Assembly: GCA_001662655.1 (NCBI GenBank)
Contig: KV460208.1
DNA length: 64,000 nucleotides
Strand: one strand, 5' to 3'
From: Pseudogymnoascus verrucosus
Taxonomy: Eukaryota
The position numbers and the translations under genes are program-made. This document shows, one piece after another, positions 1 to 64,000 of this stretch; positions within the stretch are counted from its first letter, which is position 1; each line of letters starts with the position of its first letter. Below the pieces are notes generated by a model, which was not told the DNA's origin, did no database searches, and saw only the letters and a program-made list of their open reading frames with translations.

Positions 1-204
1 TGCCAGGCCACAAGGGAACGGTGAATTGCGTAGAGTTCTCTCCGGGACCTGAACCAATCAGTAAGTTTACCCTCCTCCAAACATGTGAATAGACAGGGAC
101 AAGCCCGTCGTGCCCTTGTTTCTACAAACATTTGCTGACTGACTCGTTCTGTAGTTCTCACGGGTTCATCTGATCGCAACCTCCTCCTCGGCGAACTGAA
201 GTGA
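1..204 (+). CDS. 3' end of WD40 protein, U5 snRNP 40-kDa subunit-like (SNRNP40/Spf38); partial, intron 61-154
   Basis: Spliced translation PGHKGTVNCVEFSPGPEPI-ILTGSSDRNLLLGELK* resembles the family C-terminus; GTAAGT donor at 61, CTGAC branch, TAG acceptor at 154, TGA at 202-204. Confidence 0.8.
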
Positions 205-1689
205 TAACCGGTTGACGCGACGACGTATAATGGATGAGAAGGAGCCCACGCTCCAAGGTGCAAGGGTTGCAACGCGGGGAATTACAGATCCCAGAAGATT
301 ACGAATAGTTGTGTACGATGATAAGAGTAATCTGCTCGCCGGGAGCTTCGATATCTTGTACTGTATATTGGCAAGCATATATCGAGCCCGTGAGGACATG
401 TGGGAGCGTCACGGTTACATACCGAGGCTATAGATCAGGGGAGTGATATGGAATCACCTTACCCTCGATTACCTGGGTACATTGTAACTGGGGAATTGTC
501 CAGACCTAGATGCGGCCTTTCCATCTTACATACCACAGGGAAGTTCAAGACGGAGGAGAGTCTCTTTCTGGACAGCGCAAATTTTATGATGCCGTAGCGC
601 GGGAAAATGAGAAGAGGCGGCACAAAAGTGACTTGCTTACGACACATAATACACATTACCATCCCTGAAGATAACAAGAGTATTATACACGAATTGGCAA
701 TCCCAATCTCTGGCAATAAACTTTTTGATTTATTCTGACATATACCGCGCATGTGAAATCACAAATATATTGTTCCCCCCTGTTCCTCGTATCAAACCAT
801 CCCCGACAACCAAACGCGCGCGAACCCCTACACGGGTTTTGAAGCGAGCATGCTGAAACAACCACAACCCGCCTCCATCACCACAACTGGCTCCCCCGTA
901 ATCAACCCCCAAACACCCGCAGTCCCAGCCTGCCCTACGTGTCGCAAAGCAATGGCCGATCCAGACGCTTTGCCCACAGAATATGATGTTTGGACCTATG
1001 TGCAATCCGTGCTGCGCTGATCGAGGAGGCATGTCGACGGTTCCTGGAACCCTCTTTCCCCCCTCATGCCCATCCAGCCGCAGTTGGAGGGACCTGCTTT
1101 TACTTAGCCGGTTTGTTGACCTGGTATTTCCACACACTCTCCCTCTCCGTCTCCTGCCATCTTATGTCCATTGAGCTTGCTCTGCTTTCCTAGTTGTTGT
1201 TTCGTGTTGGGAGGTGTTCGTCGTTCTGTTGGCGGTTGATTCACTCGCTCCCTCTCCATCCTCCCTTCAGTCTGTCTTTTTCTTTTTTTGTTCGTGTCGC
1301 TGCCCACTCCTGCGTGTTGATCACTGCGACAAAGTGCGTCTGTTGAGCTGGGACTAGCGATCTGGGGAAGTACGAACAGAGTCGGACAGGATTCCGCTCA
1401 CCATCCACTCGTTATCCTGGCCTGGTTGCCAGTCGACCGACCTTTCCGCGAAGCACTGGACGAGTCGACCTCGTACAACCAAACGACGCGCAGGCCGATT
1501 TGCTGACAGGCTGGATCCTTATGAGATAAACACGCTACTTGACAAAAGCGGACGCGGTTGTGGCCTCGCAACACTACACTTATATCTCGACAAGTCCAAG
1601 CTCCTCAACCAAGCTCTCGAAATTATCCACCGAGGCCTTCGTCAAGCTCCGTGCTCAGTCCCTCCGGCCCATCACCTAACATAATCACA

Positions 1690-3000
1690 ATGTCTGCTCC
1701 TGATAACTCAAACCGCCGAGAACCCCGCCGTGGTTCTCGCCGGCCAACACACATCACGACACTCCGCCAGGGCATCCATCAACTCTTCAATGGTCAATCC
1801 GAGGTCGGGGCCACACGAGCGCCTCGTCCGCGCCCTCGCCCGCGAGTGCCCGAAAGCCCCAAAACCCCCCGTCTAATGCTCGACACCTTCTCCCCGTCCC
1901 AATTTGATCTCCCCCATATTCGCAGCAATTCGACAACATCCCCATCGAGGTCGCCCACATACGTCTCCCCCACAATAGCGTCTATCTCGTCTTCGCCCGT
2001 CGAGCATTCACCCGCCAACTACCGCCCCTTAACTCCGGACACCTTCCACGCACTCCAGCCGAGCACATCTATACAGCCACCCCCGCCAACGAGACAGAAT
2101 ACCGCAGAGCGGATGCGCCAATTCAGCGGCGCGGATCGAGAGGAGCTAGTCCTTGTAGAAGCAATTTCACGGCGCGACCCCCGTCAGAAGAAGAAGAAGA
2201 CCAGGAGGCAGAGGAAGCCAAGAGCTCCCACACAATATAGAGCGTCGTGTTTTTCAGGGATCACGAGCCCTATTCTGCGCCGGAAGGCGACGCACTGTAC
2301 AATATCGGGCATGTTCCTCATAACCATACTCTCACTCTGTAAGTCCACTTCATACACCCCCCACGACCCAAAAACCCTCAAGCTAACCCCTTAAGACCTC
2401 GGCCTCGCGCTATCAACCCATTACATCTCGCAAGAATTCCACGTCCTCCTCATCCTCATCATCCTCGGCCTCACAATATTCTTCATCCACTCCTTTGTCC
2501 TCCTCGTCCTCCTCCTTTTGAAGCCCCGCCCCACAGACGGCTTCATTCCCGATATGGAAAGCATGCACTTCTCACCCCTCGGCTACGCTACCCCCGCCGT
2601 GCCCATCCGCGTCACCCTCGGCCGCGACGAGGAGGCGCTCATCGATTCCCGCACCACCCCTAGCGACGCCAACGCCAGCGCCAACGCGAAAGCCGTAGCG
2701 CCTCCGCCGCCGGCATACGGGTTGTGGAGAGAGAGCGTGCGTGTGGACCCCGATCGCCTATTCTGGGCGCGCAATGCGGCGGCGCCAAGGCGGGAGAGCC
2801 ATGAGCAAATACCGGAGGATGGGGAGGCGCCGAGGAGGCCGCCGAGTTATATGAGTGATGATGGGGTGGAATATGTGGTTGAGGCGGCGGGGAGGAGTAT
2901 CGCGCCTACGACGGATGTGCCGCTTCCTGTGCATCCGAGTGAGAGAGGGAGGGTGGGGGCGCCGTTTGGGGGAGGGGCGGTGGTGAGGATGTGTGCGTAG
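1690..3000 (+). CDS. Fungal hypothetical protein with S/P-rich N-terminus and ~2 TM helices; intron ~2339-2395
   Basis: ORFs 1558-2394 and 2518-3000 join through a GTAAGT...CTAAC...AAG intron; hydrophobic stretches flank the junction; PPPAYGLWRESVRVDP and RPPSY motifs. Confidence 0.75.
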
Positions 3001-4722
3001 AGCGGACGAGGGTACAGGGAGGGCGTAATGGCACATTCATGAATTGACTTGTGGAAAATGGTAATGGAGTTATTGAAAGATGGGAGATGCGATGGGGGTG
3101 GTGGGACTGTAACAAAATGTATTCTTGTTAGAGTACTGATATTCAATAATGCCGAGTTGATGGTTGTGCCCCGTAGTAGTCAAACATACGCTCGATCGGT
3201 TGTGGCGGCGGTATGCAGAATAACTTTATTGGGCAACTCCAAGAAGTTAGAATCGTTCTCATACTCATGTGAATGGAATCATACAATGGCCATAACGCGA
3301 ACTCTCTCTTGCCCGTGAATTCCTCATAGAGTGAGGTGATCATAAAGTATATATAAATAAGCATCGCAATAGTACAATGTATCAATAGAACGTTAAGGAA
3401 TAGCAATCCGAGGAGTTCCAGATAAGCTATCGCCTTCCATCTCCAGCCGGCCAGGACATCCTCAAGGTGGTGGAAGGCGCCGACATTATCTCCTTCGGTC
3501 GGCCGGAGACGTCGGAAGCAAGACTTGGTGGTTATGTTTCTCAAAATGCCATCCATGGCGTTCTTGTGGGTCTTGGATGTGTTTGTGATGGGCGGGGAGA
3601 CAGGTGTTGGTATTTGGTATTTGGTATTATAATGGTGAAGGTATTACAGAGATGAAGATATTCCCAGATCAGACGACCACTCATCAATCGAACATGTTAG
3701 TTAACTCGCGCCTTCCAAAACTCTTACGAGGGACCTTAACGGCTGATAATCGGTATGTGGACTTGAAGCTAATGAATGGAATTTATACCCTCTGCTTAAG
3801 CTCTTAATAAAACAGCTCGTTGAAAGCTTACAATGTGATCAGTATAATCCTAAGTGATTAAGAGCCTTTATTTATATACAACAGTTGCTGTGAATACTTA
3901 AATGCCATGGAAGGCTTGCGGGCTCTACTTTGCCTCTGGGCAACAATATTGAGTCCTTTTCTCAGACTTGCGGGCGGTGAACTCTCAACATCGTACGATT
4001 GTTGTCTTCTACGGCCCATTGAAACATGTTTCAAGAGCTGGATCAGTCTCACCGAGCCGTCACCCAAAGAAGGCATGGAATCCACAAAAGCCGCTGGGCA
4101 TCTCAGCATTGATTCAACGACCTACTATACTATCACACTACCACCGCGAAGGTCTATCTACACCATTCTCCCGTTCACAGCCCACTGTCCAATCCTTCCA
4201 TCCTCTGCCCGTCCAATGTTTCCCTTTCCACCTCACCACATACCATGGCCGCCTCCATATGGTTTCTCCCCTGCCCCTCCTCCCCTTACTCTCCGGAGAT
4301 CAGTTCAGTTCCAAACCACTGGATCAAATTGTGCCAATATCGTCAAAAGGTATCTACCAGGTTCCCGGGTTTTGTTGCAAAGTCGTAAAGAAGGAAATGA
4401 ATAACGGTAACGAAAAACGAGAAAAAGTGCGCAAAGCAAAAACGTAATAGAGCTTTTTGGGCGACGACAATTTTTTCCTTTCTAAGTCGAAGCCACACCC
4501 ATGATCAGACCAGGCGCCGGTGAATAAAGACGTTTCCGCGACATGCAAAGCCAAGAATGTATTTCGTGATGAGGATGCCAATACCGAATTGCGTATTAAA
4601 ATGGAGCAGCGAGTGTTGGTTACGTATTTATGTCCAAATAGAAGTAAAAAAGGCCGATGTTAAAATAGTCAAGTCGTTATGTCAGGTCATCGGAACCATT
4701 CGTGAAGCGGTGTTCATTGTAT

Positions 4723-5397
4723 CTAGGCGATTGGCGCAATTCCGGCGACAATTTGGTTGCCATCAACATCCAATCCCATTGGGACTCTCTGGGACTGCGG
4801 GCAGTCGCGAGAGATGTGGCCAGCCTCGCCACACTGGTAACAGGTCTTGCCTGCAGTGTTGAGAGGTCCGCCATTTGGTGCAGTGCAGTCACGGCTGATG
4901 TGGCCGAACTTGCCGCACGCGAAGCACTTCAGTGCCTGAGCCTTGCAGTCTCGGGCAAAGTGGTTGCGCTCACCGCACTTGTGGCAGGTGGTTGGGCGAG
5001 GGCCCTGGAAAGCTCCTCCGCGTGGGGCGAATCCACCCTGGAATCCGCCGCGAGGAGCGAATCCACCACGGCCAACGCCAGGACCCATTCCAGGAGCCAT
5101 GCCACCGACGCCAGGTGGTGCGCTGCAGTCGCGAGCAAGATGGCCTGGGAGGCCACAGGAGTAGCAGCGACCCGAGGTTCCAGCAAGACGGAGGGTTGGG
5201 CAGTCGGCCTGGACGTGTCCAATGCCAGAGCAAGAGTAGCACTGCTTTGCCTCAGTGGTGCGTGGGAGCGGGCAGCCGTTCGATTCGTGTCCAGGCTGCT
5301 TGCAGTTGTAGCAGAGACGCTCAGCGGATGAGCACTCGTTTGCTGTGTGGCCAATTTGGCCACACTTGTAGCAGGCGCGGCGAGAGAGAGACGACAT
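4723..5397 (-). CDS. GIS2: CCHC zinc-knuckle nucleic-acid-binding protein (CNBP/Gis2/Byr3 family)
   Basis: MSSLSRRACYKCG start; seven CX2CX4HX4C knuckles with an internal RGG-rich linker. Confidence 0.92.
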   Translation of the reverse strand: MSSLSRRACYKCGQIGHTANECSSAERLCYNCKQPGHESNGCPLPRTTEAKQCYSCSGIGHVQADCPTLRLAGTSGRCYSCGLPGHLARDCSAPPGVGGMAPGMGPGVGRGGFAPRGGFQGGFAPRGGAFQGPRPTTCHKCGERNHFARDCKAQALKCFACGKFGHISRDCTAPNGGPLNTAGKTCYQCGEAGHISRDCPQSQRVPMGLDVDGNQIVAGIAPIA

Positions 5398-5414
5398 GAT
5401 GTGTAGAGTGGGAT

Positions 5415-5802
5415 CTGGAGAATTTGTAGTTAGCATCTGCTTTTTTGCAATATTTATAATTTAAGAAAAGCCATGTCCTCCAACGTAGTGTAGTGCAAGG
5501 GCATCGATATGTTTGTCGATCCTATTGTCATATTCTGGATCTCTTCACCGCAAGAGTAAACCTCCGTAGTGTATAGTTACGCCATCATACCGCTCAATTT
5601 GTGTGTCGAGGGTGGCAGCGAAGCTTTGTCGAAACATCCGAGTGGTGCCACGAAAGTTTTGATTATGCGGCAGGTCGACCTGCAGTTGCGTTGTTCCTGC
5701 ATATCGTTGGGCTGTACAGGCATCCACGGATCCTTGTGGGCGAGGGGGTTTCTCTCCGGAGTCGTGCAAACAGACAAAGCTTAAAACAATCATCCAACTT
5801 AC
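5415..5802 (-). other. Putative 388-nt 5' UTR intron of GIS2
   Basis: Minus-strand GTAAGT donor at 5802, GCTAAC branch near 5430, CAG acceptor at 5415, 17 nt upstream of the ATG. Confidence 0.65.
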
Positions 5803-7719
5803 ATTTCAATGTAATTCCTTCTGGTCAACAGCTTGTTTTGTCCTTTCCTAGCTTTCCAACTTCCTTCTTTCGACGTCTTCTGCTTCTCCTTCTCTCCTAT
5901 TCAACAACAACGACAACGGCAACGTTCGCGTGGACTTCAAGATAATCGGTTGATTGTTGATAAAGATGTGCAAACGAAAGAGTGCTCGGAACTCGTGGAG
6001 AAATCTCTTAAGGGTATTAGCTGCGGTTTCCCGCTCCGCTACTTCTCTACCGAATGCGACCGAAACTTCCAAGCTCTCACTCGTCAAGCTACGCCACGCA
6101 CTTGCCTTGCATAGGATTAGCGGTCGTGATAGCAACAAAGCCAAACGGGAACAAGGGGCAAACCCAACAGCGGTTGACCAATTGAAGCTGCTTACCGTCC
6201 ATTGAAGGAGCGACCGGGCGCGACATGACCCAGCAAAAACGTGACTGTGATGACATTCGCTGCGTCATACAAAAGTACATACAACTCTGCCGCTCGAAGT
6301 TGCCAGAAGTTGCCACATTCGTGGTCCAGAGCATACTTCGCTGTACTCGACTCTGTACGGCTTTTGGCATGAGAAAAGCAAGCTGCTCGAGTCGTACTCA
6401 AAGGGCTTCTTTGAGGTTTATTGCATGTCCTTTCTGGCGCCAAGAATTGCGGGAGCAGCCCCCAAACACTGAGTTTGTGCGACTGTAAGAGCTGCCAGCC
6501 GCTAGAACGCCCTGTCTCCTTGCAAGTGCATGTACTTGTATAGGTATTTTGATATCCCTTCCATTTACATGGTTGTTCGTGTTTGATCAGCCAACAGGAG
6601 TACTGTTTCGTACCAGTTGCTTGGACCCAGACTCTCGGAGACGCGATAGGCCAGAAAGTCGCCACCCATTGTATATGGAGTACTCTCAGAGATATCAACC
6701 AGAAGAGATCAGACCCGACACCGTCCTCGATTGCAGCAACTCTTTAATCATTATGTCCTGTTATGTAGGTGTTGAACGAGCAAATATGGCGAACATGCCA
6801 GCGGCCGTTGTCTCAATGGCCGCAACAGTACCACTGGCACGGGCACCACGGTTTGTATTTTTGTCAAAAATGTTATGTTCCATATAGTCGAATAATATCT
6901 TGTTTCGTATGTCTTTGACTTGTCCGTTCATCTGTTGACAAGCAATTAGCATGCTGTTCGTCTGCATTTCATTCTGAAGAACTGATTGGAATATTTCTGT
7001 GCTACCCAATAGCTTTATTGTCTTTGCATGTTCCATAGTTGACTATGATACCTGCCCTTCATATTATGGATTCGTTCAGTTTTGTCTCTTATGAGAGCTC
7101 CCTCAGAATTATCTCGGATTCAACAAATGCGCGTATGTTGATGATACAGACAAGCATTCTGCCCTCTTCAAGCATCCAGAAGCCTTGTTCTCGGGCCTTC
7201 GAATGACACACATGCTATATAACATGGATGGACGCTGGAAATCTCAGGTAATAGGATTTTTTATTATCTGTTACCTACAAGATGTAATATGAAGGAAGAG
7301 AGTGGCAGTTCATCGCTTTCTGGGAGGGAGGATGGCGGTGGATTCCGAGTGTGCGGCCTCACGTCCATGAGGAAGCCTGGCGCTATCCTATTTGGGCCTC
7401 TCGTTTTGTCTTTGGGCGGTATCCCACTCGGCTCTTCCATCTCTTCTCCGTTTCCATAATATTCCTCGGGAAAAAATTCATATTCAGGGTTAAATAGAAC
7501 CCCAAGGCAAGCTCTATAGTTATTATAACCCTATTTCTATACTTGTAGGACTGGTAATTCACTTTTATGATTTGATATTGGTGGGAAACATTCTTTGATC
7601 GTTCGTTGCCTCGTTTTCCCAAAGATTCAGATCTCAGCGAGGCTGTTTGAGACCCAGAGGCTCCATAAGTGTCTCGATAAGTAGACAATTCTTCTGAACG
7701 AGGCATCTTCATAACCATC

Positions 7720-9350
7720 ATGGCTCCAGCCTCAATTATCGGTGATATCGATGGCGGTGATGAGGCAAGAACAGCCACCTACCACCCCGTCCAGCCAATA
7801 CTGACGTTTCCCAGAGCATGCTTGTAATCATTGACATTGATAGCATTCAAGCTCATGGTAAGTTGCTTAACCTTTGGAATGGTCTGGACATCTCTCATTG
7901 CAGTAGGTGTATCGGCATCGGACATTGCGAAACTCAAGCTGAATGGCATCCACACTGTGACTGTGAGCAACCACAATGTATCCTGTATCATTGCACAGCA
8001 TTCTTACTTTACCAGGGCGTTTTGTCTATGACAAGGAAGAAGATGGAACGAATCAAGGGACTCTCTGAGGTCAAAGTCCTCAAAATTAAAGAAGCTGCGG
8101 CGAAAATGATGGTAACATAGACACGAATATACGATACAGTTCACCAGCTAATATTTCTTGTAGCCGGACGCGAACGGCTTTGTGACTGCCACTGACTTGG
8201 CGGTCAAACGCAAGCAATGCATGAAGATAAGCACGGGAAGCAAGCAGCTTGACACGATTCTCCTTGGGTATGGCTATCGGATCATACTACGAAGACGTTG
8301 TTGATAAGCCATAGGGGTTTCGAGACTATGAGCATCAGTGAAATATATGGCGAATTCCGTAGGTTTCTTATTTCACAAAGCGTTGATGGGATACTGAATC
8401 GTCCAAGGTTGTGGAAAGACACAGATCTGTCACACTATGGCTGTCATGGCCCAGCTGCCAAGGGTAATAAAATGCCCTCCCATTGCTTCAACAGAGAACT
8501 TACTGAAGGAACCGTAGGAAATGGGAGGCGCAGAAGGCAAGGTTGCATGGATTGGTGAGTTTCTTGCCATATTGTCACAGGGATAGAACTGAGAATAAGC
8601 AGATACCGAAGGCACGTTCCGTCCAGAGCGAATTGCGCAGATTGCTGAGCGCTTTGGTGGTATGTCACCTGGGAAACCCTGCCCTGCACTGCTACTCAGT
8701 TCTCATCTCTTCTCTAGTTGATCCAGAGCAAGCTTGTGACAACATATGTGTGTCTCGAAGCCTCAACAGCGAGGTTCGTCAACGGAGCACCTTTGAGAGA
8801 GCCTATTCTAATACCATACAGCATCAGTATGAACTTCTGGATGTTCTCGCATTCAACTTCTGCAGTGGCGAATATCGGCTTCTGGTCATTGATAGTGTCA
8901 TGGCCCTCTTCCGAACCGACTACAGCGGCCGCGGCGAGCTTGCAGAGCGTCAGCAAGCCCTCGGCCAGTTCCTCAAGCGTCTTGCAGCTCTGGCCGAAGA
9001 GTTCAACGTTTGCGTCGTGATGGTAAGCTCGACAGCCATAGTTTCATGTGATTTAGACTGACAGCCCGGAGACAAACCAAGTTCAATCTGACCCTGGAGC
9101 CAGCGCTCTATTTTCCGGTACTGATGGGCGTAAACCTGTTGGCGGCCATGTTCTCGCGCATGCCTCGACGACAAGGGTTCTCCTTCGCAAAGGTCGCGGA
9201 GAAGAACGAGTTGCAAAGATCATTGATTCACCAAGTAAGCCCCATGTCCAAATGTACTATACCTGTATGCTGACTCCAGTAGACTGCCCTGAGCGCGAGG
9301 CTACATATATCATAACCAATGGAGGCATCAGTGACCCTGAGAAGGTGTAA
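7720..9350 (+). CDS. DMC1: Meiosis-specific recombinase Dmc1; ~12 short introns
   Basis: Spliced exons give IDSIQAHG, Walker A GEFRCGKTQ (Dmc1-type), [12 protein letters not shown], Walker [29 protein letters not shown]; stop at 9348-9350. Start at 7720 needs a GC-AG intron; 7818 is the alternative start. Confidence 0.93.
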
Positions 9351-9679
9351 TTGGGGACAACCTAGCTGGTGTGCTGGCTGTTCGTGATTTCCACCAGCAA
9401 AGCGCAAGAGCATCATATTGCAATAATAACTTGAAGATGCTCATTTTGCTCAAGTACTTACACCACAAAATATTCCAGCTTTATAGTGCTGTTACATTGG
9501 ACAAAAATATGAATAAAATAGAAGCTCAAACCCCAGCTTTCGGGTAGTTAACCGCATTTGACTTGGCGCATGATTATTGATAAGATAAGGATTTTACTTT
9601 TGGTGATTTCTTTCCGCAGCCTACCAAACCATTCACCCAGGACCACCATCGCGACTTCAATCGCACACGCCTCGCCACG

Positions 9680-10606
9680 ATGCCAAAAGCAATCGCTAGT
9701 ATTGGAGAATACTCCATCCTCCCAGTATCCATACCCGAGACGAGCGCATACGCCGTCAAGGCCGTACACAGCATCTACGTCCGCCCGCACGCACCTAAAA
9801 TCCCCACGGCCTCCGATTCACGAAGCCTTTTCCTCGTTAACATCCCAATCGACAGCACAGAGCAACATATCCGCTCAATATTTTCCTCGCTGCTTGGCGC
9901 TGGCAGGTTCGAGACTGTCATCTTCGAGAACGAGCGACAGAATGCTCCGCTTGTAGTAGAGACGAAGTTAGTACAGAGCGCGAAGAACAAGAAGAGGAAA
10001 CACGCGGATGCTGTCGATAATGCGGAGACGGCGGAAGATGCCTTGCCCAAGGCTTGGGATAGGAATTTGCACCGTAGTGGCAGCACGGCCGTCGCTGTTC
10101 TGGCGGATGCGCGGTGTGTGGAGCATGCGCTGAAGGCAATCAAGAAGGCGAATAAGAGCGGAGAGTACCCTGTCTGGGGCGCGGGTGTCAATGGTGTCCC
10201 TGCACTGGGATCGTCGAGATACATGGCACATCAGAAGTTGACATATCCCCCCAAGGATGAGCTGCAGTCTGCGGTGGACAACTTCATGGCGGAGTGGAAT
10301 AGGAAGGAAGAGGAAGCTGCGAGGTTGGCGAAGCGCCAGCGCAATGTTCCGGATGAAGATGGATTTATCACCGTTACTCGCGGTGGAAGGACCGGTCCCG
10401 CACGACAGCACGATGCGGATGAAGCTAGGAAGAAGGAGTTAGAGAAGGAGGAGGCGAAGAGGAAATCTATGGGCGACTTCTACCGCTTCCAGGGCCGCGA
10501 GAGGAGGAAGGAGGAGCAGGGAGAGCTGCTCAAGCGATTCGAGGAGGATAGGAAGAGGGTGGAGGGCATGAAGACCGAGAGGAGAGGTCGGTTCAGACCG
10601 GAATAG
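9680..10606 (+). CDS. RRP7: Ribosomal RNA-processing protein 7 (UTP-C subunit)
   Basis: 308-aa ORF; RSLFLVNIP RRM-like start and C-terminal PDEDGFITVTRGGR...DFYRFQ...RFRP motifs. Confidence 0.9.
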   Translation: MPKAIASIGEYSILPVSIPETSAYAVKAVHSIYVRPHAPKIPTASDSRSLFLVNIPIDSTEQHIRSIFSSLLGAGRFETVIFENERQNAPLVVETKLVQSAKNKKRKHADAVDNAETAEDALPKAWDRNLHRSGSTAVAVLADARCVEHALKAIKKANKSGEYPVWGAGVNGVPALGSSRYMAHQKLTYPPKDELQSAVDNFMAEWNRKEEEAARLAKRQRNVPDEDGFITVTRGGRTGPARQHDADEARKKELEKEEAKRKSMGDFYRFQGRERRKEEQGELLKRFEEDRKRVEGMKTERRGRFRPE

Positions 10607-10622
10607 GGGATGTGTACTTGAG

Positions 10623-10870
10623 GTATGGCAAATACCCTTTTGATTCTTCTTCCTTCGTTCGTGTCTATTATTACAATGGACAACACACGTGATGACTCAG
10701 CGGGGCCATAGAAGTCTGGGTTCGCTGATGGGCCGATACCCACGGGGAATCCTCACTATGACTAGAAACACCGCATAAAACAATCTTCTCAACTTTTCTG
10801 ATGTGTTCCATGCCGTCCTGGAATTCCCCTACTTCGCTTTTGTGTGCAAGACTCTAACTGGGGCATTTAG
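10623..10870 (+). other. Putative 248-nt intron in the RRP7 3' UTR (snoRNA host)
   Basis: AG|GTATGG donor 16 nt after the stop codon, CTAAC branch 10854-10858, TAG acceptor 10868-10870. Confidence 0.65.
10682..10807 (+). ncRNA. Candidate intronic box C/D snoRNA
   Basis: Box C GTGATGA 10689-10695, internal CTGA (D') 10725-10728, box D CTGA 10798-10801; terminal stem AACACA (10682-10687)/TGTGTT (10802-10807) in K-turn register. Confidence 0.7.
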
Positions 10871-11993
10871 ATATCAATCGCGCCAATGATTACTGGGATG
10901 GGCATCCTACTTCGATAACCCCCGACGGCCCATAGCAGGGCAGCCTGGCATGTTAGATATGGCTTCAGTCATGTCGTTATTGTGGTAGTAACGACACGTA
11001 ACCGTTCGTCCCGACCGGGCCAGAACATTCACCATGCACGGTTGAAACGAATCCGCCCGGCTAGCCTCCCGAACAACCCACCAGTACAGAGCTCAGGTCT
11101 ATCTAGCAACTAGCCCCACTACTCCCCTGTAAAGGGCGAGGCAGATATAAAGCGATGATTACTGGTTACGCGTCTACACCTAAACGGTGGCGGGGTGATT
11201 GAATGCTTAGAACGCCTCTGGCATCGCAACTTTCGGGGGGGTGAGAGGATGGAGGGGGGCGGGAAGGGGGGGAAGCGGTGCATGATATCTTGCTCGACCT
11301 AGGCTAATCTGATGGTATATGCTACCCACGAATACTATGGTCGTAGTATCTAGGCTTGCCGATAGGCAACTGTAAGACATGGTGTTTCCATTACCCTGAG
11401 GCGGAAGGTTGGAGGACGAGTGTTTGGGTAGATAGTTGTGTTGCACTTGTATATACCAGCTTTAAACTCCCCAGGCACAAATAATCACATCATCTCTCAC
11501 ATTCGTACTTCTTTCCATAGTGATATGTGACCATATATACCATGATACCAACTAGAATATAATAAGCATGATACCTCCGTTACCATCTTCAAGCACAACA
11601 CCATCCCATACCCACAGCATCACCCCGCCCCAAACCTGAAACATCTATCATTCCTCACATCATCCAAGGTGACCAACACAGTAATGTTAATACTTTTTAT
11701 TAATTTTTTGCTTCTAATAATTCTCCCCGCATCCACGCTAAAACGCGCTGTGGTGCTTGCTCGCCGTCCATTAGGTTGTTATCCACCATCGTCCAGCAAG
11801 TGATAATGCTCTCCATCCCATGCCACAGGCACGTCCAATAATTATTCCACCCACCCCCTCCCCCTCCCCTCTCTCCCCCCAAAAAATACCCAGCTTTTTC
11901 TCTATCAAACAAAAAACACCAGCAATGCCCGCAAAGCCAGCCAGCTTCCACCCCCCAAACTTTTCCCCCCGCTTTCTCATCACCCCAAACCCC

Positions 11994-12413
11994 TCACGCC
12001 CTCGCCCCCTCAACCCTCACCTCTCCAAACCCCTCCATCCTCCTCCCCCCACTAGCGCTCATCCTCCTCCCCTCCTTCAACTCCCTCTCCGCCTCCATCA
12101 ACCTCCTCTGCACCCAAGCCCTGTACAACCTATCCCCCCTCACGCTCTCACAATTCAGCAACTCCGTCAAGGCGCTCTTGATCTGCTGGTTCACATCGTG
12201 CAGCTTTCTCGCGTCGGCGTCGTAAGCCGCGGCTGTGGCGACGGAGTAGGGCGTCGATGGGTAGGTGGAGGCGGGGTAGGAGGAGAGGGTGTCGATGGGG
12301 TAGGTGGCTAGGGAGAGGCGGAGGGATTCGTGTTCCGAGTGCAGGAGGAGGTATTGTTGGAGGGCGAGGGCGCGGGTGGGACAGGCGGAGAGGGGGTTGC
12401 TGCGGAAGGACAT
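11994..12413 (-). CDS. Small fungal hypothetical protein (~139 aa), probably coiled-coil
   Basis: MSFRSNPLSACP...KLHDVNQQIKSALTELLNCESVRGDRLYRAWVQRRLMEAERELK; coding-like composition; internal ATG at 12413 preferred over the longer ORF start. Confidence 0.7.
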   Translation of the reverse strand: MSFRSNPLSACPTRALALQQYLLLHSEHESLRLSLATYPIDTLSSYPASTYPSTPYSVATAAAYDADARKLHDVNQQIKSALTELLNCESVRGDRLYRAWVQRRLMEAERELKEGRRMSASGGRRMEGFGEVRVEGARA

Positions 12414-14239
12414 GGTGTGATTTTTGGTGTGGGATTGGGTGGCTTGAGATGTGGTTTGTGGTCCTTTTGGACAGTTGAGATGCTGCTGTTTTCTCGTTGC
12501 GGTTTGTGAGGGATTGGCTTGAGCCGAAATGCCGGTTCTTGTAGTCTTCTTGCGTGGAATTGCCTCTTGTGCAATGTTCGTTCGAAGATAGTGGATATGT
12601 CTACACTCCTCTCTCGATATCGAATGGCTGTTTGTACAGTATAGATGATGTCTGTAACAGAATGTATGACGCTTCAAGCCCCAATTCTCAATATATACTC
12701 TCGACACTCTAAGACACTCTAATAATCCAGTCCGTCAAGGAAGAGCAATCGTTGGTTCGGAAGTCGCAATGAATAATTTCGTTATAATATATTCAAACAG
12801 GCAAGAACGACCAGAATCAACCCATAACCCGGGTCATCCTTACCCTTATACCCGTATAACCCCCCCCATCATTCTCAGACGATCAATCCACCTCCTCCTC
12901 CCCCACCACTCAAGCTTAGTGGTCTAGACCAAGAGGCCGATTACCCTCTAGTGACATGTTGTCTTGTAACGCTGCCCACCCAAAATCCACCAAATCCACC
13001 AAATCCACCACGCAATCCCCCTCAAACGACACTATGTAACCAAGTACCTGCGCGCGCTCACCCGCTCCCACCACACCTGCCCAGGCGAAACTAGCAGATT
13101 GGCTCCCGGAGCTTGTCGCTGGGCGTCGGTTTGCTATGCGGCGTCTCCGCTGTGCTCCTTCCCCCGCCGTGGAGATGAGATGAAGAGGGGTTACTGTGCA
13201 CTCTAACCCTACGCTTGGCTTGCATACTGGGAGATCACGGGCGGGCAGGGCAAGGGGTGAGAGAAGAGAATCCAACCTCGTGGTCTCATGGGTTAAATGC
13301 ACAGCCAGTGCGGGGAGTCCACGACTTCTGTGTCGCACAGCTGTTGGGCGGAGGGGTGATCATCAGGTCTGTGGTGGGAGATGTGCAGAGGGACACGTCA
13401 TTGCGCTGGGAGAGGGTGCGTTTTTACTGCATTTATCGCATTACTGCATTCTGCAGTCAGCTTGGGAGGGTGATGGTATGATCGGGATGGATAGACTCCA
13501 GCCGAAGCGATCTGAATGGATGGATAGACTCGGCTTTGTGGGATCCGGCATGGAGTGAATGGGCTGGACTCTTGGGTGAGCTCGGCGATACTATCTCTCT
13601 AGAGTATAGTGCAATTGTGGTGTGCTAACGATAAGAAAACTAACGATACTACAATACTACGATACCACAGAATATTCATACGCACTTACGTCGTCGCTGA
13701 GGAATTACGTGAGGATGCTACTGCGTATGTTTCCTAACGTGGTTATCCTATCAGAACGCACGTGGAGATTACAACCCGCAGTCTAATATCTGGTTACAGC
13801 GGGGTCGTCCAGTGGCACTATGCCCTACAAACGCCCTACGGCGGCCTCTGATTGATCCATCGGTGGGTCCGTCTATACTAAAGACACTAAAGATACTAAA
13901 GTATATCTTCGCTGTTTCGGGTCTTATTATTTATGGTCCCTTTTTTGTTTCAAACTGCTTATTTTTTATGGTTCCTTTTTGGTTGGTTTTTAACGACTTT
14001 TCATTAAAATATTAAAATTACATGGGGGGGTTCTCACTTGTTTCAACCATGTTATAGAATGGATATCTTTTTCACACAGGTTTTTGCGGAAATTAAAACA
14101 TTAACAGAGTTTTCACTTTTTGCAGAATCAGAATTGTAAAAAACTCTTCTCAAAAATGGGTATTTAATATTTCCAACCTCGGCTTTAACAATCATAATAA
14201 AAATTCTACTCCCTTCCATCATGGTATCAATCCTCCCCT

Positions 14240-14280
14240 CTTACCCCCCTATTCTTACCCCTATTCTTACCCCTATTCTT
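14240..14280. repeat. 12-bp tandem repeat (CTTACCCCTATT) x~3
   Basis: Read directly, just downstream of the CsbD-like gene. Confidence 0.75.
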
Positions 14281-14306
14281 CCCCCCTTCTTTTCCCCAAC
14301 AACCCC

Positions 14307-14831
14307 CTACTGATTTTGCTTCTGAATATCATGTTCCGCCCCCCTCTGCTGCGCCTTTCCCTCATCATGCCTCCTCTGCGCCTCCAACTGCCCCTCCCTA
14401 TCCCCCGTCAACCCCGCCACCACCCCTCTCACCGCACCGCTCACCCTCCCCGCAATCCCCCCTCCAAGATCATTCAACTGCCCCTGCGCCTCCTGCCCCT
14501 TCCCCTGGAGATTCTGCTCCTGTCCCGCGCGCTTAAGATCCTCCGACCCCACGAGCCCGCCCAGCGCCTCCTTGCCCGCGCCAATGGTCTGGTTCCAGCT
14601 GCCCTTCTGGCGGTTGGGGTCGTCGCGCGCGATTCCGTCGGCGGTCGCGGTGAAGCCGGGACCTTTGAGGGTGGCATGGCTGGCGGCGTCTTCGAGGGTT
14701 GCTTTGTCTTGCTTTGCCTGGCCGGCGTTGGTGTCGGCGGTGGAGCCGGTGAGGGTGCCGAGGGCGGATTGGACGGTGCCGGTTGCGGAGTCGATGTAGG
14801 ACTGGATGGTTGAGGTGTTGTTGTCGGACAT
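14307..14831 (-). CDS. CsbD-like hydrophilic stress protein ('mismatched base pair and cruciform DNA recognition protein' family)
   Basis: 174-aa G/Q/A-rich intronless ORF with GSWNQTIGAGKEALGGLVGSEDLKRAGQEQN motif. Confidence 0.85.
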   Translation of the reverse strand: MSDNNTSTIQSYIDSATGTVQSALGTLTGSTADTNAGQAKQDKATLEDAASHATLKGPGFTATADGIARDDPNRQKGSWNQTIGAGKEALGGLVGSEDLKRAGQEQNLQGKGQEAQGQLNDLGGGIAGRVSGAVRGVVAGLTGDREGQLEAQRRHDEGKAQQRGAEHDIQKQNQ

Positions 14832-15069
14832 TTTGAGGGTTTGTTTGGGGGTTTGTGTTTGTATGTGTGTGTGTTTGTTGAGTTTGATATGCGTGTAAAG
14901 TGAAGCTGTTGATGCTTATATGAATCTCTTATAAGATGATGAAGATGAAAAGAAAAAAGAGCATCCAACTCAGGAGAAACCCCCCCTTATATACCCCCTC
15001 CCCCTTTCCCCCTCTTTCTTGAAGAAATTCATGGAATCGTGAACAACACCCTGGCGATCTTGCGGCATG

Positions 15070-15210
15070 TGCATGGAGGGGTAAACAAGCACAGCATTTC
15101 TCAGAATTCCATCACGTTTAGCAGCTACGTCATGGCATTTCCAGGGTCTGGTGAGAATGCCATGGGGCAACGGAGGGGTATGATTGGTTGGATGACAGGA
15201 TGACGTCATA
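15070..15210 (-). promoter_or_regulatory. CRE/ATF and STRE elements upstream of the CsbD-like gene
   Basis: Perfect TGACGTCA 15201-15208, TACGTCA 15126-15132, AGGGG 15077-15081 and 15174-15178. Confidence 0.5.
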
Positions 15211-15768
15211 TCTTATAATGTTAAGCGCTGCAAGGCTAGGATGGAAGTGGGTGAGGACGATGAAGCACCTTCCACAAGCTGCTAGATGGGATTCTTAGAC
15301 CATTCTCCACTGATTGACACAGGGATTGAGGGTGTTGAAGACGTGCGTAGGGTCCAAGGCGCAAAATGGTGTTCCTGGTGTTCAATAATACAACATTTAT
15401 GGGTTCATGATGTTACGTTGTTTGAAGGCGTCACACGGTTTAGAATTAGAATGTACAGGGCATGTAAATTATATTCACGAGCGAGTTCAACAAATGCGTG
15501 CTTCGCTTCGAATGAGTCTTACAGTTTCTTTGATTATGGGGAGTGGTGGTGTCGTTATTCGCTCGCCATATTGGCATCGAATACCAAAATATCATACACT
15601 ACAAAAAACACACCCAACCACACACGCAGACATATTGCGTCAGTAACCCCCCCCATACGTGCTCAATAAACGCCCATGGATATCAATAACCCCCCCTTTG
15701 CTAACGTTGTCTTTCGTACAATCTCAACACAATCCCCCACTCCCTATCACGACACAACAACCAACCAA

Positions 15769-17578
15769 CTAATGCTGGCTCCACTCAATAGTGTTAAGAT
15801 CCACTCCCTCCTGCACAAGCTCCCACAACGGGCTCAGCTCGCGCAAGAACGAAACACGCTCCTGCACAGCCTTGAGCACGTAGTCGATCTCAGCATCTGT
15901 CGTGAATCGGCCAATGCCAAAACGGATACTGCTGTGCGCGCTCTCGTCGCTACTGCCGAGCGCGCGGAGCACGTAGCTGGGCTCCAGAGAGGCGGAGGTG
16001 CATGCGCTGCCGGAGGACAGGGCAATGTCCTTGAGGGCCATGAGGAGGGATTCACCCTCGACGTAGGCGAAGGAGACGTTGACGCAGCCGGGGTAGAAGT
16101 GGTTGGGGTCGCCGTTCTGGGTGGTGTGTTCCATGGCCATGAGACCGGAGAGGAGGCGGTCGGAGAGTTTCTTGATGTGTTTGGTGTCGTACTGGGGGGA
16201 TGGTCAGCTAGGTTCCTGACGACTGAATTGAATTTTTCAAGGTTGGATGAGGTCCAAATTTCATTCACCGTGCTATAGACGTCATGACGGCTTCAACCCC
16301 GTAGGGGAGGCCGCTAAGAAAGCCATGCATATGAGAGCATATAATCATATAAGGAGGAGAGGGGGGGGGTAACAAGTAGTAAAGGGAATGCTTACATCCA
16401 TATCTTGCTTGGCGATTCTGCAAGCCTCGCCGAAGCCGACAACCAATGGTGGCGCAAGTGTGCCACTTCTTAATCCTCTCTCCTGGCCACCACCAGTGAT
16501 GATGGGGTCAAGTCTGACTCTTGGTCTTCTCCTCACGTAGCAGGCACCAATACCGTTTGGTCCGTAGATCTTGTGTGCCGAGATGGACATCAAGTCGATC
16601 TTCATCTCGTTGACATCCATTGGGATCTTTCCAACAGCCTGAGCAGCATCGGTGTGGAAGAACACCTTCTTGGAGCGACACAGGGCGCCAATCTCAGCCA
16701 GAGGCTGGATAACACCAATCTCGTTGTTGACAGCCATGATACTGACGAGAGCGGTATCTGGGCGGATAGCGGCCTCAAGCTCCTCCATGCTGATGAGTCC
16801 ATTTCTCTGGACAGGAAGGTATGTGATGTCAAAGCCCTCATCTTGCAAATGCCTACACGAGTCAAGCACGCACTTGTGCTCGGTCTGCGATGTGATGATG
16901 TGCTTCTTCTTCCCCGACCTTCCGAAGAATCTCGCCACTCCCTTGATGCTCATGTTGTTACTCTCCGTAGCCCCCGATGTGAAGATGATTTCCTTCGCAT
17001 CGGCACCGATCAAGGCCGCAATGTTCTCGCGGGCTTGCTCGACGGCCTTATCCGTCTCCCAACCGTACGCGTGCGTCCTCGAATGAGGGTTTCCGTACAG
17101 TCCAGTGTAGAACGGCAGCATGGAATCGAGAACACGGGGATCAAGAGGAGTCGTGGCTTGCATATCGAGATAGATGGGCCTCTGTCCTCCATCCATGATG
17201 GTAGCCTGTTTCAAGACACCTATACGTGGTCAATAAAAAAAGCCGGACATCTCTCGGAGATAGCAAATTCATACCCGCCATAGGATCCATCATAGCATCC
17301 GCGTTCGCCCCCGTGGGATGCATCGGCTGTTCGAGCTGGGTCTTCCCCATCTCCTGGACGAACTTCTTCTGGTCGGCCTTGATGGCCGACTCGACGTTCA
17401 CCTGCGCAGCATCCTTCTTCGATTCGGAAACGTAGCGTCGGCCCGAGACTTTTTGCCCTGAAGCTGCCACAACTGCTGCTCGTGGTAAAGCAGAGCTTCT
17501 AATCAGGCCTGCTGAAGAGATGTTCTTCGCACACAGGCGCGCGGCCTGTCGCAACGATGATGAGCCTACATTTGCCAT
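15769..17578 (-). CDS. NFS1: Mitochondrial cysteine desulfurase; introns 17220-17274 and 16192-16395
   Basis: R/S/A-rich presequence, [14 protein letters not shown] site [15 protein letters not shown], catalytic [18 protein letters not shown]-terminal WSQH. Confidence 0.96.
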
Positions 17579-18402
17579 TGTTTCTGGCAGAAGGAAGGTC
17601 AACTCCGGTCTTTTTGATGACTGACGGGAGTGGAAGTGGTGGAAGCGGCAAAGGAGCTCCGATGAAAGATCCAGCAAATGATATTAGGCGACGACCGGTG
17701 ATTGGTCGATAAAGGCCAACAGTGGAAAGCCGGTTATTCCGAGCGCCGAGAACTTATTGAGCATAGTTGTGACACCAGTTAAGCCCGTAGGGACATGTGT
17801 TTACAGTACAATTACAGTATATTGACAAAGTACTCTTCAGCAACATCAGTGTATAAACTATGACGATGGTGGGCTGTGGCGGGTTATGGTGGGCTGTGCT
17901 GTGAATCTGCTTTTTGGCTGGTGGGATAGGGAAGGAGGGATTGAATAGTACACTCTATAACATACTATAACATAACTAATATGCAAAACTTGGTTTGATA
18001 GCTTCCCTCATTCACATTCACGTAATTCACAGCTTAACATCGTATACAAACACACAAAAAGCCTCACAAATACTGCTTTTGTTGACGAATATAAACACAC
18101 GACTCTCCAAGGCACCTGTCTTACTGTACTCTTTTTTATCCTGCTACCTACCAAATCTTGGCTGTTCGCGGGCATTTCATTACTGCGGCGCCAGGTCACT
18201 CAAAGCTCAGCCGCTCAGCCACGACGGCAGATGGAGCAATCCTCGTCATCGCCCCTCGGCAGCCATTAAAGACCTCATATCTTGCATTATTCCCACCACT
18301 TGGGCCATTTCAATCGTTGCGCTTCATACTGCACAACGATTTTGCTGTATTGTACATACAAAGCACTAATATCTGCCCCTGTGGCAGACATCATCCGACG
18401 AC

Positions 18403-20013
18403 ATGAGTTTCAAGGGCTTCCAGAAGAGCGTCATTAGGGTATGTAGTCTCGAGATCGCCGAGTGAGGGGTTCCACAGAGCTGAAGCTGATCAACCACAAC
18501 AACAGGCGCCGCAGGTGTTTAAGCAGAGATTTAATCTTGGGGAGCAAACCAAGGACCCGATATTCATAGACGCAGAACGCCGTTTTCAGGAGCTCGAGGA
18601 GCAGACCAAGAGGCTCCATGAGGAGTCCCGCAAGTACACGAACGCCGTCAATGGCATGCTCACCCACCAGATCAATTTCTCGCAGGCCATAGCAGAAATC
18701 TACAAACCTATATCCGGTCGAGTATCGGATCCGGACTCGATCATCTCGGAGGGCAACCCGGAAGGTATTCAAGCGTGCGAAGAATATGAAGCTATCGTCA
18801 AGGAGCTCCAGGTCACCTTGGAACCGGAGTTGCAGATGATTGAAACCCGTATTGTCCACCCCGCCGAAGAGCTCTTGATTGTAGTCAAGCAGATCCGCAA
18901 GGGCGTTCTCAAGCGTGAGCACAAGCAGCTCGACTTCGACCGCCACCGCGCCACACTCAAGAAGCTCCAGGACAAAAAGGACAAGTCCATGAAGGACGAG
19001 AAGGCTATGTACAAGGCAGAGAACGAGGTCGAACAGGCGACGCAAGAGTTCAACTACTTCAACGACCTCCTGAAGGAGGAGCTCCCCAAACTCTTCCGCC
19101 TCGAGCGAGAGTTCATCATCCCTCTATTCCAATCCTTCTACTACATGCAGCTCAACGTCTTCTACACCCTTCACGAGCGCATGCAGGGCTGTGATATTGG
19201 CTACTTCAACCTCACCCTCGGCATCGAAGAGGCCTTCGAGGCCAAGCGCGGCGAGATCCAGCAAGCAGCAGAAGCACTTGCCATCACAAAATTCCGCACC
19301 CGGGGCGCAAAGCGACCCCCAAAGTACGGCCCAGGCGCCGCCGCCGGCCGTCTCGGCATCGAGAGCGGCACCAGCCAGCTCGCCATCGAAGACAAGCCCG
19401 GCAGCTCATCCGCCTCGCCGTATCAGGCGCCTACCTCGCCGGGACCGACACGCACGTCCTTCTCCGATATCCCCCCACCAGCATACAACACAGTCGGGCC
19501 CTCGTCATCACTCGCCCCGCACGGCGACACTAAGAGCGGCGTCGGCCGCGCCAACTCGACAGGTGGGAACTGGGGCGCCGCAGCAAAGGCAAAGGGTGCC
19601 GCGCCGCCGCCACCAAAACCGAAACCAAGTCGCTTCAGCGGAGTGCCTGTCGCAGAGACGGTGACGGCGCTGTATGACTACGAGGCGCAGGCGGAGGGGG
19701 ATCTGAGTTTTGCCACGGGCGATGTGATCGAGATTATTCACAGGACGCAAAATGACAATGAATGGTGGACGGGGAGAGTTGGTTCGAAAGAGGGGCAGTT
19801 TCCTGGTAAGTCATCATCCCCCTTACTTCTTGTTGGAATACTCCACTTTCAGACATGTCGTCTGGACACGGAATCCACCGCCCTCAACCCCCATCCTCCC
19901 TCCTCACCGGTCGGTCGGGGCCCAATCCCGCTCCCGCTCTTCCCAGTCTAGAATCTCCTCGAGACCCCACCACTAACAGACCGCTAGGTAACTACGTGCA
20001 GCTAAATAAGTAA
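18403..20013 (+). CDS. RVS167: N-BAR + SH3 amphiphysin (Rvs167/Hob1); introns 18439-18505 and 19806-19987
   Basis: MSFKGFQKSVIR-APQVFKQ start, BAR helices, G/P/A linker, SH3 ALYDYEAQAEGDLSF...WWTG...FPG-NYVQL. Confidence 0.9.
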
Positions 20014-21513
20014 TAACGGGGCGTCGCTCACACACCCCTCTCAAACAAGGCTGTGCAACCCCACAGGGTAGCAGCGGCACCCCACGACGAGAGATACCGA
20101 GGATCCGCGCCCAGCCTTACGTAGGCCGGTGCCGCGCGCACCTGGTCCGAGGAAGAAGGTGGGGGAGGAGAAGGGGAAAATATACATTACATACATAACG
20201 GTGTAACACGGGGCTGCGCCGTCGATCCCGCGGGCTTGGCAGGTCAGGACATGGGAGGGGGGAGTTGGTTAGGGTGAATGTTAGGGAGGGGGGTGGTTGG
20301 TTATGCAGCTTCCTCGGTGTGCGAACACATCGTGAAGTGCAGTCTCAAAGGCGTTGTGGGGCATGGGTTGGAGCGGGAAAGGGGGGTGGCATCTACGCAT
20401 GCAGCATACACGGATGGATGAGCCGAGATGGATTGGGATAGACGGCGGCGCGGGGGTGTGATAGAAGGCAGCGTATCGTTAATACTAATGTAGTATTTAC
20501 CCACTCACCCACCCATAATCTTGCAGCCGGTGAATAAATGCAGATCGCGTGCATCTGGCATCTCCATCCTTGAGGCGCATGTGTGAACAGATTACACACT
20601 AATCCCTGTGTGCCATCACTGTCCGCTATCTACATGCCCCATTTCATCCACACACATCCTAATTCATTATTATTTTTGAGTCAAATACCCTGCCTGTGGC
20701 GTCTTCTCTAACGGCTGAACAGGCTGTACTCAACCCAGCAAGGCCGCAGAGCCGCATGTTTTAGGTGTCACGAGTACGAGGGTAGGTAGCCAGACCGACG
20801 GGGATTTGTCCCCCCCCTCCTTCTCTAACACCCTATGCGGGGGACAGGAAACGCATATACTTACCCAGAAGAGCTTCTTCTCCTTCCATCCATTCATCCA
20901 CCATCTCACAACCGTGCATCATGCCCCGTGCTGGCGTAATCGCAGACCTGCATATTCGCAGCCTCGTCTCAACGCGCATCGCTTGGTGAGGGGTCCCTGC
21001 ATCCACACTCATCCACCCTCCCCAGTGGTTACATCAAGAGACGGCCAGTTTAGGGCGTAAGTTAGTTACATACCTGCAAGGCGAGGTTATTTATATCCAC
21101 CGCACCGCACCCACAAGCAGGCCGCACCGGTGAGAGCCTTCCGAGATGTGGTCTGCCTTGGGATCAGCCTTGTCGGTGTGCTGGCTGATGCGTTTTTCCC
21201 TCACCGAAGCTGGGCGTTTTGGGGTGTTGACTCGCGCAGTTTAGTTGCATGTCGGATTTGTGTGCCGAGGCGCGGGGTGGGGAGCTTGGGTCACATTGGG
21301 AGAGGGGATCTGTACAGTGGGAGGACGGGAGGGGAGGGGAGGTTATGGCGGCGGCGGGCGTGGCATGTACGTACTGTGCTTGCTGCTGCGAACTGTGCAT
21401 CTCACGAACGACACGCGCGGGATAAGCCGCGGGGAGAGGGGCGGGGGAGGGAAGGGTATAGAAAATGTTGTATTTTGTATTGTTTGAACTACGCACACTG
21501 TTACGCTAGATAG

Positions 21514-23755
21514 TCATAAGCCGAAATCGAGGCCTCGTGATATGGAGAGGTACATTGCTGCTTCGCGGCGGAGCCAGGAGCAGTTTGGGTGCTTTGCAGT
21601 CGGTGCTGGTGCTGCGGCTGGGGAGGGGGGAGGAGGTGATGAGGAGGTTGTCTTTGCGCGTTTTGGTAAGTGGTGGTAGGACCCCTTCATACCAAACTCT
21701 GCCGTGGTGAAAATCGAGGAGTTAGGCCGTTTAGGTGATGCTCCTCCGCTAGATGCCTGGGCCGTCGAGGCCCGAGAAGTAGTAGATACAGCAGCAACAC
21801 CCGGGCCCAAATCATCCATCGAGCACTTCCTCAATCCCCTTAGATGCACCGCGGGATCAAAATTCACCAACACAATCGCCTTCTGTCCCCCCTCCCCCCC
21901 CGTCGAATAAACCAACCCCGTCCCATCAAAAGTCCCGTGCACCTTACCCATATACCCCGGCGGATTCATCAGCACGTGGAGGTCCCGTCCAGCCTCGCTA
22001 TACTTCCCCTGTGCATCCGGTGCCGGCGGCCACATCTCGACGGGGCCGTCTTCATACTCCTCATCCAACCCCTCTTCCTCCTCCAGCTCGCCGGTCTCCG
22101 GATCGCGTGCTAGAGGTGCGATAATACCGTCACCCCCACGCGCGGGCCCCTTGCGGCGGCGCGAACATGCCCGGATGCGCAGACACTGCTGCACTCCTGG
22201 ATCAGGGTGCGGGATGTCATTGACGAGATCCACAAACGTGCTGGCGGACATATCATAGCATCTCGCTGACGTCTTGCTGATGACGAAGGAGCGCTGACCT
22301 GGCGGAGTAATAGACTCTGCGTGCACGTTCCTGGGAAGGCGGACCTGGGAAGGAGAGAAGTGCGGTTTGTTGGAGGCGGTTATGGTGAGCGCGAGGCGGT
22401 CTTGGGTTAGTACTGCTAAATCTTCTTTGCGACGCTGGTGTTCGGAGGAGGAGGAGGATGAGGAGGAGGGGTAATCCGTGGGGTGCTGCACTTGGAGAGG
22501 AACTGTGCCGAATGGCTGAAACGTATATGGTGAGGCGGGCGACAGTGCGGGTGCAGCATTAGCTTGGGGGGAGCTGCTGCTGTTGTTCTTCGTGACTGGC
22601 CGCTTGGGAAAAACAACTTTGGTTTTGTAAACTGTTCTTTGGCCGACGGTGCGGCCCTCGAGCCACTCCTTGCGTGACTCCACGATTGTGAGTTGGCCGG
22701 TTGTTTCGTCGATTGCAAGTGCAAGGCTCGTCCAGCGATCGTCTAGAGGCCCTTCGAGGTGCTGGCGGCGCCACATACACTGATCTTCTGTTTTTTCTAG
22801 CTTCTTCTCAGATGGATTGTTGAGTGGAAATCGTCTGCCATGGTAGAAAGACGTCCAGTCTACCTCTTCCACTTCATAAGTTGTCTGGTTGGAAACAGCG
22901 TAGAAAAAGCCACCCACGACTTCGAAGCAGATAGTAGAGCCAATCTCACCACCAATTAGATCATAGAGGAAGTTATTGCGTCCCAGAAACTTGCCGTTCT
23001 TTAAATCATACCCATGAAGAACCCACCTCTTGCGGTTGTCATAGTCGTTGGAGATATGGACTCCGTAATAGAGATAGTCCCCATCATGACGCGCAAAGAG
23101 TTTTTCAGTTGAAGTTACCTCAGTGCTGAGGAGAATAGCCGGTTTTTTAACGTCCACGGCAATAAGCCAGCCTCCGCGTCTTGGGTGAGCGTATCTGAAC
23201 AAACAGGACAGAACACCCTCATGATAATGAAGGAACGAGAACGATCCCGCAACCTTTGACTGCGCCTTAAAAGCAGTCTTATCGAGAAGACCAGATAGAT
23301 CAATAACTGGTTCCTCGATAGGGGATTGCCGTGTTTCCAGAAGACGCAGTGTACCGTTGTGCATGTACCACAGAGCACCTTTGGAGTACATATAAGTTTG
23401 CCCTACCCCAACGATGGCGACCGAGTACGGTTTCGCCGTTGCCAATGCTTCCGTCTTCTTGGCCCATTTACGCAAGGCTTGCGCCGAGCTCGTGCCTCTT
23501 TGTGTCGCCCTGACGAATTCTCTGCTTAATGGTATTTTGGACTTTCCAAGAGAATGTGAGCAACAGACACAGTAAAACGAGCGTCTCGACGACAAGAATA
23601 TCACTAACCTGAGCCACAGCCCTAGAGACCTGGTCACTAAAAACGTATTGATATAACCGCCTCGATGTCCTAGACAGGCTGATGACATCCTCGATTTCTA
23701 ATGAAGATGCAATAGCCCACCATAGCTCGTTTGGCAATGATTCCAGGGAATTCAT
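21514..23755 (-). CDS. F-box domain protein of unknown function; intron 23542-23608
   Basis: N-terminal LESLPNELWWAIASSL...LSRTSRRL F-box joins in frame to the long ORF via GTTAGT...AAG intron. Confidence 0.85.
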
Positions 23756-25391
23756 GGGCGGCTAGGAAGCGATGAACAGGGTGCACTTATATGCACCAAA
23801 CGTATTGAAGATGGACGACGGGAGGCTGATTGCATCGCAGAGAATGTTGTTTTTAGAGACGAGACTGAAATCTATTATGAGAGTCGCACCCTTGAGAGGG
23901 TATGAGGGGCAACTTATATAAAGTGGAGTCCACTTGTTAGTCGGAGAAGAGCCTCAATCGAAGCAGCAAGGGACCATGATCATTTGAGCCTCCGGGAGCT
24001 AGTTGAGACAGACCCACTGGTCGGTGTGACATAAGTTTTCCCGAGACAGGAAATGAGGACGTAAAAACGAGATTAAGAAATGATATGGAGAAAAGGACAA
24101 TCAAAGAGCCTCACACCATGAGACGCGATACGTCTTGCATGGTGGGGGTGTTACGTTGGGACGTTAAAACGAGGCTGGCGGGAGATTTAGCCTCCCATTT
24201 GAGACTGAGTTGACGGGACGTAGAGTACAGTGCAGGCAGCTATAGTTGTATTTTCCCTTGGATACAACTGCAGTGAAGTTTAGTTTTGGAAAAAATCACT
24301 CACAGAATCGCCACCTCAATGATTGTGGCCATGGTATTATGATCATGGGTGAATATGGCTCATGGTGAGAATGTGGGATGGTTTGATGACAGTGGATGAT
24401 GGAAACGAGAGACAGGTAAGACATGCCGGACTTGGTGCTTTTAGTGGATTTAGTGGATCGGATGGCTCCTGAGCCGGGGGGGGGTTGGGGCTGTGCGGCG
24501 GCCAAACTAGGTTACAGGGGGTTGGATGATTTGTTCCCTTTGAGCCTCATATTCCCACCTTTTCTTGATTCCCCGATGCTTCAATCCGCGTCCAATACCA
24601 TGTCGACTTTCGGGGAAGCAAGGATAAAACGGGCGTTGCTTACTAAGCGCACCTCAAATGAGTGGTCGTGAAGCAGCAATTTTCGTGATGATTGTGAGGC
24701 TCTGCGCTGCGGGGAATTGACTCCAGGGATCCGTGGTTGTTATTGTCTCCAATTACGATCTTTCTATACGACATCCTGGAAAAATATCTATATACACTGC
24801 TTCACCGGTGGACGATACCTTGCTGTACAGTATTTGAATAGTTATTGAATAGCGTTTCGAGTGTTTGAAGGAGGCTGCATGTATGAAGTACCACAATGTA
24901 AGACTCCCTATATCCAACATCAACATTGGGAATCCGAAACTCCCGAAAAAACCTGTCACGTAGGACAAGACATCCTTTCTAGCACGGCTTCATCTTCATC
25001 AGCACTTGTCGGCATGAAGAGCCTCAAAAGCCCCTTTTCTTCCAAGCCAGGGCTGACAACGCACTACCGTTGAAATAGGCGTGAGATGTGAGACAGGAGG
25101 CTCCTGGCAATGCATCAACCATGTCGTGCACACACATTATAGGGTTGTCATTGCACGTGTGGCATTCTATACTGTTCTAGACTGGCAACAAATATGAATA
25201 TATATCGCATGTTATCACTTCTATTCACCTACGAACCTCCCGTCCATTCCAGCAACTCAAGTCACATGATCTCTATAACTCCACTGCCACGGAAAAAGCG
25301 GGGGGAAGGGGCAATTCTACTCCGAATGACTGTTGCCAATTATTGGCGTTTTTTAGCTCCCGAAAATGATCCGATAGAAATCAAAATCTCA

Positions 25392-25515
25392 GGAATACAT
25401 ATATTCGTATTCGTACATATTGGATGGAAGACAAAGACCTCGGAATACTCGATTTTTGTATTCGTACATAATGAAAGGCCGTTAGAAGGGTGGTCCAACG
25501 GCACGGAATAAATCC
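25392..25515 (+). promoter_or_regulatory. Duplicated palindromic element upstream of the MFS gene
   Basis: Two copies of GGAATAC-N8/9-GTATTCGTACATA (25392-25419, 25442-25470) plus CGGAATAAATCCG near 25503. Confidence 0.45.
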
Positions 25516-25668
25516 GATCAAATTATATCCCAATCCCAACGTCAAACCCAGCCTCGTTCATATACTCTCCTCCTGGTGACGCCGTATCCATTCTATATAT
25601 CACATGGGATATCCATCGTCTAGCCACCATCACCACTCTCACCACCAACCTCACCCCCACCGCCCATC

Positions 25669-27261
25669 ATGTCCCTCGGCCGCCTCCACAACTTCCTCTC
25701 CGGCCACCGCGCCGATGCCTCCTCACCCCCTCCCCACTTCCTCGCCTTCCGCTCCTCAAAACTCTTCATCATCCTCACCCTCTGCGCCGCCGTCTTCAGC
25801 GACATGTTCCTCTACGGCGTCATCGTGCCCGTCGTCCCCTTTGCCCTGACCGCGCGCGCTGGAGTCCCGGAGGGTGACGCCCAGCACTGGGTCAGCGTGT
25901 TGCTTGCCGTCTACGGCGCCGCGCTGCTCGTGTCGGCGCCCATTTCGGGGTGGTATGCGGATCGCACGAGTAGTCGGAGACTGCCGCTACTGTTTGGCCT
26001 CGTGGCACTGACAGGGGCGACGGTGATGCTTTGTCTTGCAAGGAGCGTGGCGCTGATGGTTGTTGGGCGGCTGCTGCAGGGGTGTGCGGCGGGTGTGGTC
26101 TGGACGGTCGGCATGGCGTTGATGGTCGATACAGTCGGCCAGAAGGATATTGGGCAGCTTCTGGGGTATGTTGGGATTTCGATGTCGGTGGGGATTATTG
26201 CTGCACCGTTGGTTGGAGGGGTGGTGTACCAGAGGTGTGGTTACTATGAAGTTTACTATGTGTGTTTTGGGCTTTTGGCGCTGGATATTGGAATGAGGTT
26301 GGCGTTGATTGAGAAGAAGATTGCGGCGCAATGGGATGATGTGGTAGGTGTTAAGCCGGCAGTTGATGTGGGCGAAACGACGGCGGAAGAGGCGAGAGAG
26401 ACGGATTCACCTGCCGCGGTGGCGACGGAGAAAACTCTAGACGTCCCTGGTGTAACAAGCAGCACCGACGCCTCCACCACCAACGAAGCACCAACTTCGG
26501 CCCAACCGCCTCCCGCAACCCCTTCGCCCCGGCCCCGTCATCCAATGCTCACCCTCCTCTCCTCGCGCCGCCTCCTCGCCGCCCTCTGGGCCTGCCTAAT
26601 CCAAGCCTCCATCCTGACCGCCTTCGACTCCGTCCTCCCCCTATTCGTCGCCCGCACCTTCTCTTGGTCCCCCACCGGTGCCGGCCTCATCTTCTTGCCC
26701 ATCCTAATCCCTGGCTTCTTCGCGCCCCTCTTCGGCGCCATCGCCGACCGATACGGTCCGCGGTGGCTCGCTGTCTCGGGGTTTTTGGGCGCGATTCCGT
26801 GTTTGGTGTTGTTGAGATTCGTGGATCATAATTCCACGAGGCAGGTCATTCTGCTGTGTGCGTTGTTGGCGCTTTTGGGAACGGCGCTGGCGGCGGTTAT
26901 GCCCCCACTGATGGCGGAGATTACATATATTGTTGAAGCGAAGGAAGTGCGCAGCCCGGGAATCTTTGGGGCGAAGGGAGCATATGCGCAGGCATATGGG
27001 CTGTTCGTTATGGCGTTCGCTGGAGGATGTCTAGTGGGACCGATTTGGGCGGGGTTTGTGGATAATAAGAGTGGATGGGGAACGATGGGGTGGTCGTTAG
27101 CAATATTGAGTTTTGCGGGGGCGGTGCCGGTATTTATTTGGGCGGGGGGGTTGGTTACGAGGAATAATGCGAAGACGGGGGCGGAGAGGGCGGCGGGGAA
27201 GAGGGAGGTTAAGGTGGATGATGGAGGGGAAGAGGGGGTGGTGGGGGAGGAGGCGAGGTGA
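25669..27261 (+). CDS. MFS transporter, 12-TM, vesicular amine transporter/DHA1-like
   Basis: 530-aa intronless ORF, motif A (GWYADRTSSRR; GAIADRYGPR), two 6-helix halves separated by a hydrophilic loop. Confidence 0.9.
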   Translation: MSLGRLHNFLSGHRADASSPPPHFLAFRSSKLFIILTLCAAVFSDMFLYGVIVPVVPFALTARAGVPEGDAQHWVSVLLAVYGAALLVSAPISGWYADRTSSRRLPLLFGLVALTGATVMLCLARSVALMVVGRLLQGCAAGVVWTVGMALMVDTVGQKDIGQLLGYVGISMSVGIIAAPLVGGVVYQRCGYYEVYYVCFGLLALDIGMRLALIEKKIAAQWDDVVGVKPAVDVGETTAEEARETDSPAAVATEKTLDVPGVTSSTDASTTNEAPTSAQPPPATPSPRPRHPMLTLLSSRRLLAALWACLIQASILTAFDSVLPLFVARTFSWSPTGAGLIFLPILIPGFFAPLFGAIADRYGPRWLAVSGFLGAIPCLVLLRFVDHNSTRQVILLCALLALLGTALAAVMPPLMAEITYIVEAKEVRSPGIFGAKGAYAQAYGLFVMAFAGGCLVGPIWAGFVDNKSGWGTMGWSLAILSFAGAVPVFIWAGGLVTRNNAKTGAERAAGKREVKVDDGGEEGVVGEEAR

Positions 27262-27603
27262 TGGAATGGGTTGGATTGTAGATTTTGGATAATGTTTGGA
27301 TATATATATACCATTGCTACTCTGGCGTTGATGGGAGATTTAGATAAAATAGAACCGCTCAATTATTTACAAATATAATTATGATAACTTTATGAAGAAT
27401 TGTAGTGTTGGAGCTGGTGCGAATTTCACATTTGAGACAGCGCGGAAGATTGTTCCCCCGCTCACAATCCCCCCCCATAAGTCATGATGTTGTGGCTAAT
27501 ACAGGTAACATAAACCAAAGTTTCCATTAGACATCATTAAATGGGGCTACAAAGGGACAAAACTGCTACATATCTTGTCTCTGAACGGGGGTTGGTCCTT
27601 TAA

Positions 27604-29812
27604 ATGGAAGAGAGCACCCATACAGACTCTGGTCGAAAATCTCGGCGTGCACTCCGGCCATGCGATTCCTGTCGCAACCGTAAATCACGTTGCATCATCA
27701 ACAGCACAACCACCGGCGTATGTGCCAGTTGTGAGGCCCGGCAAGCCGACTGCACGTTTAGCAAGGGCCCTCCTCGGAGGTCTAAAGTGCGCAATGAGGG
27801 CCAACGAATGCGAGTTGGAACCCCGCCAAGTTCACAGGTCACAGGACTACGGCCTATCGCACCGGGTTATCAATTGGATGCGGGTCAAGCAGTTTGGACT
27901 CCAAGTGGTTTGGCGAATAGTATAGATGTAGCTCCAACAGCATATCTCGATGCGAGGCAATCGAGTCAGCCCAGGGCCTTACCGACGCTTGGGAGCAGGA
28001 TGCCAGATGCAGCCTCTGCCCCACTAGATGTCCAGTTTGATGAGACTGATGCATCCCTTGGACTTGCACCAAGCAATTTTTCTGAGTTGTATGGACTCAC
28101 GAGTGATATGGAGCCGATCTTAATGGTTTGTCTGCACGTTGGTAAGACCTTAGCAGGGAGCAATTGCTGATTATCATTAGCGGCACCGTCCATATGATGC
28201 ACCAAACCAAGAGTTCCGTTTGGAGACTCACTCGATCCGTAAAGTGTTGCAAAGCGACCAGGGAATGGAGTATCCATTGACCTTTCATGTTGTGCACGAC
28301 AGCAAAGCAATCGGTTACCAACTACTCCAGAGCGAGCACGACAACATCGAAGCCTGTGTTGCACCTCACGGACCAAGACTTATGGATTTATTTTGGAGAA
28401 TTATGCATCCGTCTTTCCCTATACTACATAGGCAAGGTTTCGTCCAGAAATATGCTCAGTCATATCAATCGGTTTCCGCCCCATTACTCGGAGCAATGTA
28501 TCTGATTGCTCTCGGATGGTGGGACTATGACCGCGAGCTTTCCAATCGGTCTATGCCAGACGCAACGAGCTTGCGAAAGCTCACCTTGCAGGCTATTCAG
28601 AATTCATATCACCGCCCAAAGCTTGCCAGTATTGAGGCTATGATTTTGCTACTACAATGCAAGCCTGAAGACCCGCTAAACCCGGACCATACTTGGAACT
28701 GGGGTTGTACAGGCCAACTCATATGTATTGGCCAAGCACTTGGTCTGCACCTGGACGCCTCATCATGGTCTATTCCGGACTGGGAGAAACGTTTACGGAA
28801 AAGACTTTCATGGGCCATTTACATGCAAGATAAATGGACAGCCTTGGCGCATGGACGACCGAGCCTTATCACGGACGATGAATGGATGGTAGTTGACCTA
28901 GACATCTCGGATTTTGAATCCTATACCTCTGAAGATGGCGAGGTTCGAGTTGACAGTCTATCAGGTGCAGTTAGAGTCGTTCAAATGGTCCAGCTGACTC
29001 GGATCCTGAGCGATGTGATGCGAACATTTTACACTCTCAGGGCAAGCAAAAACCAGGATACTTCCTACCTATATTCCCAGGCTATGCCACTTCTTGGTTT
29101 GTTAGATGCGTGGCATAAAAATCTTCCTAAATCGCTGCAGATGAACTACGAGGCCATCTCTAGACTCTGTCCGAATGGTGAGATTTCAGATCCGCAATCC
29201 TTGTGGAAAGTGCTAATTTTAGCAGGCTACCTCAGCTTGGCCTTCTACACTGTTAGAACCACAATACTGCGTCGATTAATAAGATCTACAGCACTCGAAC
29301 CACTATGTTTAGACGTCGACATATTAACACACACCCGGACATTAGCTCATGAGACAGCTCAAGAAGCGATAACATTTGTGTCCCGCCTAAGACCAGATCA
29401 TCTAGAGGCATTTTGGTATTTTGGTAAGCTTCCTCAGTCTCTTCATCTACATGGTATCTAATATCCACCAGCATCGCCATTTGGATTTTCTCTCGTCGGA
29501 TCTTTCACCACCTTACTCTTAGTCACCTCGCGGTCTGAGCCCGAGAAGACATTATGGAGAGAGAACCTAAACCGCTACTTATGGACTCTGCGGCTTATGA
29601 GTAAGGCTTGTGGGCCAATGAAGTATGCTGTCAACCGTCTCGAGGGGGCTATACTGAAGGGGATGGAACATGCTCTCTCAATTAACCTCGACGATTTGTT
29701 CATGGTTGCTGCGAGTCCCCTTGACTTAACATTTGCGAATACTTTCGACCCGTTCGAGAATCTAGCCAATCTCGACCTCAGCAACTTTGACTGGCTCAGT
29801 GCGCAGCCCTGA
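27604..29812 (+). CDS. Zn(II)2Cys6 transcription factor with fungal TF middle-homology region; introns 28126-28180, 29178-29225, 29424-29471
   Basis: CDSCRNRKSRC...CASCEARQADC cluster; LGLHLD...RKRLSWAIYMQDKWTALAHGRP; exons join in frame; acidic C-terminal tail. Confidence 0.9.
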
Positions 29813-30297
29813 AGTTGCCCAGGAAGAAGGGCACATCGAAATTATAGTTACCAGGCGGTCGGTGGTCGGCGGTCGTGCTGATCTTCGGGATAGGCGAGGT
29901 ATATGTCGACTTGCCAAACATGTCTCTGAGCGACGTGAACTGTTACGTCTCAGATCTGCTGCCGCCTGAGTGGGAGGAGTCGCCTCATGTGAGGCTGCTG
30001 TGGCTCTCGGACGGGTGAGGCGACGAGGGCGGGGCGGCATTTGACTCCTGGGACACGCCGTGCCATTTGCCGAAGGTCACCGTGGTTGGCGCAGATACAA
30101 TTGACATTTTTTCTCGGCTTGTGAGGGAAACATGAACAGGGAGTCAGAAATCGGATCTTAGATTTATGGGGACGGGTGTTCACACATGGACATAGTGGGA
30201 TAATGTAGCAACAATAATGTAGCAACAGCAAGCAAAGTAGCCTCAACTATTTAAATGATAGTATATTTCGTTTATCTCATACTGTACATCATCTATC

Positions 30298-31812
30298 TTA
30301 ATAGTCTGCCCCCTCAATCACCTTGAAATCCGAATACTCTACCCTTCCATCCTCCACAAATAATCTAGTTTCTCCTCCCTTCGTCGACGATGACTGTTGG
30401 GGCAGTCTGTAGCTGAGGGAGCGACCTCCAACAAATACCTCCAAGACATCTCTAGACCTCAAGATAGTTACAGGTTTATCTATCTTAATATTATCATGCC
30501 TGACAATCGTTGGGCCATCAACCCCCCTTGGAAGGTATATCTTGTATTGGTCTGCCCAGAAATCATCAAACGGAGCTGGCGCCGTAGCAAGCGACACTGT
30601 ATATCTACCATCGAAGGTTGGTTCGAAGCGCAAATAGCACCCGCTAAGATCACTGTCGCTACCAAATATGAGGCCAAATGAAGTTGCCGAGCTCGACACG
30701 ATACCAAATGTTATCATATATGGCCGTTCGCATTTGATCTCGAATGACTTCGTGGCAGTACTACCAACAGCTTCAAACTCGGTGTTTGTGAGGTTTGTCG
30801 ACGGCTGCGCATAGAACACGGTATCGAGAGCTTGACGGATAGGTTCAACGACCAGTGTTCCGTCTTCTTTTGCCATCACCTCCCTCGGCATAGCCATATC
30901 GCCGCCCCACATCCATTTTCCATCAGCGACACACTGATCTGCCACCCAGCCGAAAAACACTCTCTTGGAAGGATCGTTGGCTTTTGGGCAAGACTTTGCA
31001 GCATACCATCGTCTACCATCGAGTCTGCCACCCGAGCCATCTTTGGGGGCATGGAATGGACCGCGTGGGCTGTCGGCGACGCGATATACCACTCCTGCGT
31101 TTGGCGCCGAAAACCTCGAATACACAAGGTACCATTTCTTATTCGGTAGCTGGAATAGCTCAGGGCACTCGGGGCACATCATATCATTTGGCGCATATAG
31201 AGGCTTGGGTTCCAATGACCATGTTTGTAGGTCTTCGGACGTGAGTAACGCCAGGCAGCCGCGAGTCCAGTGTGGCCCCTCAGCCAGCCTTGTTGCCACA
31301 ATCATCCAGTAGCATTTTTCATCCTCGTTGTACAGTACAAACGGGTCCCTAAAATCTATATCTTCGAATGCTGCCCGGGCGCCACCGTCTGACTTGAGAT
31401 GGATGGGTTGTGTTGATTTGGTGAATTGAGAGCCGATACGGTCATTCGAGGTTGCGTGAATGATAACTTGCTTTCCTCCCTGGGCAAGATTATACCCCGT
31501 GTAGAAGATATGCATGTTTCCATCAGGACCAAGTATTGCTGATCCGGTCCATACTCCGTCTGCATCTGGTGACTGTGTGCTCTCTCCGGGAGAGAGGGCT
31601 GGTTGCTCAGCCCGTTCCCATTGAGTGAGGCATTTGGATCGGAGGTGGCTCCATGAGGAGCGTAATCTCTCCGGATGATGGATTGTCGAAGGAGGTGTGC
31701 TCAAGTGAAATAGGTGGTATTCATTGTCGACGAGGATAGGGATGGCATCTGCCGCCGCTGTGTTTTCGGAAGGTCTCCGAATGGAAGTAGTAAGTGATAT
31801 TTTTGAAGGCAT
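30298..31812 (-). CDS. GH32 beta-fructosidase, intronless, no signal peptide, atypical nucleophile motif
   Basis: ADAIP (putative nucleophile), WTGS, FRDPFV, ECPELF, YAAKS, WMWGG motifs; C-terminal beta-sandwich-like region. Confidence 0.88.
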   Translation of the reverse strand: MPSKISLTTSIRRPSENTAAADAIPILVDNEYHLFHLSTPPSTIHHPERLRSSWSHLRSKCLTQWERAEQPALSPGESTQSPDADGVWTGSAILGPDGNMHIFYTGYNLAQGGKQVIIHATSNDRIGSQFTKSTQPIHLKSDGGARAAFEDIDFRDPFVLYNEDEKCYWMIVATRLAEGPHWTRGCLALLTSEDLQTWSLEPKPLYAPNDMMCPECPELFQLPNKKWYLVYSRFSAPNAGVVYRVADSPRGPFHAPKDGSGGRLDGRRWYAAKSCPKANDPSKRVFFGWVADQCVADGKWMWGGDMAMPREVMAKEDGTLVVEPIRQALDTVFYAQPSTNLTNTEFEAVGSTATKSFEIKCERPYMITFGIVSSSATSFGLIFGSDSDLSGCYLRFEPTFDGRYTVSLATAPAPFDDFWADQYKIYLPRGVDGPTIVRHDNIKIDKPVTILRSRDVLEVFVGGRSLSYRLPQQSSSTKGGETRLFVEDGRVEYSDFKVIEGADY

Positions 31813-32021
31813 TGTGGAATGGTAGTGACGGTCGTTCCGTCCGAAAACAATTAACTATTTATGAGGACGTATGAAATAGAGACATTACAGATATAGTACA
31901 TATAGAAAAAGATCCTTGTTAAACTTACTAGAAATATGAAGACTATAAGGTAACATAATTGCAATTGTCGAGCTTTGGATGAAGTGAGGTGCCGGTGATA
32001 CTTGCGGTATCTCAACAGACG

Positions 32022-32148
32022 AATCGGCGTCATTGCAGTTGCCGTGGCCTTTATTTGTAGCCAATCGGCGCGCTTCAAAATGCCGCAGTCAATTCAACAG
32101 CAAATCGGCGCGCATGCAAATGCCGAAGAAAATCCCATGACCAATCGG
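32022..32148. promoter_or_regulatory. Array of CGG-N14-CCG sites (AATCGGCG-N10-TGCCG) in the GH32/transporter divergent promoter
   Basis: Full copies at 32022-32044, 32063-32085, 32103-32125 and a half-site AATCGG at 32143-32148; period 40-41 bp. Confidence 0.7.
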
Positions 32149-32493
32149 TACCGCCCTTCGGCTTGCCACTTTGACGGGAACGATGCCTATTCTAAGCCGA
32201 ACCATAGAAAATCCAGAACTTCCAAGTCAAGGTGCCATAAACATACGCTATCGCTGCTTTTTAGGATGACAATGTCTCCATCTTTTTTATATTTGCTCAA
32301 TTAGACACGGCTTTAGCGGCACCCATGGGGTACCCCAGAATCCGGAGAAGGGGTAGTTGCAAGTTCGTGGGGTTATAAAGCTAGCGGACCTGGCACTTTC
32401 GTTCACTCCACATTGCATACATCCCAAGAGTTGGGATATCACTTCCTAAGAAATCTCTCATACCTATCTTTTATACCATTGTCCTCGAGAATA

Positions 32494-34363
32494 ATGGCTA
32501 AACTTAAGCATCCATATGCATGGCTTTTTTGCTCATTCGCAGCCCTGGGGGCTTGTCTCTATGGTTATGACGGAGTCTATTTCACAGGGGTGTCCGCTAT
32601 GGACATCTTCGTCGAACACTTCGGGACCCAAAAAGCAGATGGTTCATATGAGATTTCATCCTCGCAGCTTTCTCTAATGACATCGGTTATCAACATCGGA
32701 GAACTCCTTGGCTCCTTAACGGCTGCGCCATTGAACGACTATCTTGGCCGCAAAGGCGTTTTCCTAATTGCTTCCATAGCAATCATTATTGGTGTTATAC
32801 TCCAGCTTGTCACCGACCATAATACGTCGTACATCATGGGAGGCCGCATCATTCTTGGCTATGGCGTTGGTAATTTCTCTGCCACTTCACCATTATACAT
32901 AGGAGTAAGTTCCGACTCATGTGGGGAAAATCAATTCTAACCATTATTTAGGAAATTGCACCTGCAGCTATTCGTGGCCAGCTTCTTATGTGCTGGCAGC
33001 TTGTTATTTCCATTTCACAAATTATTGCCGCCGCGATCAATCGTGGTACCGAAGGAATCAACTCGACCGTGGCGTATCGTGTACCAATGGGTGTCCAAGT
33101 CGTTTTCCCTGTCATTGTTCTCGCCGGACTTTGGTGGGTTCCAGAGTCTCCACGCTGGCTACTCCGCAAAGGAAAGAAGGAGTCTGCCAGGAAAGCTCTT
33201 GTACTTGTTCATCGTGGCGAGCAGTATACTCCAGACGAAGACCTCAGTGTCCTGCAACAAGATATTGACGATGAGTCTCTGAAGGCTGCAGAATCATCTT
33301 GGATGGATCTCGTTAGAGATCCAATTGAGAGACGCAAGGTGGTGTACTCTGCTGGTGCGTTGATCGCGCAGCAGATTAATGGCATCCAATGGTTTTATTA
33401 CTTCGGAACTGTGTTCTCAAAAGCAATTGGCCTTCAGGATCCATTTTTAATGACATTGATTGTTTTTGTAAGTCAACACCCTTTCCCAAGATATATGTTG
33501 TCACATTCTGATATTTTGGTAGATCATTCAGGTAGTTGTTGTCTTTGTAGCTGTGCTTTTCGCCAACAGCCTCCCAAGGCGCCCGCTTCTCCTCATTACT
33601 ACAGGTCTTATGACAGTCTCTATCTTTGTTGTCGGTTGCCTCGGAATACCTGGAAATACGCCATCGCCGACGATTGGAAAAGTCATCTTCGCATTCATTA
33701 TTATTGAAATTACAGCTTTCAACTTTGCATGGGGCCCGTAAGTAATCATTCTATATCATATGTTCAATCATACTGACAATATCATAGGCTTGGATGGACG
33801 ATAGTAAGTGAGCAGTGTCTCGAACAAGGACTCTCCATAACATTTTATAGGCTTCTGAGATGGCAGTGGGCCGAAATCGTAATAAGATCTACGCCATTTC
33901 CGTTGGTTGCTTCTGGGTGAGTACTATGCCACTCTTAACCCTTATGGTTATATTAATTTTATACAGATCACCGTATGGGCAACAGTGTTTACTCTCCCTT
34001 ACCTGGTACGTCGAATGTCACATTATGGGAAGATCGTGCTAACCCGCCGCAGTACTACAACGCAAATCTCGGCCCAAAGACGGGGTTTGTCTACACAGGC
34101 CTTTGCTTTGTCTCGCTATCATACGTATATTTCTGCGTCGGTGAAGTCACAGGCAGAACGATGGAAGAGATCAATGGATTCTTTGCTGATGTACGATGCC
34201 AACCACTGTATTCAGAGCGTAATATACTAATTATTTCTAGGGAATCCCAGCAAAGCAGTGGCAACATCAGCCATCGCTTGCAGAGCGTGCAGCTAATACT
34301 CATGTCAAGGGTGATGATGAAGAGAAAAGCGCTGGAAGTATGCAAGTTGAGAAGGGGCTGTAA
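32494..34363 (+). CDS. Sugar porter (MFS), maltose/oligosaccharide-permease-like; 7 introns
   Basis: GACLYGYD, NDYLGRK, EIAPAAIRG, PESPRWL, QQINGIQ, FAWGP-LGW, EVTGRTMEEI motifs; exons join in frame to TAA at 34361-34363. Confidence 0.92.
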
Positions 34364-34589
34364 ATTCGAGGTGTTTGATTATTACGGTGTATATTATAAG
34401 AAACCTAGTAGAGGCGAGGATATATTGCATTTATAGATTCTGGGTTCAACGGATTAACACGCATATAACGTTCTGGTACACTTGATTTCTTAGATCATAC
34501 GATTAAATGAGCCTAGGTAAGGTAGGTTCGATGTTTGATGTTGTAAAATACAGTATATATATTGCATCAAGGTGCGGGCTACCTGCTAC

Positions 34590-36499
34590 CTACACCACGA
34601 ACTGCAGCAGTGTCTTCAGCATATCATTCGTCGTCCTCTGATCATCCGTCTCCAGCTCGCCCATAGTATCCAGTTGTTCTAAACAACGTTAGCCTCGTTC
34701 GCATACCACAGAAACGCAGATTACATACCTTTAATCGTACCCCCCAACACACTCAACCCCTCGTCCCTCTCCGCCAACAACTCTTTGATCTTCCTCTCCG
34801 CCCCCTGATCCTCCGCCACTAACCACGCCAATATGACATCCACAGTCTGCAAGCAAAATAACCCCGCATCCAGCCGCCTCGACAACCACTCCCCCTCCAT
34901 ATCCTCTTTCTCCTCCTCATCCAACCCCCTCGCCTCCTCCTTAATCACCTCATCCACCGCCCCCACGCGTCCCGCAAACTCCCTCCTCATCCCCACCAGC
35001 CGCGCAATCTTCCCATAATCTCCCTCCACAAACTTCGCCAGCGTCCGAATGCGCGGCCCTTCGTCCGCCGGCAACGAACGCAGCATGCTCGCGAAGATAC
35101 CAAGCAGATGCTCCGTCGTCGACCCATCTGCCCGCTTCATGAAGACGCTAAATATGATTTTTAGTCCTCCGCCCTCTACGAGGCGCGCACATGCTTCCGC
35201 GCCTTGGCCTGCAAGGGCGTGGTCTAGCATCCGCAAAGCGCGCGGCCGCGCCATCTTGCCCTCCTTCACCATGATGAGGGCCAGCTCGACGCCCTCGGCT
35301 TCGAGGAACGCGGATTTGCCTGCTATGTCATCAACCGCGCATGTCAGTGCATTGAAGACGTTCTCGACGAACTCCTCCTCCTCCGTGCCATGCGCGGGGT
35401 CGCGCTTACGGTACGGAGCGAGCAGCTGAAGGAGGGTATCGACGCCATTAAGAGTGAGGAGATGCGCACGCGTAGCGGCCGCGGATTGAAGGAGGATAGC
35501 AAGGAGTTCGGCAGAGTACTGTTTGTTCTGCGTTGTTGGGTTCTCCTTGGCCTGGATGCGAGCGAGGAGGTATTTGAGGACAGCGGGGTCTTGGCCTATT
35601 GCTTCCGCGTGGGTAGATTGTGAAGCGAGGTTCTCGAGGACACTAAGGACGTGGTAGACGCCTGCACGGTCGGATTCGTGGGATTCGTCGAAGCGGGAGA
35701 GGTTGGATGTGAGGAGGTCGAGGAGGCCGGATTCGAGCATGGCGTCGACCACGGCGCTCCATTGGGAGGCGTCAGCTTCGACATCTTCGTCAGTGAGCTC
35801 GCTGATGATTTCGATGGCGTCAATGGCGATGTCGGTATTCTCGTGCGCGAGTAGACTGACGAGGGAGCTGACGCAGCCGAGCCTGGCGAACTCAGGGTAT
35901 AGCTCGGGGTGCTCTGCTAATAACGAGAGGGCCTTGACGTCTGCATCCAGGTCCGCCTCAGATCCCATAAACTTCTGTGGGTCGTTCTCAAACTTGGCCC
36001 TCAACTCTGCATTCTTTGATATCCTCTTCTCGAAATTGAGCGCCAGCTTCCTCACCCATGCTATGTCTATCTTCTCGGGTGCAATGGTCGCATCCTCTTG
36101 CCCCTCCATGTAGTCCAATATCTCTGATGTGTCTTTTGTGATTCCGCCACCAAAGAAGCGCCCATCTTCATCATCTGGTATATCTGGACCGTAGTCCTCG
36201 TCGTCATCAGGAGGCCTCGATGGCCCTGCTTCTACATCGTCGTCATTGTCCTCGTCTTGGGGCCTCCCGCTGGCGGTGCCATTGGTCGATAGTTTCGGGG
36301 ACTTGTAGTGGACGTCTGCTATCAGTCAGCATCTAAACGCATTTATTTTCCCGAATAGCACGTACTTGGGTCTTGGATGGTTTCCAACTTCCTCTTATTG
36401 TGGCTTGGGATAGCTGGCTTCTGGGCGTGAAGTTAGCCTCACTACTCCAATAACATTGAACCGAGGACAAACCTTGAAAAGCTCGTCGATGCTTGTCAT
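34590..36499 (-). CDS. CTNNBL1: Beta-catenin-like protein 1 (spliceosomal Prp19-complex ARM protein); 3 introns
   Basis: MTSIDELFK start, DDEDGRFFGGG, NAELRAKFENDPQKFMGSEADLD, HENTDIAI, RLDAGLFCLQ motifs. Confidence 0.9.
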
Positions 36500-36862
36500 A
36501 CTGCAGACAATGGGCCAGAGCCACAAGTAGGTTCAGGTCAATAAGGAAGTTTTTTTAATCCATAAACCTCTTGGGTGGACGTCTTCTCTTTAAGCAAGTG
36601 AACCAATTCAATGAGGCTACGAACATAATAGCCTTGCCTGGGAGGTATATTCGGATAAACGATTTGCCGACAGATCTCGAAGTCTCTCCCCCATCGCGTC
36701 GTCCCTCCCCTAGTCGCTACTCTACGCGGTACGCGGGTTGCACTTCACAAAACCTCACTCGTTCAAAATCACACTCTCAAACTTACCGGTGAATCATGGG
36801 CAGATGACATCAACAGTTGCATCAAAGTGAAGGTTGTATGGTCGACGGCGTTACTTTCAACC

Positions 36863-38960
36863 ATGGATCATGATACCCTTGGAAGCAAATGCTTCCAAAA
36901 AGGGGACCACCTTGGTGCTCTGGAACACTTCGACAAGGTAGGTCTATTTTAATTTAGTCATTATTTCGCGGCTCATGCTACTCTGACTTATGTCTGGGGT
37001 TTCTCTATTTTTTGTCCAATATCTTCACCTCCAATGTACGCTTTATGCAGCGTCATCCTACTGCAACTGTTGGTTGCGACGGAGCCTTTAGTCACGTAAT
37101 ATCGATTGATAACTGACGATCTTTGTATTATATAGGCTATCAAGTCGTCTTCACCAAAGTTAGTGCCTGCTATACTGAACAAGAGAAGCCTTGTATACAT
37201 CAAATTAGAAAAGTTCCAACACGCACTACGTGATGGCCGTGAAATCATCAAGCGTTTGCCAGATATGGCCATGGTAAACTTGAGGCTTACTCCCTATTTT
37301 CCCGAAGTATGCTAACTAGTAAGGGGTATTTGCGATGTGGTCAGGTTGTTCAACTTATGGGGCAGCGCGATAAAGCTTTAGAGATTCTCGAACGCGGGCT
37401 TCACAAGGTACCTGTAGGCAACGAAGATCGAAAGGTATGGACTCACTTGTTGTCTGTTGAAGTCTCTAAAGCTAACTGCTTAAGATCCTGTCTAAACACT
37501 ACGAAGCCTTGAGGAAACAATCACAGGCAGCTAATCGTCTTGACCCCCTGCCACGACTTCCCCAAGAGATTGTTCTACAGATATGGGGTTTTTTGGATTT
37601 GAAGTCTCGCGGGTAAGTTCATATAACACAATGCCTTGGTTCTGTGTGGCTTCTAATATGATATAGATGTTGTTTATCTGTGTCCAAGGGTTGGAAGAAA
37701 TCCATGGAATCTTACCCACCGCTATGGCAGGATTTGAAAATTTTCAACAATAAGATGTCAGAGACAGCACTTACGGCGTGGTTAAAACGCGCCGAGCACA
37801 GCGGCTATAACTTGCGTAGTGCGATAATAACTTCGCATGATTATAGGGACAAGTGCCGCAATTATATAAAGCGGATCCAGTGCCGCAACAAACTAGAGCG
37901 GCTTCAGTTGAATATCGTCTCCCAGGCTGCAAATATCCCGGCGATGCTTCCGGTCCCGTCGCACTATCTCAAAACGCTGGTTCTGTCGTCAGGAAGCTGG
38001 GTGGATATTTCTGATGTAAAGCGGATTATGGCCCATTACACCCACCTAGAACATGTTGAGTTTCATGCGGTATATGAACGTGATAGCCCATGCTCCTGGC
38101 CAGAAATGCCAAATCTCCAATTTATTGTTCTTCAATCTTCAGTAGCCCACAAGAGCATGCGTTATGGGACAGCCGGAAGACTGGGTTTGGCATATGTAAG
38201 TTTATTTGCTCCCACATAGCGGCGCAAAATCTCACATGAACAGAATGACTTGGTCATGGCATCACCGAATATGAAGTCAGCTTCAATTAAAGGCTGGGCA
38301 TACGAGGCAACTCCCTACGTGACCGATATGTCCAGCTGGACAAAACTAACGCACCTAGATATTTTGGGGACGCGATTTGATTCAATGCCTGTGCTCCCAA
38401 GCTCATTAACCCATCTAGAAGCAGCGGATGTCGGCATCATTTCACACCGGTTTGACACCGATGAAAAGTTCGTCTTCCCGTTCTCGAAGCTAGAGTACCT
38501 CAGCGTTGAAGGCGGGGACCTTTTTGCCATAGTCAATGATATGGCTAACCCTGGATTGACCTCTGGCTCCCTCAAGACACTAAAAGTAGGCCACATCGGT
38601 CCCACACATACCGACACCCACAATGACTGGATCAAAATGTTACCTGCACCTTCTGCGGCGCTGGAAACCCTCTCGCTCTGCGAGCGTATCGGACTCCCGG
38701 AAAAAACTATCATCGCGGTTCTGCGCCAGTTTCCGAACCTGAAAGAAGTTGATTTATCCCGCACCGAGGCCACTGGATCTACTCTACGCGAGCTCTTTGA
38801 GCGCGAGAATAAGCCAAAGCTTGTCAACATGAAGAACTGCACGAACTGCTACCACGATGCAGTCGAGGCGGCACGGAGAGTTGGCATCGAAGTATGGCAC
38901 GAGCTTGCGCCGAAGAACAATAAGACGGATAGCAAGTTCCGCGACCAATACTACAACTAA
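36863..38960 (+). CDS. TPR + F-box + LRR-like protein (Pof3/Dia2-like architecture); ~5 introns
   Basis: TPR-like exons (GALEHFDK-AIK, GYLRCGQVVQLMG), F-box DPLPRLPQEIVLQIWGFL...CLSVSKGWK, LxxLxL repeats. Confidence 0.8.
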
Positions 38961-39956
38961 CCAACGGCAATCTATGTCTGGGGGATGGAGGACTGGTGAA
39001 ACAGGGAAGGTTCCTAATGGGGTGGCTCTGAATTAGTTTGATATTGTGCTTTCGGGGCGTTTTGCTTTGGGGATCACTACAATCACGGACGTGCGATGAT
39101 GCCCGGTTTTTCTGATTGGGGATCAGGCGAGAATGGAACGGGGAAAGGGGAAAGGGGCGTTTTCTATGAGCGTATATCCATGAATTATTTAGCGGGTATT
39201 GGATTGGGTTTTCCGGGGCATTTGTTGTTCATGTGCCAGGAAGTGGCGTAGCAAGAGCAAAGGAAATAATAGCGGCTGTTCTTCAATCAATGAAGCCTTG
39301 TGAACTTGATGGTGTCGGTGAAAACCAACTATTCGGCTTCATTTTGTGTTGATCTGATGTGCATTCATTGGGGGCGGTTAACCTTTACATAACCTAATCA
39401 ATTCCCAGATACATACTACAACACAAACAGTCACAATTATCAAGCAAAGACAATAAGTAGTATCTCTTAACAAAGCGAGTGTATATCAACATTCATCGTT
39501 CTATAAACAAACTCTCCCAAACCCCCTCGACTTCTCTGTGCACCCACCCCCAAATAAATATACAAAATAATGCTCCCTCCCATATCCTCTAAAAAAGTGT
39601 GTATACCACCCACCCGTCTCAAACGAGTGTAACCCAACCTCAAACCACCAAAAAAAAAGGCAGGCAGATCCAAGGCCGGAAAAATAAGTACGGTGGGGGG
39701 AGAGAGACATCCAAAATAACAAAATCCCGATCCTCCAAATATAAATAGCCTATGCTGTATAAACGATGAATACCCAAAAGGGGTCACTGGTGCGCAAAAC
39801 GCATCCCAGAAAGAAGTGAAGTGAAGTGAAGAAGGGTGAGGCCCAAGGAGGCGTCCCTTATAGCGGTGGAAGTGTAAACAGAGAAGTCGAAGGTATAAAT
39901 ACATCTCTCACACCTAAAAGTGGAAGATGATGAGAGGAGATAAGACGAGGGGTGTC

Positions 39957-41733
39957 TTAGTTGCTGTGGCCAGCGTGGGCACGGCGGTGAGCACCGGTGG
40001 GGCGCGCGAAGCCGCCGGATGGCCTCTGGTGGGGGTGCTTGGGACCGTGGCTGTGGCTGTTGTGCTTGGTGCCGTTGGTGTAGATACCAGTGGAGCTAGG
40101 CAGCAAGATCGGGACAACGGTTGAGGCCGCTGGCTTCTCCTCTACTGGCGCGGCAGAGGCGACGGGCACGGATCCCTTGGGAGAATCGACCTTGACTGGC
40201 GCGGCAGAGGCGACGGGCACAGATCCCTTGGGGGAATCGACCTTGACAGAGTCATCGACAACCGCAGCGTTGGTGGCAGGCGCCTGGCCCATTTGAGTGA
40301 CGGTCACGGTGACCTCAGCGACGGTGACGGTGACGACGCCGCCGCATTGGTTCTTCTCGACGGTGTCGACTACTGCGGTTGGCTTTGCCTCGGCCACGGG
40401 GTAAACGGTCATGGTCTGGACAACGTCTGGTGACTCCACATTGTTCTGGTTGGCAGCAGGAACCTCGTTGGAGACTGGTGCATTGTTAGAGACTGGTGCA
40501 TTGCTGGAGACTGGTGCCTGGTTGGCGACTGGTGCCGCGGAGCTCTGGCCGGTCGAAGCGGAAGAAGCGGTGGGGGCCTTAGATGCGGAAGCTGAAGCAA
40601 CCGGAGAGGCGATGGAACTGGCCTTGTCGGTGCTGCCGGAGTCGACGACGGCAGGATTCGCGGCGCAGTCCTTAGAAGCGACGGCATTCGCGCCCACTCC
40701 GGAAGGAGCGTTGCAGCCTGGGAGAGCAGCGAGAGTGCCTTGAATCTTCTCACTGATGGTGGGTTGGATCTTGCAAGTATCGACCTTCGCGTCATCGAAG
40801 AACTGGAAGACTGGGCAGTCCTCAACGACACCACTCAAGTTGGTGCACTCGGTGACAGCCCTTTGGAGAGTTGGTACATCCCAGCCGTTAACGAAGTCTC
40901 CGTGGTATCCGTAACCAGTCTCATCGCCGTTGGAGAAGACAAAGGGGTGCTTGCCGTTGACAAACTTGTCGGCGAACTTAGGGGTATCCCAGACAACCTC
41001 GTAGAAGAGGGAGATGAAGCGCTTGGGGTGAGAGTCGGGGCAAACGCCGTTATCGACGCGATCAGGGTAGGCCATGTGAGACTTGTGGTCGGGCGAATCG
41101 AGGTTCTTGCCATCCCAGCAAGATGGGAAGAAGACTTGGGCACGGAGACCGTTGGGGCAGTTGATGTTGGGGATCTCATTGGTCTCCTTGGTGTCGGTTC
41201 CAAGGCAGGCAAAGCTGATGGCACGTTGCTCCAGGGTGTTGGTGAAGGAACGGAGCATAGGATTTCCCGCAAGCATACGGAAACCCTCTGGGAAGGCGAG
41301 CAGGCCTTGGTCGTACTCTGGGTCCTTGGGATCGGCACGTTGGCTATAAATTGGTAATTAGTATATGTAGAATACGAACTGAGGGGTTGTTGACTTACAG
41401 ATAGTAGATCAGAGCTCCGCCGACCTGATTGACACTGGTGAAAGAGCCGTCTGGTCCCTTGTAGTAAAGGTTGGGAACCCAGTAGTTGGAGAAATCCTTG
41501 GTAACTGTGCAAGACGAGCAAGTTGAGGCTTGGGTGTCGGCATAGGTCATGTCGTTGCTGAACCCATTACCTCCCATGATGGTGTGGGCGTGAGCGGAGA
41601 TACCGCCTGGGTTGACAATCGGATCGGTACGCTCGTACAGGAGCGGTGCTCTGCAGGGGAGACGCCAGAAAGCATCAGCAGGAGCAATAGCGAGAAGAGC
41701 TGCCACAAGGGCACTGGTGGTGGTTGAGCGCAT
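39957..41733 (-). CDS. Secreted DUF1996 protein with S/A/T/P-rich tail; intron ~41345-41398
   Basis: Signal peptide, RTDPIVNPG..HAHTIMGG, DFSNYWVPNLY, FPSCWDG, HGDFVNGWD motifs. Confidence 0.9.
40144..40245 (-). repeat. Intragenic 51-bp tandem duplication (KVDSPKGSVPVASAAPV x2); 18-bp repeats also at ~40470-40536
   Basis: Two near-identical 51-bp units read directly. Confidence 0.85.
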
Positions 41734-44728
41734 CTTGAAAGAGTGCGGTTTGTAGATGGTAGTAGTATTGGCCAGCTAAAGAGAGTTGTATGTTCAGATT
41801 TGTATAGATGTTCGCAAAGGACAGTGGTATCGAGAGATCAACCAGTCAACTGGGATCGAATCAGGAGCAAAGTTGAATGTTTGTTGTTTCTGGAATATGC
41901 AATCGTCGAGATTGTGGGGTATTCAGTCAATGAATGTGAATGTATAGAACTTTTTATCAGTAGCCACAGGCTATGAATGATCGTATGAGCAACAAGGAGT
42001 GTAAAACAAAAAGAGGGAACGATATCAATCTCTGGCCAAAGGAGGTTGAGATGTAAGATGATGAAGAAAAGAAGGAAGCAAATGTGTGGGTGGGAGAGAT
42101 AGTATATATATCAGTCAGGTACAGTAGATTACCTGATAAGCAATAAGCCCAGGCGAAAGAGTGAATTTGAATGGGTTGGTGGGGTAAAGGAGAGGCCCAG
42201 CCAGCCAGACCAGGCCTCCCATGCACACACTGACCCGACCTGACTGCACACTACGAATACCCTGCATCTCACCCTCAGACGGTTCCACAACATCATGAAC
42301 ACTTTATCCTATTATCCATCCTATGGTAACTTATTTCCTGACTGGGCAGCCGCCAACAGAAACAAACTCTTCGGAACAGGGGAAGAGGGTGAAAAACAGG
42401 GGGGAAAACAGGGGTATCATGAGCATTCGGGATCCAGTGATTCACCTTTAATCAACACATGTCAATATCGGCCCCACTGACTGCTGTACAGATACTCGAT
42501 TACCTGACTCGTCTTCGTCTGAAAGGCGGTAGCATCCACGGCGAGACGCTGTGTTTCGTTTTGTTTGATACTGCATGTGGGTTTTGTTAATAAAGACTTT
42601 CTACGGGCTAGGTTCCAGCCCTCGATTCCGACTCCGATTCCGTGGGTGACCTAACTGAGGCCTAAGTTACGGAGAAGATACCCATACGGCGGTAGTGTAC
42701 CACAAAGTGTTAAATGTCAACCAGACTTCAAGTGCTTCTACGTTTTGGAAGCCCAGAACTGGAAATTTGGGTCAAGAAATGTGGACTTTGCTTTGTGTGC
42801 AATTGCCGTTGGATACAAGGTTGACCAAGTGGGATCGTCTCGGCCTTGGTTCCTGGCCCTAGCAGGCCTTCAAAGAACAAAAAAGGACGTGGGACCGGTT
42901 CAAAAAGGCCGAGATGTTTAGTCGAAACATCGATTATGGGTCCCGTTGGAAGGTTGAAAGCTTATTCCTCGCACATAGTATTCCGTGCTCGCTGATTTGT
43001 CTGTGTAGGATTGAGCCATGGTCGAGCGCTTTAATTTCCACTATCCTGGCCCCTGAGGCCCGCTGTTGAGCCCCGCGACTGGTCGTTGCTTTAGCATTGA
43101 AACAAGCCCACAGAAAGCACAGACGGTAACCCTTTCGTGGGGTTTCAGGATCTGCAAGGCCCCATCAACATCGCGCCTGCCAGGATGCTCGGTCTCGACG
43201 GCTGATCAGGAGTTCTGGATCAATTATCAGACGGTACCAGTGAGCGCCAGTGACCCCCAACGAACCCAATAAGTGGGCGTCTACAGAGAAAACAAAGCGG
43301 CTCCGTCTCAACTTGGTCCGGAAGTGCTGGAGTCTATGGACAAGGTCTTGCCCTAGCCGCACCTATCGGCAAACAACCACGACCAACTCGCCGCTGTACC
43401 GCCAGGTACCCGACCAGAGCAAAAGCCCTTCTCTCTCTCTGCTTACATGGCCAGTCAGCATTCGGTGATGAGACTCTTGGCCCTTAGCTGCAAAGTCACG
43501 AGTACTGAGAAATCCCGCTCCCCCAAAGAAAGTGCAGCATCTGTAGGCAGTCGCCCAGCAACCACTGGCAGGTATAGACGTAAATTGGCACCCAACATTG
43601 GGGGGCATAGCGAGATATGTGATCAATCGTCACTATGCACAGTACGAGGCATCACTTGATCCAACAGATTGCGTCTCTTCTTCGGAGCCATACCCTTGCC
43701 TCGATTCAGTCGCTTACCATCCTCGCGATGCGCCGTGGTTCCTTGCAGCGTCGCGGAGTGCGGGATAATCATCCCAGCCACTCAGATAGTGAAATGCAGG
43801 GGCTCAATATTGCGCGGAAGCGCGGACTGAGGCGTGTCGCTTTGTGACTTTACGCCCGGACTCACTGGCCAACAGCGCTCCACGGCACACAACCACCAAA
43901 AAGCCACTGGGAACTTGTTTGACATGTCGCAAAATTCACAGTTCTGATGTGTGAAGTCTCCGCGGTGACCATAGAACTCATTGGGTATGATGCAGACGGC
44001 GAGATTCGGGTTCCAATGTTTCACTCCCCGAGTGTGACTTAGGCCTCGACTGGGCGGAAGCACATGTATCCCCAAGCCCCCCACGAGAGAACTCTCGAGA
44101 ACAATTATCAATGCTTCGAGCCGCGCGAGTATTGCAGCAAACTGCTTATCTCTGGTCGTCGATCATAGCCTGTTAACAGAACGGCGGCCATTGGAACTCA
44201 GACAATACAACAATTTGACAGGGGACGTGCTATGCGGACATCAAAGCTAAAGCACGCGGCGGTGTGAACAGAATAGCAAACAGCATTCATGCATTGCTTT
44301 CAAAGGGCTGTACAAGATCGACGTGTTCATGGCGACCTCACCGATGTACACTTACTACGTGAGCACCAAAGCCGTGAACCGCGTAACATCATAACCACCT
44401 AAACATATTTCAAGATAACCACGCAAAGACAAAATATGATGGCAGATGAGATGATTGTTTGTTCTACTCCAAGATCTGGAAAATGTAACAAAACTGTTGC
44501 CAAGTGTATATGGCAAGGCTGGGCTTCTCAAAACAGCAGGAAGGAGCCATCATCGTTCCATGAACACGTGATCACGATGGTATTTGTCCCAACGCCGATG
44601 ACATTTCCATACATGTTAACGTTAGAGGACTCACATATCTCTTTGATAGCTTCATGATATCTATGAAAATGGCGATCTCATACAATTAGTCTGTCAGGTA
44701 TTCAGTCTACTTTTCTCAAGTCCAACAC

Positions 44729-45009
44729 AACAATAGCAAGGCTGTGTCCGAGTTGGACCATCTCAGCTGTCTTGTCATCCTCACTTCCCATCAGCCCTTA
44801 GCAAATATATAACCTGTCAATCAGCCCAAGTCAAATTCCATTCATGTCTCGTCCTTAAACTGCAAAAGATCCGGCTCTTAGATCTTAGGTCTTGCTTTCC
44901 CTGCGTTTTCATTGCTTGACCCGATTTAGATATGCACAGGGGCGTGAGAACAATAGTAAGGATTAAGCGACCCGCCAGCATCGCCGGGATAGCTTCTTAC
45001 TATTGTTCT
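44729..45009. promoter_or_regulatory. Three AACAATAG(C/T)AAG motifs upstream of STE2, two forming a 14-bp inverted repeat
   Basis: 44729-44740; AGAACAATAGTAAG 44947-44960; CTTACTATTGTTCT 44996-45009. Confidence 0.55.
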
Positions 45010-45450
45010 GGAGATAGCGCCGGCAATGCGATCGATCCCTCGAGATCCATCTATTTTACATCATATATCAGTGCGGCCATGATATATATCCGGAGAAACA
45101 TGACTGGGACAGTGCTCCTGATATATGAAAATATATTGCCATGTTCCCGATCCTATTACTCCTCTTCATACCGTGTTGCGAGCCCCTGAGATGATTGTTT
45201 AAGGCTTCATATTATTCATCCCGGCCTCTTTGACTGCTGGACTGAATATCGAGGGAGACAGTGTCTTCGACACTGAAGGGATTGGATTTTGAAAGAGTAT
45301 TTCTATCTCTCAGCCGCCGTCGAATTTAACGTCTCTCTAATTTGATATCAATCTCCATCACGAAGTACCAAGGACCTCCATTCACACACACTCTCTTCAC
45401 ACCAGCGCCGTCGTACACGAAATTCGGTGCCCTCACCCTCATAATCCAGA

Positions 45451-46693
45451 ATGCCGTCCGCCAATGTACAGCTCCCCCCAGGCTTCGATGCCACTAAGCA
45501 GAACATCACAATATATACACCAGATGGCACCCCAGTGGTTACCACTATCCCGATGATCAACGAGTTCAATACCCAAAACAGCGAAATATGCGTTGTATAC
45601 GGGTGCCAGCTCGGCGCCTCGCTGATCATGTTCCTGGTTGTCATGCTCACAACGAGAGTGTCGAAGCGCAAATCTCCAATCTTCGTGCTGAACGCCCTTT
45701 CTCTAATAATCTCGTTCCTCCGCTCCCTACTTCAAATCTTATACTACATCGGCCCCTGGACAGAGATGTATCGCTATCTGGCCTACGACTATTCTACTGT
45801 TCCAGCATCCGCATACGCAAATAGCGTGGCCGCTGCCCTGCTCACCTTCTTCCTATTAATGACCATCGAGGCCTCACTCGTTCTCCAGACAAATGTGGTA
45901 TGCAAGACCATGAGCAGTCGCATCCGTTGGCCCGTCACCGCACTCTCAATAGTTGTATCTCTTCTTGCAGTCAGCTTCCGCTTCGCACTTACCATCCGCA
46001 ATGTGGAAGGGATTCTCGGTGCAATAGTGAAGTCCGACACGCTGATGCTCGGCCGGGCAAGCCTAATCACTGAGACGGGCTCACTCTGGTTCTTTTGTAC
46101 CATCTTCGTCATCAAGTTAGGTTGGACTTTATATCAAAGGAAGAAGATGGGGCTCAAACAGTGGGGTCCGATGCAGATCATCACAATCATGGCTGGATGC
46201 ACGATGATAGTTCCTTGTAAGTCTCATCCCCCTTACCAAAAAGAACCCAACTAACCTCCACCAAGCCCTCTTCGCAATCCTCGACTACTTCCCCGAACAA
46301 ACCTTCTACGAAGCAGGCACCGTAGCAATCTGCCTCGTCGCCGTCCTCCTCCCCCTTTCCTCCGTCTGGGCCTCCGCCGCCATCGACGGCGACGAGCCCG
46401 TGCACCCCCCGGGCAGCACCCCCAAATTCAGCAGCTTCAACATGGGCTCTGACTGCAAGTCCTCGTCAGCTCGGCTAGCCCAATCGATCCGCAAGGCCAG
46501 CGTGCCGGTGGAGCACCTTAGTCGCACGAGCGAGGAGGATCTAGGCGCCGACGGGACACTTAATAGAGCTGGATCGTACGGGACAGACCGCATGAGTGGG
46601 TCGGTTAGCCCCAGGGGTGTGAGGATCGAAAGGACATATGAGGTTCATACTGCTGGGAGGGGAGGTCCGACTGAGCGAGACGACATATTCTGA
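45451..46693 (+). CDS. STE2: Alpha-factor-type pheromone receptor (Ste2/PreB/Pre-2); intron 46217-46265
   Basis: FDATKQNITI, YGCQLGA, PIFVLNALSL, KLG...RKKMGLKQWGPMQII..M...TMIVP, LPLSSVWA; 7 TM helices. Confidence 0.93.
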
Positions 46694-48009
46694 TAATGCC
46701 TTATGAAATGGGAAGGAGGAGCACAGAGAGAGGGGCTACCTGGAGTTTACTTGAGCGTCGGTGTTCTCGTGCGCTATGTTTATGTTTTCTTTTTGGTTGA
46801 TGGAGTCAAAGCATCAATAGTTGAAGATACCATGTTTCTCTTTTTTCTTACGGTTTTGTTAGTGCTTGCGCCTCAGCGAGCGCGTCTCTATACAATGATA
46901 TCATAAAATTACAGCTTAAATATAAATATAAATATAATTTATCTAAATCTTTAACAACTGCGATTTTCTTTCGCCACTCCTTTATAATATATCATGATCA
47001 TATATCCACCCTGTCTTCGACGATGTAGCAAATGACGCTCATTAGCAATATATGTTGCTATATTAAAGTTGATTGTTGCTGGGATGTGTCGTCGTCCCAC
47101 TTAGACCCAGCAGCCGAGGCTATGATATCACATTGTCGATGTCAGTTTCTTACAACACCAAACATCCATAACTCGAGTAAAATACGAATACGAATAAAAT
47201 CCCATTACACTCCTCCAAATATAGCTTAGCCCTACCCCTCCATACCGCTGCCAGTTGCCTTGGGACCCCACTTGTAAGCGCTCGATAGCATCATTGCCAC
47301 CTTAAGTGGGCGGATATAGGCACAGTTGACACACTGTCGCTGGACAGATGCAGCGGAGAATCTTCCGCGCCATCTAAGGCCCGGTAGTTTTGCTGGGCAT
47401 TCATGTGACAGCAGAATAATGGCGATGTTTACTGCTATGACAATTGTGCCGGGTATTGTGGGAGGAGGGGTTGATGCTGTGCGACGGAGCTTGTATAAGA
47501 ACGGCGTGTTTGATCGTGTTGCTGGCGACACCGATACTGGATGGCGCGAAAGAATTCAGCAGATAATATATATCTGTTTCCTTCGAAGTATAGTTTTCAG
47601 CAATATCTAAGCACCAACTTACAACCACGAACTCTTGCATTGGAGAGCTTCCGAACACCACGAAACCAACCACGATGCCGACGCTCAACTTCGTCATAAC
47701 CATCCGCGGGGTCCCGTTCACCATAACATTTGGGGATGTGCTCACCTTCTGCAAAGTCCATGTCGCCTTCACTGCGGCGCGAGCATTTGTCCGCCAGCTT
47801 TCCGAAAGGCGATATAACGAGAGCCTTTGGGTCATCATGGAAATCATGCTTCTCGTCGACCAGGGAGCCTTGTGGCCGTTGATTATGTGGATGAGTCTGG
47901 GCTACCTTTATGATTTCGTCTTAGCATGATACCAATTCTGTACTGATGGATTGTTTTGTCATACACTGGCCGGTTGATCAGCGAGGGACATGTCTTGAGT
48001 TACACTCAC

Positions 48010-48596
48010 ATGCAACGCAGTGTCACCCCTACGGAAGTTCTCATATTCCGCGTCGTGAATACCGCGGGCGGGACAACTGCTAGGAGAGAACATATCGATC
48101 GCCCCTGCTCCTTTTGGGCAGGCAGGAGCGACGGGATCGCTCCTTCCTCTGCTGGTTATAACCTCAACGACTTGCACGTGGCAGTGATGTTACGTGTGTG
48201 TGGCATCGTGCCTTCCGTGTTTGGAAACTCAGCATACTAATCTAATCACCAATGCCGCAGAATGTCAACACAACCTCAAGCTTCCCCATTTACCAAGCCT
48301 GGCTCTCCGCTACTATTTGGACTACTGCGACAGACTTGCTCTCCAAAGCCTTTGATACGATTTCGACGATTCAAGTGATGTTCGAGGTTCTGGTTCCTTA
48401 TATCCTGATATACATTCTTCTCATACCCCACGACGCTTTATATCGCGGACTGGTTCCACCTATTTTCATCCTCTTGCTTGGAATCTCTACAGCGGGCATT
48501 GCTGTTATCGGCTCTGAATATTTCAGGGTTCAAGCTTTTGAGTCCCTCTGCATCACTCTCTGGGTCATAAGACTGGCAATGCATGAACTTATATGA
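48010..48596 (+). CDS. Possible orphan small membrane protein; intron 48196-48260
   Basis: GTGTGT donor, CTAAT branch and CAG acceptor join ORF 47956-48240 in phase 0 to the hydrophobic ORF 48252-48596; no family recognised. Confidence 0.4.
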
Positions 48597-50317
48597 CAAG
48601 AGGATCAGGATCCGATTCTCACCGCGAATCTATGACTGTGTTGCTGGAATCGATACATCCCTGCACTATATGGGCTTGGATACCAGCAAAAGGGGTGTCT
48701 CCGATGAATAGCTGTGGGCTGGACCCCTTTGTTGAAAGTCACGATAACACGGGTTCGAAATGCCAGGCTTCTCCCATTGTACGAGGCAAGAAGGAGGATC
48801 GAAAGTGGCAAGGAAGGGTTGGTGTCTCTCAAACCTTACTGTTTGAAGTGAATGGAGATACCAATGCTCGTATAGAAACAGGCCTCAAGGTGAAGGCAGG
48901 GCGTCCTGGTGACCGGAAAGAAAGCCTAGTGCAAATGCGCATTCGCCTTCTGGAACAGTCTCAAAAAACCCGACAAAACCACAAGCATACTATTCCAAAG
49001 GGGAGGGAATTCATCAGATCGGGAGACTATAATAGCGCTTCGAGCACTGTCACGGGGAGCAAGGCTGACATGCAGAGACGCGGTGGTAAAGAGACGGAGG
49101 GAGAAGAAATGGGTGAACCACACCCTCATCTTTCCTCCTGGGGTTCAAAAAGTCTGGGCCTTGCAAAACCTGCCAGTGATAGCAGTGTAATATCTGTCAC
49201 AAGCCCAAAAGTTAGCTTGGAGATGCATGTAGCACCTCGTTCGGCTAAGCTGAAACTTGAGACAGCTGCTGGATCTGAATCAGAAGCCCAACAGGAGTCG
49301 ACCAAATCTCTGGCATTCAAAATACCATTCTACCATAGAAAGGAGGCTTCCCGCAAGAGTATTGCGCCGATAATCCGAGAGCGTGTCGAAATGTTCGAAT
49401 CAACCAGAGAGGGCGCAGATGCTAATTTGACCGTTTCGGATGGGCCATCAGCGTTGTTTAGGGGCCAGATTAACGACAAGGGCAAGGCTAAACACGCATC
49501 TAACGGAGAAATATTTGGGGTTAAAGAGGTGGTGAGAGAGAAGCAAGTCAAGGTTGGACGGAAAAGCCCAGCCACGAACCAACTAAATAAAACCATGAGT
49601 GCATTTAGTAAGTGTTTGGCAGAAAGAAAAAGATCTCGCACAGGCTGCATGGTGGATGGAAAATATGTGTCTGCCTTTGCCTATAGGGGAATGACAAAAG
49701 AAACGTCAGCCTCTAATTCCTGGACCACCGCTACGGAATCGAGAGAGTCGGAGCCATCAAGTCCAAATGATAAGTCAATAATGCAGACATCATCGAGGCC
49801 AGAAACTCAAGCAAACGGCATAGCCTCTCGTCAACAACCCCCTTCAAAGCAGCAATCAAATCCATCACGGCTGCCGATACCGTCATCATCATATTCCGGG
49901 TCAAGGCCGAGTACGCTTTTCGACTGGAGTTATGGCAGCTATGAAGCGTCTCCTCTGCCTCTCGCGATTGGATCAATCTCATCATCTTCGGAGGATAGCA
50001 TGACACAGCGTCGTGCTCCGACAGAACCCCTACCAGAGGCTAAGAACCTCCGAATCTCGGAGATTATTGCCATGGCGAATGGGCCCGAACAGTTTGCCGC
50101 TCATCGGAGGATTTTGCAAGAACATCCAGCGAGGCACAACGTGGGGAGGGCAGGGATAGGAGCATGGGTGGATACTGAGAGTAGTAACGACGAGGATGGG
50201 ACGCTGATTATAAAAAGTGTGGCAAAGTTAAGAGAGCCGAAGCCACTGAGGATAACGGAGGTGAGTAGCTTGGCGAAGATTTGCCGTCTCGGGAGGAGTA
50301 GGGGGGATTTGGAGTGA
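48593..50317 (+). CDS. Orphan S/K/E-rich, probably disordered protein (574-aa ORF; true start uncertain)
   Basis: 1.7-kb stop-free ORF; no recognised domain. Confidence 0.6.
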   Translation: MTRGSGSDSHRESMTVLLESIHPCTIWAWIPAKGVSPMNSCGLDPFVESHDNTGSKCQASPIVRGKKEDRKWQGRVGVSQTLLFEVNGDTNARIETGLKVKAGRPGDRKESLVQMRIRLLEQSQKTRQNHKHTIPKGREFIRSGDYNSASSTVTGSKADMQRRGGKETEGEEMGEPHPHLSSWGSKSLGLAKPASDSSVISVTSPKVSLEMHVAPRSAKLKLETAAGSESEAQQESTKSLAFKIPFYHRKEASRKSIAPIIRERVEMFESTREGADANLTVSDGPSALFRGQINDKGKAKHASNGEIFGVKEVVREKQVKVGRKSPATNQLNKTMSAFSKCLAERKRSRTGCMVDGKYVSAFAYRGMTKETSASNSWTTATESRESEPSSPNDKSIMQTSSRPETQANGIASRQQPPSKQQSNPSRLPIPSSSYSGSRPSTLFDWSYGSYEASPLPLAIGSISSSSEDSMTQRRAPTEPLPEAKNLRISEIIAMANGPEQFAAHRRILQEHPARHNVGRAGIGAWVDTESSNDEDGTLIIKSVAKLREPKPLRITEVSSLAKICRLGRSRGDLE

Positions 50318-50561
50318 GCGGGGAATTGAAAGGAGCTAGTTGTAGCTCTGGAAAACTGGGAGGAATAAGAAGCTATGCGCTGTCGGGATATGGTGGTGTG
50401 GATGAATACATCGTTGTCTCTCGAAGCTGTGGGATGACTCTTAGGTGTGAACTATCCGATATCACGCATCACGACGACAGCTCAACTGTATAGGCAGAAA
50501 TATATAATAACGAAGGCTTAAACCATAACAACAATGACATTCCTACGTAACTATCCGCTCT

Positions 50562-52322
50562 CTAAGCCCTACCTGCTTCCCGTCCCCATCCACTCCCATC
50601 ATCCAATCCCAATCCCCTCGCACACTTCCGCACCAACACCTTCTTCAACCACCACTCCCTCGCCAGCCCCCTCGTAACCTTAACAAACGTCTGCGGCGCC
50701 ACGCGCCCCTTTTCTACCGCCCGTCCAAGCACGAAAATTGTATCACCTAGCGCCCGCTCCTCCGCCACAGCATCATACAACTGGTTCGCCACCGCCGTCG
50801 GCGCCACGAGCAAATCATCAATACTCGGCGGCGTCATCTGCGGCGCGCGCTTGATCAGCGCGTCGGCGGACGCTAAGGAGCTATTCAGCGACGCTGTATT
50901 AGACGACAACGCCCCTTCGAGGGCCTCAAGTTGCGCCGTCTCAGACTGCAGGGCGTGTAAAGCGGTGAGCATAGCAGTGTGTTGCGCGGATAGGGAGTGC
51001 TGCGTGTCGATGTTTCGGGAGGCGGTTTTTTGGCGCGCGGTGTGGAGCGCGACGGCGAGGGTGTGGAGGAGGGCGTCTTTTTGGGGGTTGGGTGGGATGG
51101 GGGGCGCTGGGGCAGGGGCGGCGGGTTCGGGGAGGGGGGTGGTGTCGTCGAGGAGGTCGGGGATGGGGGCCTTGGGTTTGGGCTGCGGTTGGGGGGTGGG
51201 AGGTTGTTGTGGGTATTGTGGTGGTGGCTGGGGTTGGTTTGGAGGTTGTTGATAGTGAGATTGTGTTGGGGGTGTTCCGTATGGTGCGCCATGGAGGGGA
51301 GGTGCTTGTCGGGGGTCGGGGGGTGGGCTCTGGTAGTGCTGTCCTGTATGAGATTGAGGTTGCGGAGGCAGTGGAGGAGCAGACTCATAACGGAGGTTAC
51401 TTTGGCGTTGAGGTGCATTGGAGGCGTACGGCTCATGGTGAAGGGTGGGTGGCTGAGCTGCCCGTGCATTGGAAGATGGAGGGAGAGGGGGCAATGGCGG
51501 CCCTGAGTTGCCTGTTTGTGGTGGTTGAGGCTGGGTTTGAGGTCGCTGTGCGATAGGTTCATGCTGTTTTGGGGGAGGTGGTGGAGGCTGGGGAGCACCA
51601 CCAGCGTTTTGGTGAGGGGTTGGAGATTTTGTCATGTCCGGTGGAAGAGGTGGAACTGGTGGGGGTATCGATTGCGGTCGTGGAGAAGCAACAGGAGTAC
51701 TCTGTGATTGCCGGGAGACCACAGGAGGTTCTTTCGCAAACACATCTCGTAATATAGCGAGGAAGTCGAGTATGTTAGATTTCTAAGCCATATGGTCAGT
51801 TTATACACAAGTATGAGAGCTGTTGCCTGAGAATGCCACTCACGTCATGAAATTCTGCCCATCCAGCCAGATATGGATGGTAAACGCGCCCTTGAGGATC
51901 AACGTGTTGGCCAGCTCTCACCATCATCCCTTCTGCGGGCGAAACATACACCACAGGCTCAGCCCGTGGGTATTGGTGGGGTATCCATACTGTAACTGGG
52001 AATCGATAGGTGGTCCCTCGAAATGCGACGGGTAAAGTGCCTGATAGTTGAAGCAGGAGCTCGGATACGCCGTTTTCATAAGCTGAAGTCCGTTAGCATT
52101 TGAATCCAATAGGTTATGAATAGACTGCCTCACTATAAACTTCTGTCTTTGGACTTAAACTGGAGTAATGTGAAAGGGCCTGGGCCACGTCATGGTATGT
52201 CCGGTTGACATCTTGGTATTCCTGTTTTCGTCAGTGCTGAATATGAAGTAAGTAAAATAAGTCCATACACTTGTAAGCACGCTGTATAGCCAGTTTAAGA
52301 CGCGTTGCTGTACCGCAGCCAT
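50562..52322 (-). CDS. VPS23: ESCRT-I subunit Vps23/Tsg101; introns 52222-52268, 52083-52133, 51783-51843
   Basis: UEV domain (YTYENG..ELLLQLSGTLPVAFRGTTYRFP), P/Q-rich linker, coiled coil, core QLYDAVAEERALGDTIFVL..A..KGRV. Confidence 0.92.
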
Positions 52323-52972
52323 GATTCGTGAAGCGGTCCCAAGGCACAACAATCACTGGTCGATGGTTCAAGCTTTAGGTCTGATAGTGGTGGCAGGAGT
52401 ACTGATAACGGATTATTTATCGGGCCGGTATATTTTCTGGGGAAGACACAGCCGCAACTTTATCTACAACTAGCCTAGCTCCTAAACAATTACACATACA
52501 ATGATCGGACATATGAGACTCCTAACGCTCTATTTTCTTCAATGTCTAATTCCTGTGAATGGAGAACATCTGAGCTAGACTCAGGGATATATATACCCGC
52601 ATGGCTTCTTATCTCCGGCTCGGATCGGCGGTATAGCCTTAGACCCGTTCCGTGACGCGGGGAATGCCTCGGCATTGCTAAATCCCTGTTGAAATGTCCC
52701 ACATGGTTAAGTAGCTCTGAACGCTGGACTCTTCTTATTATATTTGAAGTGCCAGAACCGCTCATATCTTTTACGAATCCATATAGCCCTTGTCTAAGTC
52801 GCATATACAAGTCTTTTGGCTGTATTGGATCCAGAATTGCCTTGCTATCGTCACAGTACCAAACACAGCACCACCGAAGTCTACAGCATCACCGACAACG
52901 ATCAGAGGCGTTTTGAAGAATCTAATTGCAAGACAGAACTGAGAATAGTGAGCTAGTACTACAAATTATACC

Positions 52973-54169
52973 ATGGCGCCCCCGTCAGACCCATCGAGCG
53001 CCTCGAGGAGAGCCCAGTCCATCGCTGGCCATCTTCAAGTACCACAGGCGACAAAATCAACAGATTACAAGTTTGAGGGATGGCTGGGGTTAGACAAGAC
53101 TGCAGCGGCAGGAAATATGGTGTGGGGCGAGTTCCAACCAAAGACGTGGACGGAGGATGATGTTGATATTAAAGTCTCCCATTGTGGTATCTGTGGTTCT
53201 GATATTCACACACTGAGAAGCGGCTGGGTAAGCAAGCACTACCTAGAATACAGTGAAGACTACTAACGGTTGTTGCAGGGACCCTCAATTTATCCATGCT
53301 GCGTCGGCCACGAAATCGTCGGAGAGGCCGTCGCCGTGGGCAAAAATGTCAAGCACATTAAAGTTGGAGATCGCGTGGGAGTTGGTGCACAATCCGGCTC
53401 GTGTCTGAAGTCTAGCTGCTTTGAGTGCTCAAACGGACTCGAAAACTATTGCACAAGAATGGTGGGTACATACAGTAGCAAGTACACCGATGGCTCCAAG
53501 TCTTTCGGCGGATATTCGAAGTATGTGCGTGCGCCCGCCCACTTCGCCGTCCAGATTCCAAAAGAGCTGGACTCGGCCGAAGCGGCTCCTATGCTCTGCG
53601 CAGGTGTCACTATGTGGTCTCCTCTTAAAAAAGCCGGCGCTGGCCCTGGAAAGACAGTTGGGATTGTTGGAATAGGAGGATTGGGCCATTTTGGCTTGCT
53701 GTGGGCAAAGGCACTTGGCTGTGATAAGGTTATTGCCATTTCGCGCGGAAGCTCGAAAAAAGAGGACGCCCTGAAGATGGGAGCCGATGAGTTTATCGCA
53801 ACGCAAGAGGACCCAGACTGGGCAAAGAAGAACAGGCGCAAGCTGGACATCATTATTTCCACAGTTTCCGACGCTAAGATGCCTCTATCAAAATATCTCC
53901 AACTACTACGCACCAACGGACGATACATCCAAGTCGGTGCGCCGGAAGAGGCTATTCCTAGCTTCAGGATTGGAGCATTAATTGCAAAGGCAGTTAAGAT
54001 AGAAGGAAGCTCTATTGGTTCACCGGGAGAGCTCAACGAGATGCTAGAGTTTGCTGCCAAGAAGAACATCCATCCATTTATCGAGAAGAGGGATATGAAG
54101 GATGCAAATCAAGCGATTGTTGATATGGAGGATGGAAAGGCAAGGTATAGATATGTGCTCTGCAATTAG
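52973..54169 (+). CDS. Zn-dependent NADP-type alcohol dehydrogenase (Adh6/7, cinnamyl-ADH family); intron 53228-53278
   Basis: CGICGSDIH, GHEIVG, structural-Zn cysteines, APMLCAGVT, GIGGLGH, ARYRYVL. Confidence 0.93.
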
Positions 54170-54784
54170 TATTTGTGTGTATATCTATAGAATAAATAGA
54201 AAACGAGCTTATTCTTGTAACCATATACAAAATGGCCTGTGATTTTAATTGTGTGTCACCTCGCCTTTGAGTAGAACAGGCTGGAAACAACTACAGGCCA
54301 AATCATTATATAGTTGAGAGAAGAATTGACAAGTAAGAACCTTTGTAAAAAAAAGTTTAGTTTATGAGAAGCATCGAGTATGTATTAAGGGCTACGGGTA
54401 CCTATATTTGGGTTTTCGTGATAGTTTATCTTAAGTTGTAAACCTTAAATGACAGGCTAACATTTTGGCTGATATCACGTGAGTTGCTGTCGTCGCGCGA
54501 TCCAAATTTGGTTTCGCGCGCAACTCAAGTTGATCGCCGCAGGAGGCTCAAATAATTGACTTCAGCTAATACCTCGACGAGGAGGTGACCGTCAAGACCA
54601 CACATATCACAATCCTAGCTGTCGTCAGTCTGAACAAACTCATTCCACTCTTTCAGTCCGACACTTCTTTTCCGGGACAGCCGCGACTTGTGGCGAGGCG
54701 CGCAGAAGCGCAGAAGGTCACCCTCACACTTGACAACGCGCCACCTCGACCTCACCTCTATACATCGCCAACTTACGTCTCAAG

Positions 54785-57700
54785 ATGGATAACATGGAGG
54801 ATCAATACGATGAAGATGCATATGAGTTCGAGGGAGAGGCCGAAGAGCCTACAATCACGGCGGAGGCGTGCTGGACAGTCATTTCTTCGTTCTTCGAGTC
54901 GAAGGGGCTTGTGTCTCAACAGCTCGACTCCTTTGACGAGTTTGTTTCAACGTCTATGCAGGATCTGATTAACGAGAATTCGCAACTTACCTTGGACCAA
55001 AACAACCCTCCCCCGGTTAATGGCGAGCCGATTCAACTCCGTCGATATGAGATCAAGTTCAGGACGGTGTTTATTGCGGAGCCCATGATGACCGAGGGCG
55101 ATGGAACGACTGCACGACTGTTTCCCCAAGAGGCGCGCCTACGAAACCTTACATACTCGAGTGCGCTTTATATCCATCTCGACAAGAAGGTCTCGATTGC
55201 CGTTGAACGCCCGACTCCACTAAACGAGCTTGATGACGACGAGCAAGCCGAACTGGCCGCTGGCGGAGACCACCCAACCAAGGTTGTGTGGGAAATCGAA
55301 GACCAGTCGATGTCTCAAGAAGAGGCTGCGAAACTACCAGCGAACGAACGTCCAGTGACAGCAGAGCCCTTCTTCATTGGGAAGCTTCCAATTATGCTGA
55401 AGTCCAAGTATTGCAACTTGAAAGATATGGACGACGAAGAGCTATACGGGTGGAACGAGTGTCCATACGATCAAGGAGGATACTTTATCATCAATGGCAG
55501 CGAGAAGGTATTGATTGCCCAAGAGCGCAGTGCGGCAAATATCGTTCAAGTCTTCAAGAAGCCGCCGCCAAGTCCTACGCCATTTATCGCCGAAATCAGA
55601 AGCGCTCTGGAGAAAGGCTCAAGGCTTATTTCATCTCTCACCATCAAGCTGCACTCTAAGGGTGATACGCAAAGAGGCAGCTTTGGCCAAACGATTAAAT
55701 CTACACTACCATATATCAAGTCTGATATTCCGATAGCTGTTGTATTCCGTGCTCTTGGTGTTGTATCTGATGAGGATATTCTCAACCATGTTTGCTACGA
55801 CCGCAAAGATACTCAAATGTTGGAGATGATGAAGCCTTGTATTGAAGAGGCTTTCGTCATTCAAGATCGTGAAGTTGCCCTTGATTTTATCGGGAAGCGT
55901 GGTCAGTCGCTGGGAGTGCCCAGGGACAAGCGTATCAAGCACGCGAGAGATATCATGCAAAAGGAGTTGCTACCCCATATTTCTCAGAAGGAAGGTAGTG
56001 AGACTAGGAAAGCTTTCTTCCTCGGATACATGGTTCATAAGTTGCTCCAGTGCGCGTTAGGACGTCGCGAAACCGACGATCGTGATCATTTCGGAAAGAA
56101 GAGATTGGATCTTGCTGGTCCTCTTCTGGCGAAGCTATTCCGTAATCTGTTCCGCAAGCTGACTGGAGATCTTTACAAGTACATCCAACGCTGCGTCGAG
56201 AACAAGAAGGAATTTAACCCTGCGCTGGGTATCAAGGCTACCACCCTGACCAATGGCTTGAAATATTCTTTGGCCACAGGAAACTGGGGTGACCAGAAGA
56301 AGGCAGCAAGTTCGACGGCAGGTGTGTCCCAGGTGTTGAACAGATATACATTTGCATCCACTCTGTCGCATTTGCGGAGAACAAACACCCCTATCGGTAG
56401 AGACGGAAAGATTGCTAAGCCGCGTCAATTACACAATACTCATTGGGGCCTCGTCTGTCCGGCAGAGACACCCGAAGGACAAGCCTGTGGTCTGGTAAAG
56501 AATCTCGCACTTATGTGCTACGTTACTGTTGGTACACCCAGTGAGCCTATTATCGAGTTCATGATCCAAAGAAGTATGGAAGTCCTGGAGGAGTATGAAC
56601 CCCTCAGATCGCCAAATGCGACAAAGGTCTTCGTGAACGGTGTTTGGGTGGGTGTTCACCGCGATCCTTCTCATCTGGTCGAAACAGTTCAGGATCTTCG
56701 TCGAAGCTCTCTGATTTCCCACGAAGTCTCGTTGATTCGTGATATTCGTGACCGAGAGTTCAAGATCTTCACGGATGCAGGCAGAGTTTGCCGACCTCTC
56801 TTCGTTGTCGATAACAAAACCGACAGCGAGAATAACGGCAAACTGGTTTTCAATGCTGAGCATATCAGGAGGCTTGAGGATGATTTGGCTTTGCCAAATA
56901 ACATGGACCTCGAGGAGAAAGAGGAACGTGGCTACTATGGTTTCCAGGGCCTCATCAACGACGGTGTGGTTGAGTATTTAGATGCGGAAGAAGAAGAAAC
57001 TGTTATGATTGTCATGACACCACAAGATCTTGAGGATGGCAGAAAGGCTCGACAAGGATATACAGTAGCGACGGGAGTGGAAGACTCCATCAACGCCAGA
57101 GTGCAAACAAAGCCCAAGGCAACTTCGATGGTGTATACGCACTGTGAAATCCATCCGTCTATGATTCTGGGAATTTGCGCCAGCATTATTCCCTTCCCGG
57201 ATCACAACCAGGTAAGCAAACACGTATTTTCAGGGGTAAAACATCGAATGCTTAATATATTTAGTCTCCACGTAACACCTACCAGTCGGCTATGGGTAAA
57301 CAAGCCATGGGCGTTTTCCTTACGAATTTCGATCAGCGTATGGATACCATGGCCAATATCCTCTATTACCCGCAAAAGCCGCTTGCTATTACTCGCTCTA
57401 TGGAATACTTGAAGTTCCGAGAACTGCCCGCTGGCCAAAATGCTATTGTCGCCATTCTTTGCTACTCTGGTTATAACCAGGAAGATTCCGTCATTATGAA
57501 CCAAAGCAGTATCGATCGTGGTCTTTTCCGCAGTTTGTTCTACAGAGCTTACCACGATCAAGAAAAGAGGATCGGTATGAATGTGGTTGAGCAGTTTGAG
57601 AAACCTTTCCGTAGCGACACTCTCAAGCTCAAGCACGGAACCTATGACAAACTGGACGACGACGGAATTGTTGCTCCTGGTGTCAGAATCTCTGGAGAAG

Positions 57701-58711
57701 ATATCATTATCGGTAAAACCGCGCCGCTTCCACCAGATGCGGAAGAACTTGGGCAGCGCACCAAATCGCATACCAAGCGTGATGCGTCGACTCCTCTTCG
57801 TAGCACGGAGAATGGTATCGTTGATCAAGTCTTGATCACCACCAACGCCGAAGGTCTCCGCTTCGTCAAGGTGCGCATGCGTACAACAAAGATTCCTCAA
57901 ATTGGTGATAAGTTCGCCTCTCGTCACGGACAGAAAGGAACAATTGGTATTACTTACCGCCAGGAGGATATGCCTTTCACTCGCGAGGGTGTTGTGCCTG
58001 ACCTCATCATCAACCCCCACGCCATTCCTTCTCGTATGACGATTGCTCATTTGATTGAGTGTCAGTTGTCGAAGGTTGCTTCGCTCATCGGAAAAGAGGG
58101 TGACGCCACTCCTTTCACCGATGTCACAGTTGACAGCGTTTCATCGCGTCTTCGTGACATGGGCTACCAGTCTCGCGGCTTCGAGGTCATGTACCACGGC
58201 CACACAGGCCGCAAGCTTGTTGCACAGGTGTTCTTGGGTCCCACATATTACCAGCGTCTGAGACATATGGTCGACGACAAGATCCACGCCAGAGCCAGAG
58301 GACCAACTCAAATTTTGACGAGGCAGCCTGTGGAGGGTCGTGCCAGAGATGGTGGATTGCGTTTCGGAGAGATGGAACGTGATTGCATGATTTCCCACGG
58401 CGCAAGTGCGTTCTTGAAGGAGAGACTGTTCGAGGTGTCGGATGCGTTCAGAGTGCACGTTTGCGACATCTGTGGTCTTATGACACCAATCGCGTAAGTT
58501 TCTCTTCTTGTTTGAGGATATATAACGGCTTGTACTGACAAAACTTAGGAAACTGAACACGCAGTCGTTCGAGTGTAGGCCCTGCAGGAACAAGACAAAG
58601 ATCTCGCAAGTGCACATTCCTTACGCGACGAAGCTGCTCTTCCAGGAGTTGGCGTCGATGAACATCGCCGCGAGAATGTTCACCAACAGGTCGGGGGTGA
58701 GCGTCCGGTAA
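54785..58711 (+). CDS. RPB2: RNA polymerase II second-largest subunit; introns 57212-57264 and 58494-58548
   Basis: [65 protein letters not shown]. Confidence 0.99.
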
Positions 58712-59321
58712 ACTGGAGAAAATCTCTACGCTACCACGACGAGAAGCAGGCATGTAAGATGGGAGAGGCACAAAAGAATGACCAGCAGAAATAAGTGAGT
58801 GATGGCAGCGTTGGTACGGTGAGAAGGTGGGGGTTCGGGTCTTTGCATAATATGGAGTTGGGTGCTTGGGTTTATTGCCCCAGGAGAGTATAAAGAATGG
58901 TACACCACCGGAAAAAGGTGCTGAGATGCAATTTTCCTGCATTTATCGTCATACAGCGAAAGCGAGTCGATTGCGGAGGCAAGAAAAGGGAAACTAAGGG
59001 CAGACATAGTGCTACCTTTTTGTAGAATAGTTCAGAGTAATTCAAGAGAGATGGTTATTCGAAAAAAATACAGCTTATAGACTTGCAATAATGTTCCAAG
59101 TTCCTATCTATATATGTCTGCCTTTGAGATTCTTCTGCCGGTTTGGTTTCCGTATGTAACTCCTAATTCTGACGCCGCCCAATGCTTCACACTATATCCC
59201 AGAGTATCGTACAGCCCTCATTGAACCCGTCTACCACCCTTCGCTGTTTGTACATGCATGTTTATACACAGGCTTCCTTGCGACCACCCGTCACTGCACT
59301 CTCCCAGCGAACCAAGCTTCG

Positions 59322-59743
59322 TCACCGACCACCGCCCACATCTCCGGGCTTGGGCGGTTCAGGCGCGCCCCCACCATCATGGACGGTTTGTACTTTCTTG
59401 TAACTCTCCTCCAGAGCCTTCTGCATGTCGAAGTCAAGCTGGCGTTCCTTCTTGAGGCGCTGCTGCTCCATGTCGCGGACGACGCCGGCGTGCATTGCCT
59501 GGGACAGTTAGTTAATGTCTGAGCAGCTCAAATGATGAAGCGTAAGGAACTGGACATAGTGCCCCATAATTGGGAAGGAAGGAAGGTGAGTTGAAGCTTG
59601 CGGAGTGCGGGGGATTGGTGGGGAGAAGAGAGGGAACTGCAACATACCGATTTCTCAGCCTTTTGCTGGAAATGCACGAAGAAGACGGTGCCGATCGCAA
59701 ACAGCGACGTTCCCGCCAGGGTAAGCTTGCTAGCCCTCGACAT
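59322..59743 (-). CDS. PET117: Cytochrome c oxidase assembly factor Pet117; intron 59499-59647
   Basis: MSRASKLTL...VHFQQKAEKS-AMHAGVVRDMEQQRLKKERQLDFDMQKALE. Confidence 0.9.
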
Positions 59744-60034
59744 TGTGACAATTCTCCCCACGTATTGTGAGAGGGGCAATGGTTTATAAAAATCCGAGAA
59801 TCTGTTGTTGTTCGGCGGTCCGTCCGTGAAGTGCAACCCTCCAAGTAGCGATTTGCAAAAGGTGGAAAATGCCGAGCAGGGGTCCGCCGTAGTGGAGTGG
59901 AGCTTCGGACGACGTACCTTAGGACCCAGCAGCCCGCGATAACGACAGAGCTTCGAATGTTCAACGCGTGATCGATATTGTACTACTTGAACACTTCTAC
60001 GATTCCTGCAAATTTCGCTGGCAGAGACTGCAAG

Positions 60035-60759
60035 ATGGTGCGATATACCTGCTCTGCTGTGGCTTGGGGTGATGGCTAATGATGGGGATACAGTCGGCTC
60101 AGAACTCAGCTGGTATCCAGACGCTGTTGGATGTAAGATGCCTGGTGAATCGAGAGGTTGGGAGGTGGAACTGACATCTACTAGGCGGAGAGAGAAGCAC
60201 AGAAGATCGTTCAGAGAGGTATGTGATCTTGGGAGTTGATACTATATGTGCTGTGCTAACGTTTCTGCAGCGAGAGAGTGTATGTCATTCGAATATGCCC
60301 ACCATAGCGTGCGGACATCGTATAGATCAGAGAACTGATATGGATATAGACCGTACAAAGCGCATAAAGGAGGCAAGGGACGAGGCAAAGAAGGAGATCG
60401 ACACATACAGGAAGACCAAGGAGGCCGAGTTCAAGAAGTTCGAGTCTGAGGTACGTCTCGAAGTCCGGCCATATATGGCTCCTGTGCTGTGCCGCGCATG
60501 GCAACTACATCTATATCCTATCAATTCTGCGATTCACTAGATAAATGTACTGTGGCAAGAATAGTCATGCTGACTCGGCCTTTAGCACACGAGCGGAAAC
60601 AAGCAGGCCGAAGAGGATGCGAACAAGGAGGCTGAGTCGCAGGTGAAGGAGATCCAGCAGGCAGGAAAGGCTGGGACGGATGAGGTTGTCAAGGCGCTGT
60701 TGAAGGGTGTTACGGATGTGAACCCACAAGCACCCCAGCGCGTTGTAGTGCCAGTATAA
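60035..60759 (+). CDS. VMA10: V-ATPase subunit G; 5 introns, ATG-only coding first exon and 9-nt exon 60271-60279
   Basis: Spliced M-SAQNSAGIQTLLD-AEREAQKIVQR-ARE-YRTKRIKEARDEAKKEID...-HTSGNK. Confidence 0.92.
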
Positions 60760-61430
60760 ATGCAAGCTCTAGTGACGGCGATGGAGATGCATTGAAGACT
60801 AGGGTTTGAGCCACGGCGCGCTTCGGATAGACGGTCTGGGCTGGGGCTGCAAGGTCGAGGGTATGTGGTGTTTTGAGAGCGTTATTATAGATGTAGCTCA
60901 CTACAGAAGTTGGAGAGTTATCAATTGAGCGTTGCACTCTACGAGCTATTGCTACATCTTCTCCAGCTTGTCTGGCGCCACTTGATTAAAGCTGATGCAG
61001 CCCACACTTCGAGGCCCAGGATTCATATATATATATTGATCTTTGCCCCTGGAGTCAAATATGACAACTGTGAAATGCATTCGAATTCTGTTACGATAGG
61101 CCCCCCACCACTGATGGAAGTTATCCCTTTGGCTTGATTTCCGAGAAACCGGCTTTAAAATATCCAAAGGTCCCTGAGTTATTAAAAGCCTCTATTTTAT
61201 TAATATTTACCTTGAACAACTCAGGCAGAAGCATGGTTCATTATAGGCTGTTGTAAACCTTTGGGTGGTGCCTGTCATGCACGGTCCGTAGGCTTCTAGA
61301 TCCTCGGACCTTCATCTACGTCACCGCCGAAAATGTCTAGCTCCACTTTCCAACCACCACTTCACATGGCAGTCGCGATGGACGTCAATGGCATCGCACC
61401 TTCCCTTCCAATGTGCAGATTTATAGAACG

Positions 61431-62521
61431 ATGACAGTACTAGCTCGCCATCTCCGCTCAAGATGGCTGCCACGCAATGCGCCAATATGTGCAAATCCCC
61501 AGGGTATATATGCTCTCTCTCTACATTACTTGCGCCGGGAGCTGCACGGCTTTCATAGGACCCCTCAACTTCGAGAAAAGGCCGAAAATCCAAGCAGCGA
61601 TCCTAGGATAAATGATTTGGAAAGGGCTATTGAAGATGATTTTGCGACTATTAGAGAGAAATATGGTATGCCTACGTTCAATTCCCAACTACATCCAATT
61701 GGACATTTCTAACAAACGTCACAGCTACGCCGAAATACCCAATCGTGCTCGCCCATGGCCTTATGGGCTTCGATAAGCTCAAATTCGCCGGCGATTTCAT
61801 CCCCGGTGTCGAATACTGGCGCGGAATTGTAGAAGCACTGGAAGCCAACGGCGTCGAGGTTATAACCGCCTCGGTCCCTCCATCTGCCAGCATTGAAGAG
61901 CGCGCTCTCAAGCTCGGCCAGGATATTGCGCAGAAGGCAAATGGGAGGAGTGTCAATATTATTGCTCATAGCATGGGAGGTCTGGATGCGCGGTATATGA
62001 TCTCGCGCCTCAAGCCGGAGAATGTTGAGGTACTTTCCTTGACGACGGTTGCGACGCCACATCGCGGGTCTGCCTTTGCGGACTTCATGTTTGAGGAGAT
62101 AGGCCCGAAGAACCTACCGACGCTGTACAAGATATTCGAGGGCGTGGGACTAGGAACAGGGGCATTCAGTCAACTAACAAGGAAATTCATGATCGAGGAG
62201 TTCAATCCCAAGACGCCTGACAAGCCTGGCGTACAGTACTTCTCCTACGGCGCGGACGTGCACCCTGGTTTCTGGAGCGCGTTTAAGCAACCGCATAAGG
62301 TTGTGGAGAAGCTGGAGGGTCCGAATGATGGGCTGGTGAGTGTGGGGAGCAGCAAATGGGGCACGTATAAGGGGACGTTGGTGGATGTCAGCCACTTGGA
62401 CCTGATCAATTGGAGCGCCATCAGGGTGTTCATGAGTAAGATCAATGGGGGGAAGAGGAGGTTCAACGCTATTGCGTTCTATCTTGACATTGCTGACATG
62501 CTGGCCAAGGAAGGCTTGTGA
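61431..62521 (+). CDS. TGL2: Triacylglycerol lipase, Tgl2-like; intron 61666-61724
   Basis: Mitochondrial-like R-rich leader, PIVLAHGLMGF, AHSMGGLDAR nucleophile elbow, TPHRGS, NDGLVSV, HLDLINW. Confidence 0.85.
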
Positions 62522-63546
62522 TGAGCGGCTGTGGTCTGAAACTTTGTCACGTTTTTACGCGTGGCAAGGCAGATTTATTGGGATTTGGGGTGTGAAGCAT
62601 CACTTTAGGTTAGAAAGAAGCGGTGCATATCGCCCACTACAGTATGGCGGTATACTGCGGCATCTGGATGAGGGGGAAACACAGAAGCCCAGGCCTCTCT
62701 CTCCTGTACAATTAGTTCCATACGCGCTGGTGGTTGAGGCGCAGTTTGGATTAGAAATAGATACCCAGGCACATAAGCCAACCAAGCGCTCCCTTAATCT
62801 CCCCCATCACAAAAGCTTGTTGGGAGGCTCGATTTGCATGTTGATACGTATGTTACTCGTCTGGTCTTTCTGACCTTTCTGGCCTTTCTGGTCTTGTGTG
62901 CGGCGCTATGCTGTCCCTACTCGTCATCTGTGGCTGAGCAAAACGTTTCAATGTCAGCGACGCGGCATTATGGCTGGCGGCGTTTAGTTATGCCTCAAAA
63001 AGGGTCTAGTGTCTGCCATTAGGTATCCCGGGCTAACGTTAACGCTGAGCCGAGCCACTAGCTGTCGTAACTATACGGTTGAAGCTTCCCTGTCGGTATG
63101 ACGACGGTCGCTCTCGGGGTTCGTATACTGTTTTCGGACCCGGCGGCGGGGAGAAGTGCATTGCATCGAATTATTTTCAGCCCTTCACACAAACAGCAAT
63201 TGTTCCTTTTCGAGCGCTATATCCTCCTCATACTCCTCCTGCGCAAATATTGAGTCTGTCTCATTTGTAAATATTCGCAATTGATTCACTATTCCGAGCC
63301 TCTTATTCAGTACCTCGGTGAGGGCGCATTCGTCGCCGCCAGTAACGTCGAATCCCAACCCAACGAGGTTGACGCCAGAGTCTGGCTATTCAGTAACTGG
63401 GGGATTTTACACCGACAGCAGCTACTACGCTGTAAACCACCTACTTTACCTGTAAGCTAAAGAACAACCCCCTCAAATGCCACCACCACCCGCTGACAAT
63501 GTCTCTAGCACTGAGCGTCGGGTCCTTTCGCCACGGTGCCCCAACC

Positions 63547-64000
63547 ATGTCCGTCCGCGTTCACCTGGACAACCCGCACGCCTTCTACACAAACCTCGAC
63601 TTCATAAGCGGCAAAATCGTGCTGAACCTCCTCACCGATGAGACCATATCCGCCATCGTGGTGAAGCTGGAGGGGGAGAGCAGGACGGTGCTGATGAAGC
63701 CACCACCCATGCCGCATGAGCCAAGGCGGCGCGATGATAGGAGCAGGATAGCCATGGAGAACCACAAGATCTTGTACAGACTGCAGACTGTCTTTCCGAC
63801 TGTGAGCAGCACAACTCCGACTGCCAAGGCGTCGTTCACGCTTGGGGCGGGGCACCACGAGTATCCGTTTAGGTTTAAGATTCCGTACGGACTACCCCTC
63901 CAATGGTTGAAATAACCCACACACTAACGTCTTACGCAGGTTTAATACCATGTGCGGTGACCCGAATATGCAAGCCATCGGCGTTGGGTTGGGTGGCCGC
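63547..64000 (+). CDS. Arrestin-like N-terminal domain protein, 3' partial; intron 63885-63939
   Basis: MSVRVHLDNPHAFYTNLDFISGKIVL...IVVKLEGESRT...GHHEYPFRFKIP. Confidence 0.85.

Follow-up and report, generated by a model that had tools for sequence, protein, structure and literature searches.

A CD_54-family box C/D snoRNA with predicted U6 pairing in the 3′UTR intron of a fungal RRP7 gene

In the 64-kb window (the whole stretch of DNA analysed here), the coding region of an RRP7 gene is followed by splice signals that enclose the motifs of a box C/D snoRNA. A sequence-only reading had proposed a non-coding intron that is kept to make a snoRNA. The locus raises the questions of whether the intron is spliced, to which family its RNA belongs, and on which target this RNA acts. 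We consider it highly probable that a spliced RRP7 3′UTR intron releases a CD_54 snoRNA guiding U6, with extra pairing via AAUCUUCUC. The features of the locus are collected in Table 1.

Table 1. Features of the RRP7 locus and of the snoRNA in its 3′UTR intron (window positions, except where loci are named)
Feature	Position	Strand	Basis or remark
RRP7 CDS	9680..10606	+	Single unbroken ORF, 308 aa, stop TAG 10604-06; ORF list and Pfam
First 3′UTR exon piece	10607..10622	+	16 nt, stop codon to donor; sequence
3′UTR intron	10623..10870	+	248 nt, spliceosomal; donor GTATGG 10623-28, branch CTAAC 10854-58, acceptor TAG 10868-70
Second 3′UTR exon	10871..11068	+	Spanned from 10869 to beyond 11068 by X14 record 7 and X17 record 11
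Box C/D snoRNA, CD_54 (Nc CD54) member by sequence	10676..10811	+	Motifs, fold, Nc CD54 blocks, homologues L029-L038
Box C GUGAUGA	10689..10695	+	Sequence; TGATGA invariant in the five-sequence alignment
D′ guide GCGGGGCCAU	10700..10709	+	Complementarity to U6
Likely degenerate box D′, (U)AGA	10709..10712	+	Alignment; CAGA in Nc CD54 and four metagenome sequences
Internal hairpin of variable sequence, D′ to C′	10713..10757	+	Contains CTGA 10725-28
Box C′ remnant CUAUGA	10756..10761	+	Alignment; UGA(C) alone conserved
Conserved block AAACACCGC	10766..10774	+	Also in Nc CD54
Conserved block AACAAUCUUCUCAA	10779..10792	+	7 nt from box D; core 10782-90 complementary to U6
Box D CUGA	10798..10801	+	Sequence; invariant in the alignment
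Terminal stem 3′ strand, UGUGU and UCCAU	10802..10811	+	Pairs with 10683-87 and 10676-80; fold
Stop-to-donor spans in homologous loci	L029 2163-2350; L031 2241-2422; L032 2235-2443; L038 2244-2431		Window 10606-10623

The host gene and splicing of its 3′UTR intron

The RRP7 ORF matches the Pfam families RRP7 (8e-35) and RRM_Rrp7 (7e-22). A metagenome scan returned ten homologous loci (L029-L038), which represent four distinct sequences. Full-length RRP7 lies upstream on the same strand in all eight loci with enough flank (L030 and L037 lack it), with 49-50% protein identity over residues 1-308 (7-308 in one alignment). Each of the four distinct loci (L029, L031, L032, and L036/L038) gave a single tblastn alignment, so that the coding region is intronless there as it is in the window. 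Therefore, the snoRNA-bearing 3′UTR intron is the only intron observed in RRP7. The sequence-only reading had described a GTATGG donor 16 nt past the stop codon, a CTAAC branch, and a TAG acceptor, and the three signals of a spliceosomal intron (GT donor at 10623, branch site at 10854, and AG acceptor at 10868-70) are indeed all present.

To compare the junction, we used assembled contigs of close relatives from the runs X13, X14, and X17. X13 is labelled as DNA and X14 as RNA, both under organism label J; X17 is labelled as RNA and comes from another study under another organism label. The RNA labels of X14 and X17 are guessed, and the contrast with the DNA-labelled X13, whose contig is continuous across 10247-11068, supports them. 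X14 record 7 opens with 28 letters of the relative's RRP7 end (GGTTCAGACCGGAATAAGATTGTACTTG) and then continues from 10869/10871 onward. Since exon and intron both end in AG, the point of joining is ambiguous by two bases. This record is the spliced junction 10622^10871 in a close relative. The intron 10623-10870 is thus real, and its splicing, which the earlier reading had left to junction reads, is observed in that relative. X14 record 4 and X17 record 8 terminate exactly at the exon end (...TACTTGAG), and the unspliced form is present in X14 record 6 and X17 record 10. In X17, each splice site coincides with a contig break, records 10 and 11 overlap by 30 nt at 10869-98, and there is no junction contig. 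Contig overlaps of 30 nt are expected at a branch of a de Bruijn graph. X14 record 6 ends at 10813, just past the snoRNA stem; positions 10814-10868 are bare in X14 and covered in X17.

In X13, X14, and X17, there are no indels inside 10676-10812. The flanks carry six in 10606-10665 (at 10606-12 and 10659-65) and three in 10913-10964. Conservation of the snoRNA in the close relatives was judged only from indels and from per-record difference counts, which amount to 10 over 10590-10813 (X14 record 6) and 19 over 10590-10898. The metatranscriptome run X19 covers the RRP7 CDS only, within 9712-9985, by two 151-nt contigs, one at at least 99% identity and the other at 95-99%. Therefore, the window species or a near relative is transcriptionally active in the X19 sample.

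Anatomy and family identity of the snoRNA

The intronic element has box C near its 5′ end and box D near its 3′ end, as expected of a box C/D snoRNA. Both boxes had been recognized in the earlier reading (GTGATGA and CTGA), and both are invariant in an alignment of the window with the four metagenome sequences. They are closed by a kink-turn terminal stem with a 3-nt bulge, C-G-U, ahead of GAUGA. The inner stem is the 6-bp AACACA (10682-87)/TGTGTT (10802-07) helix noticed before, and the fold extends it by an outer helix of ATGGA (10676-80) and TCCAT (10807-11). The snoRNA core therefore spans 10682-10807, and the outer extension brings the RNA to 136 nt at most. The terminal helix has an energy of -10.2 kcal/mol in the window and of -7.5 to -28.1 kcal/mol in the four homologues, where its sequences are different. 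The fold of the whole RNA is no more stable than those of shuffled sequences (z = -0.71); an unremarkable fold stability is normal for C/D snoRNAs. Both strands of the window were scanned for RTGATGA, a CTGA whose first base is 60-169 nt downstream of that of box C, and a stem of 5 bp or more flanking the two boxes in this exact geometry. The single candidate was the element at 10676-10811, against a chance expectation of 0.065 (mean over 200 first-order Markov random sequences). The donor lies 66 nt ahead of box C, and the end of box D is 56 nt from the branch A and 69 nt from the 3′ splice site, close to the approximately 55 and 70 nt given by the sequence-only reading.

The internal boxes are less regular. 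The CTGA at 10725-28, which had been taken as box D′, exists as a motif, but we rejected it in that role: it is absent from N. crassa Nc CD54 (described below) and the four homologues, and it lies inside a hairpin of non-conserved sequence. The conserved box D′ is likely CAGA in the relatives and (U)AGA in the window. The segment from D′ to C′ folds at -21.6 kcal/mol in the window and at -17.6 to -20.6 kcal/mol in the homologues, with sequences unlike one another. The weak C′-like ATGACTA of the earlier reading is present at 10758-64; we placed the box C′ remnant at CUAUGA, of which UGA(C) alone is conserved. This region reads GCUGAC in Nc CD54 and GGAUGAC or GCUGAC in the metagenome sequences.

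Rfam, which had been suggested as a check on the snoRNA, matched no family at the locus. There were no matches at the gathering score in the whole 64-kb window and none at E up to 10 in 10550-10950, and the four homologous loci gave three irrelevant weak matches only. The CD_54 family is not in Rfam. The family was identified by comparison with Nc CD54 (EU780978), a 125-nt RNA of N. crassa that was detected by cDNA cloning and northern blot, listed as "IR" (intergenic), and predicted to target 26S-Um667 (Liu et al. 2009, PMC2780460). We compared the two RNAs by eye, using the sequence printed in Additional file 1 of that paper. The window RNA and Nc CD54 have in common, in the same order and similarly spaced, UGAUGAC, GCGGGGCCAU, AAACACCGC, AACAAUCUUCUCAA, a 7-nt spacer, and CUGA. 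This homology extends beyond the generic boxes, and the four long blocks bear out the earlier suggestion of a snoRNA-like RNA, since Nc CD54 was detected experimentally. Exact 10-mers of the window are absent from the N. crassa supplements because the orthologue differs by one base.

On the basis of these blocks, the RNA at 10676-10811 is the orthologue of Nc CD54 and belongs to the CD_54 family. The two RNAs are similar in size (about 126-136 nt in the window), and both have a hairpin between D′ and C′ and a predicted U6 target. They differ in box D′, which is CAGA in N. crassa and (U)AGA, one base nearer the guide, in the window, and in the sequences of the central hairpin and the terminal stem. 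In addition, the N. crassa copy was listed as intergenic, whereas the window copy lies in the 3′UTR intron of RRP7. The snoRNA itself is not new. Canzler et al. 2018 ("The fungal snoRNAome") reported the Nc_CD_54 family across all Pezizomycotina lineages and assigned a highly conserved region upstream of D′ to U6-70 (N. crassa U6-55), with a mean mfe of -18.1 kcal/mol; thus, both the family and its U6 target prediction have already been published.

Complementarity to U6 snRNA

The U6 sequences used here were obtained by a pattern search of contigs filed under bacterial MAGs and come from eukaryotic contaminants, not from the window's fungus. Every one of the 15 loci retrieved with the U6 core pattern was recognized by Rfam as U6 (69.7-117.9 bits), and the core ACAGAGAAGAUUAGCAUGGCCCCUGCG does not vary among them. 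These 15 stretches (L014-L028) lie on 13 contigs binned as bacterial MAGs (GTDB species representatives). L021 also carries U2, L022 carries U4, some carry tRNA genes, and one contig holds three U6 copies (L017, L027, and L028). The U6-bearing contigs are eukaryotic contamination of the bins. Matches to the U6 pattern in viral contigs (13 loci) included no Rfam U6 and were set aside as chance matches. Duplex scoring was limited to short elements, because RNAduplex runs of the full-length snoRNA against U6 gave over-extended, meaningless duplexes.

The antisense element GCGGGGCCAU adjoins the D′ box, which is degenerate, and its fifth position lies opposite a C of the U6 CCCC run, as in a box C/D guide. 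Within it, GGGGCCAU (10702-09) forms eight Watson-Crick pairs with U6 56-63, and GC (10700-01) pairs past a bulged U64. This conserved D′ antisense of 8+2 bp is the U6 complementarity that characterizes CD_54. The duplex has an energy of -18.9 kcal/mol in the window and -21.0 kcal/mol in the four homologues, compared with the published family mean given above, and, of 20000 shuffles of the guide spacer, 134 attain a run of eight contiguous pairs at some place in U6. CAGA follows the guide in Nc CD54 and in all four metagenome sequences; with this spacing, the fifth position lies opposite the first C of CCCC (C60 in the 107-nt numbering). Because (U)AGA in the window is one base nearer the guide, the ruler may point to C61 there. 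From these spacings, methylation is predicted at either C60 or C61, the first two residues of the U6 CCCC run.

The probable target is therefore U6 snRNA rather than rRNA. The sequence-only reading had placed the RNA in a ribosome-biogenesis setting; this holds for the host gene, but, with U6 as the probable target, the link to ribosome biogenesis runs through RRP7 only. An alternative is that the RNA guides rRNA methylation by the antisense next to box D, as originally predicted for Nc CD54, where the D guide has a 10/0 match to 26S U667 (Liu et al. 2009); such a function would fit the ribosome-biogenesis host. However, the seven nucleotides beside box D vary: they are AACUUUU in the window, AACUUGU or AAAUUGU in the homologues, and AAACACU in N. 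crassa. The conserved block AACAAUCUUCUCAA begins 8 nt from box D, after the 7-nt spacer, in the window, Nc CD54, and the homologues. At this distance, it is beyond the fifth-nucleotide ruler and cannot be a canonical methylation guide. Furthermore, the 25S target is described as not conserved outside Neurospora in the CD_54 account of Canzler et al. 2018. We regard rRNA guidance as improbable.

The invariant block AACAAUCUUCUCAA contains a second U6-complementary segment. Its core AAUCUUCUC (10782-90) forms nine contiguous Watson-Crick pairs with U6 44-52 (GAGAAGAUU), with an energy of -12.0 kcal/mol. U6 44-52 is located three bases upstream of the guide duplex, across the AGC triad. When the C′-D spacer was shuffled, 109 of 20000 sequences found an equally good match at some position in U6. 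Pairing with U6 does not account for the invariant flanks (AAY.. and ..AA) of this block. The metagenome homologues were fetched by a pattern that required three conserved blocks, including ACACCGC and the second block; thus, only Nc CD54 is independent support for these blocks, AAACACCGC and AACAAUCUUCUCAA included. The CCGC of AAACACCGC could pair with the GCGG that opens the D′ guide (CGCGG/CCGCG in other lineages), to which it is complementary. None of the 15 loci with U6, U2, or U4 contains GCGGTGT, the complement of ACACCGC.

As judged from its complementarity, AAUCUUCUC is probably an "extra base-pairing" element for U6 44-52, beside the guide duplex. In rRNA guides, extra base-pairing can raise methylation up to five-fold (van Nues et al. 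2011). As in the C/D snoRNAs described there, such as snR70, snR75, and snR76, a conserved stretch outside both the boxes and the methylation guide is complementary to a site next to the methylation duplex. The concept in that paper concerns rRNA targets, and the term "snRNA" is absent from its text, whereas the predicted partner here is U6 44-52, which includes part of the ACAGAGA box. A pairing of AAUCUUCUC with U6 was not found in the accessible CD_54 literature (Liu et al. 2009 and Canzler et al. 2018). If the second block is functional, it would extend the idea of extra base-pairing from rRNA to a spliceosomal RNA.

Conservation of the RRP7 intron and its likely function

The arrangement around the snoRNA is maintained in the other lineages. 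The four metagenome sequences, in which the orthologue comparison proposed earlier found boxes C and D and the terminal stem kept beside RRP7, all have a GTGAGT donor 45-66 nt ahead of box C and a CTGAC or CTAAC branch 58-72 nt past box D, followed by AG. The introns predicted from these signals are 238-272 nt long, compared with 248 nt in the window. The notion that the intron is kept to make the snoRNA agrees with these data, as the splice signals surround the snoRNA in each of the loci with an intronless CDS.

The proposed sequence of events is as follows. RRP7 of this Pezizomycotina-type fungus would be transcribed with the 248-nt intron, which starts 16 nt past the stop codon and would be spliced out. 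We infer that the snoRNA is then freed, most likely by debranching and by exonucleases, which would trim the ends until they meet the snoRNP sitting on the C/D kink-turn and the terminal stem. GCGGGGCCAU, upstream of the degenerate D′, would pair with AUGGCCCC(U)GC of U6 and direct a fibrillarin-type 2′-O-methylation to C60, where the CCCC run begins, or to C61 if the shorter spacing shifts the ruler. AAUCUUCUC probably supplies the extra base-pairing to U6 44-52.

The snoRNA could instead be transcribed independently downstream of RRP7, in which case the flanking GT...AG would be irrelevant to its making. The "IR" entry of Nc CD54 agrees with such a gene, and the donor is 180-207 nt past the RRP7 stop codon in the four metagenome lineages, where a separate non-coding host transcript is conceivable. 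However, the same 2009 paper calls its host genes poorly annotated (PMC2780460). In X14, one contig runs from the last RRP7 codons straight into the exon that follows the snoRNA, which places the snoRNA inside a spliced RRP7 transcript in the close relative. In addition, the donor, branch, and acceptor are found at near-constant distances around the snoRNA in five of five lineages. An independent gene is thus very unlikely. A chance constellation in an ordinary 3′UTR intron without a functional small RNA, for which the unremarkable z value and the lack of an Rfam match might be taken to speak, is hardly credible in view of the low expectation of the geometry scan, the long blocks identical with those of a cloned and northern-positive snoRNA, and the conservation of the element beside RRP7 genes with such low protein identity.

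The position of the intron relative to the stop codon may have consequences for the mRNA. In animals, it is established that mRNAs are targeted for decay when the stop codon is followed by an exon junction at a distance of more than about 50 nt. Zhang and Sachs reportedly dealt with 3′UTR introns and decay in N. crassa in 2015. With the donor 180-207 nt past the stop codon, NMD is possible in the metagenome lineages if a junction-dependent pathway operates there. The spliced RRP7 mRNA of these lineages might therefore be an NMD target, whereas that of the window, with its 16-nt distance, would not.

A more far-reaching reading combines these elements. The D′ guide on U6 56-63 and the second block on 44-52 would lie on either side of the catalytic AGC triad and occupy part of the ACAGAGA box, so that the RNA would act as a clamp or chaperone as well as a methylation guide; the tie to the RRP7 3′UTR intron would predate the split of the Pezizomycotina lineages; and NMD would couple RRP7 output to spliceosome modification. 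We consider this bipartite reading speculative and, as a whole, rather doubtful.

In SNORD67, the guide adjoins box D, whereas the window RNA would use its D′ guide. The likeness between the two is functional only, as the window region matches no Rfam family: both are C/D RNAs whose antisense pairs with the GGCCCC region of U6, with methylation at C60, predicted in the case of the window. Knockout and guide mutation in mouse and human cells are reported to have confirmed SNORD67 as the guide for U6 Cm60, and its antisense nucleotide is at G97 (PMC12048515). Deletion of the RRP7 intron with the CDS kept would offer a genetic handle on fungal U6 methylation at the mammalian SNORD67 site.

With respect to its host, the locus resembles known snoRNA introns. 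In N. crassa, 45 of 55 C/D snoRNAs are reported to be intronic, and the H/ACA RNAs ACA10 and ACA16 are described as "in the 3'UTR" of protein genes; the accessible text reports no C/D snoRNA in a 3′UTR intron for this species (PMC2780460). Conserved snoRNA introns include those of snR191 in NOG2 and snR59 in RPL7B (PMC8476143). The RRP7 intron has in common with these that one snoRNA occupies one intron of a ribosome-related host, that the intron is kept where most are lost, and that the snoRNA lies at comparable distances from the splice sites. Their introns interrupt the coding region, whereas the window intron lies wholly in the 3′UTR, and the predicted target here is a spliceosomal RNA and not rRNA.

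A literature search yielded no paper that links RRP7 to a snoRNA or a UTR intron in Pezizomycotina; one unrelated preprint mentions RRP7. The term "rrp7" is absent from the fungal snoRNA and intron papers searched, including Liu et al. 2009, Canzler et al. 2018, and PMC8476143. The additions made here are modest and comprise the placing of CD_54 in an RRP7 3′UTR intron, a revision of its "intergenic" listing, and a second block complementary to U6; none of the findings overturns the current understanding. Annotation of the CDS alone misses both the intron and the snoRNA, as with the N. crassa copy that was called intergenic. Retention of the sole RRP7 intron for a U6-guide snoRNA would explain why an otherwise intron-free gene has a non-coding intron.

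Minor features were observed in the 3′UTR region downstream of the intron. The 11-mer ATGATTACTGG is present twice, at 10886-10896 and at 11155-11165. In place of window positions 11069-11156, the relatives X13, X14, and X17 have 43 different letters, and their alignment stops at 11234, just ahead of a G-rich tract of the window (11235-11280).

Follow-up and report, generated by a model that had tools for sequence, protein, structure and literature searches.

A CD54-family box C/D snoRNA in a 3'UTR intron of RRP7 with a predicted U6 D' guide and a probable second, accessory U6-pairing arm

The window, that is, the whole 64-kb stretch of Pseudogymnoascus verrucosus DNA analyzed here, carries the gene RRP7, whose product matches the Pfam RRP7 C-terminal domain (E 8e-35) and the Rrp7 RRM-like domain (RRM_Rrp7, E 7e-22). 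The coding region is followed by an intron in the 3'UTR, and this intron contains a canonical box C/D snoRNA of 126 nt (positions 10682-10807, + strand), which starts 76 nt past the RRP7 stop codon. The upstream neighbor on the same strand (about 8400-9350) is a multi-intron gene of the Rad51 recombinase family, one exon of which (9066-9236) matches Pfam Rad51 with E 8e-22. A G-rich tract at 11228-11275, with runs of 6-8 G separated by short spacers, is found approximately 360 nt downstream of the intron and near the point (about 11065) where the compared relatives all cease to resemble the window. The coordinates of the features are collected in Table 1.

Table 1. Features of the RRP7 locus and of the intron-encoded snoRNA (MFE, minimum free energy; Nc CD54, Neurospora crassa CD54)
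Feature	Position	Strand	Basis and remarks
RRP7 coding region, 308 aa, uninterrupted	9680-10606	+	ORF; stop TAG 10604-10606
3'UTR intron GT..AG, 248 nt	10623-10870	+	GTATGG 5' site, CTAAC branch 10854-10858, TAG end
5' half of terminal stem, AACACA	10682-10687	+	Pairs with TGTGTT; in MFE and centroid folds
Box C, GTGATGA	10689-10695	+	Sequence
D' antisense element, GCGGGGCCAT	10700-10709	+	Identical in Nc CD54; includes segment 1
Degenerate D' box, TAGA (10709-10712) or AGAA (10710-10713)	10709-10713	+	CAGA in orthologues
Internal hairpin between D' and C', variable sequence	10713-10757	+	Fold
Divergent C' box candidate, ATGACTA	10758-10764	+	By eye, inferred; UGAC common to relatives
Conserved block, AAACACCGC	10766-10774	+	Common to Nc CD54; imposed in metagenome search
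Conserved block, ACAATCTTCTCAA, including segment 2; proposed accessory arm	10780-10792	+	Identical in Nc CD54
Variable D-proximal bases, CTTTT	10793-10797	+	CTTGT or ATTGT in relatives, ACACT in N. crassa
Box D, CTGA	10798-10801	+	Invariant in alignment A1, not imposed by search
3' half of terminal stem, TGTGTT	10802-10807	+	Sequence and fold; 6-bp stem

Box C, box D and the 6-bp terminal stem are all present in the RNA. An initial annotation of this DNA had placed a candidate snoRNA in an intron, and the boxes and stem, lying inside a GT..AG intron, bear that out as a real box C/D snoRNA. Rfam 15 gave no covariance-model match at the gathering score for the window, and a search of 10500-11000 gave none even at E up to 10; there was likewise no sign of an Rfam model for the N. 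crassa CD54 family. In the centroid fold, CCGC of the AAACACCGC block is paired with the GCGG (10700-10703) that begins the D' guide. The block might in this way close a helix and mask part of the guide, or it might be a third target-binding element; it has no complement in the 23-nt U6 core described below. In the relatives X15 and X17, the predicted G-U pair of 10720 with 10750 becomes A-U through G10720>A, and C10752>A breaks the terminal pair of the internal hairpin helix; as support for the hairpin these changes are weak.

The snoRNA encloses two segments, segment 1 (GGGGCCAT, 10702-10709) and segment 2 (AATCTTCTC, 10782-10790), both on the + strand. The reference for U6 was the 23-nt core quoted in the initial annotation; for N. 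crassa U6, the supplement of Liu 2009 (PMC2780460) gives only the stretch GAUUAGCAUGG. Segment 1 is a perfect Watson-Crick complement of U6 core positions 16-23, and segment 2 of positions 4-12, so that the AGC of positions 13-15 is left unpaired between the two sites. The proposal of two U6-antisense segments with sites 3 nt apart is thus confirmed in coordinates and in complementarity. Beyond segments 1 and 2, the 126-nt snoRNA has no further match to the U6 core of 6 nt or more. The predicted duplex energies are -15.8 kcal/mol for segment 1 (8 bp) and -12.0 kcal/mol for segment 2 (9 bp).

To determine the chance level, the 126-nt RNA was shuffled 200,000 times with its dinucleotide content preserved. 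Of these shuffles, 5,941 contained one or more matches of at least 8 nt and 1,438 contained a match of at least 9 nt; two separate matches, each of 8 nt or longer, were present in 32. Single 8-nt matches to the U6 core are frequent, at 18 per strand across the 64-kb window. The unusual feature is the pair of matches inside one snoRNA and not either match singly.

The RNA was compared by eye with N. crassa CD54 (EU780978) as given in supplementary file 1 of Liu 2009. That snoRNA is 125 nt in length, was cloned and was detected on a northern blot (Liu 2009; PMC2780460). It has the same order of blocks, namely UGAUGAC, GCGGGGCCAU, CAGA, a variable middle, UGAC-AAACACCGC, ACAAUCUUCUCAA, five variable bases and CUGA. 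Five blocks are therefore shared in order between RNAs of 126 and 125 nt, with GCGGGGCCAU, AAACACCGC and ACAAUCUUCUCAA identical and the same predicted D' target on U6. These likenesses identify the predicted snoRNA as the local orthologue of N. crassa CD54 and as a member of the Pezizomycotina family CD_54. The two RNAs differ in the D' box (UAGA or AGAA in the window, CAGA in N. crassa), in a spacer (CUCA versus CGCAC) and in the internal hairpin, the sequences of which are unrelated.

The sole target given to N. crassa CD54 by Liu 2009 (PMC2780460) is 26S-Um667, through a D pairing of 10 bp. Since the D-proximal bases of the window differ from those of N. crassa CD54, this pairing is lost here. 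According to Canzler 2018 (PMC5824354), CD_54 is present in all Pezizomycotina lineages, the D target of Liu is not conserved outside Neurospora, and a highly conserved element upstream of D' is predicted to pair with U6 (alignment position 70, N. crassa U6-55, ICI 1.43, mean -18.1 kcal/mol). That paper describes methylation analyses as missing for most fungi.

Orthologues were sought in metagenome contigs by a scan anchored on box C, segment 1 and AACACCGC; it placed no condition on segment 2 or box D. The scan returned 23 loci, 10 of which, representing 4 distinct sequences (L003, L006, L007 and L020), have CTGA 24-25 nt past the last anchor. CAGA stands directly after GCGGGGCCAT in all 10 of these true loci and in N. 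crassa, and AATCTTCTC is found exactly 7 nt before box D in 10/10. The other 13 loci (L001, L002, L004, L009, L010, L013, L014, L015, L016, L018, L021, L022 and L023) were dropped as chance matches because they are without a box D at the expected distance, NAGA, segment 2 and an upstream Rrp7 match; the only Rrp7 hit among them was at L010 with E = 2.2, and none fell below E = 1. The orthologue sample comprises about four lineages, L003, L006 and L020 being mutually identical at 118-121/127 positions.

Identity of the window to the 4 orthologues is 59-68 of about 131 positions over the whole length and 9-13/44 in the internal region; in the ACAATCTTCTCAA block it is 12-13/13. In L007 the U6 match of segment 2 is extended to 10 nt. 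The gap from segment 2 to box D, consisting of AA (10791-10792) and five further bases, is 7 nt in 5/5 aligned sequences and in N. crassa CD54, and the five bases beside box D vary (Table 1). Among the differences listed for four closer relatives (X3, X4, X15 and X17), those within the snoRNA are only at 10699, 10720 and 10752, and none of those listed lies in either segment. The initial annotation had named conservation of both segments in orthologues as a check. Segment 2 is present in N. crassa CD54 (by eye) and in 4/4 distinct metagenome sequences; segment 1 is identical in N. crassa CD54 but was imposed by the search in the metagenome loci. TGATGA of box C is invariant in the orthologue alignment (A1), but it too was imposed by the search pattern. 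The UGAC of the C' candidate precedes AAACACC in the window, N. crassa CD54 and 4/4 orthologues, as read by eye; the MAFFT alignment A1 misplaces the C' region of the window. RNAalifold on A1 gave an uninformative consensus, with a covariation term of +2.64. When the snoRNA and the U6 core were cofolded, both helices were present together in the MFE structure for 3/5 sequences, the exceptions being L007 (without segment 1 pairing) and L020 (without segment 2 pairing). A CTGA at 10725-10728, within the internal hairpin, was considered as a D' box and dropped, as it is absent from 4/4 orthologues and from N. crassa CD54. The bases upstream of it (10714-10724) may form a lineage-specific extra guide.

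Placement in the RRP7 transcript was examined in the same orthologues. In 4/4 distinct sequences the Rrp7 C-terminus lies approximately 250 nt upstream (tblastn with 400-nt flanks; 53-55% identity, E 1e-11 to 1e-13), a GTGAGT 5' splice site is found about 45-65 nt before box C, and a CTGAC or CTAAC branch site is found about 50-70 nt after box D. The linkage to Rrp7 and the intron signals in all four indicate that placement in a 3'UTR intron of RRP7 is conserved, and the snoRNA would be released from this intron. The gene of N. crassa CD54 is intergenic according to Liu 2009 (PMC2780460), whereas the window copy lies in the RRP7 intron; the 'intergenic' N. crassa gene probably also lies in the 3'UTR intron of RRP7. 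Three contigs of run X15, a relative whose label as RNA was guessed, concern the splicing of this intron. The first stops precisely where exon 1 does, the second passes from the end of exon 1 to 10869/10871 (read from a loose end, with no joint in the joint table), and the third is unspliced as far as 10813. Cover is lacking over 10814-10868 in this run, and run X17, with its RNA label also guessed, covers the whole stretch unspliced; neither of these last two observations was used as evidence. The distance from the RRP7 stop codon to the exon junction is 17 nt here and about 190 nt in the orthologues; the longer distance could expose the orthologue mRNAs to junction-dependent decay.

By sequence identity, segment 1 is the published invariant D' antisense element of CD_54, GCGGGGCCAT being identical to that of N. 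crassa CD54 and complementary over 8 nt to U6 core positions 16-23. The prediction of Canzler 2018 is already in print, and the U6-guide half of the present account is therefore not a discovery. The initial annotation is right in its caveat that no canonical CUGA directly adjoins either segment, yet segment 1 borders on a degenerate D' box. The D' element GCGGGGCCAU would pair with the AUGGCCCC stretch of U6, and in its sequence geometry the duplex agrees with the fifth-nucleotide rule. If the D' box is CAGA, the fifth base falls on the last G of GGGG and faces the first C of GGCCCC; if the box of the window is UAGA, it falls on the next G. The window reads T-AGA-A after the D' element, the C of CAGA being absent. 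Owing to the missing C, the D' box is either UAGA, which overlaps the last guide base, or AGAA, and the target may shift by one nucleotide. The predicted guide may also shrink to 7 bp with the D' box of the window. The degenerate D' box would place fibrillarin on the first or second C of the run, and CAGA together with the fifth-nucleotide rule would make the target the C60 equivalent (human numbering). We infer methylation of U6, and the exact nucleotide, from this geometry. The U6-55 of Canzler is one nucleotide off the CAGA-derived site in the numbering implied by the CD11 pairing of Liu.

According to Didychuk 2018, the ribose methylations of U6 cluster in the internal stem-loop, the human list being A47, A53, G54, C60, C62 and C63; C60 is methylated in mammals with a dedicated guide, MBII-166, and S. 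cerevisiae U6 is described as not methylated. No U6 methylation map for filamentous fungi was found in the literature consulted. MBII-166/HBII-166 would address the same U6 position, if a CAGA D' box and the fifth-nucleotide rule hold. It would be a functional analogue of the fungal RNA, homology not being detected (no Rfam family at E up to 10).

Segment 2 has a different character. Counting upstream from box D, the fifth base is C or A, for which U6 offers no partner; with this base unpaired and variable, segment 2 is unable to direct methylation. The sequence AAUCUUCUC, in the otherwise unused D-guide region and at a constant 7 nt from box D, would pair with GAGAAGAUU of U6, leaving 3 nt between this site and the first duplex downstream. 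We propose that it is a non-catalytic 'extra base-pairing' arm, which would dock the snoRNP on U6 and aid the short 8-bp guide. According to van Nues 2011, such elements stimulate methylation up to five-fold, go with the shortest guides, and are proposed to dock the snoRNP near structured targets. The criteria given there are conservation, location in the second guide region, no adjacency to box D, a length of 4-11 bp, and a target beside the methylation site. All of these sequence features are found in segment 2 (9-10 bp; 3 nt from the guide duplex), which probably acts as a helper arm. With both segments conserved, their spacing fixed and the D-proximal bases variable, the pattern favors a bipartite U6 binder with a catalytic and a helper arm. 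The suggestion of a bipartite guide that modifies or chaperones U6 is accordingly supported in so far as segment 1 is the CD_54 D' element and segment 2 is conserved at fixed spacing, and fails for segment 2 as a director of methylation.

The known rRNA guides with extra base-pairing (e.g. snR75; van Nues 2011) have rRNA as target, whereas the target predicted here is an snRNA; the word 'snRNA' has 0 occurrences in van Nues 2011. No published report of pairing between segment 2 and U6 was found in a search that lay outside the supplementary alignments of Canzler 2018, which may show segment 2, and neither sequence string is present in the Trichophyton rubrum ncRNA supplements. The pairing of segment 2 with U6 appears to be unreported. 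The family and its predicted U6 D' target are known, and the second arm is likely the modestly new feature.

Two other U6 guides bear comparison. Segment 2 spans U6 bases that we take to be those around the A47 equivalent paired by mgU6-47. The latter is the U6 guide of vertebrates and S. pombe (U6 A41; Didychuk 2018). The present RNA is not a member of that group: segment 2 has a 7-nt gap to box D, with the fifth base unpaired and variable. To be in the mgU6-47/SNORD7 register, on the last A of ACAGAGA, box D would be needed at 10792 and it stands at 10798, and there is no Rfam match. N. crassa CD11 (snR53 family) is likewise a box C/D RNA of Pezizomycotina with a predicted D' guide, in its case for U6-Am47 (N. 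crassa numbering). It differs in belonging to another family, in its canonical CUGA D' box, in its target nucleotide and in also guiding rRNA sites. The D' guide of CD11 pairs with the U6 stretch GAUUAGCAUGG (Liu 2009; PMC2780460), which overlaps the U6 sites of both CD54 arms. Because of this overlap, the two snoRNPs would act on U6 one after the other.

The reading we favor is that of a CD54-family snoRNA which is a D' methylation guide for U6 and in which segment 2 is an accessory arm; we give it a probability of roughly 0.65. Somewhat better than an even chance is given to a broader claim, in which the CD54 family would be the first described box C/D snoRNA with a conserved accessory arm on a spliceosomal snRNA. 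On that view U6 would be clamped on either side of the catalytic AGC triad, the catalytic guide pairing over 8 bp with AUGGCCCC and the non-catalytic arm over 9-10 bp with GAGAAGAUU. The arm would serve as a toehold for the short guide, with a further possible role in timing or restricting the folding of U6 while it passes through the nucleolus.

Segment 2 might instead be conserved for a reason other than U6, such as contacts with snoRNP proteins, folding or processing of the snoRNA, or a non-canonical target, its 9-nt match being a coincidence within an otherwise genuine CD54 U6 D' guide. AA (10791-10792) and AAACACCGC have no complement in the 23-nt U6 core, and U6 therefore does not fully explain the conservation of the region. 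The cofold of L020 without segment 2 and the number of shuffles with a single match of at least 9 nt point the same way, as does the remark of van Nues 2011 that conserved regions outside the guides serve in some cases to support the structure of the snoRNA. We nevertheless regard coincidence as unlikely: the match and the D' target site are 3 nt apart on one small RNA, precisely the position expected of an accessory element, two separate matches were rare in the shuffles, the match is longer in L007, and neither folding nor RNAalifold revealed a conserved partner for segment 2 within the snoRNA.

The remaining alternatives concern what the U6 pairing is for, or whether it is relevant at all. 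Two-armed binding could mainly serve chaperoning or regulation and lead to little methylation or none; the RNA might, for example, hold the AGC-triad region open or retain U6 in the nucleolus. Of the 23 U6 core bases, 17 are covered by the two arms together, with only AGC left free between them, the D' box is degenerate and differs between lineages, and the guide is short (8 bp), all of which suit such a role. Against it, segment 1 is in canonical register with an NAGA D' box in 10/10 metagenome loci and N. crassa, the C60 equivalent is methylated by a dedicated mammalian guide (Didychuk 2018), and divergent C'/D' motifs are active in yeast (van Nues 2011); this role is judged very unlikely. 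Lower still in our estimate is the view that the relevant targets are rRNA or tRNA sites, addressed by the D guide or with the CTGA at 10725-10728 as D', and that the U6 match is incidental. The 10-bp 26S-Um667 target of Liu 2009 (PMC2780460) and the perfect CTGA at 10725, with at least 15 unassigned bases upstream, would fit it. However, the five D-adjacent bases differ among the orthologues, so that no canonical D target can be conserved; the target of Liu is confined to Neurospora according to Canzler 2018 (PMC5824354), the CTGA is shared neither with the four orthologues nor with N. crassa CD54, and the sole invariant box-adjacent element is GCGGGGCCAU.

The locus thus belongs to a known family with a known predicted target, and the published annotation of CD54 is corrected in two respects, in that its D target as given by Liu is not conserved and its 'intergenic' gene probably lies in a 3'UTR intron of RRP7. 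U6 is the catalytic RNA of the spliceosome, and through the placement in RRP7 its predicted modifier is tied to the expression of a gene for ribosome biogenesis. Accessory pairing, a principle shown for rRNA guides, would extend to snRNA targets if segment 2 does function as a helper arm. N. crassa and other model fungi would in that case provide a simple system for testing it, in which one snoRNA acts on one small target through two separable arms.

Follow-up and report, generated by a model that had tools for sequence, protein, structure and literature searches.

A triplicated CGG-N14-CCG array in the divergent promoter of a conserved fungal regulator, GH32 and permease cluster: a probable upstream activating sequence

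Among Zn2Cys6 (zinc-cluster) proteins, Gal4 reads CGG-N11-CCG, Put3 an N10 and Ppr1 an N6 spacing, and the gene of another such regulator, inuR, lies in one cluster with sucB and a transporter gene. Longer spacers are on record. According to the accessible part of PMC2784042, the consensus of the yeast ORE (Pip2-Oaf1) is CGGN3TN(A/R)N8-12CCG, that is, N14 to N18, and PMC10294635, in the portion available, gives CGGN12CCG for Aspergillus fumigatus AtrR, with the half-site alone at many targets. The sites of InuR and AmyR are written CGGN8(C/A)GG in the accessible text of PMC10142829 and PMC5468973, and the available part of PMC13617670 presents Aspergillus niger SucB as the only cytosolic fungal invertase characterised in detail. 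Finally, the MAL clusters of Saccharomyces and Aspergillus oryzae hold a permease gene and a gene for an intracellular hydrolase that are jointly controlled by the regulator encoded beside them (PMC11930586, available portion).

The locus described here lies in a stretch of 64,000 nucleotides of Pseudogymnoascus verrucosus DNA (contig KV460208.1), referred to below as the window. Three genes are of interest. The first, at 27604-29812 on the plus strand, encodes a Zn2Cys6 transcription factor (TF) in three coding pieces separated by two short inferred introns, and is our candidate regulator. Its product matches the Pfam families Zn_clus (E 3.8e-05) and Fungal_trans (E 1.7e-27); one piece is 91% identical to a Pseudogymnoascus protein, and the N- and C-terminal pieces match the proteins P0001/P0003. 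The second gene, at 30298-31812 on the minus strand, is a single exon encoding a GH32 protein of the beta-fructofuranosidase type, of 504 aa (Glyco_hydro_32N, E 5.1e-37), which is 99% identical, along its full length (100%), to a Pseudogymnoascus protein of 504 aa; the GH32 protein of another Leotiomycete, Mollisia scopiformis, is 74% identical to it. No signal-peptide-like N-terminus was seen on this protein, and the N-terminus is conserved in our GH32 alignment (A1). At the place of the usual nucleophile motif the fungal GH32 reads AADAIP. The third gene, at 32494-34436 on the plus strand (3′ end approximate), encodes an MFS sugar transporter (Sugar_tr, E 3.4e-25 and 1.6e-35) with a first intron at 32905-32951. 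The corresponding GT..AG joint, 32904>32952, is confirmed in a contig of run X9, which is probably RNA-derived since it holds a spliced contig. The X9 contigs cover parts of the GH32 and MFS genes, outside the array described below, and one of them starts at 32385; a contig of another run, X13, spans 32125-32549. Directly upstream of the TF gene and on the same strand, at 25666-27258, is another MFS transporter gene, of the MFS_1 family, whose product has a central loop rich in Ala, Pro, Ser and Thr; this product had no tblastn match at E <=1e-8 in loci L001-L019 of the set introduced below.

The GH32 and MFS genes are divergently transcribed from a common intergenic promoter of 681 bp (31813-32493, to which no strand is assigned). 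In the middle of this promoter, upstream of both start codons (210-336 nt from the GH32 ATG and 346-472 nt from that of the transporter), a pattern search of the window found the 23-base motif AATCGGCG-N10-TGCCG three times on the plus strand: at 32022-32044 (copy 1, AATCGGCGTCATTGCAGTTGCCG), at 32063-32085 (copy 2, AATCGGCGCGCTTCAAAATGCCG, where a CC just before the motif makes a CCAAT box at 32061) and at 32103-32125 (copy 3, AATCGGCGCGCATGCAAATGCCG). The earlier note had described three CGG-N14-CCG copies at a spacing of 41/40/40, and direct reading agrees on both points. Exactly 14 nt separate the CGGs at 32025, 32066 and 32106 from the CCGs at 32042, 32083 and 32123, and a further CGG starts at 32146. 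Inverted CGG triplets at a fixed spacing, as in the inverted-repeat class of Zn2Cys6 upstream activating sequences (UAS), are thus found in all three copies, with unequal arms, AATCGGCG on one side versus CGGCA on the other. The further CGG belongs to a fourth AATCGG, at 32143, which is followed by TACCG (making CGG-N2-CCG) and by a TGCCA placed 3 nt out of register. No CGG-N10-, N11- or N12-CCG pair, of the Put3, Gal4 or AtrR type, was found in the window's divergent promoter. An open reading frame of 100 codons started by TTG runs across the array (32002-32304); we dismissed it as a gene because it has no ATG start and because one base, at 32230, is missing from it in the relative X8.

The rarity of the array depends on how much of the motif is specified. 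When the full pattern was searched with one mismatch permitted, it occurred 3 times in the window, with a shuffle mean of 0.08, and none of 100 dinucleotide shuffles gave 3, a figure that is generous since the pattern was defined from the same data, after looking. Bare CGG-N14-CCG is not rare (23 in the window, 13.7 expected; 23 was reached by 3 of 100 shuffles), and the heptamer ATCGGCG occurs at about chance level (8, with 7.5 expected). The relaxed dyad CGGCR-N10-YGCCG has 3 matches in the window, none of them outside the array, as against 11 in a background of 566 kb taken from unrelated, non-orthologous loci (L016-L071).

Scanning metagenome contigs with the GH32 alignment (22 sequences) yielded 71 loci; in L001-L019 neighbouring genes were sought by tblastn with the window proteins. 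Fifteen of the 71 (L001-L015, GH32 identity 47-78%) are of the fungal type and were used. The others, L016-L071, were not counted as orthologues: their GH32 identity is at most 45%, they are mostly of the bacterial type, and no TF or MFS match was found in L016-L019. Relatives of this bacterial type, 31-45% identical, are numerous in the GH32 subfamily and come from metagenomes of gut, fermentation and soil; those in L016-L019 stand without TF or transporter neighbours.

All 12 loci whose sequence continues past GH32 have the TF gene next to it (L010, L013 and L014 stop short of it), and the MFS gene stands head-to-head with GH32 in each of the 10 that have over 300 nt upstream (L001, L006, L007, L008 and L015 are too short there). 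Furthermore, the TF and GH32 genes carry consecutive locus tags at NCBI in Neofusicoccum ribis, Stylonectria norvegica, Neonectria punicea, Tolypocladium paradoxum, Knufia peltigerae and Sporothrix eucalyptigena. By these tags the adjacency spans several classes of Pezizomycotina. In Saitoella complicata and others, the TF and GH32 matches come from contigs equal in listed size. The traits of a pathway-specific cluster of the MAL kind, namely an adjacent regulator, a permease, an intracellular hydrolase and a conserved layout, are therefore all present, and the synteny implies that the regulator is co-inherited with the promoter over large evolutionary distances. A description of the TF-GH32-transporter cluster was not found in literature searches whose coverage stopped short of subscription-only papers, nor is the cluster mentioned in the available portion of PMC11930586.

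We then compared ten intergenic regions, that of the window and those of L002, L003, L004 and L009-L014; L005 was left out because it duplicates L004. The most enriched 5-mer is CGGCA/TGCCG, with 42 occurrences for 14.2 expected from dinucleotide shuffles (z 7.8), spread over 9 of the 10 promoters and absent from that of L004. CCGGC, ACGGC and CGGCG are enriched too, so that the exact recognition sequence is not pinned down. When L012, which is close to L011, was removed, TGCCGT, TTGCCG and ATGCCG were still among the top 6-mers. CGGCA is rare upstream of the TF gene itself (3 in 3000 nt, five control regions). This enrichment supports a zinc-cluster site.

The geometry of the sites is far less constant than the half-site. 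Inverted N14 pairs number three in the window, one in L010 and one in L011, where the pair overlaps an N11 pair and is absent from the relative L012; three weaker cases, with CGG and CCG only, occur in L003, L004 and L013. A CGGC..GCCG pair at N14 is absent from seven of the nine other promoters (L002, L003, L004, L009, L012, L013 and L014). In the distant loci the commonest arrangement is an everted CCG-N1-CGG, typically TGCCGTCGGC, with 19 instances in 7 of the 10 regions and none in the window or L010. The string TGCCG(T/A)CGGC recurs in L003, L009, L011, L012 and L013, often with another CGGC 6-9 nt upstream. Where other lineages have discrete CGGC half-sites, the L014 promoter has a (CGGC)6 microsatellite (3400-3440; intergenic 232-262), and slippage may thus be another route to site multiplication. 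The earlier note had proposed an N14 operator for the adjacent TF. What holds of that proposal is the sugar-gene divergent promoter, the Zn2Cys6 neighbour kept beside it and a half-site that is the top 5-mer. The fixed N14 dyad as the operator is not supported: in the footprinting of orthologous promoters it is found at the matching position only in L010, and the distant loci favour CCG-N1-CGG.

Two ways of reading the array come into question, an N14 dyad bound by a dimer or single CGGC(A/G) half-sites, and the unequal arms, the lineage-variable geometry and the residues that follow the zinc cluster all bear on the choice. The 60-130 residues that follow the zinc cluster are rich in Pro, Ser and Gly, and no coiled-coil or heptad stretch is evident after it, on inspection by eye of the window TF, P0003 and P0011; a Gal4-like symmetric dimer is therefore not assured. 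A PDB sequence search with the TF N-terminus returned weak zinc-cluster matches (Lac9, E 0.031; Leu3, E 0.76) which are uninformative on site geometry. If the sites worked as separate CGGCA (and CGGCG) half-sites, each read by a monomer or by proteins loosely coupled to one another, then the spacing of N14 and the phasing of 40 bp would be by-products of the way the unit was copied. The TF residues just described would suit such binding, as would the presence of CGGCA in nine of ten promoters at spacings and orientations that vary with the lineage (N14, N8, N10, N11, everted N1), and the promoter of L010, whose nine CGGCA are mostly arranged as direct ATGCCG repeats. However, both arms are invariant in all three copies of the window, and an N14 dyad sits at the same position in the window and L010 although only 39% of the alignment columns around it are identical. 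On balance we regard independent half-sites as possible but on the doubtful side.

L010 is the nearest informative relative, with a GH32 protein 78% identical to that of the window. The alignment of the two promoters (A2), 39% identical in columns overall, contains four windows with at least 11 of 15 columns identical. One is the transporter TATA (32372-32386), where the TATAAA itself lies at 32374-32379 on the plus strand. Another, CCCCAT.G.TGCCGC at 32316-32330 (13/15 identical), is part of a block at 32316-32338, kept in L010, that combines a CGGCA half-site (GCGGCA, plus strand) with a CreA-like CTGGGG (minus strand). This block stands about 40-60 nt upstream of the transporter TATA and is a likely input for glucose repression; its CreA-like site is GCGGGG in L010, and CreA-like SYGGRG matches are present in the divergent promoter. 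The third is a weak block at 32197-32211. The best-conserved block is GGTACCGATTGGTCA / GATGCCGATTGGTCA at 32138-32152 (13/15 identical), whose plus strand reads TGACCAATCGG, a CCAAT box joined to a CGG; with the TACCG that follows, this element extends over 32138-32153 (plus strand), and its 11-mer is identical in L010.

L010 has a single dyad, CGGCATCTCTGTGCTTGCCGACTGG, directly beside an identical CCGATTGGTCA. It aligns with copy 3 (CGGCATTTGCATGCGCGCCGATTTG, same orientation), of which it is the positional orthologue, and it lies at a similar distance from both start codons. Copies 1 and 2 have no counterpart in the L010 promoter. This comparison leads us to an ancestral module made of one N14 dyad and a CCAAT-CGG element, the array being an expansion in the Pseudogymnoascus lineage.

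The conservation of TGACCAATCGG also raises the question of whether another factor reads this region, either the CCAAT-binding complex at CCAATCGG or a global sugar regulator, alone or with a different zinc-cluster protein. Overlap of this kind has a precedent in Aspergillus nidulans, where AmdR and CCAAT-factor sites overlap; here a CCAAT runs into the left arm of copy 2 (32061) and of the fourth site (32141), and the block that includes the latter is the one best conserved with L010. But these are the only CCAATs, in two of the four units, the other two reading GAAT and AAAT, and it is the copy at 32141 that is conserved in L010. The word that stands out in the distant orthologues is CGGCA rather than CCAAT, and in every informative locus the TF gene accompanies the promoter. 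As to a global sugar regulator, the AmyR/InuR-type CGGN8(C/A)GG is absent from the array (32022-32153) and has one match in the promoter, at 32199 on the minus strand. We therefore consider it unlikely that a factor other than the neighbouring regulator accounts for the array.

The origin of the array is best seen in its units. With Tandem Repeats Finder, the stretch 32061-32148 comes out as a repeat of period 40 bp, with 2.2 copies and 72% matches. Units 2 and 3 are head-to-tail copies with similarity over the whole unit, as expected of a tandem repeat (75% over 40 nt), agreeing at 13/13 positions of the motif, 7/10 of the spacer and 8/17 of the linker, hence 15/27 outside the motif. Unit 1 agrees with the others at 13/13 motif positions and at 7/27 elsewhere, which is the chance level. 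The earlier note's statement that, with unconserved sequence between the copies, this is no simple tandem duplication is right in part at most, and the claim that the copies are not duplications should be dropped, given the reported period and the similarity of units 2 and 3; unit 1 resembles the others in the motif only. Across the three units 16 columns are invariant, in runs of 8 and 5, an arrangement with P ~3.5e-5 in 200,000 column permutations.

The array thus looks like a decayed 40-bp tandem duplication. The simplest reading of the sequence would be successive duplications of a 40-bp unit, followed by drift everywhere save in both arms, and selection on the arms would produce a pattern of this kind, in which drift spares them alone. 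The phasing of 40/41 bp is inherited from the length of the unit and requires neither selection nor a function of its own; the idea of a designed 40-bp phasing must accordingly be dropped. That the array is nothing but a neutral, decaying 40-bp minisatellite without regulatory role, its shared blocks being chance survivors, would fit the 40-bp period, the likeness of units 2 and 3 and the slippage-prone (CGGC)6 of L014, but is very improbable given the clustering of the invariant columns in two runs, a unit 1 that is perfect in the motif and at chance level outside it, the dyad and CCAAT-CGG element kept in L010, and a half-site enriched across fungal classes.

Contigs from four runs provided closer relatives, compared over 31300-33000, with differences read from those listed. 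A single X8 contig spans all of this region; over the 1701 nt it shows 76 substitutions and 4 indels, a divergence of about 4.5%. The X7 contig covers 32085-32239 with 14 differences, 7 of them among those listed; 49 further differences belong to the comparison overall. Among the differences listed, X7 and X8 depart from the window within 32022-32153 only at 32115-32117, in the spacer of copy 3, and at 32140, in a linker. The same differences include no indel in the array, and all specified motif positions are kept. This pattern agrees with constraint on the arms, with little power, because only about 1.3 changes would be expected in 39 positions. Over 31884-32114 (231 nt), X8 has 2 differences among those listed, at 31998 and 32001. 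Constraint may thus be stronger on the AT-rich, GH32-proximal half of the promoter, and on copies 1 and 2, than on the coding sequence at its sides.

Taken together, these observations make the array very probably a real cis-regulatory module, and probably one that works as a UAS. That it is the UAS of the bidirectional GH32/MFS promoter, offering CGGC(A/G) half-sites to a zinc-cluster protein, most likely the Zn2Cys6 protein encoded next door, is the account we favour, and we hold it to be reasonably, if not strongly, probable. The neighbouring regulator is a plausible binder in view of the synteny and of the conservation of the half-site; the binding protein, the activating direction of its effect and the inducing sugar are what we infer here. 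In this model a zinc-cluster activator sitting at the array would drive the GH32 gene and the MFS permease gene from one promoter. The pair would probably serve the uptake and cleavage of sucrose or of fructo-oligosaccharides, the GH32 enzyme presumably acting in the cytosol. The ancestral module would have had one dyad, the present copy 3, beside the CCAAT-CGG element; copies 2 and 1 would have been added through duplication of a 40-bp unit, after which only the half-site blocks would have stayed constant. Inputs from the CCAAT-binding complex and from a repressor of the CreA type are also probable at the GH32/MFS promoter.

A broader proposal can be made more tentatively. The neighbouring gene may encode a pathway-specific regulator not yet characterised and different from InuR and AmyR, which would have stayed with a cytosolic GH32 and the permease throughout the Ascomycota, as far as Saitoella; the arrangement of its CGGCA sites would have been rewired between lineages, to three N14 dyads in Pseudogymnoascus and to CCG-N1-CGG in other classes. 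Were this so, the cluster would offer a natural series for following how the geometry of zinc-cluster sites evolves with an orthologous protein. If the UAS model is confirmed, a widely conserved TF-GH32-permease cluster would gain an assigned regulator, a binding motif and two targets, and the array would show on a concrete example how tandem duplication multiplies sites in a bidirectional promoter. What is known of the way zinc-cluster proteins read DNA would be unchanged, since CGG dyads with long spacers are established, and so is the clustering of sites in the divergent promoters of sugar genes.

Indeed, the spacing that the earlier note had called unusual has precedents, in the N14-18 of the ORE (PMC2784042, accessible part) and the N12 of AtrR (PMC10294635, portion available). 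Like the array, the ORE is a pair of inverted CGG triplets set far apart (14-18 nt), and according to the same part of PMC2784042 it acts bidirectionally in a shared promoter. The array does not conform to the ORE consensus, as only one of its three copies fits the inner T-N-R positions (copy 3, minus strand); moreover, the pathway here is sugar use and that of the ORE is fatty-acid use. The comparison with Pip2-Oaf1 concerns the sites. AtrR is likewise a Zn2Cys6 factor with a long inverted dyad, and from a filamentous fungus, but its spacer is N12 instead of N14 and it governs a sterol, azole and iron regulon without being cluster-encoded. Full-text literature searches with the CGGN12 to CGGN15 spellings found only AtrR papers and one unrelated paper.

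In substrate, the locus recalls InuR and AmyR of A. niger, Zn2Cys6 activators of sucrose and inulin genes that include invertases and sugar transporters, as the accessible text of PMC10142829 and PMC5468973 has it. Among the 120 best TF or GH32 matches listed there is none from A. niger. In layout, it recalls the MAL loci, with which it shares the three-gene cluster of regulator, permease and intracellular hydrolase. The hydrolase here is a GH32 protein (a fructosidase), whereas that of MAL is an alpha-glucosidase, and the likeness to the MalR and Mal63 systems is one of layout. In promoter architecture, the comparison is with the GAL1-GAL10 UAS and Gal4: several inverted CGG dyads stand in the middle of a divergent promoter that serves one sugar pathway, with a presumed Zn2Cys6 reader. 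Unlike that system, the array has N14 and not N11 spacers, unequal arms and sites that apparently arose by tandem duplication, and its candidate reader has no evident coiled-coil. The array is probably a UAS of an ordinary kind, most likely read by the regulator of the adjacent gene, a common arrangement in fungi.
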